Assembly: GCF_058153355.1 (NCBI RefSeq) | Contig: NZ_CM177019.1 | Direction: 5' to 3' (one strand) | DNA: 64,000 nucleotides | Shown: one piece after another, positions 1-64,000 of the stretch | Position numbering within the stretch: the stretch's first letter is position 1 | Layout of the letters: each line of letters starts with the position of its first letter | Translations under genes and position numbers: made by a program | Notes under the pieces: model-generated | Seen by the model: the letters and a program-made list of their open reading frames with translations, nothing else | Databases searched by the model: none | Told to the model about the DNA's origin: nothing

Positions 1-46
1 GCCGCATCCGGCAAGCAAACCAGCTCATAAGCCGGGAGAACAACCT

Positions 47-886
47 ATGAAAGACAATCCGCTGATCTCAATCTATATGCCGACCTGGAACCGCCAACAA
101 CTGGCGATTCGGGCGATACAATCGGTCTTGCGCCAGGACTACAGCAACTGGGAGATGATCATCGTGGATGATTGCTCCACCTCCTGGGAACAGCTTCAGC
201 AGTACGTCACCGCCCTCAACGATCCGCGTATTACCTACATTCACAACGACATTAACAGCGGGGCGTGCGCGGTACGTAACCAGGCGATTATGCTGGCGCA
301 AGGGGAATACATCACCGGGATCGATGATGATGATGAATGGACGCCCAACCGCCTGAGCGTCTTCCTCGCCCATAAACAGCAACTGGTCACCCACGCCTTT
401 TTGTACGCTAACGACTACGTTTGTCAGGGCGAAGTCTATTCCCAACCGGCAAGTTTGCCGCTGTATCCCAAATCGCCGTATTCACGCCGCCTGTTCTACA
501 AACGCAATATCATTGGCAATCAGGTCTTTACCTGGGCGTGGCGTTTCAAAGAGTGTTTGTTCGATACCGAACTGAAAGCGGCACAGGATTACGACATCTT
601 CCTGCGGATGGTGGTGGAGTATGGCGAACCGTGGAAAGTGGAAGAAGCGACGCAGATCCTGCATATCAATCACGGTGAAATGCAGATCACCTCGTCACCG
701 AAAAAATTCTCCGGATACTTCCACTTTTACCGCAAGCACAAAGACAAATTCGACCGGGCCAGCAAAAAATATCAGCTGTTTACCCTCTACCAGATCCGCA
801 ATAAACGTATGACCTGGCGCACTTTGCTGACGCTGCTGTCGGTGCGTAACGGCAAACGTCTGGCTGATGGTATTCGGGGGCGCTAA
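47..886 (+). CDS. wcaA: colanic acid biosynthesis glycosyltransferase (GT2)
   Basis: 279-aa ORF with GT2 signatures (IYMPTWNR, IIVDDCS, DDDDEW); first gene of the conserved wcaA-wcaM order that follows. Confidence 0.85.
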   Translation: MKDNPLISIYMPTWNRQQLAIRAIQSVLRQDYSNWEMIIVDDCSTSWEQLQQYVTALNDPRITYIHNDINSGACAVRNQAIMLAQGEYITGIDDDDEWTPNRLSVFLAHKQQLVTHAFLYANDYVCQGEVYSQPASLPLYPKSPYSRRLFYKRNIIGNQVFTWAWRFKECLFDTELKAAQDYDIFLRMVVEYGEPWKVEEATQILHINHGEMQITSSPKKFSGYFHFYRKHKDKFDRASKKYQLFTLYQIRNKRMTWRTLLTLLSVRNGKRLADGIRGR

Positions 887-888
887 AG

Positions 889-1377
889 ATGCTGGAAGAT
901 CTGCGCGCCAACAGCTGGAGTTTACGCCCGTGCTGCATGGTTCTTGCCTATCGCGTTGCTCATTTTTGTTCGGTGTGGCGCAAAAAGAACGTCCTCAACA
1001 ATCTGTGGGCGGCCCCGCTGCTGGTGCTGTATCGCATTATCACCGAATGCTTTTTCGGTTATGAAATCCAGGCCGCCGCGACCATTGGCCGCCGCTTTAC
1101 TATCCATCACGGTTACGCCGTAGTGATCAATAAAAACGTGGTAGCGGGGGATGATTTCACCATTCGCCACGGCGTCACTATCGGCAATCGTGGTGCCGAT
1201 AACATGGCATGTCCACACATTGGCAACGGCGTCGAACTCGGAGCCAACGTCATTATTCTTGGTGATATCACGCTTGGTAACAACGTCACCGTGGGCGCGG
1301 GCAGCGTGGTGCTCGACTCTGTCCCGGACAACGCGCTGGTGGTGGGAGAAAAAGCGCGAGTGAAGGTAATTAAATGA
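889..1377 (+). CDS. wcaB: colanic acid biosynthesis acetyltransferase (hexapeptide repeat)
   Basis: 162-aa ORF with left-handed beta-helix hexapeptide repeats (IGNRGAD..IGNGVELGANVIILGDITLGNNVTVGAGSVV); position after wcaA. Confidence 0.85.
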   Translation: MLEDLRANSWSLRPCCMVLAYRVAHFCSVWRKKNVLNNLWAAPLLVLYRIITECFFGYEIQAAATIGRRFTIHHGYAVVINKNVVAGDDFTIRHGVTIGNRGADNMACPHIGNGVELGANVIILGDITLGNNVTVGAGSVVLDSVPDNALVVGEKARVKVIK

Positions 1378-2591
1378 ATATTCTGCAATTTAATGTGCGA
1401 CTGGCGGAAGGCGGGGCAGCAGGTGTGGCGTTAGATCTCCACCAGCGTGCGCTGCAACAGGGGCTGGCGTCACATTTTATCTACGGCTACGGCAAAGGCG
1501 GCAAAGAGAGCGTCAGCCATCAGAACTATCCGCAGGTCATCAAACATACGCCGCGGATGACCGCAATGGCGAATATTGCCCTGTTTCGTCTGTTTAATCG
1601 CGATCTGTTTGGCAATTTCAATGAGTTATATCGCACCATTACTCGCACACCGGGTCCGGTGGTCCTGCATTTTCATGTGCTGCACAGCTACTGGCTAAAT
1701 CTTAAGAGCGTGGTGCGCTTTTGCGAAAAGGTGAAAAACCATAAACCGGACGTCACTCTGGTCTGGACGCTGCACGACCACTGGAGTGTAACCGGACGCT
1801 GTGCCTTTACCGACGGTTGCGAAGGCTGGAAAACGGGCTGCCAGAAATGCCCGACCTTAAATAACTATCCGCCGGTGAAGATTGATCGGGCGCACCAGCT
1901 GGTGGCGGGCAAACGCCTGTTATTTCGTGAGATGCTGGCGCTGGGCTGTCAGTTTATTTCCCCCAGCCAGCATGTGGCTGACGCTTTCAATAGCCTGTAC
2001 GGTCCAGGGCGTTGCCGGATTATCAATAACGGTATTGATATGGCAACCGAAGCGATTCTGGCGGATCTGCCTCCGGTGCGCGAAACTCAGGGCAAGCCGA
2101 AAATCGCGGTGGTGGCGCATGACCTGCGTTACGACGGTAAGACTAACCAGCAACTGGTGCGTGAGATGATGGCGCTGGGCGACAAAATTGAACTGCATAC
2201 CTTTGGTAAGTTCTCGCCGTTCACCGCTGGCAACGTGGTTAATCACGGCTTTGAAACTGACAAGCGCAAGTTGATGAGCGCGCTCAATCAGATGGATGCG
2301 CTGGTATTCAGTTCTCGCGTCGATAACTACCCGCTGATTTTGTGTGAGGCGTTATCAATTGGCGTGCCGGTGATTGCCACCCATAGCGACGCGGCACGGG
2401 AAGTGTTGCAAAAATCCGGCGGTAAAACCGTCAGCGAAGAAGACGTGCTGCAACTGGTGCAGTTAAGCAAACCGGAAATCGCGCAGGCGATATTTGGTAC
2501 CACGCTGGCTGAGTTCAGCCAACGCAGCCGCGCGGCCTACAGTGGACAACAGATGCTGGAGGAGTATGTCAACTTCTATCAGAATCTGTAG
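1374..2591 (+). CDS. wcaC: colanic acid biosynthesis glycosyltransferase
   Basis: 405-aa ORF; start overlaps wcaB stop by 4 nt; expected position and length. Confidence 0.85.
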   Translation: MNILQFNVRLAEGGAAGVALDLHQRALQQGLASHFIYGYGKGGKESVSHQNYPQVIKHTPRMTAMANIALFRLFNRDLFGNFNELYRTITRTPGPVVLHFHVLHSYWLNLKSVVRFCEKVKNHKPDVTLVWTLHDHWSVTGRCAFTDGCEGWKTGCQKCPTLNNYPPVKIDRAHQLVAGKRLLFREMLALGCQFISPSQHVADAFNSLYGPGRCRIINNGIDMATEAILADLPPVRETQGKPKIAVVAHDLRYDGKTNQQLVREMMALGDKIELHTFGKFSPFTAGNVVNHGFETDKRKLMSALNQMDALVFSSRVDNYPLILCEALSIGVPVIATHSDAAREVLQKSGGKTVSEEDVLQLVQLSKPEIAQAIFGTTLAEFSQRSRAAYSGQQMLEEYVNFYQNL

Positions 2592-3783
2592 CTACCTGTT
2601 GTTGCCGCTGATCTACCTGCTGGTTAACGTCAAAATCGCCCAGCTTGGCGAAAGTTTCCCCATCACCATCGTCACTTTTTTACCTGTCTTGTTACTGCTG
2701 TTTTTAGAGCGCATCAGCGTTAAAAAATTGATGATTGCCTTAGGGATTGGTGCGGGACTCACGGCGTTTAACTATCTGTTTGGTCAGTCGTTGGATGCCA
2801 GTAAATACGTCACTTCAACCATGCTGTTTGTCTATATTGTGATCATTATTGGCATGGTGTGGAGTATTCGCTTTAAAACGATTTCGCCACACAACCATCG
2901 CAAGATATTACGTTTCTTTTATCTGGTGGTCGGGTTGGTGGTGGCGCTGGCGGCGGTGGAGATGGCGCAAATTATCCTCACCGGCGGCAGCAGTATTATG
3001 GAGTCGATTTCCAAATATCTGATTTACAGCAACAGCTATGTACTGAATTTCATTAAATTCGGCGGCAAGCGCACGACAGCACTTTATTTCGAACCGGCAT
3101 TTTTCGCTCTGGCATTAATCTCAATTTGGCTCAGCATCAAACAGTTTGGTATCAAAACGCCTAAAACCGATGCTATGATTCTCGCAGGGATAATATTATC
3201 CGGATCGTTTTCAGGGGTTATGACCTTTATCCTGTTTTATTTGCTGGAGTGGGCATTTCAATATCTGAATAAAGAGGCGATTAAGAAAAAGTTACCGTTG
3301 GCATTGATTTCTCTGGCTGTATTCCTGGTTGGTGTGGTAATCGCGTTTCCTTATATTTCCACCCGTCTGGGCGATTTAGGTACGGAAGGATCGTCATCGT
3401 ATTATCGTATTGTCGGTCCGCTGGTGATGGTCGGTTATTCTTTGACCCATATTGACGGTGTAGTCAGATTTGGCTCACTTTATGAATATGTCGCATCATT
3501 CGGAATATTTAACGGTGCGGATGTCGGAAAAACCATAGACAATGGTTTGTATCTGCTGATTATTTATTTTTCCTGGTTCGCGGTGTTTTTATCGCTGTGG
3601 TACATGGGGAAAGTGATAAAAATGATGATCAACGCTTTTGGTGATAACCGCAATTTTCGCGTGCAATTATATCTTTTTACTCCGGTATCGCTGTTTTTTA
3701 CCGGTTCGATATTTAGCCCGGAATATGCATTTTTAATCGTCTGTCCGTTTATTTTGCGAAAAGCGTTAAATATTACGAGGTAA
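2566..3783 (+). CDS. wcaD: putative colanic acid polymerase (polytopic membrane protein)
   Basis: Highly hydrophobic multi-TM ORF; start set at internal ATG 2566 ([12 protein letters not shown]) giving 405 aa, overlapping wcaC 3' end by 26 nt; the longer 2494 start rejected. Confidence 0.8.
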
Positions 3784-3793
3784 GAATAAGAAC

Positions 3794-4540
3794 ATGTTGC
3801 TTAGCATAATCACTGTCGCGTTTCGTAACCTCGAAGGGATAGTCAAAACACATGCCTCGCTGGCGCATCTGGCGCAGGCGGACGATATCAGCTTCGAATG
3901 GATTGTTGTCGATGGCGGTTCCAACGACGGTACCCGTGAGTATCTGGAAAATCTCAATGGTATCTATAACCTACGCTTTGTCAGCGAGCCAGATAACGGT
4001 ATCTACGACGCCATGAACAAGGGCATTGCGATGGCACAAGGCAAGTTCGCGTTGTTTCTCAACTCGGGCGATATTTTTCATCAGGATGCCGCAAATTTTG
4101 TCCGTAAGTTAAAAATGCAAAAAGATAACATGATGATCACCGGCGATGCGCTGCTGGATTTTGGCGACGGGCATAAAATTAAGCGTAGTGCTAAACCGGG
4201 CTGGTATATTTATCACAGCCTGCCCGCCAGTCATCAGGCGATATTTTTCCCGGTATCCGGTTTGAAAAAATGGCGTTATGACCTGGAATATAAAGTTTCT
4301 TCTGATTACGCGCTGGCAGCTAAAATGTATAAAGCAGGTTATGCATTTAAAAAACTCAATGGCCTGGTGTCTGAATTTTCCATGGGTGGGGTATCAACCA
4401 CCAATAATATGGAATTGTGTGCTGACGCGAAAAAAGTCCAACGGCAGATATTACATGTGCCTGGCTTCTGGGCAGAATTATCCTGGCATTTACGCCAGCG
4501 TACTACCTCAAAGACGAAAGCCTTATATAACAAAAGCTGA
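3794..4540 (+). CDS. wcaE: colanic acid biosynthesis glycosyltransferase (GT2)
   Basis: 248-aa ORF with GT2 motifs ([10 protein letters not shown]); conserved cluster position. Confidence 0.85.
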
Positions 4541-4555
4541 ATATAAGGGAAAACG

Positions 4556-5104
4556 ATGCAGGATTTAAGTGGATTCTCGGTGCCGAAAGGGTTCCGGGGT
4601 GGCAACGCTATTAAAGTGCAATTGTGGTGGGCAGTACAGGCAACATTATTTGCCTGGTCGCCACAAGTATTGTATCGCTGGCGGGCATTTTTATTACGTT
4701 TATTCGGCGCAAAAATAGGAAAAAACGTAGTTATTCGTCCGTCAGTAAAAATTACCTATCCGTGGAAATTAACCTTAGGTGATTACGCGTGGGTCGGCGA
4801 TGAGGTCAATTTATATACCCTCGGTGAAATAACCATTGGCGCACATTCGGTGATATCGCAAAAAAGTTATTTATGCACCGGGAGCCACGACCATGCAAGT
4901 CAACATTTCACCATTAACGCCACGCCTATTGTGATTGGCGAGAAATGCTGGCTGGCGACAGATGTTTTTGTTGCCCCTGGCGTCACGATCGGCGACGGCA
5001 CCGTCGTGGGGGCGCGAAGCAGTGTTTTTAAATCGCTTCCGGCAAATGTGGTTTGCCGGGGGAATCCCGCAGTGGTGATACGCGAACGCGTTGAAACTGA
5101 ATAA
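4556..5104 (+). CDS. wcaF: colanic acid biosynthesis acetyltransferase (hexapeptide repeat)
   Basis: 182-aa ORF with hexapeptide repeats (IGDGTVVGARSSV); cluster position. Confidence 0.85.
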   Translation: MQDLSGFSVPKGFRGGNAIKVQLWWAVQATLFAWSPQVLYRWRAFLLRLFGAKIGKNVVIRPSVKITYPWKLTLGDYAWVGDEVNLYTLGEITIGAHSVISQKSYLCTGSHDHASQHFTINATPIVIGEKCWLATDVFVAPGVTIGDGTVVGARSSVFKSLPANVVCRGNPAVVIRERVETE

Positions 5105-5130
5105 ATTCAAAAAATACAGAGGAATAAGAC

Positions 5131-6252
5131 ATGTCAAAAGTCGCTCTCATCACCGGTGTAACCGGACAAGACGGTTCTTACCTGGCAGAGTTTCTGCTGG
5201 AAAAAGGTTACGAGGTACATGGTATTAAGCGTCGTGCATCGTCATTCAACACCGAGCGCGTGGATCACATTTATCAGGATCCGCACACCTGCAACCCGAA
5301 ATTCCATCTGCATTATGGCGACCTGAGTGATACCTCCAACCTGACGCGCATTTTGCGTGAAGTGCAGCCGGATGAAGTGTACAACCTGGGCGCAATGAGC
5401 CACGTTGCGGTTTCTTTTGAGTCACCGGAATATACCGCAGACGTCGATGCGATGGGTACGCTACGCCTGCTCGAGGCGATCCGCTTCCTCGGTCTGGAAA
5501 AGAAAACCCGTTTCTATCAGGCTTCCACTTCTGAACTGTACGGTCTGGTGCAGGAAATTCCGCAGAAAGAAACCACGCCGTTCTACCCGCGATCTCCGTA
5601 TGCGGTCGCCAAACTGTACGCCTACTGGATCACCGTTAACTACCGCGAATCCTACGGCATGTACGCCTGTAACGGTATTCTCTTCAACCATGAATCCCCG
5701 CGCCGCGGCGAAACCTTCGTTACCCGCAAAATCACCCGCGCAATCGCCAATATCGCCCAGGGGCTGGAGTCGTGCCTGTACCTCGGCAATATGGATTCCC
5801 TGCGTGACTGGGGCCATGCCAAAGACTACGTAAAAATGCAGTGGATGATGCTGCAACAGGAACAGCCAGAAGATTTCGTTATCGCGACCGGCGTTCAGTA
5901 CTCCGTACGTCAGTTCGTGGAAATGGCGGCAGCACAGCTGGGCATCAAACTGCGCTTTGAAGGCACGGGCGTTGAAGAGAAGGGCATTGTGGTTTCCGTC
6001 ACCGGGCATGACGCGCCGGGCGTTAAACCGGGTGATGTGATTATCGCCGTTGACCCGCGTTACTTCCGTCCGGCAGAAGTTGAAACACTGCTCGGCGACC
6101 CGACCAAAGCGCACGAAAAACTGGGCTGGAAACCGGAAATCACCCTCAGAGAGATGGTGTCTGAAATGGTGGCTAATGACCTCGAAGCGGCGAAAAAACA
6201 CTCTCTGCTGAAATCTCACGGCTACGACGTGGCGATCGCGCTGGAGTCATAA
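5131..6252 (+). CDS. gmd: GDP-mannose 4,6-dehydratase
   Basis: 373-aa ORF; N-terminal Rossmann motif [22 protein letters not shown]-type catalytic YxxxK (YAVAK). Confidence 0.95.
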
Positions 6253-6254
6253 GC

Positions 6255-7220
6255 ATGAGTAGACAACGCATTTTTATCGCTGGCCATCGCGGGATGGTCG
6301 GTTCTGCCATCAGGCGGCAGCTCGAACAGCGCGGTGATGTGGAACTGGTATTACGCACCCGCGACGAGCTGAACCTGCTGGACAGCCGCGCCGTGCATGA
6401 TTTCTTTGCCAGCGAACGTATTGACCAGGTCTATCTGGCGGCGGCGAAAGTGGGCGGCATTGTTGCCAACAACACCTATCCGGCGGATTTCATCTACCAG
6501 AACATGATGATTGAGAGCAACATCATTCACGCCGCGCATCAGAACGACGTGAACAAACTGCTGTTTCTCGGATCGTCCTGCATCTACCCGAAACTGGCAA
6601 AACAGCCGATGGCAGAAAGCGAGCTGTTGCAGGGTACGCTGGAGCCGACCAACGAGCCTTATGCCATTGCCAAAATCGCCGGGATCAAACTGTGCGAATC
6701 TTACAACCGCCAGTATGGACGCGATTACCGCTCTGTCATGCCGACCAACCTGTACGGGCCGCACGACAATTTCCACCCGAGTAATTCGCATGTGATCCCA
6801 GCATTGCTGCGTCGCTTCCACGAGGCGACGGCACAGAATGCGCCGGACGTGGTGGTGTGGGGCAGCGGTACACCGATGCGCGAATTTCTGCACGTCGATG
6901 ATATGGCGGCGGCAAGCATTCATGTGATGGAGCTGGCGCACGAAGTCTGGCTGGAGAACACCCAGCCGATGCTGTCGCACATTAACGTCGGCACCGGCGT
7001 TGACTGCACTATCCGCGAGCTGGCGCAAACCATCGCCAAAGTGGTGGGTTACAAAGGTCGGGTGGTTTTTGATGCCAGCAAACCGGATGGTACGCCGCGC
7101 AAACTGCTGGATGTGACGCGCCTGCATCAGCTTGGCTGGTATCACGAAATCTCACTGGAAGCGGGGCTTGCCAGCACTTACCAGTGGTTCCTTGAGAATC
7201 AAGACCGCTTTCGGGGGTAA
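6255..7220 (+). CDS. fcl: GDP-L-fucose synthase (GDP-4-keto-6-deoxymannose epimerase/reductase)
   Basis: 321-aa [17 protein letters not shown]ossmann motif; immediately downstream of gmd. Confidence 0.95.
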
Positions 7221-7702
7221 TGATGTTTTTACGTCTGGAAGACTTTGCCACGGTAGTGCGCTCCACCCCGCTTGTCTCTCTCGACTTTATTGTCGAGAAC
7301 AGTCGCGGCGAGTTTCTGCTTGGCAAAAGAACCAACCGCCCGGCGCAGGGTTACTGGTTTGTGCCGGGAGGGCGCGTGCAGAAAGACGAAACGCTGGAAG
7401 CCGCATTTGAGCGGCTGACGATGGCGGAACTGGGGCTGCGTCTGCCGATAACAGCAGGCCAGTTTTACGGTGTCTGGCAGCACTTTTATGACGATAACTT
7501 CTCCGGCACGGATTTCACCACTCACTATGTGGTGCTCGGTTTTCGCTTCAGAGTAGCGGAAGAAGAGCTGTTACTGCCGGATGAGCAGCATGACGATTAC
7601 CGCTGGCTGACGCCGGACGCGCTGCTCGCCAGTAACGATGTTCACGCTAACAGCCGCGCCTATTTTCTCGCTGAGAAGCGTGCCGGAGTACCCGGATTAT
7701 GA
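7220..7702 (+). CDS. gmm: GDP-mannose mannosyl hydrolase (Nudix)
   Basis: 160-aa ORF; Nudix-like region; start overlaps fcl stop (TAATGATG). Confidence 0.9.
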
Positions 7703-8922
7703 AAATACTGGTCTACGGCATTAACTACTCGCCGGAGTTAACCGGCATCGGCAAATACACCGGCGAGATGGTGGAATGGCTGGCGGCACAAGGTCATGAG
7801 GTGCGGGTCATTACCGCACCGCCTTACTACCCGCAATGGCAGGTGGGTGAGAACTATTCCGCCTGGCGCTACAAACGAGAAGAGGGGGCCGCCACGGTGT
7901 GGCGCTGCCCGCTGTACGTGCCAAAACAGCCGAGCACCCTGAAACGCTTGTTGCATCTCGGCAGTTTTGCCGTCAGCAGTTTCTTTCCACTGATGGCGCA
8001 ACGTCGCTGGAAGCCGGATCGCATTATCGGCGTAGTGCCAACGCTGTTTTGCACGCCGGGAATGCGCCTGCTGGCGAAGCTCTCTGGTGCGCGTACCGTG
8101 CTGCATATTCAGGATTACGAAGTGGACGCCATGCTGGGGCTGGGCCTTGCCGGAAAAGGCAAAGGCGGCAAAGTGGCACAGCTGGCAACGGCGTTCGAAC
8201 GTAGCGGACTGCATAACGTCGATAACGTCTCCACGATTTCGCGTTCGATGATGAATAAAGCCATCGAAAAAGGCGTGGCGGCGGAAAACGTCATCTTCTT
8301 CCCCAACTGGTCGGAAATTGCCCGTTTTCAGCATGTTGCAGATGCCGATGTTGACGCCCTTCGTAACCAGCTTGACCTGCCGGATAACAAAAAAATCATT
8401 CTTTACTCCGGCAATATTGGTGAAAAGCAGGGGCTGGAAAACGTTATTGAAGCTGCCGATCGTCTGCGCGATGAACCGCTGATTTTTGCCATTGTCGGGC
8501 AGGGCGGCGGCAAAGCGCGGCTGGAAAAAATGGCGCAGCAGCGTGGACTGCGCAACATGCAATTTTTCCCGCTGCAATCGTATGACGCGTTACCCGCACT
8601 GCTGAAGATGGGCGATTGCCATCTGGTGGTGCAAAAACGCGGCGCGGCAGATGCCGTATTGCCGTCGAAACTGACCAATATTCTGGCGGTAGGCGGTAAC
8701 GCGGTGATTACCGCAGAGGCCCACACAGAACTGGGGCAGCTTTGCGAAACCTTTCCGGGCATTGCGGTTTGCGTAGAACCGGAATCGGTCGAGGCGCTGG
8801 TGGCGGGGATCCGTCAGGCGCTCCTGCTGCCCAAACACAACACGGTGGCACGTGAATATGCCGAACGCACACTCGATAAAGAGAACGTGTTACGTCAATT
8901 TATAAATGATATTCGGGGATAA
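7699..8922 (+). CDS. wcaI: colanic acid biosynthesis glycosyltransferase (GT4-like)
   Basis: 407-aa ORF; 4-nt overlap with gmm; cluster position. Confidence 0.85.
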
Positions 8923-8924
8923 TT

Positions 8925-10361
8925 ATGGCGCAGTCGAAACTCTATCCAGTTGTGATGGCAGGTGGCTCCGGTAGCCGCTTATGGCCGCTTTCCCGCGTAC
9001 TTTACCCCAAGCAGTTTTTATGCCTGAAAGGCGATCTCACCATGCTGCAAACCACCATCTGCCGCCTGAACGGCGTGGAGTGCGAAAGCCCGGTGGTGAT
9101 TTGCAATGAGCAGCACCGCTTTATTGTCGCGGAACAGCTGCGTCAACTGAACAAACTCACCGAGAACATTATTCTCGAACCGGCAGGGCGTAACACTGCA
9201 CCTGCCATTGCACTGGCGGCGCTGGCGGCAAAACGTCATAGCCCGGAGAGCGACCCGTTAATGCTGGTGCTGGCGGCGGATCATGTGATTGCCGATGAAG
9301 ACGCGTTCCGTGCCGCCGTGCGTAATGCCATGCCATATGCCGAAGCGGGCAAGCTGGTGACCTTTGGCATTGTGCCGGATCTACCAGAAACCGGTTATGG
9401 CTATATTCGTCGCGGTGAAGTGTCTGCGGGTGAGCAGGATACGGTGGCCTTTGAAGTGGCGCAGTTTGTCGAAAAACCGAATCTGGAAACCGCCCAGGCC
9501 TATGTGGCAAGTGGCGAATATTACTGGAACAGCGGCATGTTCCTGTTCCGCGCCGGACGCTATCTCGAAGAACTGAAAAAATATCGCCCGGATATTCTCG
9601 ATGCCTGTGAAAAAGCGATGAGCGCCGTCGATCCGGATCTTGATTTTATTCGTGTGGATGAAGAAGCGTTTCTCGCCTGCCCGGAAGAGTCGGTGGATTA
9701 CGCGGTCATGGAACGTACGGCAGATGCCGTTGTGGTACCGATGGATGCGGGCTGGAGCGATGTCGGCTCCTGGTCCTCATTATGGGAAATTAGCGCCCAC
9801 ACCGCCGAGGGCAACGTTTGCCACGGTGATGTGATTAATCACAAAACCGAAAACAGCTATGTGTATGCCGAATCTGGCCTGGTCACCACCGTCGGGGTGA
9901 AAGATCTGGTGGTGGTGCAGACCAAAGATGCGGTGCTGATTGCCGACCGTAACGCGGTACAGGATGTGAAAAAAGTAGTCGAGCAGATCAAAGCCGATGG
10001 TCGCCATGAGCATCGGGTACATCGCGAAGTCTATCGCCCGTGGGGCAAATATGACTCTATCGACGCGGGCGACCGCTACCAGGTGAAACGCATCACCGTG
10101 AAACCGGGCGAAGGCTTGTCGGTACAGATGCACCATCACCGCGCGGAACACTGGGTGGTGGTCGCGGGAACGGCAAAAGTCACTATTGACGGTGATATCA
10201 AACTGCTTGGTGAAAACGAGTCCATTTATATTCCGCTGGGGGCGACGCACTGCCTGGAAAACCCGGGGAAAATTCCGCTCGATTTAATTGAAGTGCGCTC
10301 CGGCTCTTATCTCGAAGAGGATGATGTGGTGCGCTTCGCGGATCGCTACGGACGGGTGTAA
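8925..10361 (+). CDS. cpsB: mannose-1-phosphate guanylyltransferase
   Basis: 478-aa ORF; nucleotidyltransferase N-terminus ([16 protein letters not shown]) plus C-terminal cupin domain. Confidence 0.9.
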
Positions 10362-10461
<100 letters not shown>

Positions 10462-10553
10462 GCAATGAATGCGAAACCGCGGTGTAAATAACGACAAAAA
10501 TAAAATTGGCCGCTTCGGTCAGGGCCAACTATTGCCTGAAAAAGGGTAACGAC

Positions 10554-11924
10554 ATGAAAAAATTAACCTGCTTTAAAGCCTATGATATTCGCGGGAAATT
10601 AGGCGAAGAACTGAATGAAGATATTGCCTGGCGTATTGGGCGTGCCTATGGCCAATTTCTCAAACCGAAAACCATTGTGTTAGGCGGTGATGTCCGCCTC
10701 ACCAGCGAAACCTTAAAACTGGCGCTGGCAAAAGGTTTACAGGATGCGGGCGTTGACGTGCTGGATATCGGTATGTCCGGCACCGAAGAGATCTATTTCG
10801 CCACGTTCCATCTCGGCGTGGATGGCGGCATTGAAGTTACTGCCAGCCATAATCCGATGGATTACAACGGCATGAAGCTGGTGCGCGAGGGGGCTCGCCC
10901 GATCAGCGGTGATACCGGACTGCGCGACGTCCAGCGTCTAGCTGAAGCCAACGACTTTCCTCCCGTCGATGAAACCAAACGCGGTCGCTATCAGCAAATC
11001 AACCTGCGTGACGCTTACGTTGATCACCTGTTCGGTTATATCAACGTCAAAAACCTCACGCCGCTCAAGCTGGTGATCAACTCCGGGAACGGCGCAGCGG
11101 GTCCAGTAGTGGACGCCATTGAAGCCCGCTTTAAAGCCCTCGGCGCGCCCGTGGAATTAATCAAAGTACACAACACACCGGACGGCAATTTCCCCAACGG
11201 TATTCCTAACCCGCTGCTGCCTGAATGCCGCGACGACACCCGCAATGCGGTCATCAAACACGGCGCGGATATGGGCATTGCTTTTGATGGCGATTTTGAC
11301 CGCTGTTTCCTGTTTGACGAAAAAGGGCAGTTTATCGAGGGCTACTACATTGTCGGTCTGCTGGCAGAAGCATTCCTCGAAAAAAATCCCGGCGCGAAGA
11401 TCATCCACGATCCGCGTCTTTCCTGGAACACCGTTGATGTGGTGACTGCCGCAGGCGGCACGCCGGTGATGTCGAAAACCGGACACGCCTTTATTAAAGA
11501 ACGTATGCGCAAGGAAGACGCCATCTACGGTGGCGAAATGAGCGCCCACCACTATTTCCGTGATTTTGCTTACTGCGATAGCGGCATGATCCCGTGGCTG
11601 CTGGTCGCTGAACTGGTATGCCTGAAAGGAAAAACGCTGGGCGAACTGGTGCGTGACCGCATGGCAGCGTTTCCGGCAAGCGGTGAGATCAACAGCAAAC
11701 TGGCGCAACCCGTTGAGGCGATTAACCGCGTCGAACAGCATTTTAGCCGCGAGGCGCTGGCGGTGGATCGTACTGATGGCATCAGCATGACCTTTGCCGA
11801 CTGGCGCTTTAACCTGCGCTCTTCCAACACCGAACCGGTCGTACGCCTGAATGTGGAATCGCGCGGTGATGTGCCGCTGATGGAAGCGCGAACGCGAACT
11901 CTGCTGACGTTGCTGAACGAGTAA
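10554..11924 (+). CDS. cpsG: phosphomannomutase
   Basis: Phosphohexomutase active-site region (TASHNP); start set at [14 protein letters not shown] (456 aa), not the upstream ATG at 10506. Confidence 0.9.
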
Positions 11925-11933
11925 TGTCATTAC

Positions 11934-12036
11934 TTTCCCCCTCACCCTGACGCTCTACTGCCTGCGGAGAGAAGTGAGCACGGAACTTTATTCTCCCCCT
12001 CGCCCCTTTGGGGAGAGGGCCGGGGTGAGGGGCGAG
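11934..12036. repeat. GC-rich imperfect palindromic intergenic element (boxC-like; name uncertain)
   Basis: Repeated CCCCTCaCCC / CCCCCTCGCCCC motifs and their complement GGGGTGAGGGGCGAGG around cccctttggggagaggg; explains the Pro/Arg/Gly-rich antisense ORFs 11809-12145. Confidence 0.5.
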
Positions 12037-12059
12037 GCGACAATAGAACAGGAACAACG

Positions 12060-13454
12060 ATGACAAATCTAAAAAAGCGCGAGCGAGCGAAAACCAATGC
12101 ATCGTTAATCTCTATGGTGCAACGCTTTTCAGATATCACCATCATGTTTGCCGGACTATGGCTGGTTTGCGAAGTGAGCGGACTGTCATTCCTCTACATG
12201 CACCTGTTGGTGGCACTGATTACGCTGGTGGTGTTCCAGATGTTGGGCGGCATCACCGATTTTTATTGCTCATGGCGCGGTGTTCGGGCAGCGACAGAAT
12301 TTGCCCTGCTGCTACAAAACTGGACCTTAAGCGTGATTTTCAGCGCCGGACTGGTGGCGTTCAACAATGATTTCGACACGCAACTGAAAATCTGGCTGGC
12401 GTGGTATGCGCTGACCAGTATCGGACTGGTGGTTTGCCGTTCGTGTATTCGTATTGGGGCGGGCTGGCTGCGTAATCATGGCTATAACAAGCGTATGGTC
12501 GCGGTGGCGGGGGATTTAGCCGCCGGGCAAATGCTGATGGAGAGCTTCCGTAACCAGCCGTGGTTAGGGTTTGAAGTGGTGGGCGTTTACCACGACCCGA
12601 AACCGGGCGGCGTTTCTAACGACTGGGCGGGTAACCTGCAACAGCTGGTCGAGGATGCTAAAGCAGGCAAGATTCATAACGTCTATATCGCGATGCAAAT
12701 GTGCGACGGCGCGCGAGTGAAAAAACTGGTCCATCAACTGGCGGACACCACCTGTTCGGTGCTGCTGATCCCCGATGTCTTTACCTTCAACATTCTCCAT
12801 TCACGTCTTGAAGAGATGAACGGCGTTCCGGTGGTGCCGCTTTACGACACGCCGCTTTCCGGGGTTAACCGCCTGCTCAAACGTGCGGAAGATATTGTGC
12901 TGGCGACGCTGATCTTGCTGCTGATCTCCCCTGTGCTGTGCTGCATTGCGCTGGCGGTGAAACTGAGCTCACCGGGGCCGGTTATTTTCCGCCAGACTCG
13001 CTACGGCATGGATGGCAAACCGATCAAAGTATGGAAGTTCCGTTCCATGAAAGTGATGGAGAACGACAAAGTGGTGACCCAGGCGACGCAGAACGATCCG
13101 CGCGTTACTAAAGTGGGGAACTTTCTGCGCCGCACCTCGCTGGACGAATTGCCGCAATTTATCAATGTACTGACCGGGGGGATGTCGATTGTGGGGCCAC
13201 GTCCGCACGCGGTGGCGCATAACGAACAGTATCGCCAGCTCATTGAAGGCTACATGCTGCGCCATAAAGTGAAACCGGGCATTACCGGCTGGGCGCAGAT
13301 TAACGGCTGGCGCGGCGAAACCGACACGCTGGAGAAAATGGAAAAACGCGTCGAGTTCGACCTTGAGTACATCCGCGAATGGAGCGTCTGGTTCGATATC
13401 AAAATCGTTTTCCTGACGGTATTCAAGGGCTTCGTTAACAAAGCGGCATATTGA
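12060..13454 (+). CDS. wcaJ: undecaprenyl-phosphate glucose phosphotransferase (initiating transferase)
   Basis: 464-aa ORF; N-terminal TM segments and C-terminal bacterial sugar transferase domain (PRPHAV...KPGITGWAQINGWRGE). Confidence 0.9.
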   Translation: MTNLKKRERAKTNASLISMVQRFSDITIMFAGLWLVCEVSGLSFLYMHLLVALITLVVFQMLGGITDFYCSWRGVRAATEFALLLQNWTLSVIFSAGLVAFNNDFDTQLKIWLAWYALTSIGLVVCRSCIRIGAGWLRNHGYNKRMVAVAGDLAAGQMLMESFRNQPWLGFEVVGVYHDPKPGGVSNDWAGNLQQLVEDAKAGKIHNVYIAMQMCDGARVKKLVHQLADTTCSVLLIPDVFTFNILHSRLEEMNGVPVVPLYDTPLSGVNRLLKRAEDIVLATLILLLISPVLCCIALAVKLSSPGPVIFRQTRYGMDGKPIKVWKFRSMKVMENDKVVTQATQNDPRVTKVGNFLRRTSLDELPQFINVLTGGMSIVGPRPHAVAHNEQYRQLIEGYMLRHKVKPGITGWAQINGWRGETDTLEKMEKRVEFDLEYIREWSVWFDIKIVFLTVFKGFVNKAAY

Positions 13455-13455
13455 T

Positions 13456-14934
13456 ATGAGCTTACGTGAAAAAACCATCAGCGGCGCGAAGTGGTCGGCG
13501 ATTGCCACGGTGATCATCATCGGCCTCGGGCTAGTGCAGATGACCGTGCTGGCGCGGATTATCGACAATCACCAGTTCGGCCTGCTGACCGTGTCGCTGG
13601 TGATCATCGCGCTGGCAGATACGCTTTCTGACTTCGGTATCGCTAGCTCGATTATTCAGCGAAAAGAAATCAGTCACCTTGAACTCACCACGTTGTACTG
13701 GCTGAACGTCGGGCTGGGGATCGTGGTGTGCGTGGCGGTGTTTTTGTTGAGTGATCTCATCGGCGACGTGCTGAATAACCCGGACCTGGCACCGTTGATT
13801 AAAACATTGTCGTTGGCGTTTGTGGTGATCCCCCACGGGCAACAGTTTCGCGCGTTGATGCAGAAGGAGCTGGAGTTCAACAAAATCGGCATGATCGAAA
13901 CCAGCGCGGTGCTGGCAGGCTTCACTTTTACGGTGGTTAGCGCCCATTTCTGGCCGCTGGCGATGACCGCGATCCTCGGTTATCTGGTCAATAGTGCAGT
14001 AAGAACGCTGCTGTTTGGCTACTTTGGTCGAAAAATTTATCGCCCCGGTCTGCATTTCTCGCTGGCGTCGGTGGCACCAAACTTACGTTTTGGTGCCTGG
14101 CTGACGGCGGACAGCATCATCAACTATCTCAATACCAACCTTTCAACGCTGGTGCTGGCGCGTATTCTCGGCGCGGGCGTGGCAGGGGGATACAACCTGG
14201 CGTACAACGTGGCCGTTGTGCCGCCGATGAAACTGAACCCAATCATCACCCGCGTGTTGTTTCCGGCATTTGCCAAAATTCAGGACGACACCGAAAAGCT
14301 GCGCGTCAACTTCTACAAGCTGCTGTCGGTGGTGGGGATTATCAACTTTCCGGCGCTGCTGGGGCTGATGGTGGTGTCGAATAACTTTGTACCGCTGGTC
14401 TTTGGTGAGAAGTGGAACAGCATTATTCCGGTGCTGCAATTGCTGTGTGTGGTGGGGCTACTGCGCTCAGTGGGTAACCCGATTGGTTCGCTACTGATGG
14501 CGAAAGCGCGGGTCGATATCAGCTTTAAATTCAACGTATTCAAAACATTTCTGTTTATTCCGGCGATTGTTATTGGTGGGCAGATGGCGGGCGCAATCGG
14601 CGTCACGCTCGGTTTCCTGCTGGTGCAGATTATCAACACCATTCTGAGTTACTTCGTGATGATTAAACCGGTGCTCGGTTCCAGTTATCGCCAGTACATC
14701 CTGAGTTTGTGGCTGCCGTTTTATCTCTCGTTGCCGACGCTGGGGGTCAGTTATGCGCTGGGCATTGTGCTGAAAGGGCAACTGGCGCTGGGGATGCTGC
14801 TGGCGGTGCAAATAGCCGCGGGCGTGCTGGCGTTTGTGGTGATGATTGTGCTGTCGCGCCATCCGCTGGTGGTGGAAGTGAAGCGCCAGTTTTGTCGCAG
14901 CGAAAAAATGAAAATGCTTTTACGGGCGGGGTGA
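13456..14934 (+). CDS. wzxC: colanic acid repeat-unit flippase (Wzx family)
   Basis: 492-aa polytopic membrane ORF directly after wcaJ. Confidence 0.85.
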   Translation: MSLREKTISGAKWSAIATVIIIGLGLVQMTVLARIIDNHQFGLLTVSLVIIALADTLSDFGIASSIIQRKEISHLELTTLYWLNVGLGIVVCVAVFLLSDLIGDVLNNPDLAPLIKTLSLAFVVIPHGQQFRALMQKELEFNKIGMIETSAVLAGFTFTVVSAHFWPLAMTAILGYLVNSAVRTLLFGYFGRKIYRPGLHFSLASVAPNLRFGAWLTADSIINYLNTNLSTLVLARILGAGVAGGYNLAYNVAVVPPMKLNPIITRVLFPAFAKIQDDTEKLRVNFYKLLSVVGIINFPALLGLMVVSNNFVPLVFGEKWNSIIPVLQLLCVVGLLRSVGNPIGSLLMAKARVDISFKFNVFKTFLFIPAIVIGGQMAGAIGVTLGFLLVQIINTILSYFVMIKPVLGSSYRQYILSLWLPFYLSLPTLGVSYALGIVLKGQLALGMLLAVQIAAGVLAFVVMIVLSRHPLVVEVKRQFCRSEKMKMLLRAG

Positions 14935-14963
14935 GTTGTTGTTTTCGGTTCCGACAACGGTTG

Positions 14964-15250
14964 CCGGGTGCAGCGTAAAACGCCTTATCCGTCCTACGGT
15001 TCTGTGCTCGGGACCTGTAGGCCTGATAAGACGCGTCAGCGTCGCATCAGGCACTGAATGCCGGATGCGGCGTGAACGCCTTATCCGTCCTACGGTTCTG
15101 TGCTCGGGACCTGTAGGCCTGATAAGACGCGTCAGCGTCGCATCAGGCACTGAATGCCGGATGCGGCGTGAACGCCTTATCCGGCCTACGGTTCTGTGCT
15201 CGGGTCTTGTAGGCCTGATAAGACGCGCCAGCGTCGCATCAGGCAAAAAG
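14964..15250. repeat. tandem array of about three 96-bp REP/BIME units
   Basis: Unit gccggatgcggcgtgaacgccttatccg(t/g)cctacggttctgtgctcggg(a/t)c(c/t)tgtaggcctgataagacgcg(t/c)cagcgtcgcatcaggc repeats with 96-bp period (starts 15060 and 15156, partial copy before). Confidence 0.8.
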
Positions 15251-15305
15251 CGGCAACGAAAAAAACAAACGCAGCCTCACCTGGCATCAAATTTATGAGG
15301 AAAAA

Positions 15306-16586
15306 ATGAAATTACTTATTCTGGGCAACCACACTTGCGGCAATCGTGGCGACAGCGCCATCCTGCGCGGCTTACTTGATGCCATCAACATTCTCAATCC
15401 ACACGCCGAAGTGGATGTGATGAGCCGCTATCCGGTCAGTTCTTCCTGGCTGCTCAACCGCCCGGTAATGGGCGATCCGCTGTTCCTGCAAATGAAACAA
15501 CACAACAGCGCAGCGGGCGTTGTCGGGCGCGTTAAAAAAGTCCTCCGTCGCCGCTACCAGCATCAGGTACTGCTCTCGCGCGTCACCGACACTGGCAAGT
15601 TGCGTAATATCGCCATCGCCCAGGGATTCACTGACTTCGTGCGCCTGCTGTCAGGTTACGACGCCATTATTCAGGTCGGCGGATCGTTTTTTGTCGATCT
15701 CTACGGCGTGCCACAGTTTGAACATGCACTTTGCACGTTTATGGCGAAAAAGCCGCTGTTTATGATTGGTCACAGCGTTGGCCCGTTCCAGGATGAGCAA
15801 TTTAACCAACTGGCGAACTATGTCTTTGGTCGCTGTGACGCGCTGATCCTGCGCGAATCGGTCAGCCTTGATCTGATGAAACGCAGCAATATCACCACTG
15901 CAAAAGTTGAACATGGCGTCGATACCGCGTGGCTGGTCGATCACCACACAGAAGACTTCACCGCCAGCTATGCCGTTCAACACTGGCTGGACGTTGCCGC
16001 ACAACAGAAAACGGTAGCCATTACCCTGCGCGAACTGGCACCGTTCGACAAACGTCTCGGCACCACTCAGCAAGCGTATGAAAAAGCCTTTGCCGGGGTG
16101 GTCAATCGCATTCTCGACGAAGGGTATCAGGTGATTGCGCTCTCCACCTGTACGGGCATCGACAGCTATAACAAAGACGACCGCATGGTGGCGCTCAATC
16201 TGCGCCAGCACATCAGCGATCCTGCCCGTTATCACGTGGTGATGGATGAACTCAACGATCTGGAAATGGGCAAAATTCTCGGTGCCTGTGAACTCACCGT
16301 CGGTACGCGCCTGCACTCCGCCATTATCTCAATGAACTTTGCCACCCCGGCGATTGCCATCAACTATGAACATAAATCCGCCGGGATCATGCAGCAGCTG
16401 GGGCTGCCAGAGATGGCAATTGATATCCGTCATTTATTAGACGGCAGCCTGCAAGCGATGGTTGCGGATACCTTAGGCCAACTTCCGGCGCTGAACGCAC
16501 GACTTAATGAAGCTGTCAGTCGTGAGCGTCATACAGGAATGCAGATGGTGCAATCTGTGCTTGAACGCATCGGGGAGGTGAAATGA
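15306..16586 (+). CDS. wcaK: colanic acid biosynthesis pyruvyl transferase
   Basis: 426-aa ORF in the expected position and length. Confidence 0.85.
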   Translation: MKLLILGNHTCGNRGDSAILRGLLDAINILNPHAEVDVMSRYPVSSSWLLNRPVMGDPLFLQMKQHNSAAGVVGRVKKVLRRRYQHQVLLSRVTDTGKLRNIAIAQGFTDFVRLLSGYDAIIQVGGSFFVDLYGVPQFEHALCTFMAKKPLFMIGHSVGPFQDEQFNQLANYVFGRCDALILRESVSLDLMKRSNITTAKVEHGVDTAWLVDHHTEDFTASYAVQHWLDVAAQQKTVAITLRELAPFDKRLGTTQQAYEKAFAGVVNRILDEGYQVIALSTCTGIDSYNKDDRMVALNLRQHISDPARYHVVMDELNDLEMGKILGACELTVGTRLHSAIISMNFATPAIAINYEHKSAGIMQQLGLPEMAIDIRHLLDGSLQAMVADTLGQLPALNARLNEAVSRERHTGMQMVQSVLERIGEVK

Positions 16587-17803
16587 AGGTCGGCTTCTTT
16601 TTACTGAAATTTCCGCTGTCGTCGGAAACCTTCGTCCTCAACCAAATTACCGCGTTTATTGATATGGGCTTTGAGGTGGAGATTGTCGCGCTGCAAAAAG
16701 GTGACACCCAGAACACCCACGCGGCATGGACGAAATACAACCTTGCCGCCAGAACCCGCTGGTTACAGGACGAACCTACGGGCAAAGTGGCGAAGCTGCG
16801 CCACCGCGCCAGCCAGACCTTACGCGGCATTCATCGTAAAAATACCTGGCATGCGCTCAACCTCAAACGCTATGGTGCCGAGTCGCGGAACCTGATTTTG
16901 TCTGCCATTTGTGGTCAGGTCGCAACACCGTTTCGCGCCGATGTGTTCATCGCTCATTTTGGCCCTGCGGGGGTAACCGCAGCAAAACTACGCGAACTGG
17001 GTGTCATTCGCGGCAAAATTGCCACCATCTTCCACGGTATTGATATCTCCAGTCGGGAAGTGCTCAACCACTACACTCCCGAATATCAACAACTGTTTCG
17101 CCGTGGCGACCTGATGTTACCGATAAGCGATCTGTGGGCCGGAAGGCTGCAAAAAATGGGCTGCCCCAGAGAAAAAATCGCCGTATCGCGCATGGGCGTG
17201 GACATGACGCGCTTTAGCCTGCGTCCGGTGAAAGCACCCGCAACGCCGCTGGAAATCATTTCCGTCGCACGCTTAACCGAGAAAAAAGGTCTGCATGTGG
17301 CGATTGAAGCCTGCCGTCAGTTGAAAGAGCAGGGCGTGGCATTTCGCTATCGCATCCTCGGCATTGGCCCGTGGGAAAGACGCCTGCGCACCCTCATCGA
17401 ACAATATCAACTGGAAGATGTGATAGAGATGCCAGGCTTTAAACCGAGCCATGAAGTGAAGGCGATGCTCGACGACGCGGATGTCTTCCTGTTGCCATCG
17501 GTAACGGGTGCGGACGGCGATATGGAAGGCATTCCGGTGGCGCTGATGGAGGCGATGGCGGTCGGCATTCCGGTAGTTTCTACTCTGCATAGCGGAATTC
17601 CGGAACTGGTAGAGGCCGATAAATCCGGCTGGCTGGTGCCTGAGAACGATGCTCGCGCACTGGCGCAACGACTGGCGACGTTTAGCCAACTGAACACCGA
17701 CGAACTGGCTCCGGTCGTCAAACGTGCTCGCGAAAAAGTCGAACATGATTTTAACCAGCAGGTGATTAATCGAGAACTCGCCAGCTTGCTGCAAGCTTTA
17801 TAG
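16583..17803 (+). CDS. wcaL: colanic acid biosynthesis glycosyltransferase (GT4)
   Basis: 406-aa ORF; 4-nt overlap with wcaK; GT4 C-terminal motifs. Confidence 0.85.
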
Positions 17804-17813
17804 AGGAGAAAGC

Positions 17814-19208
17814 ATGCCATTTAAAAAACTCTCCCGACGTACCTTCCTGACGGCAAGCTCCGCGCTTGCCTTCCTCCATACCCCTTTCGCCCGTGCACTT
17901 CCCGTCCGACAAAGCGTTAATATCAGTGACTACAATCCGCACGACTGGATCGCCTCATTTAAGCAGGCCTTCAGCGAAGGGCAAACGGTCGTCGTGCCTG
18001 CCGGATTTGTTTGTGACAACATTAATACCGGTATCTTCATCCCTGCCGGTAAAGCAATACGCATCCTCGGTAGCCTGCGCGGCAACGGCAAAGGGCGATT
18101 TGTCTTACAGGACGGCAGCCAGGTGACAGGGGAGAAGGGCGGCAGTATGCATAACATCACCCTGGATGTGCGTGGTTCTGACTGCACCATCAAAGGGCTG
18201 ACTATGAGCGGCTTTGGGCCGGTAACGCAGATTTACATCGGGGGAAAAAACAAACGGGTCATGCGTAACCTGACCATCGATAACCTCACTGTCAGCCACG
18301 CTAATTACGCCATTTTACGCCAGGGATTTCATAACCAGATTATCGGTGCCAACATCACCAATTGTAAGTTCAGTGACTTACAGGGCGACGCCATTGAATG
18401 GAATGTGGCGATTAACGACAGTGATATTTTGATATCTGACCATGTCATCGAGCGCATCAACTGTACCAACGGCAAAATCAACTGGGGCATCGGCATAGGT
18501 CTTGCGGGAAGCACTTATGATAATAATTACCCGGAAGACCAGGCAGTGAAAAACTTTGTCGTGGCGAATATCACGGGATCGGATTGTCGGCAGTTGATCC
18601 ATGTTGAAAATGGTAAACATTTTGTTATTCGTAATATCAAAGCCCGCAATATCACGCCGGATTTCAGTAAGAAAGCAGGTATTGATAACGCCACAGTCGC
18701 TATTTACGGTTGTGACAATTTCGTGATTGATAATATTGAAATGATTAATAGCGCCGGAATGTTAATCGGCTATGGGGTAATTAAAGGCAAATATCTCTCG
18801 ATACCGCAAAATTTCCGAGTGAATAATATTCAACTGGATAACACCCATCTTGCTTATAAATTGCGCGGCATCCAAATCTCCGCCGGGAATGCTCTCTCCT
18901 TTGTGGCACTGACTAACATTGAGATGAAGCGTGCGTCGCTGGAGTTACACAACAAACCGCAACATCTTTTTATGCGAAATATCAAGGTGATGCAGGAATC
19001 CTCAGTTGGACCCGCATTGAGCATGAACTTCGACATGCGCAAAGACGTTCGCGGCGTCTTTATGGCGAAAGAAGAAACACTGCTGTCTCTTGCAAATGTT
19101 CATGCGGTGAATGAAAGAGGGCAAAGCTCCGTCGATATCGACAGGATTAATCACCATATTGTTAATGTGGAAAAGATTAACTTTAGATTGCCGGAACGGT
19201 GGGAGTAG
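17814..19208 (+). CDS. wcaM: colanic acid biosynthesis protein WcaM (signal peptide, beta-helix-like)
   Basis: 464-aa ORF with an N-terminal signal-like segment ([19 protein letters not shown]); last gene of the cluster. Confidence 0.8.
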
Positions 19209-19365
19209 ATTTGCGACCATTCATAAACTTACTGGATATAATGTTCTAAAAGATTATAATCCTCACACTAACTGTTAAAGCTGGGGCTGGGCAGCATTGA
19301 CTACTCAGGGAAGGTACTCATCTTTATCTTGTGTTTCTTACGTAACAACCAGACTAAAGTGATTT

Positions 19366-20361
19366 ATGAACGATAACGTTTTGCTCATAGGAGCTTCCGG
19401 ATTCGTAGGAACCCGACTACTTGAAACGGCAATTGCTGACTTTAATATCAAGAACCTGGACAAACAGCAGAGCCACTTTTATCCAGAAATCACACAGATT
19501 GGCGATGTTCGTGATCAACAGGCACTCGACCAGGCGTTAGCCGGTTTTGACACTGTTGTGCTACTGGCAGCGGAACACCGCGATGACGTCAGCCCTACTT
19601 CTCTCTATTATGATGTCAATGTTCAGGGTACCCGCAATGTGCTGGCGGCCATGGAAAAAAATGGCGTTAAAAATATCATCTTTACCAGTTCCGTTGCTGT
19701 TTATGGTTTGAACAAACACAACCCTGACGAAAACCATCCACACGACCCTTTCAACCACTACGGCAAAAGTAAGTGGCAGGCAGAGGAAGTGCTGCGTGAA
19801 TGGTATAACAAAGCACCAACAGAACGTTCATTAACCATCATCCGTCCTACCGTTATCTTCGGTGAACGCAACCGCGGTAACGTCTATAACTTGCTGAAAC
19901 AGATCGCTGGCGGCAAGTTTATGATGGTGGGCGCAGGGACTAACTATAAGTCCATGGCTTATGTTGGAAACATTGTTGAGTTTATCAAGTACAAACTGAA
20001 GAATGTTGCCGCAGGTTATGAGGTTTATAACTACGTTGATAAGCCAGACCTGAACATGAACCAGTTGGTTGCTGAAGTTGAACAAAGCCTGAACAAAAAG
20101 ATCCCTTCTATGCACTTGCCTTACCCACTAGGAATGCTGGGTGGATATTGCTTTGATATCCTGAGCAAAATTACGGGCAAAAAATACGCTGTCAGCTCAG
20201 TGCGCGTGAAAAAATTCTGCGCAACAACACAGTTTGACGCAACGAAAGTGCATTCTTCAGGTTTTGTGGCACCGTATACGCTGTCGCAAGGTCTGGATCG
20301 AACTCTGCAGTATGAATTCGTCCATGCCAAAAAAGACGACATAACGTTTGTTTCTGAGTAA
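19366..20361 (+). CDS. gne: NAD-dependent sugar epimerase, probable UDP-N-acetylglucosamine 4-epimerase
   Basis: 331-aa ORF; Rossmann motif LLIGASGFVGTRLL; short-chain epimerase YxxxK (YGKSK); sits between wcaM and galF as gne does in some E. coli serogroups. Confidence 0.7.
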   Translation: MNDNVLLIGASGFVGTRLLETAIADFNIKNLDKQQSHFYPEITQIGDVRDQQALDQALAGFDTVVLLAAEHRDDVSPTSLYYDVNVQGTRNVLAAMEKNGVKNIIFTSSVAVYGLNKHNPDENHPHDPFNHYGKSKWQAEEVLREWYNKAPTERSLTIIRPTVIFGERNRGNVYNLLKQIAGGKFMMVGAGTNYKSMAYVGNIVEFIKYKLKNVAAGYEVYNYVDKPDLNMNQLVAEVEQSLNKKIPSMHLPYPLGMLGGYCFDILSKITGKKYAVSSVRVKKFCATTQFDATKVHSSGFVAPYTLSQGLDRTLQYEFVHAKKDDITFVSE

Positions 20362-20603
20362 TGCAGGCGAGTCAGAGAAAAAAGGACCAGGTTGGACTAC
20401 GATTATTCGGAAAGAGGTACTGATTAAATTATCAGTATGTGGATTTCCGAGTAATCCGAGTAACCCAGATGCTGATGGTGTGTAGTGTTATCGTAAGGTT
20501 TAATCAAAGTTATGCGGAACTAAGCTTTGCTATATAGCCATAACGCTTGGCTAACCTATGGCAATAATTTACGCACTATCAGCCACTTAGAGGTAGGAAA
20601 ATA

Positions 20604-21497
20604 ATGACGAATTTAAAAGCAGTTATACCGGTAGCAGGTCTTGGGATGCATATGTTGCCTGCCACTAAGGCGATTCCCAAAGAGATGCTACCGATCGTCG
20701 ACAAGCCAATGATTCAGTACATTGTTGACGAGATTGTGGCTGCAGGGATCAAAGAAATCCTCCTGGTAACTCACGCGTCCAAGAACGCGGTCGAAAACCA
20801 CTTCGACACCTCTTATGAATTAGAATCTCTCCTTGAGCAGCGCGTGAAGCGTCAACTGTTGGCGGAAGTACAATCTATCTGTCCGCCGGGCGTGACCATT
20901 ATGAACGTGCGTCAGGGTGAACCTTTAGGTTTAGGCCACTCCATCTTATGTGCGCGACCTGCCATTGGTGACAACCCATTTATCGTGGTACTGCCAGACG
21001 TAGTGATCGACGACGCCAGCGCCGACCCGCTGCGCTACAACCTTGCTGCCATGATTGCGCGCTTCAACGAAACGGGCCGTAGCCAGGTGCTGGCAAAACG
21101 TATGCCGGGTGACCTCTCTGAATACTCCGTCATCCAGACCAAAGAACCGCTGGACCGTGAAGGTAAAGTCAGCCGCATTGTTGAATTTATCGAAAAACCG
21201 GATCAGCCGCAGACGCTGGACTCAGACATCATGGCCGTAGGTCGCTATGTGCTTTCTGCCGATATTTGGCCGGAACTAGAACGCACTCAGCCTGGTGCAT
21301 GGGGGCGTATTCAGCTGACTGATGCTATTGCCGAACTGGCGAAAAAACAGTCCGTTGATGCCATGCTGATGACTGGAGACAGCTACGACTGCGGTAAAAA
21401 AATGGGCTATATGCAGGCGTTTGTGAAGTACGGACTGCGTAACCTGAAAGAAGGGGCGAAGTTCCGCAAAGGTATTGAGAGGTTGTTGAATGATTAA
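20604..21497 (+). CDS. galF: UTP-glucose-1-phosphate uridylyltransferase regulatory paralog
   Basis: 297-aa ORF; nucleotidyltransferase N-terminus [31 protein letters not shown]; conserved position 5' of the O-antigen cluster. Confidence 0.9.
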
Positions 21498-21746
21498 AAA
21501 CATGAACAAATATAACGGTAAATAAGAGAAATTGTAACGGCAGTGAGGATTTGCGGCGAAGCTCAAACGTGGCGAATATCCCTGTCGTTATTTATTAATA
21601 AATCATCGTACTAACAATGGAATAAAAAAGTGCCTTGTTTTAAGTTTTACAGGATATTCCTTGTTTCTGGAGGAGATTGATAAGACAATCAGCATCTGAA
21701 TTTATCAGAACTTGTGTGTCTTGCTGATTACATTGTTATATTCATG

Positions 21747-21785
21747 TAGTGTACTGGTAGCTGTGGAGCCAGGGGCGGTAGCGTG
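21747..21785 (+). promoter_or_regulatory. JUMPstart element containing ops (GGCGGTAG), RfaH-dependent antitermination site
   Basis: tagtgtactggtagctgtggagccaggggcggtagcgtg matches the 39-bp JUMPstart consensus; ops GGCGGTAG at 21774-21781; about 60 bp upstream of the first O-antigen gene. Confidence 0.8.
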
Positions 21786-21842
21786 CATTAATATTCACAA
21801 TATATTCTTTTAAATGTAAGCAGAATTAATCGAACCTAAATA

Positions 21843-23357
21843 ATGTCACGTAACAAAATAATCATAAAGAATACTATGTTTTTGGCAACAAGAACCTTAG
21901 TTTCTTTAAGTGTTTCATTTTACACAACAAGAATAGTTATACAACAGTTGGGGGCGGCAGACTATGGCTTATTTAATATCATTTATGGAGTTGTAACATT
22001 TTTTACATTCGTAGTCACCGCGATGAATGATTCTGTACAGCGTTATATTGCAATAGGTGTTGGTTCACAAAAAATATCGGTTATTAGAGATGCTGTAAAA
22101 AATAGTATGTTTATATTTGTTATATCTGCTTTCATATTGGCAGTATGTCTTCTTTTGGCAAGGGGGGTGATCATACATAATATTTTAAATATACCTAAAG
22201 ATTCTATTGAAAATGCAAGTGTGTTATATTTGGTTGCAGTATTTTCAATAACCATACTTATAATTCAGACGCCACTTAATGCGATGGTGTTAGCATACGA
22301 GAAAATGTCATTTTACGCATACATGATGATATTTGAAATGGTAGCTAAAATGAGTATGGCTTTGTTACTAACTTTACTGGAAAAAGATAAGGTCATTGTA
22401 TATTCAATACTTTTAGGTTCTATTTCTTTTTTTAACTTGTTGGTTTATTTATGCTACTGCTTGATATGTTTTAAAAAATCAATGTTTGGTGGGAGAATAA
22501 AATTTAGAGTGCTGAAAGAAATTTCAACTTTTTCATTTTGGAATATATTTGGTAATTTCTCTTACATGTGCAGAGTTCAGGGAGTGAACATTGTAATTAA
22601 TATGTTTTACGCTATAGCCGTGAATGCAGCATATGCGATTTCGATTACTGTTTTAAATGCAATTAATACACTTACGCAATCATTAATTACAGCATTAAGG
22701 CCTCAAATATTTAAATCATATGGCGAATGTGATTTAAAAAGATATAATCATCTAGTTCTCTTTGGTTCAAAATATACATTTTCAATATTGTTTCTGTTAA
22801 GTAGCCCTGTAATTCTATGTGCGGATGAGTTGTTAAAGATATGGCTTGATATTGTACCAGATTATACAGTTGAATTTGTGAGGTTGGTCATTGTTGTGGC
22901 TTTTATTGATAGTTTTTCATATAGCATGATTGCTGGTATTCAGGCTACGGGTAGGATTAAAACATATCAACTAGTTGTTAGTTTAATTGTCCTAATTAAT
23001 TTGCCGTTAACCTTTATTTTGTTTAAGGCAGGAAATAATGTTTTAAGTATGTTTTATCCATTTATTGTTACTGCCATTATCAATCAAGGTTTAAGGTTGT
23101 ATTTTATCTATATCAATGCAGGTTTTGATTATAAGAAGTATTTCACTGTTGTGATCTATCCTTGCTTGTTAGCTGTATGCTTATCGTTAGTGACAGATAT
23201 TTCAATTAAAAAAATGCTTCCATTTAACAGTGTTATTGATGTTTTAATTGTGTGTATTTTTATTTTTTCATTCAATACAATAATTTTTTATTGGGTTGTA
23301 GTTTCTAAAAAGGAAAAAAAATGGTTATTAGAAACCCTGAAAAGAAAAGTGAAATAA
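21843..23357 (+). CDS. wzx: O-antigen flippase (Wzx family)
   Basis: 504-aa strongly hydrophobic polytopic ORF; AT-rich; first gene after JUMPstart; start could be a downstream ATG. Confidence 0.7.
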   Translation: MSRNKIIIKNTMFLATRTLVSLSVSFYTTRIVIQQLGAADYGLFNIIYGVVTFFTFVVTAMNDSVQRYIAIGVGSQKISVIRDAVKNSMFIFVISAFILAVCLLLARGVIIHNILNIPKDSIENASVLYLVAVFSITILIIQTPLNAMVLAYEKMSFYAYMMIFEMVAKMSMALLLTLLEKDKVIVYSILLGSISFFNLLVYLCYCLICFKKSMFGGRIKFRVLKEISTFSFWNIFGNFSYMCRVQGVNIVINMFYAIAVNAAYAISITVLNAINTLTQSLITALRPQIFKSYGECDLKRYNHLVLFGSKYTFSILFLLSSPVILCADELLKIWLDIVPDYTVEFVRLVIVVAFIDSFSYSMIAGIQATGRIKTYQLVVSLIVLINLPLTFILFKAGNNVLSMFYPFIVTAIINQGLRLYFIYINAGFDYKKYFTVVIYPCLLAVCLSLVTDISIKKMLPFNSVIDVLIVCIFIFSFNTIIFYWVVVSKKEKKWLLETLKRKVK

Positions 23358-34989: not shown

Positions 34990-35967
34990 ATGAGAGTAGA
35001 AAATAATAATGTTTCTGGGCAAAACCATGACCCGGAACAGATTAATTTGATTGATTTACTGGTGCAGTTGTGGCGTGGCAAGATGACAATCATCATCTCT
35101 GTCATTGTTGCTATTGCCCTGGCTATCGGGTATCTGGCCGTTGCCAAAGAAAAGTGGACTTCCACAGCTATCGTTACTCAACCTGATGTGGGGCAAATTG
35201 CTGGTTATACCAACGCGATGAATGTGATCTACGGATCGGCTGTACCGAAAGTCTCCGACATTCAGGCTTCACTTATCGGACGTTACAGCACTGCATTCTC
35301 AGCATTAGCGGAAACGCTGGATAACCAGGAAGAAGCAGAAAAGCTGACCATTGAGCCTACCGTCAAAAATCAGTCATTACCTTTAGCAGTTTCTTATGTT
35401 GGTGAAACACCTGAAGGTGCGCAGAAGCAGCTGGCGAAGTATATCCAGCAAGTTGACGACCAGGTAAATGAAGAACTGGAAAAAGACCTGAAAGACAACA
35501 TCGCGTTGCGTATGAAAAACTTGCAGGACTCTCTGAAAACCCAGGAAGTGGTCGCGCAGGAGCAGAAAGATCTGCGTATCCGTCAGATTCAGGAAGCGTT
35601 GCAGTATGCGAATCAGGCGCAGGTGACAAAGCCACAGGTTCAGCAGACTGAAGATGTGACGCAAGATACGTTGTTCCTTTTGGGGAGCGAAGCGCTGGAG
35701 TCGATGATTAAGCATGAGGCGACCCGTCCGTTGGTGTTCTCACCAAACTACTATCAGACTCGTCAAAACCTGCTGGATATCGAAAGCTTAAAAGTTGATG
35801 ATCTTGATATTCATGCTTACCGTTATGTGATGAAACCGACGTTACCTATTCGTCGCGATAGTCCGAAAAAGGCAATCACCTTGATTCTGGCGGTGCTGCT
35901 GGGCGGCATGGTTGGCGCGGGGATTGTGTTGGGGCGTAATGCTCTACGCGATTACAACGCGAAATAA
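34990..35967 (+). CDS. wzzB: O-antigen chain length determinant (polysaccharide co-polymerase)
   Basis: Start set at MRVENNNVSGQNHDPEQ (about 325 aa) rather than the upstream ATG at 34933; two TM segments flanking a coiled-coil periplasmic region. Confidence 0.85.
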   Translation: MRVENNNVSGQNHDPEQINLIDLLVQLWRGKMTIIISVIVAIALAIGYLAVAKEKWTSTAIVTQPDVGQIAGYTNAMNVIYGSAVPKVSDIQASLIGRYSTAFSALAETLDNQEEAEKLTIEPTVKNQSLPLAVSYVGETPEGAQKQLAKYIQQVDDQVNEELEKDLKDNIALRMKNLQDSLKTQEVVAQEQKDLRIRQIQEALQYANQAQVTKPQVQQTEDVTQDTLFLLGSEALESMIKHEATRPLVFSPNYYQTRQNLLDIESLKVDDLDIHAYRYVMKPTLPIRRDSPKKAITLILAVLLGGMVGAGIVLGRNALRDYNAK

Positions 35968-35983
35968 TCTTTGCAGCATTAAA

Positions 35984-36022
35984 GAAAACGGGCAGGGTGG
36001 TGACACCTTGCCCGTTTTTTTT
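35984..36022. terminator. bidirectional rho-independent terminator between wzzB and hisI
   Basis: aaaacgggcagggtggtgacaccttgcccgtttttttt: hairpin flanked by A and T runs between convergent genes. Confidence 0.55.
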
Positions 36023-36063
36023 GCCGGATGCGACAACAACATCGCATCCGCTTACCCCGCAAC

Positions 36064-36668
36064 TCACTGATGCCGTTTACGCAGGTTCTCAATCACCGTC
36101 GTTAAATCCAGATCCTGATCCTGCAACAACACCAGCAGGTGATACATCAAGTCAGATGCCTCGTTGGTCAGCTCAAAGCGGTCATGTACCGTTGCTGCCA
36201 GCGCAGTTTCCACGCCTTCTTCGCCCACTTTCTGCGCGATGCGTTTGGTGCCGCTGGCATACAGTTTGGCGGTATAGGAGGTTTCCGGGTCGGCAGTTTT
36301 GCGCTCGGCGAGTAGTTGTTCCAGTTGATACAGGAACAGCCACTGGTGAGCGGTGTTGCCGAAGCAGCTGCTGGTGCCTTTGTGGCAGGTTGGCCCGATG
36401 GGATTCGCCAGCACCAGTAACGTGTCGTTGTCGCAGTCCGGCGCAATACTCACCACATTGAGGAAATTGCCCGACGTTTCGCCTTTGGTCCACAGTCGCT
36501 GTTTAGTGCGGGAGAAAAAGGTGACTTTGCCGCTTTCGATGGTTTTGTCTAAGGCTTCCGGGCTCATATAGCCCAGCATTAGCACTTCGCCAGATACCGC
36601 GTGTTGCACAATCACCGGCATCAGTCCGTCGGTTTTTTCCCAGTCCAGTTCGCGACGTTGTTGTTCTG

Positions 36669-36675
<7 letters not shown>
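36064..36675 (-). CDS. hisI: bifunctional phosphoribosyl-AMP cyclohydrolase / phosphoribosyl-ATP pyrophosphatase
   Basis: 203-aa ORF; last gene of the his operon; overlaps hisF. Confidence 0.95.
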
Positions 36676-38753
<2,078 letters not shown>

Positions 38754-38754
<1 letters not shown>

Positions 38755-39820
38755 TACAGCACTCCTTTCGACGAGGGCAGGGTATCGCCTTCCACGCGGA
38801 TGGCCTGGCGCAGGGTGCGACCAAAAGCTTTGAACAGGCTCTCTACACGGTGGTGATCGTTTTTACCTTTGGTTTTCAGGTGCAGGGTCACGCCCATGGT
38901 GTATGAGAGCGAACGGAAGAAGTGCTCGATCATTTCGGTGCTGAGATCGCCCACGCGCTGGTAGGTAAACTCGGCTTTATATTCCAGGTGCGGGCGACCA
39001 GAGATATCCAGCGCGCAGCGGGCAAGGCATTCGTCCATCGGCAGTACAAAACCAAAGCGGCAAATACCGCGTTTGTCGCCAAGAGCAATTTTTAATGCTT
39101 CGCCCAGCGCCAGGCCGGTATCTTCGACGGTGTGGTGATCGTCGATATAGAGGTCGCCTTTGACGTTGATTTCCATCCGGAAACCGCCGTGGGTGGCGAT
39201 CTGATCCAGCATGTGATCAAAGAAGCCAACGCCGGTGTTAATCTTGCTGCCACCTTCGCGATCCAGCCACACCTGGACGTCAATCTGCGTCTCTTTGGTG
39301 TTGCGCACTACATGGGCGTAACGGTCTCGTTTAGTGAGTTGCTCACCAATCATCGGCCAGTTCAGGGCTTCGCGGTCGTAGCGTAAACCATTAATGCCCA
39401 TGTTTTCCGCCAGTTGAATGTCGGTCGCGCGATCGCCAATCACATAACTGTTAGCGCGATCCATCGCTTGCTCAGCCAGATAACGCTCCACCAGTTTTAC
39501 TTTCGGCTTACGGCAGTCGCACTCATCGGCGGGCAGGTGCGGACAAATCAGCACTTCATCAAACTGCACGCCTTGCGAGGTGAAGATCTGCATCATCAGG
39601 TTGTGCGGGCCATCAAAATCCGCCTGCGGGAAACTTTGTGTTCCCAGACCATCCTGATTAGTGATCATCACCAGTTTGTAGCCCGCTTTTTGCAGCTTCA
39701 GCAGCTGAGGGATCACGCCCGGTTCAAAGGCGAGTTTGTCAAAACGGTCCACCTGAAAATCACTCGGCGGTTCGCTAATCAGGGTTCCATCGCGATCGAT
39801 AAAAAGATACTTCTGACTCA

Positions 39821-39821
<1 letters not shown>
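38754..39821 (-). CDS. hisB: bifunctional histidinol-phosphatase / imidazoleglycerol-phosphate dehydratase
   Basis: 355-aa from [14 protein letters not shown] (HAD motif), dehydratase domain C-terminal. Confidence 0.95.
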
Positions 39822-42192
<2,371 letters not shown>

Positions 42193-42197
42193 GGCGA

Positions 42198-43097
42198 TCA
42201 CTCCATCATCTTCTCAATCGGCAGGACCAGGATTGAACTGGCACCCAGCGCTTTCAGTTTTTCCATCGTTTCCCAGAACAGGGTTTCGCTACTGACCATG
42301 TGCATCGCTACGCGTTGTTGGTCACCCGCCAGCGGCAGAATGGTTGGGCGTTCGGCACCTGGCAGCAGGGCGATGACTTCATCCAGACGTTCGGTCGGTG
42401 CGTGCATCATGATGTATTTTGATTCGCGCGCCTGGATCACACCCTGAATACGGGTCAGCAGTTTGTCGATCAGTTGCTGTTTGGATTCTTCCATTTCGCC
42501 ATCGCGCTGGATCAGGCAGGCTTTCGAGCGGTAGATAACTTCGACTTCGCGCAGGCCGTTAGCTTCCAGCGTGGCACCGGTGGAAACCAGATCGCAAATC
42601 GCATCCGCCAGTCCGGCACGCGGCGCAACTTCGACAGAGCCGTTCAGTAAGCAGGATTTAAAAGAGATACCTTTCTGGTCGAGATAACGCTTGAGCAGGT
42701 GAGGATAAGAGGTGGCGATACGTTTACCATTTAAGGAGAGCGGACCGTCCCAGGCTTCATCAACCGGCGTTGCCAGCGAAAGGCGGCAGCCGCCGAAATC
42801 CAGACGACGCAAGGTAAAGTAGCGCGGATCTTCACCCTGGGCGCGGCGGTTAAGCAGCTCTTCTTCCAGCACGTTTTCGCCGATAATCCCAAGGTCTACC
42901 ACGCCGTCCATTACCAGACCGGGAATGTCATCGTCACGCACGCGCAGAATATCAATCGGCATGTTTTCTGCCATCGCGATCAGGCGCTGGGTGTGAAGAT
43001 TGATTTTAATGCCACAGCGCGCCAGTAATTCGCGTGAGTCATCACTTAAACGGCCGGATTTCTGCATAGCTATGCGTAAACGAGTGTTGTCTGTCAT
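42198..43097 (-). CDS. hisG: ATP phosphoribosyltransferase
   Basis: 299-aa from [15 protein letters not shown]; the longer ORF start at 43136 rejected. Confidence 0.95.
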
Positions 43098-43145
43098 TTT
43101 CTTATTCCTCTTTAAACCTGTCTGAACCGTTAACAACCGCGCAAT

Positions 43146-43182
43146 AAAAAAGCCCCCGGAAGGTGATCTTCCGGGGGCTTTC
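43146..43182 (-). terminator. his attenuator terminator hairpin
   Basis: On the - strand: gaaagcccccggaagatcaccttccgggggctttttt between hisL and hisG. Confidence 0.8.
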
Positions 43183-43242
43183 TCATGCGTTCATGCACCA
43201 CTGGAAGATCTGAATGTCTTCCAGCACACATCGCCTGAAAGA

Positions 43243-43293
43243 CTAGTCAGTATGATGGTGATGATGGTGGTGTTTAAATTGAACGCGTGTCAT
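43243..43293 (-). CDS. hisL: his operon leader peptide
   Basis: 16-codon ORF on the - strand, MTRVQFKHHHHHHHTD, with seven consecutive His codons just upstream of the attenuator. Confidence 0.9.
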   Translation of the reverse strand: MTRVQFKHHHHHHHTD

Positions 43294-43540
43294 AAAAGTC
43301 TCTGTGAATGTTTATTCAACTGATGTCTTTTAACCTAAACCACTTTCACGTTAGAAAGCAAGGGCTTTTTTATATATTTTATGGCGATGGATTTGTTTAA
43401 TGAATGAGCGGGGAAAGGAGGGGGCTAAGAGGACTGTCCTCTAACTTGACAGCACCAAAAAGAGCAAAGTCTGATTTTTCGTCTCGCTGGCAATGTCTTG
43501 ATCTACAAACTAATTAATAAATAGTGAATTAACACCCATC

Positions 43541-43562
43541 ATTGTACAATGAACTGTACAAA
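43541..43562 (+). promoter_or_regulatory. candidate YefM-YoeB operator (TGTACA palindromes)
   Basis: attgtacaatgaactgtacaa: two TGTACA cores with 6-bp spacing immediately upstream of the yefM start. Confidence 0.5.
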
Positions 43563-43575
43563 AGAGGAGATTTAC

Positions 43576-43827
43576 ATGCGTACAATTAGCTACAGCGAAG
43601 CGCGTCAGAATTTGTCGGCAACAATGATGAAAGCCGTTGAAGATCATGCCCCGATCCTCATTACTCGTCAGAATGGAGAGGCTTGTGTTCTGATGTCACT
43701 CGAAGAATACAACTCGCTGGAAGAGACGGCTTATCTACTGCGTTCCCCCGCTAACGCCCGGAGATTGATGGACTCAATCGATAGCCTGAAATCAGGCAAA
43801 GGAACGGAAAAGGACATTATTGAGTGA
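43576..43827 (+). CDS. yefM: antitoxin YefM
   Basis: 83-aa from [17 protein letters not shown]; 4-nt overlap with the following toxin gene. Confidence 0.9.
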
Positions 43828-44078
43828 AACTAATCTGGTCTGAGGAATCATGGGATGATTATCTGTACTGGCAGGAAACAGATAAGCGAATTGTTAAAAA
43901 GATCAATGAACTTATCAAAGATACCCGCAGAACACCATTTGAAGGTAAGGGGAAACCAGAACCCCTGAAACATAATTTGTCAGGTTTCTGGTCCCGACGC
44001 ATTACAGAGGAGCACCGTCTGGTATACGCGGTTACTGATGATTCACTGCTCATTGCAGCATGTCGTTATCATTATTGA
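43824..44078 (+). CDS. yoeB: toxin YoeB (ribosome-dependent mRNA interferase)
   Basis: 84-aa ORF ([22 protein letters not shown]...) coupled to yefM. Confidence 0.9.
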
Positions 44079-44160
44079 ACAGATTCATTCATAGAATGAA
44101 TTGTCAGTTTTGATACGCTAGCGTAGCCTTATAGATCTAAGGTGTATCAGGAGATAACGG

Positions 44161-44985
44161 ATGAAAAAGGTCGCAATTGTCGGGTTAGGGTGGTTAGGCA
44201 TGCCGCTGGCGATGTCACTTTCAGCGCGAGGCTGGCAAGTCACCGGGAGTAAAACCACACAAGATGGTGTCGAAGCGGCCCGAATGAGTGGCATTGATAG
44301 CTATCTGCTTCGCATGGAGCCTGAGTTAGTTTGCGATTCTGACGATCTGGATGCCCTGATGGATGCCGATGCGCTGGTCATTACGCTTCCGGCACGTCGT
44401 AGCGGCCCCGGCGATGAGTTCTATTTACAAGCGGTACAAGAGTTAGTGGATAGCGCGCTGGCCCATCGTATTCCCCGCATTATTTTTACCAGCTCGACAT
44501 CTGTCTATGGCGACGCGCAAGGCACGGTGAAAGAAACCACCCCGCGTAATCCGGTGACCAACAGTGGACGAGTATTAGAAGAACTCGAAGACTGGCTGCA
44601 CAATTTACCCGGTACTTCGGTCGATATTCTGCGTCTTGCGGGCCTGGTCGGACCGGGACGTCATCCCGGACGCTTCTTTGCCGGAAAAACCGCCCCTGAT
44701 GGTGAACATGGTGTTAATTTAGTCCATTTAGAAGATGTTATTGGCGCTATCACTCTGTTGTTACAGGCACCTAAAGGCGGACACATCTATAATATATGTG
44801 CGCCAGCTCACCCTGCGCGTAATGTTTTCTATCCGCAGATGGCCCGTTTATTGGGGCTGGAACCTCCGCAGTTCAGAAATAGTCTGGACAGCGGCAAAGG
44901 TAAGATTATTGATGGCAGTCGGATTTGTAATGAACTGGGATTTGAATACCAGTATCCCGATCCGCTGGTAATGCCGCTGGAGTAA
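44161..44985 (+). CDS. yeeZ: NAD(P)-binding Rossmann-fold protein
   Basis: 274-aa ORF; VAIVGLGWLGMPLA motif; conserved neighbour of yefM-yoeB. Confidence 0.8.
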   Translation: MKKVAIVGLGWLGMPLAMSLSARGWQVTGSKTTQDGVEAARMSGIDSYLLRMEPELVCDSDDLDALMDADALVITLPARRSGPGDEFYLQAVQELVDSALAHRIPRIIFTSSTSVYGDAQGTVKETTPRNPVTNSGRVLEELEDWLHNLPGTSVDILRLAGLVGPGRHPGRFFAGKTAPDGEHGVNLVHLEDVIGAITLLLQAPKGGHIYNICAPAHPARNVFYPQMARLLGLEPPQFRNSLDSGKGKIIDGSRICNELGFEYQYPDPLVMPLE

Positions 44986-45030
44986 ACGATCACGCCAGCA
45001 GGACGCCGCATACACTGCAAGGGGGCGTGT

Positions 45031-45960
45031 ATGAAACCACTGCTGGATGTGTTGATGATCCTCGATGCCTTAGAAAAAGAAGGCAGTTTTGCGGCGGCGT
45101 CGGCCAAACTCTACAAGACGCCGTCCGCTCTGAGTTACACCGTTCACAAGCTGGAAAGCGACCTTAATATTCAATTGCTTGATCGCAGCGGACACCGCGC
45201 TAAATTCACCCGCACCGGAAAAATGTTATTAGAGAAAGGGCGGGAAGTTCTGCATACCGTGCGAGAACTGGAAAAGCAGGCGATCAAACTGCATGAAGGC
45301 TGGGAAAACGAGCTGGTGATTGGCGTGGACGACACCTTCCCTTTTTCTCTGCTTGCGCCACTCATTGAGGCTTTTTATCAACATCATAGCGTGACGCGCC
45401 TGAAGTTTATCAATGGTGTACTCGGTGGTTCATGGGATGCCCTGACTCAGGGGCGAGCGGATATTATTGTTGGCGCGATGCATGAGCCACCATCTTCCAG
45501 TGAGTTTGGTTTCTCTCGGTTGGGCGATCTGGAACAAGTCTTTGCGGTCGCGCCTCATCATCCGTTAGCCCTGGAAGAAGAACCGTTAAACCGTCGTATC
45601 ATTAAACGATATCGGGCGATTGTGGTGGGGGACACTGCACAGGCCGGCGCTTCTACGGCCTCACAACTTCTCGACGAACAAGAAGCTATTACCGTTTTCG
45701 ATTTTAAAACCAAGCTGGAGCTGCAAATTAGCGGCCTCGGCTGCGGCTATTTACCCCGTTATCTGGCGCAACGTTTTCTCGATAGTGGTGCGTTAATCGA
45801 GAAGAAAGTGGTCGCCCAAACCCTCTTTGAACCCGTCTGGATTGGCTGGAATGAACAGACCGCGGGGCTTGCCAGTGGTTGGTGGCGGGACGAAATTTTA
45901 GCAAATAGTGCGATCGCCGGTGTTTATGCAAAATCTGATGACGGAAAATCAGCCATTTAA
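45031..45960 (+). CDS. yeeY: LysR-family transcriptional regulator
   Basis: 309-aa ORF; N-terminal LysR HTH (FAAASAKLYKTPSALSYTVHKLESDL) and substrate-binding domain. Confidence 0.8.
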   Translation: MKPLLDVLMILDALEKEGSFAAASAKLYKTPSALSYTVHKLESDLNIQLLDRSGHRAKFTRTGKMLLEKGREVLHTVRELEKQAIKLHEGWENELVIGVDDTFPFSLLAPLIEAFYQHHSVTRLKFINGVLGGSWDALTQGRADIIVGAMHEPPSSSEFGFSRLGDLEQVFAVAPHHPLALEEEPLNRRIIKRYRAIVVGDTAQAGASTASQLLDEQEAITVFDFKTKLELQISGLGCGYLPRYLAQRFLDSGALIEKKVVAQTLFEPVWIGWNEQTAGLASGWWRDEILANSAIAGVYAKSDDGKSAI

Positions 45961-46226
45961 AGAAAAATTATTATGACAAGCCTCTCATTCTCTTGTCATT
46001 TCCCCCCCATTTAGGCACAATGCGCCGCTGTCAAAAAATGACTAAAAACCGACGTTTAATTAGCGTCGGTTATTTTTTGCTTCAAACCAATCATTCATAC
46101 CAAGAGGCCGGGCTTCGTACCGGATAGATATTTACTAAAAATCGACAGTTGTTGTCGCTGAGGAATCCAAAAAAATGGGGCAATTTTTTGCTTACGCGAC
46201 GGTTATCACCGTAAAGGAGAATGACC

Positions 46227-47585
46227 ATGTCGCATAACGTTACTCCAAACACCTCTCGCGTGGAATTGCGTAAAACGCTTACGTTAGTTCCGGTTGTAAT
46301 GATGGGTCTTGCCTATATGCAGCCGATGACGCTGTTTGATACATTTGGTATCGTTTCAGGCCTCACGGATGGTCATGTGCCGACAGCCTATGCGTTCGCA
46401 TTGATTGCGATCCTGTTTACGGCTCTGAGCTACGGGAAGCTGGTTCGCCGCTATCCTTCTGCTGGCTCTGCATACACTTACGCCCAGAAATCCATTAGCC
46501 CGACTGTCGGCTTTATGGTGGGTTGGTCTTCTCTGCTCGACTATCTGTTCGCGCCGATGATCAACATTCTGCTGGCGAAAATCTATTTTGAAGCTCTGGT
46601 GCCTTCCATCCCATCGTGGATGTTTGTGGTGGCGCTGGTGGCCTTTATGACCGCCTTTAACCTGCGTAGTCTGAAATCCGTAGCGAACTTCAACACTGTA
46701 ATCGTCGTGTTGCAGGTAGTGCTGATCGCGGTGATTCTGGGCATGGTTGTTTATGGCGTATTTGAAGGTGAAGGCGCGGGTACGCTGGCGAGCACTCGTC
46801 CGTTCTGGTCTGGCGATGCGCATGTTATCCCGATGATTACCGGGGCGACAATCCTGTGCTTCTCCTTTACCGGCTTTGACGGCATCAGCAACCTGTCGGA
46901 AGAAACCAAAGATGCAGAGCGCGTGATCCCGCGTGCGATTTTCCTGACCGCGCTGATTGGCGGCATGATCTTCATCTTTGCAACTTACTTCCTGCAGCTG
47001 TACTTCCCGGATATCTCTCGCTTTAAAGATCCGGATGCGTCACAGCCTGAAATCATGCTGTACGTTGCGGGTAAAGCGTTCCAGGTTGGCGCGCTGATCT
47101 TCTCCACCATTACCGTACTGGCGTCCGGTATGGCGGCGCATGCAGGCGTAGCGCGTCTGATGTACGTAATGGGGCGTGACGGTGTGTTCCCGAAAAGCTT
47201 CTTCGGTTATGTACACCCGAAATGGCGTACTCCGGCAATGAACATCATCCTGGTTGGCGCGATTGCCTTGCTGGCAATCAACTTCGACCTGGTAATGGCT
47301 ACGGCGCTGATTAACTTTGGTGCGCTGGTGGCGTTCACCTTCGTTAACCTGTCGGTTATTTCGCAGTTCTGGATCCGTGAGAAGCGTAACAAGACGCTGA
47401 AAGATCACTTCCAGTATCTGTTCCTGCCGATGTGTGGTGCGCTGACCGTTGGTGCGCTGTGGGTTAACCTGGAAGAAAGCTCAATGGTTCTGGGTCTGAT
47501 CTGGGCTGCTATCGGTCTGATTTACCTGGCTTGCGTAACCAAGAGTTTCCGTAATCCGGTTCCGCAGTACGAAGACGTAGCATAA
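46227..47585 (+). CDS. plaP: APC-family amino acid/polyamine permease (putrescine importer)
   Basis: 452-aa from [18 protein letters not shown]; 12-TM APC architecture. Confidence 0.85.
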
Positions 47586-47602
47586 TCATCTTTTCTAATA
47601 AT

Positions 47603-47640
47603 AAACCGGAGTCGAATGAACATTTGGCTCCGGTTTTTTT
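47603..47640 (+). terminator. rho-independent terminator after plaP
   Basis: aaaccggagtcgaatgaacatttggctccggttttttt: stem ccggag...ctccgg followed by a T run. Confidence 0.6.
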
Positions 47641-47763
47641 ATTCTTTTTTATCGAAATCCTCATTAATAACCATTTGTTCTAATTTAGAGAATTTGGTTA
47701 TTGGTCTGCATTCCACCAGTCATGAATAATTTCCCCATTAACATTCATCTGGTTAATTAATTT

Positions 47764-48822
47764 ATGTTTTCAATGATATTAAGCGGGCTAATTTGTGGTG
47801 CTCTGCTGGGATTTGTCATGCAGCGTGGGCGTTTTTGCCTGACAGGTGGTTTTCGCGATATGTATATCGCGAAAAATAATCGCATGTTTTACGCCTTGCT
47901 GATTGCAATTTCGGTACAAAGCGTGGGGGTTTTTGCGTTAATTCAGGCGGGCCTACTGACTTACGAAGCCGGGGCGTTCCCGTGGCTTGGTACTGTTATA
48001 GGTGGGTATCTTTTCGGGCTGGGAATTGTTCTGGCGGGTGGATGTGCCACCGGGACCTGGTATCGCGCGGGTGAGGGATTGATCGGCAGTTGGATCGCGC
48101 TTTTCACTTATATGGTGATGAGTGCGGTGATGCGTTCTCCACACGCCAGTGGTTTAAATCAAACCTTGCAGCACTACACTACTGAACATAACTCTATTGC
48201 TGATACTTTTAATTTGTCTGTGTGGCCGTTGGTTGCCGTTTTGCTGGTGATAACGCTCTGGGTGGTGATGAAAGAGTTGAAGAAGCCAAAACTCAAAGTC
48301 GCGACCTTACCGCCGCGCCGAACCGGGATCGCTCATATTCTGTTTGAAAAACGCTGGCATCCCTTTGTCACTGCTGTACTCATCGGTTTGATTGCGCTTT
48401 TAGCCTGGCCCCTGAGTGAAGCAACCGGACGCATGTTTGGGTTAGGAATCACTTCCCCAACGGCCAATATTCTGCAATTTCTGGTCGCGGGTGACGTGAA
48501 ATACATTAACTGGGGCGTTTTCCTGGTGTTAGGGATCTTCGTGGGGTCATTTATTGCAGCCAAAGCGAGCCGTGAGTTCCGCGTTCGCGCTGCTGATGCA
48601 CAAACAACATTACGTAGCGGGTTAGGTGGTGTACTGATGGGCTTCGGTGCCAGCATTGCAGGTGGTTGCTCTATCGGTAATGGACTGGTCATGACTGCAA
48701 TGATGACCTGGCAGGGCTGGATTGGCCTTGTATTTATGATTCTCGGAGTCTGGACTGCGTCCTGGCTTGTGTATGTTCGACCGCAGCGTAAGGCACGACT
48801 GGCAACTGCTGCGGCAAATTAA
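47764..48822 (+). CDS. yeeE: YeeE/YedE-family inner membrane transporter (thiosulfate uptake)
   Basis: 352-aa polytopic ORF with two conserved Cys-containing half-repeats (RGRFCLTGG ... AGGCSIGNG). Confidence 0.8.
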   Translation: MFSMILSGLICGALLGFVMQRGRFCLTGGFRDMYIAKNNRMFYALLIAISVQSVGVFALIQAGLLTYEAGAFPWLGTVIGGYLFGLGIVLAGGCATGTWYRAGEGLIGSWIALFTYMVMSAVMRSPHASGLNQTLQHYTTEHNSIADTFNLSVWPLVAVLLVITLWVVMKELKKPKLKVATLPPRRTGIAHILFEKRWHPFVTAVLIGLIALLAWPLSEATGRMFGLGITSPTANILQFLVAGDVKYINWGVFLVLGIFVGSFIAAKASREFRVRAADAQTTLRSGLGGVLMGFGASIAGGCSIGNGLVMTAMMTWQGWIGLVFMILGVWTASWLVYVRPQRKARLATAAAN

Positions 48823-48835
48823 GTAAGGTGTAAAG

Positions 48836-49063
48836 ATGGCGATTAAAAAGCTGGATGTGGTGACGCAGGTCTGTCCGTTTCCACTCATAGAAGCAAAAGC
48901 AGCACTGGCAGAAATGGCCAGCGGCGATGAGTTGGTAATTGAGTTTGATTGCACCCAGGCAACTGAAGCAATCCCACAGTGGGCGGCAGAAGAAGGACAT
49001 GCCATCACCGATTATCAGCAGATTGGCGATGCAGCGTGGAGCATCACCGTTCAAAAAGCCTGA
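48836..49063 (+). CDS. yeeD: TusA-like sulfur carrier protein
   Basis: 75-aa ORF with TusA CPxP motif (VCPFPLIEAK); directly follows yeeE. Confidence 0.8.
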   Translation: MAIKKLDVVTQVCPFPLIEAKAALAEMASGDELVIEFDCTQATEAIPQWAAEEGHAITDYQQIGDAAWSITVQKA

Positions 49064-49074
49064 CTCAAAATTGT

Positions 49075-49098
49075 CCTCCGCCGTACCAGCGGCGGAGG
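49075..49098. terminator. bidirectional terminator hairpin between yeeD and sbcB
   Basis: cctccgccgtaccagcggcggagg perfect-stem hairpin between convergent genes. Confidence 0.5.
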
Positions 49099-49105
49099 CT
49101 TCACA

Positions 49106-50533
49106 TTAGACAATCTCTTCCGCGTACTGCCAAAGCGCTTTTAACAGCGCCACTTTTTCTTTATCGTCGGCATACTGCTGCGCCAGCATCTGAATCTCTT
49201 CTGCATAGCCTTGTAAAAACTCTGGCGTGAAGACCTGGCGGCGGTGCTCCAGCCAGCGTTGCTGCTCGGCATAATCCAGCGTCCCCGGGAAGTTGCGCGC
49301 CCGATAATTGAACAACAGCTTTTCAATTCGTTTATCAACAAAAGTGATATCCAGTGCCGGTAAATTACGCGGCTCGGTTTCCAGCACAATTTTCATTGCT
49401 GCACGATCGGCGTCACTGAAAAAGCCGTTATAAAGCTGTGCATCCACATTATCTGAAGGTGTAAACGGTTCGGCTTCCACGAATATCGCTACCACTTTTT
49501 CACGCACTTGCGGATTTTCACGCAGAATTTTTAGGTTATCGAGGCAATGCTGACGATTAATTCCCAGTCGGTCGGCATCTTCCGGGCGTAGCGTATTCGC
49601 CTGGGCCAGTACCGGACATTTATTGATATGTACCAGCTTAACCGGAACGGCGGCGTTATCGCCAAGATCGGCTTTTGCGGTATATAAACGCTCGCGCAAT
49701 GTGTCGCTATCCAGCTCCAGTAATGGCGAAATGTCTCCTGCCAAATCCACCATAATTACGGCATTGCGATTTTCAGGATGCCACGCCAGCGGTGCCACCC
49801 AGCTTGTATTGCCGCGCCATGCCCCAAACATTCCGGAAACGTGAACCAGGGGTTTCATCTGAGGAACATCAATCAACGCCATTAGTTTGTGTTTATTACG
49901 ATGGGTAAAGAGATAATCAAACAGGCGTGGCTGACGCGTTTTTACCAGTTTTGCCATCGCAATAGTGGCGTACACATCAGCCATCGCATCGTGGGCGTTG
50001 CTATGTTCAATACCATTCGCTTTGGTTAAATGCTCAAGGCGAAAGCTCGGTAGACCGTCATCATTTTCAGGCCAATTTATTCCTTCCGGGCGCAGGGCAT
50101 AACAGGCACGCATAACATCCAGTAAATCCCAGCGCGAGTTATCATGCTGCCAGCTCCAGGCGTAAGGATCGTAGAAATTACGATAAAAAACGTTGCGTGT
50201 GACTTCGTCGTCGAAACGCACATTGTTGTAGCCCAGAATACAGGTCTTCGGTACGGTAAAAAGCGAGTGAATACGGGCGGCAAACGCGGCTTCGTTTTCT
50301 CCTTTCGCTCGTGCCTCCTGCGGGGTAATACCGGTAATTAATACTGCTCCAGGCTGGGGTAAATAGTCATCCGCGGGCTTGCAGTAAAAGACTTCGGGTT
50401 CGCCGATGACATTGAATTCGTCATCGGTGCGAATGGCTGCGAACTGTGCAGGGCGATCTAACGCGGGGTGCGTGCCAAAGGTTTCGTAATCGTGAAACAA
50501 AAAGGTAGATTGTTGCTTACCGTCATTCATCAT
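49106..50533 (-). CDS. sbcB: exodeoxyribonuclease I
   Basis: 475-aa from MMNDGKQQSTFLFHDYETFG (DEDDh exonuclease motif); the 16-codon upstream extension rejected. Confidence 0.95.
   Translation of the reverse strand: MMNDGKQQSTFLFHDYETFGTHPALDRPAQFAAIRTDDEFNVIGEPEVFYCKPADDYLPQPGAVLITGITPQEARAKGENEAAFAARIHSLFTVPKTCILGYNNVRFDDEVTRNVFYRNFYDPYAWSWQHDNSRWDLLDVMRACYALRPEGINWPENDDGLPSFRLEHLTKANGIEHSNAHDAMADVYATIAMAKLVKTRQPRLFDYLFTHRNKHKLMALIDVPQMKPLVHVSGMFGAWRGNTSWVAPLAWHPENRNAVIMVDLAGDISPLLELDSDTLRERLYTAKADLGDNAAVPVKLVHINKCPVLAQANTLRPEDADRLGINRQHCLDNLKILRENPQVREKVVAIFVEAEPFTPSDNVDAQLYNGFFSDADRAAMKIVLETEPRNLPALDITFVDKRIEKLLFNYRARNFPGTLDYAEQQRWLEHRRQVFTPEFLQGYAEEIQMLAQQYADDKEKVALLKALWQYAEEIV

Positions 50534-64000: not shown

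Follow-up and report, generated by a model that had tools for sequence, protein, structure and literature searches.

In the colanic-acid operon of Escherichia coli, the spacer between cpsG and wcaJ can carry a GC-rich palindromic element, which raises the questions of what this element is, how it came to lie there and whether it interrupts transcription of the operon. It was analysed in a stretch of 64,000 nucleotides from contig NZ_CM177019.1 (RefSeq assembly GCF_058153355.1), hereafter called the window.

The cpsG-wcaJ spacer

In the open reading frames of the window, the stop codon of cpsG occupies positions 11922-11924 and the ATG of wcaJ starts at 12060. Both flanking genes bear these names in the RefSeq annotation of a 99.9%-identical record (NZ_CP053736.1), and RefSeq places no feature under the spacer. 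The element described in the original prediction, a GC-rich palindrome with C-rich blocks opposite G-rich blocks, is present between the two genes, and its facing motifs lie where they had been placed, i.e. CCCCTCACCC at 11938-11947, CCCCCTCGCCCC at 11995-12006 and GGGGTGAGGGGCGAGG at 12022-12037. The spacer has the following features:

11925..12059, plus strand: cpsG-wcaJ intercistronic spacer, long allele, 135 nt, within the colanic-acid operon transcript (bounded by the open reading frame ends at 11924 and 12060)
11938-11956 and 12014-12032: inverted pair, 19 nt, 84% (repeat search)
11996-12006 and 12022-12032: inverted pair, 11 nt, 91% (repeat search)
11998-12007 and 12028-12037: inverted pair, 10 nt, 100% (repeat search)
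12050..12053, plus strand: Shine-Dalgarno sequence AGGA of wcaJ, read from the sequence, 6 nt before the ATG at 12060 and outside the predicted structure
11809-12102 (97 aa) and 11942-12145 (67 aa), minus strand: open reading frames crossing the spacer, where RefSeq annotates nothing

The three inverted pairs overlap one another. The 21-mer GGGAGAGGGCCGGGGTGAGGG has a single occurrence in the window and none in 100 shuffles. A separate, weak A/T-rich stem-loop spans the cpsG stop codon at 11905-11929 (10 pairs, 3 of them GC, then TTACTTTCCC); it was flagged as terminator-like by the scan, at chance level (2 found versus 1.0 expected).

Identification of the right-hand unit as BoxC

The GC-rich palindrome is a copy of BoxC, a dispersed repeat of E. 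coli that is identical with PIT, TMECO type B and HPG2. The prediction had named it, with some hesitation, "boxC-like", and this was correct: positions 11997-12032 agree at 36 of 36 nucleotides with BoxC/TMECO copy no. 3 of E. coli K-12, which is listed in Table 1 of Holder et al. 2015 (PMC4666352) and whose sequence was confirmed directly in K-12 MG1655 DNA. The unit is composed as follows:

11978..12033, plus strand: full 56-nt BoxC unit, consisting of the core and the type-B 5' flank GCACGGAACTTTATTCTCC, delimited by the extent of matches at other E. coli loci
11997..12032, plus strand: BoxC/PIT/TMECO core, type B, with one mismatched triplet (36/36 to TMECO no. 3 of K-12 MG1655)
11997-12005, plus strand: C-block of the core, CCCTCGCCC
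12006-12010, plus strand: loop of the core, CTTTG
12011-12019, plus strand: first G-block of the core, GGGAGAGGG
12020-12022, plus strand: loop of the core, CCG
12023-12031, plus strand: second G-block of the core, GGGTGAGGG, followed by G at 12032

The published three-block TMECO consensus (CCCTCNCCC N3-6 GGGNGAGGG N3 GGGNGAGGG; Holder et al. 2015, PMC4666352) is matched exactly by 11997-12031, and 12011-12031 is an exact HPG2 G-quadruplex motif as defined by Kaplan et al. 2016 (PMC5100583). For comparison with the K-12 copies, 16 loci of MG1655 were used, with 21 of the 23 listed copies and their flanks aligned on the core; the nhmmer profile built from K-12 BoxC copies matched the window at 11993-12032 with E = 1e-11. 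When the spacer served as a blastn query, other E. coli loci aligned only over its positions 54-109, corresponding to 11978-12033 of the window. The type-B 5' flank GCAC...TTTTCY is common to the K-12 type-B copies and is matched by GCAC..TTTATTCTCC of the window copy; a conserved T-rich stretch preceding the C-rich region was described by Kaplan et al. 2016 (PMC5100583). BoxC units measure 51-59 bp, typically 56 (PMC5172473), and the original K-12 record comprised 33 copies (PMC2267715). According to Holder et al. 2015 (PMC4666352), the BoxC of the 1990s, the PIT elements of Hoyne and Maher (2000-2002) and TMECO are one and the same. A search of Rfam at permissive thresholds over 11500-12500 returned E-values of 1.7 at best, far below the gathering scores and from eukaryotic families.

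The presence of BoxC at this junction is already known, and there is nothing essentially new in the element itself. It had been catalogued before: entry 391 of Table S8 of Holder et al. is the 36-mer of 11997-12032, located at NC_013361 2875141-2875106, and these coordinates fall between wcaJ and cpsG in the RefSeq annotation of E. coli O26:H11 11368. A search of the Holder supplements by gene name (wcaJ, cpsG, manB, colanic) did not retrieve the locus. In the long-allele spacer of strain O55:H7 RM12579 the third block reads GGGTGCGGG (A to C), so this copy escapes pattern-based TMECO catalogues, and the coordinates of its locus are absent from the Holder supplements.

Membership of a dispersed repeat family, which had also been suggested, was borne out by a blastn search with the spacer against 5426 complete E. 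coli genomes. It yielded 28042 places in 4610 genomes (E <= 1e-3), of which 15 were on plasmids. With a median of 6 places per genome, the 56-nt core is a dispersed repeat. Its separation from REP units likewise stood, because the REP consensus matches two other spacers of the operon and not 11925-12059, where the REP head consensus GCCKGATGCGRCG has no match even with 2 mismatches. The two matching spacers are:

10363-10463: REP/BIME array in the cpsB-cpsG spacer, exact REP head consensus in both orientations
14963-15244: REP/BIME array in the spacer after wzxC, exact REP head consensus in both orientations

Three consecutive intercistronic gaps of the operon therefore carry structured repeats.

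Several observations concern BoxC copies elsewhere. None of the 16 K-12 BoxC loci inspected bears a repeat feature in RefSeq. Of the 11 inspected K-12 loci with a single copy, six lie between convergent genes, at their 3' ends, and REP elements, too, often sit in such positions. About 25 nt upstream of K-12 copy no. 3 there is a partial extra copy, CCCCAAAGGGGAGAGGGGA. Far outside the enterobacteria, the exact three-block pattern with GGGAGAGGG and GGGTGAGGG blocks is very abundant, with at least 145 copies in Mitsuaria chitosanitabida; among the matches listed, it also occurs in metagenome-assembled genomes of Methylomirabilota, Contendobacter and one unclassified organism. Nearly all the matches listed belong to M. 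chitosanitabida, the rest to three metagenome-assembled genomes, and Enterobacteriaceae loci do not figure among them. The interiors of the Mitsuaria pairs listed often contain tandem repeats, and the arrangement of these pairs looks cassette- or MITE-like.

The left half as a probable decayed inverted partner

The left segment of the spacer (11939-11974), to which the motif CCCCTCACCC belongs, reads on the plus strand as CCCTCACCC (11939-11947), TGA, CGCTCTACTGCC (11951-11962), TGC and GGAGAGAAG (11966-11974). This block order is that of BoxC read from the other strand, disturbed by an insertion and several mismatches. The second-best match of the K-12 BoxC profile in the 64-kb window falls here, at 11956-11936 of the minus strand (AGAGCGTCAGGGTGAGGGGGA; 6.7 bits, with E = 0.56 in a search space of 128 kb), and the 3' flank of the left unit on that strand, GGGG-GAAAG, is similar to GAAMAG, the flank of type A. 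The corresponding feature is:

11936..11976, minus strand: probable decayed inverted partner, type-A-like, recognised by a weak profile match and by block order

Copies of K-12 often form inverted pairs of one type-A and one type-B unit (PMC4666352; PMC5100583). One of them, the lldD-trmL pair (nos. 17+18), has the same minus-then-plus order as the window, and its left unit shows the same block order as that of the window, as does the left unit of an intact pair found at cpsG-wcaJ in Cedecea (see below). Judged by block order and flanks, the window element is probably an inverted pair consisting of an intact type-B unit and a decayed type-A partner; what speaks against treating the whole as a BoxC pair is that the left unit is just weakly recognisable (6.7 bits).

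Predicted secondary structure and G-runs

The long imperfect hairpin that the prediction had envisaged agrees with the computed folds. The spacer RNA of the plus strand folds at -57.6 kcal/mol, compared with -44.3 +/- 3.9 kcal/mol for 200 dinucleotide shuffles (z = -3.38), of which one folded as well; the minus strand is less exceptional (-53.4 kcal/mol, z = -1.97). Two features were derived from this part of the analysis:

11934..12042, plus strand: long imperfect hairpin of the whole pair (minimum free energy structures)
12010..12032, plus strand (coding strand, mRNA): four G-runs, GGGG AGA GGG CC GGGG TGA GGGG, fitting a G-quadruplex motif

In the predicted outer stem the C-run and CCCTCACCC are paired with GGGTGAGGGG, and in the predicted inner hairpin CCCTCGCCCC is paired with GGGGAGAGGG. 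The minimum free energy is -54.3 kcal/mol for 11934-12037 and -26.2 kcal/mol for the 56-nt unit alone. The structure ends at 12042; positions 12043-12059 are unpaired in both the minimum free energy and the centroid structure, and the Shine-Dalgarno sequence of wcaJ (12050-12053) is predicted to be single-stranded.

The G-rich half, which lies on the coding strand 28-50 nt ahead of the wcaJ start, has a G4Hunter score of 2.2 over 12008-12032 and is a strong candidate for a G-quadruplex. TMECO oligonucleotides, including type B with one mismatch, have been studied by CD and NMR with respect to triplex and G-quadruplex formation by the isolated strand (PMC4666352). It could thus be imagined that the G-rich half works as a switch between G-quadruplex and hairpin, raising transcription or translation of wcaJ through a quadruplex in the RNA or in the non-template DNA. 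Such a switch would be in keeping with the four G-runs and their score, with the CD evidence reportedly obtained in vitro for a G-quadruplex/hairpin switch of HPG motifs (PMC5100583), and with the 2024 report that, in E. coli, RNA quadruplexes in 5'UTRs enhance translation and non-template quadruplexes enhance transcription (PMC11087576). However, the complementary C-blocks lie directly upstream and the predicted Watson-Crick hairpin takes up all the G-runs, and a regulatory effect of the family was established by neither Holder et al. nor Kaplan et al. (PMC4666352; PMC5100583), so that we consider this switch highly improbable.

Transcription across the element

The original prediction further suggested that the hairpin could terminate or pause transcription between the two halves of the operon, and this part is unsupported. 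An intrinsic terminator consists of a GC-rich hairpin directly followed by a U-tract, and here the hairpin is present and the U-tract missing: the 22 nt after the hairpin on the plus strand (CGACAATAGAACAGGAACAACG) contain a single T, and no T-run follows the hairpin on the minus strand either. The promoter and terminator scan recorded neither a promoter-like site nor a terminator at the element. The published tests were reportedly negative, too. As related by Holder et al. (PMC4666352), Hoyne and Maher (2002) reported that PIT elements neither act as promoters or terminators nor affect RNA polymerase or reverse transcriptase, and that they blocked DNA polymerase in vitro. The negative result on termination came from other copies and constructs, which weakens its bearing on a passive role of the pair studied here. 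An in vivo DMS footprint of K-12 copy no. 3, which has the identical 36-mer, gave no sign of a stable triplex (PMC4666352). BoxC copies of K-12 also occur inside other operons (e.g. pstA-pstB and yihS-yihR), and for intra-operon copies a terminator role was put forward as a speculation and called "plausible" by Kaplan et al. 2016 (PMC5100583).

On this background an intra-operon attenuator or pause site has to be weighed, in which the hairpin, or a G-quadruplex or triplex on the non-template strand, would pause or drop RNA polymerase, so that expression of wcaJ-wzxC-wcaKLM would be lowered relative to the upstream sugar-nucleotide genes. It would draw on the very stable predicted structure (-57.6 kcal/mol) and the quadruplex-prone run (G4Hunter 2.2), on the reported block of DNA polymerase in vitro, on the opinion of Kaplan et al. 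quoted above and on a precedent, the stem-loop attenuator after wzc in colanic-acid and group 1 capsule operons (PMC2516531; PMC3438125). Set against these are the missing U-tract, the reported lack of terminator activity and of any RNA polymerase effect of PIT elements, the footprint of copy no. 3 and the observation that the operon bears REP arrays in other spacers and yet stays unsplit. The operon is, moreover, read under RfaH/ops antitermination, which also counts against attenuation. Both the pausing and the lowered expression of the downstream genes seem to us quite unlikely. A weak polarity effect of the long allele is likewise unsupported, and stays conceivable because stem-loop attenuators are known elsewhere in this operon type; a modest effect on pausing or on mRNA stability is conceivable, too. 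The most likely role of the BoxC pair would be that of a passively carried repeat, which contributes a strong mRNA hairpin and a rearrangement-prone DNA palindrome.

Long and short alleles in E. coli

The full long spacer was found in exactly 508 of the 5426 complete E. coli genomes, at one place each and always between cpsG and wcaJ, a locus that 4647 of the genomes carry. Strains with the long allele are diverse and include O26, O55:H7, O145 and O102:H6 as well as bovine and avian isolates. The short alleles sampled are 54-55 nt long and contain a 9-bp hairpin, CCCTTACCC-CACTGC-GGGTAAGGG. In the long allele, about 34 nt of the short one, between TAATGTC and AACAGGAAC, have been exchanged, and a target duplication is absent; the outer blocks of the long allele, CCCTCACCC...GGGTGAGGG, sit at the positions of the short-allele arms and differ from them by one compensated base pair.

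Spacers of the same allele class hardly differ from each other. Identical WcaJ proteins are found next to long and short spacers alike, the right flank of the long-allele strain C5 equals that of two short-allele strains (K-12-like and A16) over 290 nt, and long alleles differ among themselves in their flanks. The allele state thus varies independently of both flanks, an indication of recombination breakpoints in or close to the spacer. As far as sequence comparison can tell, this would be consistent with a single origin of each allele and later recombination in a variable region. Paired sites of the family often collapse to simple stem-loops, the "palindrome effect" of Holder et al. (PMC4666352).

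As regards variation around the spacer, the last 290 nt of cpsG (compared with 11640-11924 of the window) show 8-17 differences (3-6%) between strains and the first 290 nt of wcaJ show 0-6. Within the long allele, O145:H28 and C325 each have one C fewer in the left C-run and one G fewer in the first G-run.

The junction in other genera

Outgroups were reached via WcaJ homologues and their contigs; a Klebsiella sp. locus with glycosyltransferase neighbours in place of cpsG was left out. In Salmonella enterica, S. bongori, Citrobacter rodentium and C. amalonaticus the spacers are 53-56 nt long and contain essentially the short hairpin of E. coli. Kosakonia, Pseudescherichia, Yokenella, Trabulsiella and one Enterobacter each have a different hairpin of a pyrimidine arm and a purine arm at the junction, and in Cronobacter the junction is occupied by a larger GC-rich structure other than BoxC. 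In Cedecea davisae the spacer measures 153 nt and contains an intact BoxC pair, again in the order minus then plus, whose units reach 33.3 and 29.8 bits with the K-12 profile. In every genus sampled, a GC-rich hairpin lies 10-25 nt upstream of the wcaJ Shine-Dalgarno sequence, its 5' arm rich in C and T and its 3' arm rich in G and A, and no description of a stem-loop between cpsG and wcaJ was found in the literature searched. The short hairpins fall below the BoxC level, at 7.8 bits or less against the K-12 profile. For the pair of Cedecea and the long allele of E. coli, common descent, transfer and independent targeting are indistinguishable.

The recurrence of a hairpin at this site can be read as a sign that the junction needs one: like REP elements, the hairpin might hold up 3'-5' exonucleases on the mRNA, or be processed in a way that determines how the two operon halves are balanced. 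The BoxC pair would then be a stronger version, with its outer stem where the old stem sat. The GC hairpin 10-25 nt upstream of the Shine-Dalgarno sequence was seen in 12 of 12 genera sampled, with arms that vary (CCCTTACCC, CCCTCGCCC, CCCCTCTCC, CTCTCCCC, CCCTCTC and CCCCTCCC), and between the outer arms of the long allele and the ancestral arms there is a paired change, C/G versus T/A, by which complementarity is kept. RNAalifold, applied to ten short spacers, gave a consensus of 7 pairs, 3 of which show compensatory changes, but the covariation is weak, with a term of only -0.38 kcal/mol on a poor alignment. Single-sequence folds were relied on instead, because the consensus rests on distant genera that MAFFT misaligns. 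The hairpins could, besides, be relics of repeats and not selected structures, and long alleles do change within their blocks, e.g. to GGGTGCGGG in O55:H7 and by 1-nt deletions in O145:H28. A functional hairpin at the junction, and the BoxC pair as its reinforced form, both appear to us rather unlikely. Since some hairpin is kept in 12 of 12 genera, it can still be argued that the position is under selection, and its replacement may then not be neutral.

As for the direction of change, the short form is most simply taken as ancestral for Escherichia because Salmonella and Citrobacter share a near-identical hairpin, and the BoxC pair is probably the derived allele, since all other sampled E. 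coli and the four Salmonella and Citrobacter species carry the short form. Against this order it can be held that it is based on four outgroup species and that, given the intact pair of Cedecea, repeated collapse of an old pair is also conceivable. Derivation of the short hairpins from BoxC, or the reverse, is a speculation; the collapse of paired sites described by Holder et al. would run opposite to the path proposed here for the long allele.

Origin and spread of the BoxC pair

Taken as a whole, the explanation that we favour, and hold with reasonable though not full confidence, is that the element is a BoxC pair that was derived by recombination or gene conversion, is passive in the mRNA and contains no intrinsic terminator. 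Most likely, the old arms (CCCTTACCC/GGGTAAGGG) would have recombined, or undergone gene conversion, with the BoxC blocks (CCCTCACCC/GGGTGAGGG), to which they are nearly identical, and the resulting long allele would have taken the place of the small 9-13 bp GC hairpin in about one tenth of E. coli genomes. The pair would be transcribed passively within the polycistronic colanic-acid mRNA, which may fold there into a very stable predicted hairpin that leaves the ribosome-binding site of wcaJ free. At the DNA level it would form a structure-prone palindrome of a kind tied to local rearrangement, which would fit the polymorphism of long and short alleles. Of these points, the identity of the element, the family of copies, the frequencies of the alleles, the predicted fold and the missing U-tract are shown, and the direction of change, the route by recombination and the lack of a regulatory effect are inferred.

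A different origin would be transposition of a MITE-like mobile element with CCCTCACCC...GGGTGAGGG as terminal inverted repeats into the spacer. The inverted-pair unit with matching outer ends has the appearance of such an element, presence and absence are polymorphic in E. coli, and adjacent Mitsuaria pairs stand in minus-then-plus order in 27 of 30 cases among the matches listed, with conserved outer ends (GAAGACCCTCACCCC...GGGGTGAGGGTCTTC) and variable interiors. Against transposition, about 34 nt were replaced rather than an element being added, and no target-site duplication accompanies the replacement, for which reason the reading as a clean insertion was rejected. No transposase is linked to the BoxC family, only 15 of the 28042 blastn places lie on plasmids, and Holder et al. 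(PMC4666352) did not find an association with transposons, phages or plasmids. We regard a MITE-like origin as very improbable.

A wider view of the junction is that it holds one ancient element in two states, a simple hairpin (11 of 12 genera) and a full BoxC pair (the long allele of E. coli and C. davisae). Through their microhomology, the arms of the hairpin would offer a "landing pad", and BoxC would spread and collapse by hairpin-templated gene conversion and not by transposition. We think this unlikely; if it were so, the series of long and short alleles in E. coli would make the propagation of BoxC directly testable, and likewise a possible effect of BoxC on the relative expression of the two parts of the colanic-acid operon.

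Comparison with known systems and significance

The window copy resembles BoxC/PIT/TMECO/HPG2 elements in its three-block sequence, the CCG second loop, the T-rich 5' flank, the intergenic and multi-copy occurrence and the probable inverted pairing with a type-A-like unit. It differs in that its putative partner is decayed and in that it lies inside an operon, between co-directional genes, for which pstA-pstB and yihS-yihR are precedents. With REP/BIME (PU) elements it shares the nature of a short GC-rich palindromic extragenic repeat that lies in intercistronic spacers and folds in the mRNA, but BoxC has a three-block C/G/G structure, whereas REP is a simple palindrome whose head consensus is unmatched in the BoxC spacer. 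We know of no RAYT-type transposase linked to BoxC and of no demonstrated mRNA-stabilising role of BoxC, in contrast to REP.

The stem-loop attenuator associated with wzc is comparable as another intra-operon hairpin in RfaH-dependent exopolysaccharide operons. In the capsule clusters of Klebsiella pneumoniae it lies just upstream of wbaP, the gene of the initiating glycosyl-phosphate transferase and functional counterpart of wcaJ. The wzc element is described as related to a Rho-independent attenuator (PMC2516531; PMC3438125), whereas the BoxC element has no U-tract and belongs to a dispersed family. The small cpsG-wcaJ hairpin of short-allele E. coli, Salmonella and Citrobacter is alike in position, and its arms, CCCTTACCC/GGGTAAGGG, are one compensated pair apart from the BoxC blocks. 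In contrast to the BoxC pair, it has 9-13 bp at about -21 to -29 kcal/mol, lacks a third block and is not detectably BoxC; among the short spacers of E. coli, Salmonella and Citrobacter, the sole match to the BoxC profile was one of 5.3 bits in S. bongori.

Descriptions of BoxC go back to the 1990s, and three re-descriptions have followed. RefSeq has no feature at this spacer or at the 16 K-12 BoxC loci, and so the repeat keeps being "rediscovered". The two natural alleles of the cpsG-wcaJ junction, the 135-nt BoxC pair (508 of 5426 genomes) and the 54-55 nt hairpin, constitute a ready-made isogenic test of BoxC function. They bear on a question that has been standing for 30 years, namely the effect of BoxC on transcription, mRNA stability and, at this locus, colanic-acid output.

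Follow-up and report, generated by a model that had tools for sequence, protein, structure and literature searches.

A three-unit BIME-2 array between wzxC and wcaK in the colanic acid operon and its unit-wise variation among Escherichia coli strains

BIME-2 elements are described as 'composed of z2 and y', 'occur as multiple tandem copies', carry a short S linker and vary in copy number between strains, and BIME-1 elements, made of z1 and y, are single, with a long L linker that is often an IHF-binding site (Ton-Hoang et al. 2012, PMC3333891). On DNA, gyrase cleavage is enriched in BIME-2, prefers Y REPs and is transcription-independent, with cleavage sites in BIME-2 increasing when transcription is blocked, and only a subset of BIME-2 elements is cleaved in vivo (PMC6379681). 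On RNA, REP325, the naRNA4 locus between yjdM and yjdN for which Qian et al. 2015 is also cited, protects upstream mRNA (~3-fold at its native locus), lowers the downstream gene ~10-fold, gives rise to hairpin-ended transcripts that form a ladder, and shows partial Rho dependence only when all 12 hairpins of the array are present (Harris et al. 2026 preprint). The same preprint reports that REP-separated tandem gene pairs are biased to upstream expression genome-wide, and its introduction describes REP effects as context-dependent, with reporter insertions often showing no stabilisation. The intercistronic REPs of malE-malF and hisJ-hisQ are cited for blocking 3'-exonucleases to the benefit of the upstream gene (Newbury et al. 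1987; Stern et al. 1988), and a translational mechanism, stalling, is described as needing a REP no more than 15 nt past the stop codon (Liang, Rudd & Deutscher 2015, as cited in PMC12306157). For the junction studied here, E. coli K-12 MG1655 has an element named REP144 (2118467-2118652), listed as the 'Tandem' pair wzxC/wcaK in the supplement of Harris et al., and REP insertions and deletions, together with a break in sequence similarity, have been reported in the exact wcaK-wzxC gap (Iguchi et al. 2011, PMC3158064).

We analyzed a 64,000-nucleotide stretch of contig NZ_CM177019.1 (assembly GCF_058153355.1), hereafter the window, in which a REP array lies inside the wca (colanic acid) operon. 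This operon is under RcsAB/RfaH control. RfaH was found on wza-wcaM in strain CFT073 by ChIP (PMC9765446), and an ops element (GGCGGTAGCGTG) lies ~180 bp upstream of wza in E. coli VL7S7, the closest record to the window. The array is wholly extragenic, sitting in a 371-bp gap between the wzxC stop (position 14934) and the wcaK start (15306). The flanking plus-strand ORFs, at 13456-14934 (492 aa) and 15306-16586 (426 aa, ATG at 15306), carry the annotations WzxC (colanic acid flippase) and WcaK (pyruvyl transferase) in all RefSeq relatives inspected. The left flank of the array (14935-14962), which follows the wzxC TGA at 14932-14934, includes CGACAACG at 14952-14959, and the A-rich right flank (15245-15305) includes CGGCAACG at 15251-15258 as well as a ribosome-binding site for wcaK, GAGG, at 15296-15299.

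The claim of the sequence-only reading that the gap holds three near-identical units with 96-bp periodicity was borne out by Tandem Repeats Finder, which returned one tandem array at 14962-15245 (period 96, 2.9 copies, 95% matches, 0 indels, score 510). A Hamming scan combined with explicit pattern parsing resolved this array into three tandem units of 96-97 bp with six REPs, spanning 14963-15244 and thus within a few bases of the 14964-15250 originally given, and every unit holds two REPs in inverted orientation, the convergent pair of the earlier description. A repeat search placed in-register copies at 14979-15074, 15075-15170 and 15171-15266; the second shows 100% identity with the first and the third only 77%, because it runs past the array end (~15244) into unique sequence. 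The exact repetition of 192 bp rules out a chance origin.

Each unit is composed of a plus-strand Y REP, a 19-nt tail-to-tail linker, an inverted Z2 REP and a 7-nt head-to-head linker (34 + 19 + 36 + 7 = 96). The Y-type REP reads GCCGGATGCGGCGTGAACGCCTTATCCG[G/T]CCTAC on the plus strand and the inverted Z2-type REP reads GTAGGCCTGATAAGACGCG[T/C]CAGCGTCGCATCAGGC, so that Y REPs end in CTAC and inverted Z2 REPs start with GTAG, in strict alternation over the three units. The first unit opens with a degenerate, 35-nt Y' REP with one extra loop base (14963-14997, plus strand; RNA hairpin of -10.5 kcal/mol), which is followed by the tail-to-tail linker GGTTCTGTGCTCGGGACCT (14998-15016), an inverted Z2 REP on the minus strand (15017-15052, GTAG foot at 15017, 1 mismatch, -20.5 kcal/mol) and the S-type head-to-head linker ACTGAAT (15053-15059), all linkers being given on the plus strand. 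The second unit has a plus-strand Y REP with 1 mismatch to consensus (15060-15093, -14.8 kcal/mol), a tail-to-tail linker of the same sequence as the first (15094-15112), a minus-strand Z2 REP identical to the 15017-15052 copy (15113-15148) and again ACTGAAT (15149-15155). In the third, a plus-strand Y REP (15156-15189, -21.3 kcal/mol) and a minus-strand Z2 REP (15209-15244, -20.5 kcal/mol), both with 0 mismatches to consensus, flank the linker variant GGTTCTGTGCTCGGGTCTT, which ends in GGGTCTT (15190-15208).

The REPs were scanned with consensus strings for Y (34 nt) and Z2 (36 nt). Five of the six match with 0-1 mismatches and the sixth, Y', is Y with one inserted base; as an identity check, the REPs of the array also aligned with Y/Z2 REPs at other places in the genome. 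Support independent of these consensus strings came from Rfam, where the naRNA4 model (RF02564), a Y-Z2 pair from REP325, matched the minus strand at 15116-15186 and 15020-15090 above its gathering score of 59.5 (79.7 and 72.9 bits), whereas the plus, operon-sense strand scored 55.4 and 49 bits, below that threshold. The array matches naRNA4 because the RF02564 model is itself a BIME-2 unit, and any BIME-2 would match. Both lines of evidence uphold the original identification of REP/BIME units. Alternating inverted Y and Z2 REPs, tandem copies, an extragenic site and a strain-variable number are all common to the array and the BIME-2 family, the 7-nt ACTGAAT is the short S and not the long L type of head-to-head linker, and nothing substantive separates the array from this family. 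Judged on these features, it is a BIME-2 array, a member of a known family. BIME-1 or RIP/RIB elements resemble the array only in having REPs of inverted orientation, and membership in this IHF-binding group was rejected: there is no match to a Z1 REP in the array at up to 8 mismatches, no L linker, and no match in the array to the IHF consensus WATCAANNNNTTR, which occurs 4 times elsewhere in the 64-kb window. IHF binding, named together with gyrase in the earlier description, belongs to the L linker of BIME-1 and was therefore dropped. With the array placed in BIME-2, binding and cleavage by gyrase, not IHF binding, would be the DNA-level property expected from its class.

The K-12 element REP144 has its orthologous position, flanks, Y/Z2 units and linkers in common with the array. 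The MG1655 RefSeq record has no REP feature annotated in the wzxC-wcaK region. REP144 has two units in a 275-bp gap, whereas the window array has three in 371 bp, the extra unit duplicating the adjacent 96 bp exactly; two positions of the first Y REP also distinguish the two elements (GCCGGGTGCAGCG against GCCGGATGCGGCG). By position and composition, the array is thus a three-unit allele of the element named REP144 in K-12. The exact 96-bp duplication in the window allele points to a recent event, by slippage, unequal recombination or a TnpA(REP)-type process.

The window and VL7S7 differ by 1 base across 421 bp around the array. This sole difference, T in the window against G in VL7S7 at position 15088, falls within the middle Y REP, in its foot (CCGTCC against CCGGCC), and the T makes units 1 and 2 of the window identical across 192 bp; gene conversion between units, or duplication in another register, could account for it. 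The wcaE gene is split by an IS1A insertion in VL7S7, and in the window (3794-4540) its ORF of 248 aa is intact, so that the colanic acid cluster of the window looks intact at this gene and the window is distinct from VL7S7. A second BIME, a single Y-Z2 pair, lies in the cpsB-cpsG gap of the window at 10383-10463, with a Y REP at 10383-10416 (2 mismatches), an 11-nt linker and an inverted Z2 REP at 10428-10463 (1 mismatch), and is directly followed by a strong match to the 'algC RNA' motif (10500-10549; Rfam RF02929, 76.6 bits) that precedes cpsG, the phosphomannomutase gene. Further along, a JUMPstart/ops element precedes the O-antigen cluster at 21747-21785 (Rfam RF01707, 54.7 bits; GGCGGTAGCGTG at 21774-21785), and the gene after it is annotated in VL7S7 as an O-antigen flippase of the O124/O164 family. 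Matches to the histidine operon leader (43144-43267, minus strand; RF00514, 126.6 bits) and to the enterobacterial sRNA STnc240 (46006-46080, plus strand; RF02074, 69.3 bits) fit the chromosomal surroundings that are usual for the wca, O-antigen and his genes.

Two ORFs run across the array, one antisense (14920-15246, minus strand, 108 aa, TTG start) and one sense (14936-15298, plus strand, 120 aa), and both contain a peptide with a period of 32 residues. That both are open across the whole array could suggest a real repeat protein, but 96 bp equal 32 codons, so a reading frame without a stop in one unit has none in the others either, and the antisense ORF starts with TTG. Neither ORF matched a Pfam family above cut-off, no CDS is annotated over the array in any RefSeq relative inspected, and ORF length changes with unit number, the ORFs being absent from REP-free strains. 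With no family match, annotation or repeat-independent conservation, a protein-coding gene was rejected, and we consider that either ORF encodes a real repeat protein to be extremely improbable. By all these signs both ORFs are artefacts, frame-preserving translations of the 96-bp repeat, in agreement with the sequence-only reading, which took the antisense ORF for a translation of the array, and neither should be annotated.

We sought to determine how the number of units varies among E. coli strains. Since REP matches saturated the initial BLAST search, a REP-free query made of 350 bp of each flank was used, and both flanks were found in 4,661 of 5,426 complete E. coli genomes, from which an evenly spaced sample of 59 was analyzed. 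The gap ranged from 71 to 662 bp in this sample, which corresponds to 0-6 units. Gaps of 275 bp, which include the K-12 lineage, were the most frequent (19 genomes); other gaps with whole units measured 179 bp (8 genomes, including O157:H7), 563-566 bp (7 genomes), 468 bp (5 genomes, including ST131), 371-372 bp (4 genomes, including the window's relative) and 661-662 bp (2 genomes). Six genomes had a REP-free gap of 71-72 bp, five had a gap of 161 bp with an unrelated BoxC-like sequence (seen in ST69), and gaps of 145 bp (2 genomes) and 167 bp (1 genome) were microhomology deletions inside a single unit. Parsing of one representative per gap class yielded alleles with 0, 1, 2, 3, 4, 5 and 6 Y-Z2 units. 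Thus, units are gained and lost one by one between strains, and the strain-variable copy number that had been predicted from the single sequence is confirmed. Four 3-unit alleles from different lineages differ in their middle units, indicating that the same length was reached by different histories. Within sampled clonal groups the number was constant, at 2 in the K-12 lineage, 1 in the O157:H7-size genomes and 4 in the block with ST131; array length is therefore a lineage marker rather than a hypermutable tract.

A wider comparison was made with a degenerate DNA pattern for the WcaK N-terminus, which retrieved 120 loci from species-representative genomes, 73 of them with wzxC followed by wcaK. 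In 48 of these 73 Enterobacteriaceae loci less than 50 bp, most often 13-30 bp, separate the two genes, with little between them beyond a ribosome-binding site (TTTAAGAGGTCATT); from these sequences, such a short gap is likely the ancestral state. The gaps of the other 25 loci measure 56-185 bp and contain small repeats or other sequence. REP pairs that are not of the E. coli type are present in Citrobacter amalonaticus, a Citrobacter MAG and a Kluyvera-like genome, Salmonella arizonae has a single REP-like hairpin, BoxC-like elements occur in at least nine species (many Enterobacter, Lelliottia, Kosakonia and Buttiauxella species), and one gap (locus L037) has an ERIC-like element. Across the Enterobacteriaceae, at least four repeat families unrelated to one another (Y/Z2 BIMEs, other REP pairs, BoxC-like and ERIC-like elements) have thus come to occupy the gap independently. 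The E. coli array would then have arisen by insertion into a gap repeatedly taken over by small repeats, and the wzxC-wcaK junction looks like a recurrent landing pad for them. One could go further and regard the junction as a selected 'slot' for structured RNA, with the E. coli unit number (0-6) as a heritable expression dial, in which case the number of units would determine the balance between early colanic acid functions (wza...wzxC) and late ones (wcaK/L/M, for pyruvylation and finishing); we consider this quite unlikely.

In filled E. coli alleles the array is bracketed by an imperfect 8-bp direct repeat, the copies CGACAACG and CGGCAACG of the left and right flanks, and the 71-bp REP-free allele has a single copy, CGGCAAT, at the corresponding point. 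This repeat could be an insertion scar resembling a target duplication or the product of a microhomology deletion. A longer direct repeat (14902-14926 against 15300-15324, 80% identical) was rejected as a duplication scar. It pairs two conserved coding ends, the 3' end of wzxC and the start of wcaK, and the WzxC C-terminus, EKMKxLLRAG, is kept in all 45 of the Enterobacteriaceae loci printed, including those with spacers of 13-30 bp, which makes the resemblance a coincidence. An inverted repeat (14708-14736 and 15251-15279, 76% complementary, 514 nt apart) was treated as chance. A rearranged junction was seen in Escherichia sp. MOD1-EC7003 (locus L081, 4248-5057), in which a wza fragment runs directly into the final 146 codons of wzc, and a REP array of 369 bp, not wzxC, stands before wcaK. 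This array has the same right end, on the wcaK-proximal side, as the window array, so that wcaA...wzxC appear to have been lost with the junction inside REP sequences.

As RNA, the 386-nt array region is predicted to fold with -193.9 kcal/mol, compared with -137.8 +/- 5.6 kcal/mol for shuffled sequences (z = -9.95), whereas the REP-free 71-bp E. coli spacer has no significant structure (z = -0.71). Single REP hairpins range from -10.5 to -21.3 kcal/mol, and in an alternative fold a Y-linker-Z2 segment forms one 89-nt hairpin of -52.8 kcal/mol. No intrinsic terminator, that is, no hairpin followed by a U-tract, was found on either strand in 14500-15700, the sense strand after the last Z2 REP reading AAAAAGCGG, and no sigma-70-like promoter was found on either strand of the same interval. 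An intrinsic terminator and an internal wcaK promoter in the gap were therefore rejected; wcaK, which retains its own ribosome-binding site, is expected to rely on read-through, with the array co-transcribed in the operon mRNA. The first REP follows the wzxC stop codon by 28 nt, compared with the limit of 15 nt for translation-regulating REPs, so the array was not counted among these, and the stalling mechanism of Liang et al. is not expected to operate here.

Our combined findings suggest that the element is a non-coding BIME-2 array in the 3'UTR of wzxC, with effects on mRNA and gyrase to be anticipated by analogy, and dispensable for colanic acid synthesis; we regard this overall reading as likely. 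Once transcribed, the array would form six stable hairpins or, as an alternative, three long Y:Z2 ones. Such structures may impede 3'-to-5' exonucleases and so stabilise the upstream wza...wzxC mRNA, and may partly reduce read-through into, or survival of, the downstream wcaK-wcaL-wcaM segment, such that the number of units would set a modest ratio of upstream to downstream expression. On DNA, the Y REPs would serve as transcription-independent gyrase cleavage sites. The roles of mRNA stabiliser and partial terminator, both raised by the sequence-only reading, are plausible by analogy with REP325, which likewise has alternating Z2 and Y REPs between two co-oriented genes of one operon. The data on stabilisation and partial Rho-dependent attenuation belong to REP325 only, which has 12 hairpins, whereas the array has 6 and lies inside a long, RfaH-controlled polysaccharide operon. 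By this comparison, a 6-hairpin array would be mainly a 3'-exonuclease barrier and a weak attenuator, with a strength that scales with unit number. The REPs of malE-malF and hisJ-hisQ are, as cited, single REPs or pairs with experimental support, whereas the role of the array is a predicted one. In K-12 RNA-seq the baseMean is 36 for wzxC and 91 for wcaK (table of Harris et al.), values that are not upstream-biased and that come from a near-silent, uninduced operon. About 10% of the sampled E. coli genomes are REP-free and 48 of 73 species loci have a gap below 50 bp, hence any regulatory effect is not required; likewise, the existence of natural alleles that lack REPs makes the element dispensable for the pathway.

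Several other explanations bear on the same observations. A serious rival, which partly overlaps with the explanation preferred here and which we consider possible though somewhat less than evenly so, is that the array is neutral, selfish repeat DNA that proliferating REPs/BIMEs left by accident at one of the operon's few junctions where genes do not overlap, with a copy number that drifts by slippage or unequal recombination and no selected effect on colanic acid expression. The coexistence of 0- to 6-unit alleles with microhomology deletions (145 and 167 bp) and a 161-bp BoxC-type allele is in keeping with such drift, as are 3-unit alleles that reached one length with different middle units, the presence of REPs in other gaps of the operon (cpsB-cpsG at 10383-10463 of the window; wzc-wcaA in VL7S7) and the gap in other species, which holds other repeat families or stays at 13-30 bp. 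Nonetheless, a side effect on mRNA is compatible with neutrality, considering the ~3-10-fold effects of REP325 at its native locus, and the constancy of unit number within sampled clonal groups argues against a hypermutable array. That the array works chiefly at the DNA level, where a strong gyrase site and/or a recombination junction would shape topology and horizontal exchange around the O-antigen/colanic acid region, seems to us a lesser possibility. It draws on the over-representation of gyrase sites in BIME-2 and their preference for Y REPs (PMC6379681), on the similarity break point at the wcaK-wzxC REPs (Iguchi et al. 2011, PMC3158064) and on the MOD1-EC7003 array that joins a truncated wza'-'wzc to wcaK. 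However, only a subset of BIME-2 is cleaved in vivo and neither wzxC nor wcaK has an entry in those supplementary tables of Sutormin 2018 on gyrase cleavage that were searched; the association with recombination is anecdotal, and REP-free alleles are viable.

That the array is mainly a Rho-dependent transcription attenuator limiting wcaK-wcaL-wcaM would agree with its having no intrinsic terminator and with a C>G stretch (C/G 1.87) at ~15326-15405, at the start of wcaK, and BIMEs as well as REP325 do attenuate partly through Rho (Harris et al. 2026 preprint). Yet the array itself has a C/G of 0.93, REP325 constructs with 2-4 hairpins were insensitive to bicyclomycin, only the 12-hairpin array being sensitive, and the sole Rho-binding peak listed by REP144 in the Harris supplement is antisense and overlaps the element by 1 bp. 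Moreover, WcaK, WcaL and WcaM serve the same polymer, so strong termination before them would be counter-productive, and the operon, whose leader carries an ops element, is among the targets of RfaH. RfaH antagonises Rho/NusG. A Rho-dependent component at an operon that recruits it is therefore expected to be small, and we hold the attenuator to be unlikely as the main function. Far less probable still is that the array encodes minus-strand, naRNA4-like nucleoid-associated RNAs that act with HU to condense the chromosome. The two RF02564 matches above the gathering score do lie on the minus strand, but the model is simply a Y-Z2 pair that any BIME-2 matches, the operon-sense strand stays below threshold, no promoter-like site was found on either strand, and REP325 and its naRNAs had no effect on nucleoid volume or REP-REP contacts (Harris et al. 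2026 preprint, with Adhya as co-author).

Taken as a whole, the array is an ordinary one, the BIME-2 class, REP144, BIME copy-number variation and REP insertions and deletions at this exact gap having all been published, and from its sequence it is not a BIME-1/IHF element, an intrinsic terminator, a stop-proximal translational REP or a gene. What remains mildly interesting is that several repeat families, unrelated to each other, have colonised one and the same operon junction across the Enterobacteriaceae and that, in the cryptic Escherichia genome MOD1-EC7003, wcaA...wzxC was lost at a REP array. The gap is also a convenient length marker, being constant within sampled clonal groups and ranging from 71 to 662 bp between lineages, and its natural alleles with 0 to 6 units are a ready series for testing BIME dosage in a long, RfaH-dependent polysaccharide operon.

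Follow-up and report, generated by a model that had tools for sequence, protein, structure and literature searches.

How does an O-antigen locus come to depend on a gene that lies outside it, and on which carrier does the product of that gene act? The question arises from a stretch of Escherichia coli DNA of 64,000 nucleotides (the window; all coordinates below refer to it unless another sequence is named), in which a gene for an extended short-chain dehydrogenase/reductase (SDR) lies between wcaM and galF. The initial annotation had described an epimerase gene of the kind found in serogroups that need UDP-GalNAc. Our analysis points to a different substrate: the gene is very probably gnu, which encodes an NAD-dependent SDR that turns the undecaprenyl-pyrophosphate-linked GlcNAc (UndPP-GlcNAc) made by WecA into UndPP-GalNAc for the O124 repeat unit. 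The identity of the gene, its locus, the motifs and fold of its product, the type of the neighboring O-antigen cluster and the lack of both gne and an initiating-transferase gene were established in the present work.

The wcaM–galF interval carries an additional gene

The open reading frame is intact, begins with ATG and encodes 331 amino acids (19366..20361, plus strand). It is a real gene rather than a chance frame, as judged from the match of its product to the Pfam Epimerase family (PF01370, E = 8.5e-31), and RefSeq gives the coding sequence the same start and end in a 100%-identical genome. Both neighbors scored above their NCBIfam equivalog cut-offs: wcaM, which closes the colanic acid cluster (17814..19208, plus strand; NF007517, 1015.9 bits against a cut-off of 808, with RefSeq in agreement in the identical genome), and galF, by convention the left boundary of the O-antigen locus (20604..21497, plus strand; TIGR01105, 686.6 bits against 659.2). 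The placement of a 331-residue SDR-type epimerase between these two genes in the initial annotation was thus exact to the coordinate. The separate upstream spacer that had been ascribed to the gene measured 157 bp (19209..19365, plus strand) and was identical to the O157:H7 sequence at 157/157 positions; the spacer between gnu and galF (242 bp; 20362..20603, plus strand) was identical to it at 238/242.

In K-12 MG1655, galF follows wcaM directly, as had been stated, with only 174 bp between them. By blastn against MG1655, homology to the window ended at 19222, 14 bases past the wcaM stop codon, and restarted at 20587, 17 bases before the galF start. The segment in between (19223..20586, plus strand), which comprises gnu and its two spacers, has no K-12 counterpart: 1364 bp here occupy the position of 142 bp of unrelated K-12 spacer. 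We found no remnant of gnu in the K-12 wcaM–galF spacer, and no direct or inverted repeats or traces of mobile elements flanking the segment at 19222/20587. With flanks of this kind, the description of the gene as "inserted" holds for the layout and does not extend to a demonstrated insertion event.

Among 5426 complete E. coli genomes, 1323 carried the gnu segment, O157:H7 and O104:H4 included, nearly always at 95% identity or more. One route of gnu loss was seen in strain G6/7 (L003:1347-3233), where an IS1 element occupies the place of the 3′ end of wcaM and of the entire gnu gene, and ~234 bp immediately before galF survive.

Expression signals place gnu apart from the RfaH-dependent operon. 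A search with Rfam found no JUMPstart RNA before gnu; the element was found after galF only (RF01707, 21747..21785, plus strand; 54.7 bits against a gathering score of 35), and it contains the ops element GGCGGTAG (21774-21781, plus strand, by sequence match). JUMPstart and ops show where the RfaH-dependent O-antigen operon begins, downstream of both gnu and galF. Since gnu lies upstream of these signals, it is outside that operon and is expressed apart from it. The 157-bp spacer holds a sigma-70-like site, TGGATA-16-TATAAT (19233-19260), with 10 of 12 consensus matches, in a region where the count of such sites was not above that in shuffled sequences. Transcription of gnu probably starts from a promoter of its own in this spacer, for which the site is a candidate that we offer as a lead only. 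No terminators were found between wcaM, gnu and galF.

Several other features of the upstream part of the window were recorded. Within the colanic acid cluster, the wzxC–wcaK spacer holds a tandem pair of naRNA4 (CssrE)/REP-type elements (15020-15090 and 15116-15186, minus strand; Rfam, 72.9 and 79.7 bits), which gives rise to repetitive spurious open reading frames at 14920-15298, and an Rfam algC RNA motif (10500-10549, plus strand; 76.6 bits) lies directly 5′ of the cpsG/manB-like gene. Around gnu and over the O-antigen cluster, strain VL7S7 matches the window at 100% identity; its wcaE is interrupted by IS1 (L001:810-2332), and the window's wcaE is intact (3794-4540), so the two derive from related but distinct genomes.

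The encoded protein is identical to Gnu of O157:H7

The protein corresponds to WP_000999466.1, and its exact sequence occurs on at least 1000 public contigs. The same accession is present in E. coli O157:H7 strain 8368 (100% amino-acid identity), and the calculated mass, 37141.8 Da, agrees with the 37141 given for Z3206 in a proteome study of O157:H7. At the nucleotide level, the gnu copies of the window and of strain 8368 differ by 8 synonymous and 0 non-synonymous changes, and the O-antigen clusters downstream are of different types, O157 in the one and O124 in the other. RefSeq, NCBI and UniRef name the product N-acetyl-alpha-D-glucosaminyl-diphospho-ditrans,octacis-undecaprenol 4-epimerase. 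The corresponding activity, UndPP-GlcNAc 4-epimerase, is EC 5.1.3.26. [quoted passage not shown]

The assignment of this gene has changed over time. In O55 and O157, the gene that precedes galF was originally called gne, on the prediction that it encodes a UDP-GlcNAc 4-epimerase (PMC3682973). In the account of Rush 2010 given by Cunneen 2013 (PMC3682973), the O157 enzyme was without activity on UDP-GlcNAc and turned WecA-made UndPP-GlcNAc into UndPP-GalNAc. Such secondary accounts of one laboratory's assays, done on the identical protein, are our source for the specificity of Gnu, which is therefore derived from the literature, as is the O124 structure discussed below. They leave little room for a need for UDP-GalNAc as the reason for the gene, which the initial annotation had proposed, because the enzyme reported there as inactive on UDP-GlcNAc is identical to the one encoded here.

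Cunneen 2013 (PMC3682973) placed these enzymes in a separate clade D and named the gene gnu, and later reviews and structural papers make the same assignment. In E. coli, Salmonella, Citrobacter, Cronobacter and others, gnu precedes the OPS cluster (PMC3682973). Of 115 E. coli serogroups, 104 have or lack the gene as their O-unit structure predicts, with GalNAc as the first sugar as the criterion (PMC3682973). The exceptions comprise 7 serogroup cases in which an expected gnu or gne is missing and 10 in which an unneeded one is present (PMC3682973). We regard the correlation of gnu with initial GalNAc as strong, not absolute. Serogroup O86 requires both gne1, whose protein is identical to that of O157, and a separate GalE-clade gene, gne2, for its second GalNAc (PMC3682973), which indicates that the two genes are not redundant. 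In serogroups that have non-initial GalNAc, a separate gne of the GalE clade lies within the galF–gnd cluster (PMC3682973, PMC7685785).

Gnu falls outside the GalE clade

The first alternative to be weighed is a classical Gne, that is, a soluble UDP-GlcNAc 4-epimerase that supplies UDP-GalNAc, with WecA putting GalNAc-1-P directly on undecaprenyl phosphate. The fold of the protein is nearest to those of UDP-hexose and UDP-GlcNAc 4-epimerases, several homologue entries still bear the names "UDP-N-acetylglucosamine 4-epimerase" or "UDP-glucose 4-epimerase", and the original gne assignment was made on the same logic (PMC3682973). Even so, we consider this reading very unlikely. Against the NCBIfam GalE equivalog TIGR01179, Gnu scored 71.4 bits, where the cut-off is 262.3, and only residues 5-170 were matched; BLASTP against K-12 GalE gave 30% identity with 17% gaps. 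Membership of the Gne/GalE clade was rejected on these grounds, together with the position of the gene upstream of galF. The reported inactivity of the O157 enzyme on UDP-GlcNAc, at the remove of the secondary account cited above, the requirement of O86 for gne1 in addition to gne2, and the separate clade D (PMC3682973) all argue in the same direction.

The best profile neighbors of Gnu were HpnA (95.5 bits over residues 4-298; cut-off 367.65) and Pfam 3Beta_HSD (E = 3e-27), that is, SDRs of the 3-beta-HSD type. The PDB held no solved structure of Gnu, its best sequence match being NSDHL (6jkg; E = 2e-17, ~21% identity). The substrates of SDRs of the HpnA, 3-beta-HSD and NSDHL kind are lipids or associated with lipids, in keeping with a lipid-linked sugar as the substrate of Gnu; however, the chemistry of these enzymes is dehydrogenation/decarboxylation or unknown, they have no link to O antigens, and the scores are far below the family cut-offs.

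Gnu and the Gne enzymes of the GalE clade (Gne of Y. enterocolitica O:8, Gne2 of E. coli O86) share the extended SDR fold, the GxxGxxG and S/YxxxK motifs and the NAD-dependent epimerization of a HexNAc at C4. They differ in the carrier of the substrate, which is UDP for Gne and undecaprenyl pyrophosphate for Gnu, and in location, gne being found within the galF–gnd cluster for non-initial GalNAc and gnu upstream of galF. The comparison with Gne/GalE suggested in the initial annotation as a check on specificity therefore comes out divided: the HexNAc C4 epimerization is the same, and the carrier is not. GnaB/WbpP (clade B of Cunneen 2013, PMC3682973) is likewise an SDR 4-epimerase that was formerly also called "Gne". 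Unlike Gnu, it acts on UDP-GlcNAcA, and GalNAcA is made by it together with a UDP-GlcNAc 6-dehydrogenase. We rejected this assignment, as the annotation of the identical genome shows no UDP-GlcNAc 6-dehydrogenase gene in this cluster and the O124 structure is without GalNAcA.

A marginally less probable variant is a bifunctional enzyme that acts mainly on UndPP-GlcNAc and also carries out a slow UDP-GlcNAc/UDP-GalNAc or UDP-Glc/UDP-Gal exchange that would matter in some backgrounds. Promiscuity of the GalE type is common, single-residue switches between GalE and Gne have been described (PMC3682973), and nothing in the sequence speaks against nucleotide binding. The UDP-GlcNAc assay, as relayed by PMC3682973, was nevertheless negative, and an additional gne is found in serogroups with internal GalNAc, a gene they would not need if UDP-GalNAc came from Gnu (PMC3682973, PMC7685785).

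[quoted passage not shown] Its assignment to the "O124/O164 family" rests on how RefSeq names wzx and wzy in a reference genome with 100% identity across 10.5 kb. Besides wzx and wzy, the cluster contains glf, four glycosyltransferase genes and two genes for a sugar of the lactyl-ether type, one F420-hydrogenase-like and the other an intact member of the pyruvyl-transferase family. A cluster of the O124/O164 type was found in only 5 of the 5426 complete E. coli genomes.

Published work separates the two serogroups by the pyruvyl-transferase-family gene, which is intact in O124 and carries a frameshift in O164. In the window this gene is intact (24700-25836, 378 amino acids), and it is likewise intact in strains VL7S7 and WEC; in TUM18780 and DETEC-C31 it is split in two (L006:5703-6838 and L009:5703-6838 compared). 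The intact state fits that published for O124, which indicates that the window has the O124 form.

The O124 repeat unit has the main chain ->3)-Galp-(b1->6)-Galf-(b1->3)-GalpNAc-(b1-> with the side chain GlcLA-(b1->6)-Glc, and it contains a single main-chain GalNAc and no GlcNAc (PMC7685785). The tie to a GalNAc-containing O unit that the initial annotation had drawn for the epimerase gene is borne out by this structure. Four glycosyltransferases match the four sugars that are added to a primer made elsewhere, in a unit of five sugars. The RefSeq annotation of the identical genome lists no initiating transferase in the galF–gnd cluster, and tblastn with GalE found no gne or other GalE-clade gene in the 64-kb window. 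A unit with one GalNAc and without GlcNAc, in a cluster with neither an initiating transferase nor gne, is exactly the case for gnu and not for gne.

Separately, tblastn with Gnu gave one other weak SDR match in the window (E = 6e-4), a yeeZ-like gene (44161..44985, plus strand). Together with the sRNA STnc240 (46006-46080, plus strand), it belongs to the ordinary E. coli features downstream of the his operon; the His operon leader (43144-43267, minus strand) is a further such feature.

The presence of gnu in this type of serogroup is already known: in Table S2 of PMC3682973, O124 and O164 appear among the serogroups that require gnu, with the entry "gnu present and correct", and their lack of gne is as expected. 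We found gnu at the wcaM–galF locus in all four O124/O164 genomes inspected. That gnu survives at a recombination hot spot as a hitch-hiking remnant, with no part in the O antigen here, is in our view highly improbable, for although it lies outside the RfaH-controlled operon and serogroups with an unneeded gnu or gne exist (PMC3682973), its frame is intact with solely synonymous changes relative to O157, as under purifying selection, the O124 unit needs an initial GalNAc for which the window encodes no other source, and the gene is kept in each of those four genomes. As a gnu gene upstream of galF paired with a GalNAc-containing O124 unit, the locus does link O-antigen synthesis to a gene outside the galF–gnd interval, in line with what had been proposed for it.

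Motifs and fold are those of a 4-epimerase and suggest a membrane-facing surface

Gnu has the motifs of an extended SDR: G9-xx-G12-xx-G15, S108 and Y132-xxx-K136. Across 102 homologues, down to 33% identity, G9, G12, S108 and Y132 were invariant and G15 and K136 nearly so. The same 102 sequences also revealed near-invariant motifs that are specific to the family: AAEHRDDV at 68-75, R160-P161, K195-S196, N222-Y223-x-D225-x-P227, and R280/K283. An AlphaFold2 model (pLDDT 96.4, pTM 0.93) has the epimerase fold, and the solved structures nearest to it are NAD-dependent UDP-sugar 4-epimerases (TM 0.72-0.77, ~20% identity). Fold and catalytic motifs alike do not discriminate between a UDP-linked and an UndPP-linked substrate.

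No transmembrane segment was found in Gnu, only a modest hydrophobic helix. Its most hydrophobic stretch, residues 249-266, corresponds to a helix at 253-270 in the C-terminal domain of the model; P252 and D264 are nearly invariant, and Gly or Ala is kept at positions 256 and 260. We dropped the idea that this helix is an insertion relative to GalE, as the pairwise alignment is ambiguous there. In the O157:H7 proteome study, Z3206 was detected with ~25-fold enrichment in insoluble fractions along with other O-antigen enzymes, which we infer to agree with membrane association of Gnu. Judging from the model and the conservation pattern, helix 253-270 and R280/K283 may together form a candidate surface that engages the membrane and undecaprenyl pyrophosphate.

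These features can be placed in a proposed pathway. On the cytoplasmic side of the inner membrane, WecA, encoded elsewhere in the ECA cluster, would use UDP-GlcNAc to load undecaprenyl phosphate with GlcNAc-1-P. In Gnu, the bound NAD+ would take the hydride from C4 of the lipid-linked GlcNAc while Tyr132, aided by Ser108 and Lys136, would take the proton of the 4-OH, to give a 4-keto intermediate. The keto sugar would then reorient, and return of the hydride to the opposite face would yield UndPP-GalNAc. To this primer, the four glycosyltransferases of the O124 cluster would add Galf, Galp, Glc and glucolactilic acid, and the finished unit would be flipped by Wzx and polymerized by Wzy.

Gnu-like domains occur in a wider family and in fusion proteins

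An exhaustive search for relatives of Gnu yielded 365 clusters at 50% identity (E <= 1e-30), with close relatives (81-92% identity) across Enterobacterales. Among metagenomic sequences we found five fusion proteins with a Gnu-like SDR domain (P0248, P0140, P0189, P0147 and P0188), at 39-48% identity to Gnu, a distance at which orthology of function is not established. In P0248 (L007:6001-7944), on a contig of 9.8 kb, a Bac_transf domain (monotopic phosphoglycosyl transferase) precedes the SDR domain, and neighboring PglD-, DegT- and PglF-like genes form a bacillosamine-like cluster. P0140 and P0189 join the SDR domain to a GT4 domain, and P0147 and P0188 have the same two domains in the order GT4 and SDR. 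From their domain content, these fusions suggest that the Gnu-like SDR is coupled, outside Enterobacterales, to the earliest lipid-linked steps by which repeat units are assembled at the membrane. Such coupling fits a lipid-linked substrate but is no proof of one. It is possible, though on balance we rate it rather unlikely, that two things hold together: that the hydrophobic helix (249-266 in the sequence, 253-270 in the model) and R280/K283 hold undecaprenyl pyrophosphate at the membrane, and that epimerization of carrier-bound sugars on the lipid extends far outside Enterobacterales.

Implications for annotation and for O-antigen typing

[quoted passage not shown] To annotate the gene as gne, or its role as UDP-GalNAc supply, would repeat an assignment that was corrected between 2010 and 2013. 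Because gnu lies outside the galF–gnd interval and outside the JUMPstart-controlled operon, typing and glyco-engineering of GalNAc-initiated O units must take gnu along with the galF–gnd cluster.

Follow-up and report, generated by a model that had tools for sequence, protein, structure and literature searches.

Does a his operon leader peptide with a threonine at its penultimate position differ from that of Escherichia coli K-12 in its peptide sequence only, or does the underlying base change also reach the RNA structures through which the operon is attenuated? The locus that raises this question lies in a 64,000-nucleotide stretch of DNA (contig NZ_CM177019.1 of assembly GCF_058153355.1), hereafter referred to as the window. 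Here we establish the identity of the leader, place the variant base within the leader RNA, trace its distribution and likely origin among sequenced genomes, and weigh what it may mean for transcriptional pausing and attenuation.

The leader ORF and its genomic setting

An initial annotation, made from the sequence alone, had described a hisL leader with seven His codons and a penultimate Thr, without stating the strand. This description is confirmed, and the strand is minus: the reverse complement of the interval (43293..43243) translates as MTRVQFKHHHHHHHTD*, a leader-peptide ORF of 16 codons and a TAG stop at 43243..43293 on the minus strand, where strain VL7S7, which is near-identical to the window, has its annotated hisL at the same coordinates. 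The plus-strand reading of 43243-43293 was rejected, as its translation, LVSMMVMMVVFKLNACH, is nonsense. The codons of the minus-strand ORF are ATG ACA CGC GTT CAA TTT AAA CAC CAC CAT CAT CAC CAT CAT ACT GAC TAG; the seven consecutive regulatory His codons (43252..43272, minus strand) are the same as those of K-12 by alignment, and the run is followed by ACT (Thr), GAC (Asp) and the stop codon. The Rfam His_leader model RF00514 matches the minus strand at 43144..43267 over its full length (model positions 1-126 of 126), with a score of 126.6 bits against a gathering score of 49 and an E-value of 1.1e-21. This full-length match, the presence of hisG downstream, and the fact that the 30-mer of the His run occurs once in the window with 0 occurrences expected from 100 shuffles together demonstrate that the ORF is not a product of chance. 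The element is the well-known his-operon leader, the hisL attenuator, of E. coli and not a new system; furthermore, the Thr allele is already catalogued in RefSeq, as the product 'hisL: his operon leader peptide' with accession WP_071779509.1.

The leader precedes a complete his operon, hisGDCBHAFI, at 36064-43097 on the minus strand. The first structural gene under its control, hisG (42198..43097, minus strand; from the ORF list and the VL7S7 annotation), is co-oriented with the leader and begins 146 nt past its stop codon; the encoded HisG protein is identical to that of K-12. At residue 273 of HisG, both the window and K-12 have L and VL7S7 has Q. Between the leader ORF and hisG, a strong hairpin at 43186-43144 with U-rich sequence after it is seen in both the Rfam structure and the minimum free energy (MFE) fold; this is the E:F attenuator hairpin, an intrinsic terminator with its U-tract (43144..43186, minus strand), and it is the same as in K-12. 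The C:D hairpin, which the MFE fold and the Rfam consensus structure place at 43202..43223 on the minus strand, has a stem of 7 bp and a loop of 8 nt and is likewise the same as in K-12. A simple consensus scan called no promoter and no terminator in 43050-43600, a null result that is uninformative since the scan misses the his attenuator that is obvious in the Rfam match and the MFE fold. Read by eye, a putative his promoter is formed by the hexamers TTGCTT and TAGGTT, 18 nt apart, at 43332..43361 on the minus strand; the sequence of this region is the same as in K-12 by alignment. The yefM-yoeB toxin-antitoxin pair lies divergently from hisL at 43,576-44,078 on the plus strand, and the spacer of about 280 nt between yefM and hisL carries about 24 differences from K-12 (alignment columns 58-245), as against one in the leader.

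Further from the leader, a comparison with VL7S7, the annotated coordinates of which line up with those of the window, gives a view of the rest of the window. The O-antigen cluster between galF and gnd (about 21,800-32,000, plus strand) is 99.8% identical to that of VL7S7, the annotation of which assigns wzx and wzy to the 'O124/O164 family'; these serogroups have a classic link with enteroinvasive E. coli and Shigella-like strains. The wzzB accession in the O-antigen region, WP_005032025.1 in the VL7S7 annotation, is of the Shigella type. In the colanic-acid cluster, wcaE of VL7S7 is split by IS1A (69,127-69,824), and the window at about 4,081-4,088 is without IS1A and has an apparently intact wcaE, with a blast offset of 768 nt between the two sequences. 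Synteny with VL7S7 stops abruptly at about 56,294, beside a frameshifted IS110-like ISSso6 transposase; past this breakpoint VL7S7 has a CP4-44-like island with yeeW, cbtA/cbeA, antirestriction and dynamin-family genes, and the window (56,295-64,000) has ISL3 and IS3 transposases, a PfkB kinase, a DMT transporter and a phosphotriesterase-related gene, an arrangement shared with strains B379 and XD35 (99.9%). With these differences, and that at HisG residue 273, the window belongs to a close relative of VL7S7 and not to VL7S7 itself.

The variant base and the his pause hairpin

The initial annotation had stated that the K-12 leader peptide ends in PD and had suspected a minor variant, CCT to ACT. 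The statement was correct, as MG1655 hisL encodes MTRVQFKHHHHHHHPD*, and alignment and translation bear out the variant: codon 15 (43249..43251, minus strand) is ACT in the window and CCT in K-12, a C to A transversion at window position 43251 (A on the minus strand, T on the plus strand) that gives Pro15Thr. The further claim that the region is not identical to the reference holds by exactly one base, in that 190 of the 191 leader nucleotides (43330-43140) are the same as in K-12 and 43251 is the sole difference. Regions B to F of the leader are base-for-base those of K-12, and the alignment with K-12 reveals no compensatory second-site change, either G to U at 43234 or elsewhere in the 191-nt leader. 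Beyond the leader, differences from K-12 are found in the upstream spacer between yefM and hisL and at 2 bases between the terminator and the hisG start codon.

Position 43251 is the 5' nucleotide of the canonical his pause hairpin, (C/A)CUGA-CUAGUCUU-UCAGG, among the most studied RNA elements in transcription biology, and the substitution strikes its closing pair. The canonical hairpin has a stem of 5 bp and a loop of 8 nt, and the RNA in the scaffold used for cryo-EM of the his paused elongation complex (hisPEC), RNA29, has the sequence CCUGACUAGUCUUUCAGGCGAUGUGUGCU, with its G20 at position -10 in the hisPEC structure (PMC5842316). RNA29 corresponds to window positions 43251-43223 on the minus strand; where it begins with C, the window has A. 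The hairpin of the window, as placed by the Rfam alignment, the published structure (PMC5842316) and folding, reads aCUGA-CUAGUCUU-UCAGg at 43234..43251 on the minus strand; it closes with an A.G mismatch, leaving 4 bp, and the Rfam alignment flags the pair that contains 43251 as non-canonical (its 'v' mark). The 5' arm is formed by codons 15-16 (CCU GA in the canonical form), the leader stop codon UAG lies within the loop, and the 3' arm, UCAGG, is non-coding. The segment CGAUGUGUGCU (43223..43233, minus strand), which comprises the spacer and the RNA:DNA-hybrid segment up to the pause 3' end (U at 43223), is unchanged from K-12, and the 3'-proximal and downstream sequence of the pause site (CGAUGUGUGCU / GG...) is the same as in both K-12 and RNA29. 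The window thus departs from the canonical pause geometry of a 5-bp stem with its base 11-12 nt from the 3' end, as it has 4 pairs and its first paired 3'-arm base is at -13.

These positions bear on the one statement in the initial annotation that stands only in part. Its view that the change would not affect attenuation by His codons is upheld for the sensing of those codons, but 43251 also lies in the closing pair of the pause hairpin and in the A:B stem, and a possible effect on the synchronisation of transcription with translation therefore has to be taken into account.

Distribution and origin of the Thr allele

The allele was counted in complete E. coli genomes, with Shigella and draft genomes excluded, using a 61-nt query centred on the variant base. 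The Thr form is present as an exact 61-mer in 8 of 5,426 genomes (0.15%), and the K-12 61-mer is found exactly in 4,872 of 5,423 records, so that the alignment with reference hisL sequences that had been proposed as a check finds Thr absent from K-12 and rare in the species. A 62-nt query running from the hairpin through C:D was effectively K-12 in 5,316 records and had 1-3 mismatches in 107, 8 of which are the Thr allele. A 34-mer of the Thr allele (CACCATCATACTGACTAGTCTTTCAGGCGATGTG) had 0 matches in metagenome assemblies, in which the Pro 34-mer, serving as the positive control, had at least 120.

The site is more conserved still across species. We scanned Enterobacterales species representatives with a pattern that left the two bottom pairs of the hairpin free and fixed the rest of the hairpin, and CC...GG together with the peptide end HPD* was found in 120 of the 120 matches listed, an invariance that carries an ascertainment bias and applies only among otherwise canonical leaders. 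The 120 listed loci range from Escherichia to Serratia, Pantoea and Erwinia, and among them the peptide varies at its N-terminus and in its number of His codons (4-10). In these 120 matches the coding arm and the non-coding 3' arm of the hairpin are equally invariant; the simplest explanation for the conserved Pro-Asp-stop end of HisL is therefore the RNA hairpin that it encodes, and not the peptide. Taken by itself, the invariance of CC..GG across species cannot separate a constraint on the RNA from a constraint on Pro.

Other natural hisL alleles came to light when non-K-12 forms were sampled. O157:H7 genomes, here strain MD2019EC2705C4, have His8 changed to Gln (CAC to CAG), giving MTRVQFKQHHHHHHPD (WP_010904803.1) and shortening the consecutive His run from seven to six. 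Strain 06_3044 has an in-frame deletion of 3 nt in the His run, leaving six His, and strain LFB1-1-1R has an in-frame deletion of 9 nt, leaving four, and no longer has a hisL annotation; in-frame deletions of this kind in the His run should alter the sensitivity of attenuation more directly than the Thr allele. Synonymous changes in hisL include TTT to TTC and GAC to GAT, the latter falling on the first loop nucleotide of the pause hairpin, and in one strain the 3' arm of the C:D hairpin is altered. No change in the stem of the pause hairpin was seen in the eight other non-K-12 hisL alleles sampled. Two strains labelled E. coli, LZYWN_4 and SW07163, have Klebsiella-like his leader segments; in LZYWN_4 the leader begins MNRVQFK..., is 89% identical, and is accompanied by a HisG accession unlike that of other E. 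coli records, and SW07163 shares substitutions in the C:D loop with LZYWN_4. These sequence similarities suggest inter-genus import of the his region in both strains.

The eight carriers of the Thr allele, among them NCTC10444, VL7S7 and Z503, come from humans (China, Thailand), chickens (China, South Africa, USA), a calf (NCTC10444) and river water (Japan), with one source unspecified. Over 10.2 kb around hisL they differ pairwise by 4-151 sites, and K-12 differs from them at about 220-245 sites. Around the leader itself no difference separates the carriers over a stretch of 0.9 to more than 5 kb, the breakpoints of which differ on each side. A sister haplotype, that of FDAARGOS_1277, differs at only 2 of 2,501 nt (43251 and 44099) and has C at 43251, giving the codon CCT. 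The shared local haplotype, the mosaic flanks and the near-identical sister haplotype with CCT argue for one mutation that was later moved or retained by recombination; the simplest reading of these sequences is a single, recent, derived change on an existing haplotype, the flanks of which were then reshuffled. The neighbourhood of his and the O-antigen cluster is known to be prone to recombination.

Predicted consequences and comparison with known leaders

In his attenuation, slow translation of the His codons leads to the antiterminator pairings and fast translation to the terminator; RNA polymerase halts at the his pause site and moves on once the leading ribosome has melted the pause hairpin, and substitutions that disrupt the stem of this hairpin shorten the pause. 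The attenuation mechanism of the K-12 his leader is established in the literature (PMC11805395; PMC1183508). Melting of the his pause hairpin by the ribosome releases RNA polymerase and couples transcription to translation (PMC4227799), and modelling work regards hypersensitive attenuation as strictly dependent on this synchronisation (PMC1183508). Pauses become about 10-fold longer when an RNA duplex lies 11-12 nt upstream of the paused 3' end, and the spacing between hairpin and 3' end determines the interaction with the flap (PMC12288461).

Folding of the two alleles gives energies of -4.6 to -5.1 kcal/mol for the isolated K-12 hairpin and -2.9 kcal/mol for that of the window; the corresponding values are -14.2 and -11.8 kcal/mol for the A:B region, and -68.4 and -66.0 kcal/mol for the whole leader. 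When folding is limited to the nascent RNA that is available at the pause, the closing pair has a probability of 0.95 in K-12 and of 0 in the window, and the other four pairs stay at 0.94 or above; in free RNA the 4-bp hairpin is still predicted to fold, with a pair probability of about 0.94-0.97. When region A is masked by a ribosome, stalled either at the His codons or at the stop codon, both alleles fold identically, and we therefore expect the sensing of His, the antiterminator and the terminator to function in the window as they do in K-12. The equilibrium folds with a masked ribosome footprint produce the antiterminator (B:C, D:E) in neither allele; the terminator dominates thermodynamically, and the switch is kinetic.

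These calculations suggest a model in which the change acts only on the pause and synchronisation step and on the translation-independent A:B state. The pause hairpin would be reduced to a 4-bp stem, weaker by about 1.7-2.4 kcal/mol, with its base 13 nt and not 12 nt from the paused 3' end, which would give a modestly shorter hairpin-stabilised pause and a slightly looser A:B stem. Since folding still predicts a 4-bp hairpin, the pause itself may be barely changed. For his expression the net effect is probably small and the polymorphism nearly neutral or mildly deleterious; that the allele persists in at least 8 strains, isolated on several continents from humans, chickens, a calf and river water, speaks against a strong defect. 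Taking structure and distribution together, we consider it very likely that the window carries a canonical his attenuator with a rare, derived C to A change, in which the pause hairpin is predicted to be weakened and the leader is otherwise K-12-like, and that this change had a single origin and was then spread by recombination.

Other explanations for the allele differ in how much they ask of the pause hairpin. An error of sequencing or assembly at 43251 would have nothing in its favour beyond the single-base nature of the change, and we reject it as having a negligible probability: 8 complete assemblies, made independently in different laboratories and countries, agree on this base and share one local haplotype. 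A fully neutral polymorphism, marking one local haplotype and having no measurable effect on pausing, attenuation or his expression, is a serious possibility, if one to which we give rather less than an even chance. The probability of the four remaining stem pairs, the unchanged pause-site sequence, C:D hairpin, terminator and His codons, and the occurrence of the allele in 8 healthy-looking genomes from diverse hosts with the his operon intact are all consistent with neutrality; set against it are the invariance of the site in the 120 listed species representatives, the rarity of the allele in E. coli and its absence from the metagenome matches, and the reported sensitivity of hairpin-stabilised pausing to where the duplex base lies with respect to the 3' end (PMC12288461). 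A more far-reaching proposal, that Pro15Thr is a natural weakening of the his pause hairpin with a measurably shorter ribosome-releasable pause and a shifted basal level or sensitivity of attenuation, possibly maintained or spread by selection in, for example, poultry-associated lineages, appears unlikely on present evidence.

A stronger form of selection, in which a weaker pause hairpin and A:B stem reset the basal his level or its sensitivity and the allele was spread by recombination because it was adaptive, strikes us as improbable. A single haplotype block of about 0.9-5 kb in backgrounds with flanks up to 1.5% apart would fit such a history, as would the poultry origin of 3 of the 8 carriers; yet the carriers number only 8 among 5,426 genomes, no second-site or compensatory change accompanies the allele, and mosaic flanks are to be expected without selection in a region of this kind. 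An effect through the peptide, in which the loss of Pro15 would alter the kinetics of decoding or termination and hence the time that the ribosome spends on the stop codon, is highly improbable in our estimation. We know of no strong stalling context that consists of a single Pro at -2 from the stop, and the equal invariance of the non-coding UCAGG arm means that a constraint on the RNA can explain PD without recourse to the peptide, even though the C-terminal PD* is invariant in the 120 listed species where the N-terminus varies, and ribosome release at the leader stop codon adds to basal read-through in models of attenuation (PMC1183508).

For the interpretation of this genome the allele has little bearing, as the leader is a textbook his attenuator and its Thr form is already in RefSeq. 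Its interest lies in the natural material that it offers: NCTC10444, VL7S7, Z503 and the other carriers provide a ready allele with which to address the contribution of one stem pair, and of a spacing of 12 versus 13 nt, to pausing and attenuation. Should the pause prove to be weakened and attenuation shifted, these strains would constitute a natural experiment on the weight of transcription-translation synchronisation in vivo.

A comparison with the known his leaders highlights how narrow the difference is. The window shares with the K-12 and Salmonella hisL leaders (RF00514) the location between yefM and hisG, the 16-codon ORF, the seven His codons, the pause site, the C:D hairpin and the terminator; it differs from them in having ACT and not CCT as codon 15, and in closing the inner A:B hairpin, which is the pause hairpin, with an A.G mismatch. 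With the his pause signal of the hisPEC scaffolds (PMC5842316), a hairpin-stabilised pause of class I, it has in common the loop, four of the five stem pairs, the 11-nt CGAUGUGUGCU and the downstream sequence, and compared with RNA29 it starts with A in place of C, which leaves a 4-bp stem based at -13, as against -12 in RNA29. In the other E. coli alleles, those of O157:H7, 06_3044 and LFB1-1-1R, which are likewise rare variants that each go back to a single event, the His sensor is changed and the pause hairpin is intact, whereas the allele described here is the reverse, with the sensor intact and the pause hairpin changed.

Follow-up and report, generated by a model that had tools for sequence, protein, structure and literature searches.

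The yefM-yoeB operon of Escherichia coli is a known module and is among the best-characterised toxin-antitoxin (TA) modules of type II. In K-12 the antitoxin YefM represses its own operon and the toxin YoeB enhances this repression, and a YefM2-YoeB heterotrimer is mentioned in the same work (PMC1802561). DNase I footprints of YefM on the K-12 promoter revealed a long (L) repeat, 5'-TCATTGTACAATGA-3', that is protected first, followed by a short (S) repeat that shares the TGTACA core of L and lies 12 bp from it, centre to centre, with the footprints covering the -10 hexamer (PMC1802561). Primer extension by Kedzierska et al. gave +21 as the position of the yefM ATG and -7 to -5 as that of an alternative ATG further upstream, and a transcript divergent from the his promoter, seen in vitro decades ago, was probably that of yefM-yoeB (PMC1802561). 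The K-12 promoter has been described as a -10 box TAcAAT and a -35 box TaGttA separated by a 17-bp spacer and repressed through steric hindrance (PMC7730913). The structure of YoeB in complex with the 70S ribosome has established that the toxin binds in the A site and has assigned roles to its catalytic residues (PMC3814384). For a toxin of identical sequence, both the cutting of mRNA in a ribosome-dependent manner and the inhibition of growth are documented (PMC3814384; PMC6821326).

The DNA analysed here, a single stretch of 64,000 nucleotides referred to as the window, appears from its sequence to carry, with a probability of about 97%, an intact copy of this chromosomal operon encoding wild-type proteins, in the usual chromosomal place. 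The layout is that of a type II TA system, with the antitoxin gene first and the toxin gene directly 3' of it on the same strand, encoding proteins of 83 and 84 aa in overlapping reading frames. An intact pair with overlapping stop and start had been claimed in the original prediction, and the two plus-strand reading frames are indeed both intact and share 4 nt, GTGA, with the yefM stop TGA (43825-43827) lying inside the GTGA that starts yoeB (context ATTGAGTGAAAC). The overlap suggests that translation of yoeB is coupled to that of yefM. The coordinates of all features are collected in Table 1.

Table 1. Features of the yefM-yoeB cassette and its his-proximal flank, in window coordinates
Feature	Position	Strand	Evidence
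Whole yefM-yoeB cassette, 652 bp	43432-44083	+	Alignment with O157:H7 strain Rafaela_II lacking the cassette
yefM, antitoxin and autorepressor, 83 aa, ATG start	43576-43827	+	PDB identity, Pfam, NCBIfam, RefSeq annotation
yoeB, toxin of 84 aa acting as ribosome-dependent mRNA endoribonuclease, GTG start	43824-44078	+	PDB identity, Pfam, NCBIfam, RefSeq annotation
Promoter -35 hexamer, TAGTGA	43522-43527	+	17 bp upstream of the -10 box; PMC7730913
-10 box TACAAT, inside the L palindrome	43545-43550	+	PMC7730913; alignment with MG1655
L (long) operator, perfect 14-bp palindrome TCATTGTACAATGA, primary YefM site	43539-43552	.	Exact match to the K-12 footprinted L (PMC1802561)
S (short) operator repeat with TGTACA core, its centre 12 bp from that of L	43555-43560	.	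Motif search; PMC1802561
Shine-Dalgarno GAGGAG, 6 nt before the yefM ATG	43564-43569	+	Sequence inspection
Predicted RNA hairpin over the yoeB stop and right cassette junction	44067-44115	+	Folding, inverted-repeat search
hisL leader peptide gene, translation MTRVQFKHHHHHHHTD, divergent neighbour, outside the module	43243-43293	-	Translation; annotated in matching genomes
Rfam His_leader, 126.6 bits (gathering score 49)	43144-43267	-	Rfam search

The assignment of both genes to yefM-yoeB was made in the original prediction as well, and it is borne out by structural, profile and annotation evidence. YefM is 100% identical over 83/83 residues to residues 4-86 of chain A of PDB 2A6Q, and YoeB is 100% identical over 84/84 residues to chain E of the same entry. 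The window YoeB sequence is the one common to PDB entries 2A6Q, 2A6R, 2A6S, 4V8X, 6NY6, 6OTR, 6OXA and 6OXI, which comprise free, YefM-bound and 70S ribosome-bound forms, and its 84/84 identity to these eight entries assigns it the RelE-like microbial RNase fold. Both proteins score well above curated cut-offs: YefM with Pfam PF02604 (96.8 bits, cut-off 29.8, profile positions 1-73 of 74) and with the NCBIfam equivalog NF008499, titled ‘YoeB-YefM toxin-antitoxin system antitoxin YefM’ (186.6 bits, cut-off 121, positions 1-83 of 83), and YoeB with Pfam PF06769 (146.3 bits, cut-off 27, profile positions 1-80 of 80) and with the NCBIfam equivalog TIGR02116, ‘Txe/YoeB family addiction module toxin’ (132.8 bits, cut-off 51.8). 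RefSeq annotation agrees, naming yefM as WP_001259255.1 and yoeB as WP_000767829.1 in strains with identical or near-identical DNA at this locus. When YoeB was aligned with the characterised toxin no catalytic or substrate-binding residue proved to be lost; Glu46, Arg59, Glu63, Arg65, His83 and the C-terminal Tyr84 are all present in the translation, because the protein is 100% identical to the one crystallised. That the module is a well-known one, as had also been remarked, is evident from the crystal structures, ribosome complex, footprinted operator and mapped promoter already published.

The longest reading frame at yefM, of 92 aa, begins at an ATG at 43549 and was rejected in favour of the annotated and experimentally supported start at 43576. 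The published alternative upstream ATG maps to 43549-43551 of the window, and since it lies upstream of the mapped transcription start (-7 to -5) it is not the true yefM start. Three antisense reading frames within the module on the minus strand (45, 41 and 64 aa) were unsupported and were set aside.

The TGTACA palindromes that the original prediction placed at the promoter are found at 43543-43548, in the centre of the L palindrome, and at 43555-43560, and they overlap the -10 box and the mapped start. The arrangement TGTACA-N6-TGTACA has one match in the 64-kb window and none in 100 dinucleotide-preserving shuffles. What had been termed a candidate operator equals the published DNase-footprinted K-12 operator (PMC1802561), so that at the sequence level, by identity to the footprinted sites, operator palindromes overlap the promoter. 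The left bound of the original prediction, 43541, falls within the L palindrome, and the -35 box lies further upstream. Placed from the published K-12 positions, the transcription start would be at 43556, within the S core. A consensus promoter and terminator scan of 43200-44250 called no yefM promoter and no terminator after yoeB; the promoter was placed from the literature because its weak -35 box (3/6) escapes such a scan. Promoter-like and terminator-like calls on the minus strand inside yoeB were dismissed, being at the level expected from shuffles.

The mechanism of the module has been established for proteins of identical sequence, and we infer the same for the strain in hand. A weak sigma-70 promoter (TAGTGA, 17-bp spacer, TACAAT) would drive a bicistronic mRNA beginning about 20 nt before yefM. 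A YefM dimer would occupy L, over the -10 box, and next S, over the start site, and thereby exclude RNA polymerase, with YefM-bound YoeB expected to act as co-repressor and strengthen the repression. In the YefM2-YoeB heterotrimer the C-terminal region of YefM would wrap around YoeB and neutralise the toxin. YefM is predicted to be labile to Lon, and its depletion would leave free YoeB in the ribosomal A site, where the toxin would cut the A-site codon of the mRNA 3' of its second nucleotide and translation would stop. The general base of this cleavage would be Glu46 and the general acid His83, with Arg65 and Tyr84 stabilising the transition state.

The module lies between hisL and yeeZ, where RefSeq annotates yefM and yoeB in genomes that possess them, and the immediate neighbours of the cassette are core genes (the his operon, yeeZ and yeeY). 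The two transcription units diverge, as had been claimed for the his promoter, because hisL and the His_leader are on the minus strand and yefM-yoeB is on the plus strand. A permissive E-value Rfam search of 42800-44400 returned only the His leader and nothing within the module; the other Rfam matches all overlap the his attenuator terminator and score far below their gathering scores. Codon 15 of hisL (43249-43251, minus strand) is ACT in the window, so that the leader ends in HHHHHHH-T-D, and is Pro (CCT) in K-12 and in six other sampled strains. Strains Z503 and VL7S7, whose DNA is identical or near-identical here, share the variant hisL protein WP_071779509.1. The Thr variant is probably without effect on attenuation because it is located after the His run.

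Elsewhere in the window, an O124/O164-type O-antigen cluster occupies about 21843-31940 (wzx 21843-23357, wzy 27746-28849). Over 20000-56000 the window is near-identical to strain VL7S7, the O-antigen cluster of which is likewise of the O124/O164 type. The right end, 55033-64000, is rich in insertion sequences, starting with an IS110-like ISSso6 transposase reading frame (55033-56208) followed by ISL3 and IS3 transposases, and also holds PfkB kinase, DMT transporter and phosphotriesterase-related genes in a stretch that differs from VL7S7. The pair cbtA/cbeA, annotated in VL7S7, is absent from the window on a direct check, and past about 56 kb the two sequences no longer agree.

Alignment with the O157:H7 strain Rafaela_II, which lacks the cassette, gave an exact left junction at 43431|43432 and an equally exact right junction at 44083|44084. 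Between the same junctions Rafaela_II carries 210 bp of unrelated REP-like filler (GCCGGATGCGGCGTGAATGCC..., locus L002 1733-1942). The G+C content of the cassette is 43% and that of the window 47%. A palindrome, AGAGGAC-T-GTCCTCT (43428-43442), spans the left junction; it is specific to the cassette-bearing allele and is invariant in the eight alleles compared below. The predicted hairpin at the right junction has an inner stem ATTCATTC/GAATGAAT (44083-44101) that forms a perfect 8-bp inverted repeat, and an MFE of -15.9 kcal/mol (z = -3.5 against shuffles). No U-tract follows its stem, and the terminator scan made no call there; the hairpin may possibly be a 3'-end or stability element.

A 1-kb query around the module found matches in 5423 of 5426 complete E. 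coli genomes. The cassette is carried by 4209 of the 5426 (78%), and in 1198 (22%; e.g. O157:H7) it is replaced at identical junctions by the 210-bp REP-like filler, with hisL, the his leader and yeeZ retained around the empty site in those cassette-less genomes that were inspected. The yefM-yoeB module is thus itself an accessory element at this site. Its presence or absence matches the strain-variable TA content described for E. coli (PMC2654758, Table 2).

This distribution bears on the idea that the module stabilises neighbouring accessory DNA, such as the O-antigen cluster, through post-segregational killing of cells that delete it. The variable O124/O164-type cluster does lie about 8 kb past the far end of the his operon and about 15 kb from the cassette, and relatives of the cassette are carried by large plasmids of IncF type, on which addiction modules do have a DNA-stabilising effect. 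TA systems have also been found to stabilise super-integrons and some islands (review PMC2654758). However, the genes that adjoin the cassette are core rather than accessory, the flanking genes persist in the inspected members of the 1198 genomes without it, and those chromosomal TA systems that were put to the test failed to prevent large deletions or to stabilise plasmids (PMC2654758). A stabilising role at this locus is considered very unlikely. The most defensible view is that the cassette was acquired horizontally and is a self-maintaining addiction module whose expression stays repressed, and its physiological benefit to the host is debated.

To compare alleles within E. coli, the window was aligned with K-12 and with six further strains picked at regular intervals along the BLAST ranking (n = 8). 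Both TGTACA cores and the entire L palindrome are invariant across the eight alleles, and between the cores only base 43553 varies, in one strain. Variable columns make up 2.4% of yefM, 5.1% of yoeB and 15.6% of the 90 bp from the left cassette junction to the -35 box. Within those 90 bp, the untranscribed spacer 43443-43496 occurs as two haplotypes with different bases at 14 of the 54 sites (about 25%), a divergence several-fold above that of the his regulatory region, the operator and the coding sequence; relaxed constraint together with two old cassette lineages may account for this dimorphism. A structured RNA in the spacer was rejected on the result of RNAalifold, which with the eight alleles found no base pair in 43443-43496 and no compensatory change anywhere. 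The window haplotype also has a perfect TTGACA (43446-43451), which was discarded as a promoter element, as it is without an acceptable -10 partner and is missing from the K-12 haplotype. The -35 box is TAGTGA in the window as against TAGTTA in K-12 and the six other sampled strains, and this one-base change (T to G at 43526) probably has a small effect.

One of the eight alleles, that of strain AVS0193, encodes YoeB T19A and R65L (locus L005 625-879) together with YefM G74D. The loss of a catalytic arginine in R65L probably attenuates the toxin, and attenuated yoeB alleles are on this basis taken to occur in nature. The existence of such an allele in one of eight sampled, together with the dispensability of the cassette in 22% of complete E. 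coli genomes, is compatible with the window copy being a decaying, non-functional remnant that merely appears intact. Against this, the window proteins are identical to biochemically active reference proteins, none of the eight coding differences from K-12 changes an amino acid and the operator is intact, leaving the idea of a remnant scarcely credible next to the reading of an intact operon.

The setting of the cassette also gives some basis for a regulatory coupling of yefM-yoeB with his, for example by supercoiling between the divergent promoters or by upstream sites common to both, or for balancing selection on two alleles. The his promoter, which is under stringent control, is always about 160 bp away from the cassette and is transcribed divergently from it, the cassette is exchanged with the REP filler at exact junctions, and its two spacer haplotypes are joined to an invariant operator. 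No description of either the coupling or the allele balancing was found in the literature, and both are put forward as long shots, highly improbable as they stand.

The relevance for persistence that had been claimed for the module is not upheld in K-12. The model holds that under stress Lon degrades YefM, and that the free YoeB then renders cells dormant and antibiotic-tolerant. Overproduction of Lon reportedly triggers YoeB-dependent inhibition of translation, a finding credited to Christensen et al. 2004 (cited in PMC2654758), and the toxin residues of the window copy appear catalytically intact. Earlier models tied ppGpp, Lon and TA systems to persister cells, as summarised in PMC6016239. 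The same study, however, found that in an independently built strain deleted for 10 TA systems including yefM-yoeB, persistence to ofloxacin and ampicillin was unchanged, that a sensitive yefM-yoeB promoter reporter was uncorrelated with persistence in single cells, and that the strain behind the original model had been compromised by phi80 prophage infection (PMC6016239; see also PMC5727415). K-12 without yefM-yoeB and other TA systems displayed no stress, fitness or persistence phenotype (PMC6016239). The persistence model is therefore already largely refuted for K-12, and it is regarded as unlikely that the module acts here as a stress or persistence effector. The value of the present result lies in a correct annotation, namely that the module appears intact, that it is accessory at its site and that the K-12 persistence rationale no longer holds.

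Among known systems, the locus is most like yefM-yoeB of E. coli K-12 MG1655 (b2017/b4539), with which it agrees in lying between hisL and yeeZ, in its orientation to his and in the complete sequences of YefM and YoeB. Nor does any base differ in the L and S repeats, the -10 box, the Shine-Dalgarno sequence or the GTGA overlap. It differs from MG1655 at eight of 503 coding positions, all synonymous, in the -35 box (TAGTGA against TAGTTA), at 43573 between the Shine-Dalgarno sequence and the ATG (T against G), and in carrying the other upstream spacer haplotype (14 differences in the 54 nt of 43443-43496).

More distant relatives are found on plasmids: a Citrobacter sp. TSA-1 IncFIB/IncFII plasmid, Salmonella Milwaukee pIncFII.1 and E. 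marmotae pEM148. Homology in these three begins a little upstream of the promoter, ends at the yoeB stop and amounts to 82-86% nucleotide identity, and their YoeB proteins are 93-95% identical with every catalytic residue kept. They retain the L core TTGTACAAT, the 12-bp spacing and a -35 region of TAGTTA or TGGTTA. They differ from the chromosomal cassette in their plasmid setting and unrelated flanks, in an S core with one mismatch (AGTACA or TGAACA) and in partly degenerate outer arms of L. The Citrobacter copy (locus L011 1565-2067; 86% nucleotide identity) is situated between traT and traD in an F-type transfer region. Three top ‘plasmid’ matches in E. coli (0.39-4.8 Mb) look chromosomal and misfiled, and were excluded as evidence of mobility.

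The axe-txe module of the Enterococcus faecium plasmid pRUM resembles the locus in its homologous Phd/YefM-type antitoxin and YoeB/Txe-type toxin (TIGR02116), and in having a -10 box TACAAT and an operator of L and S repeats (PMC7730913). It differs in its stronger -35 box (TTGctt) and additional upstream promoter, and in the placement of its repeats, with L in the spacer and S only partly over the -10 box, because of which its repression is weaker and probably exerted at a later step (PMC7730913). With relBE and the RelE family the locus shares a toxin of microbial-RNase-like fold that cleaves mRNA in the A site on the ribosome (PMC3814384). In the profile searches YoeB gave weak matches to RelE/StbE and ParE, that to RelE_StbE (23.0 bits) being below the cut-off of 27.9. 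YoeB is only about 15% identical to RelE and, unlike RelE, retains the canonical Glu/His acid-base pair, touches both ribosomal subunits and is weakly active on naked RNA (PMC3814384).
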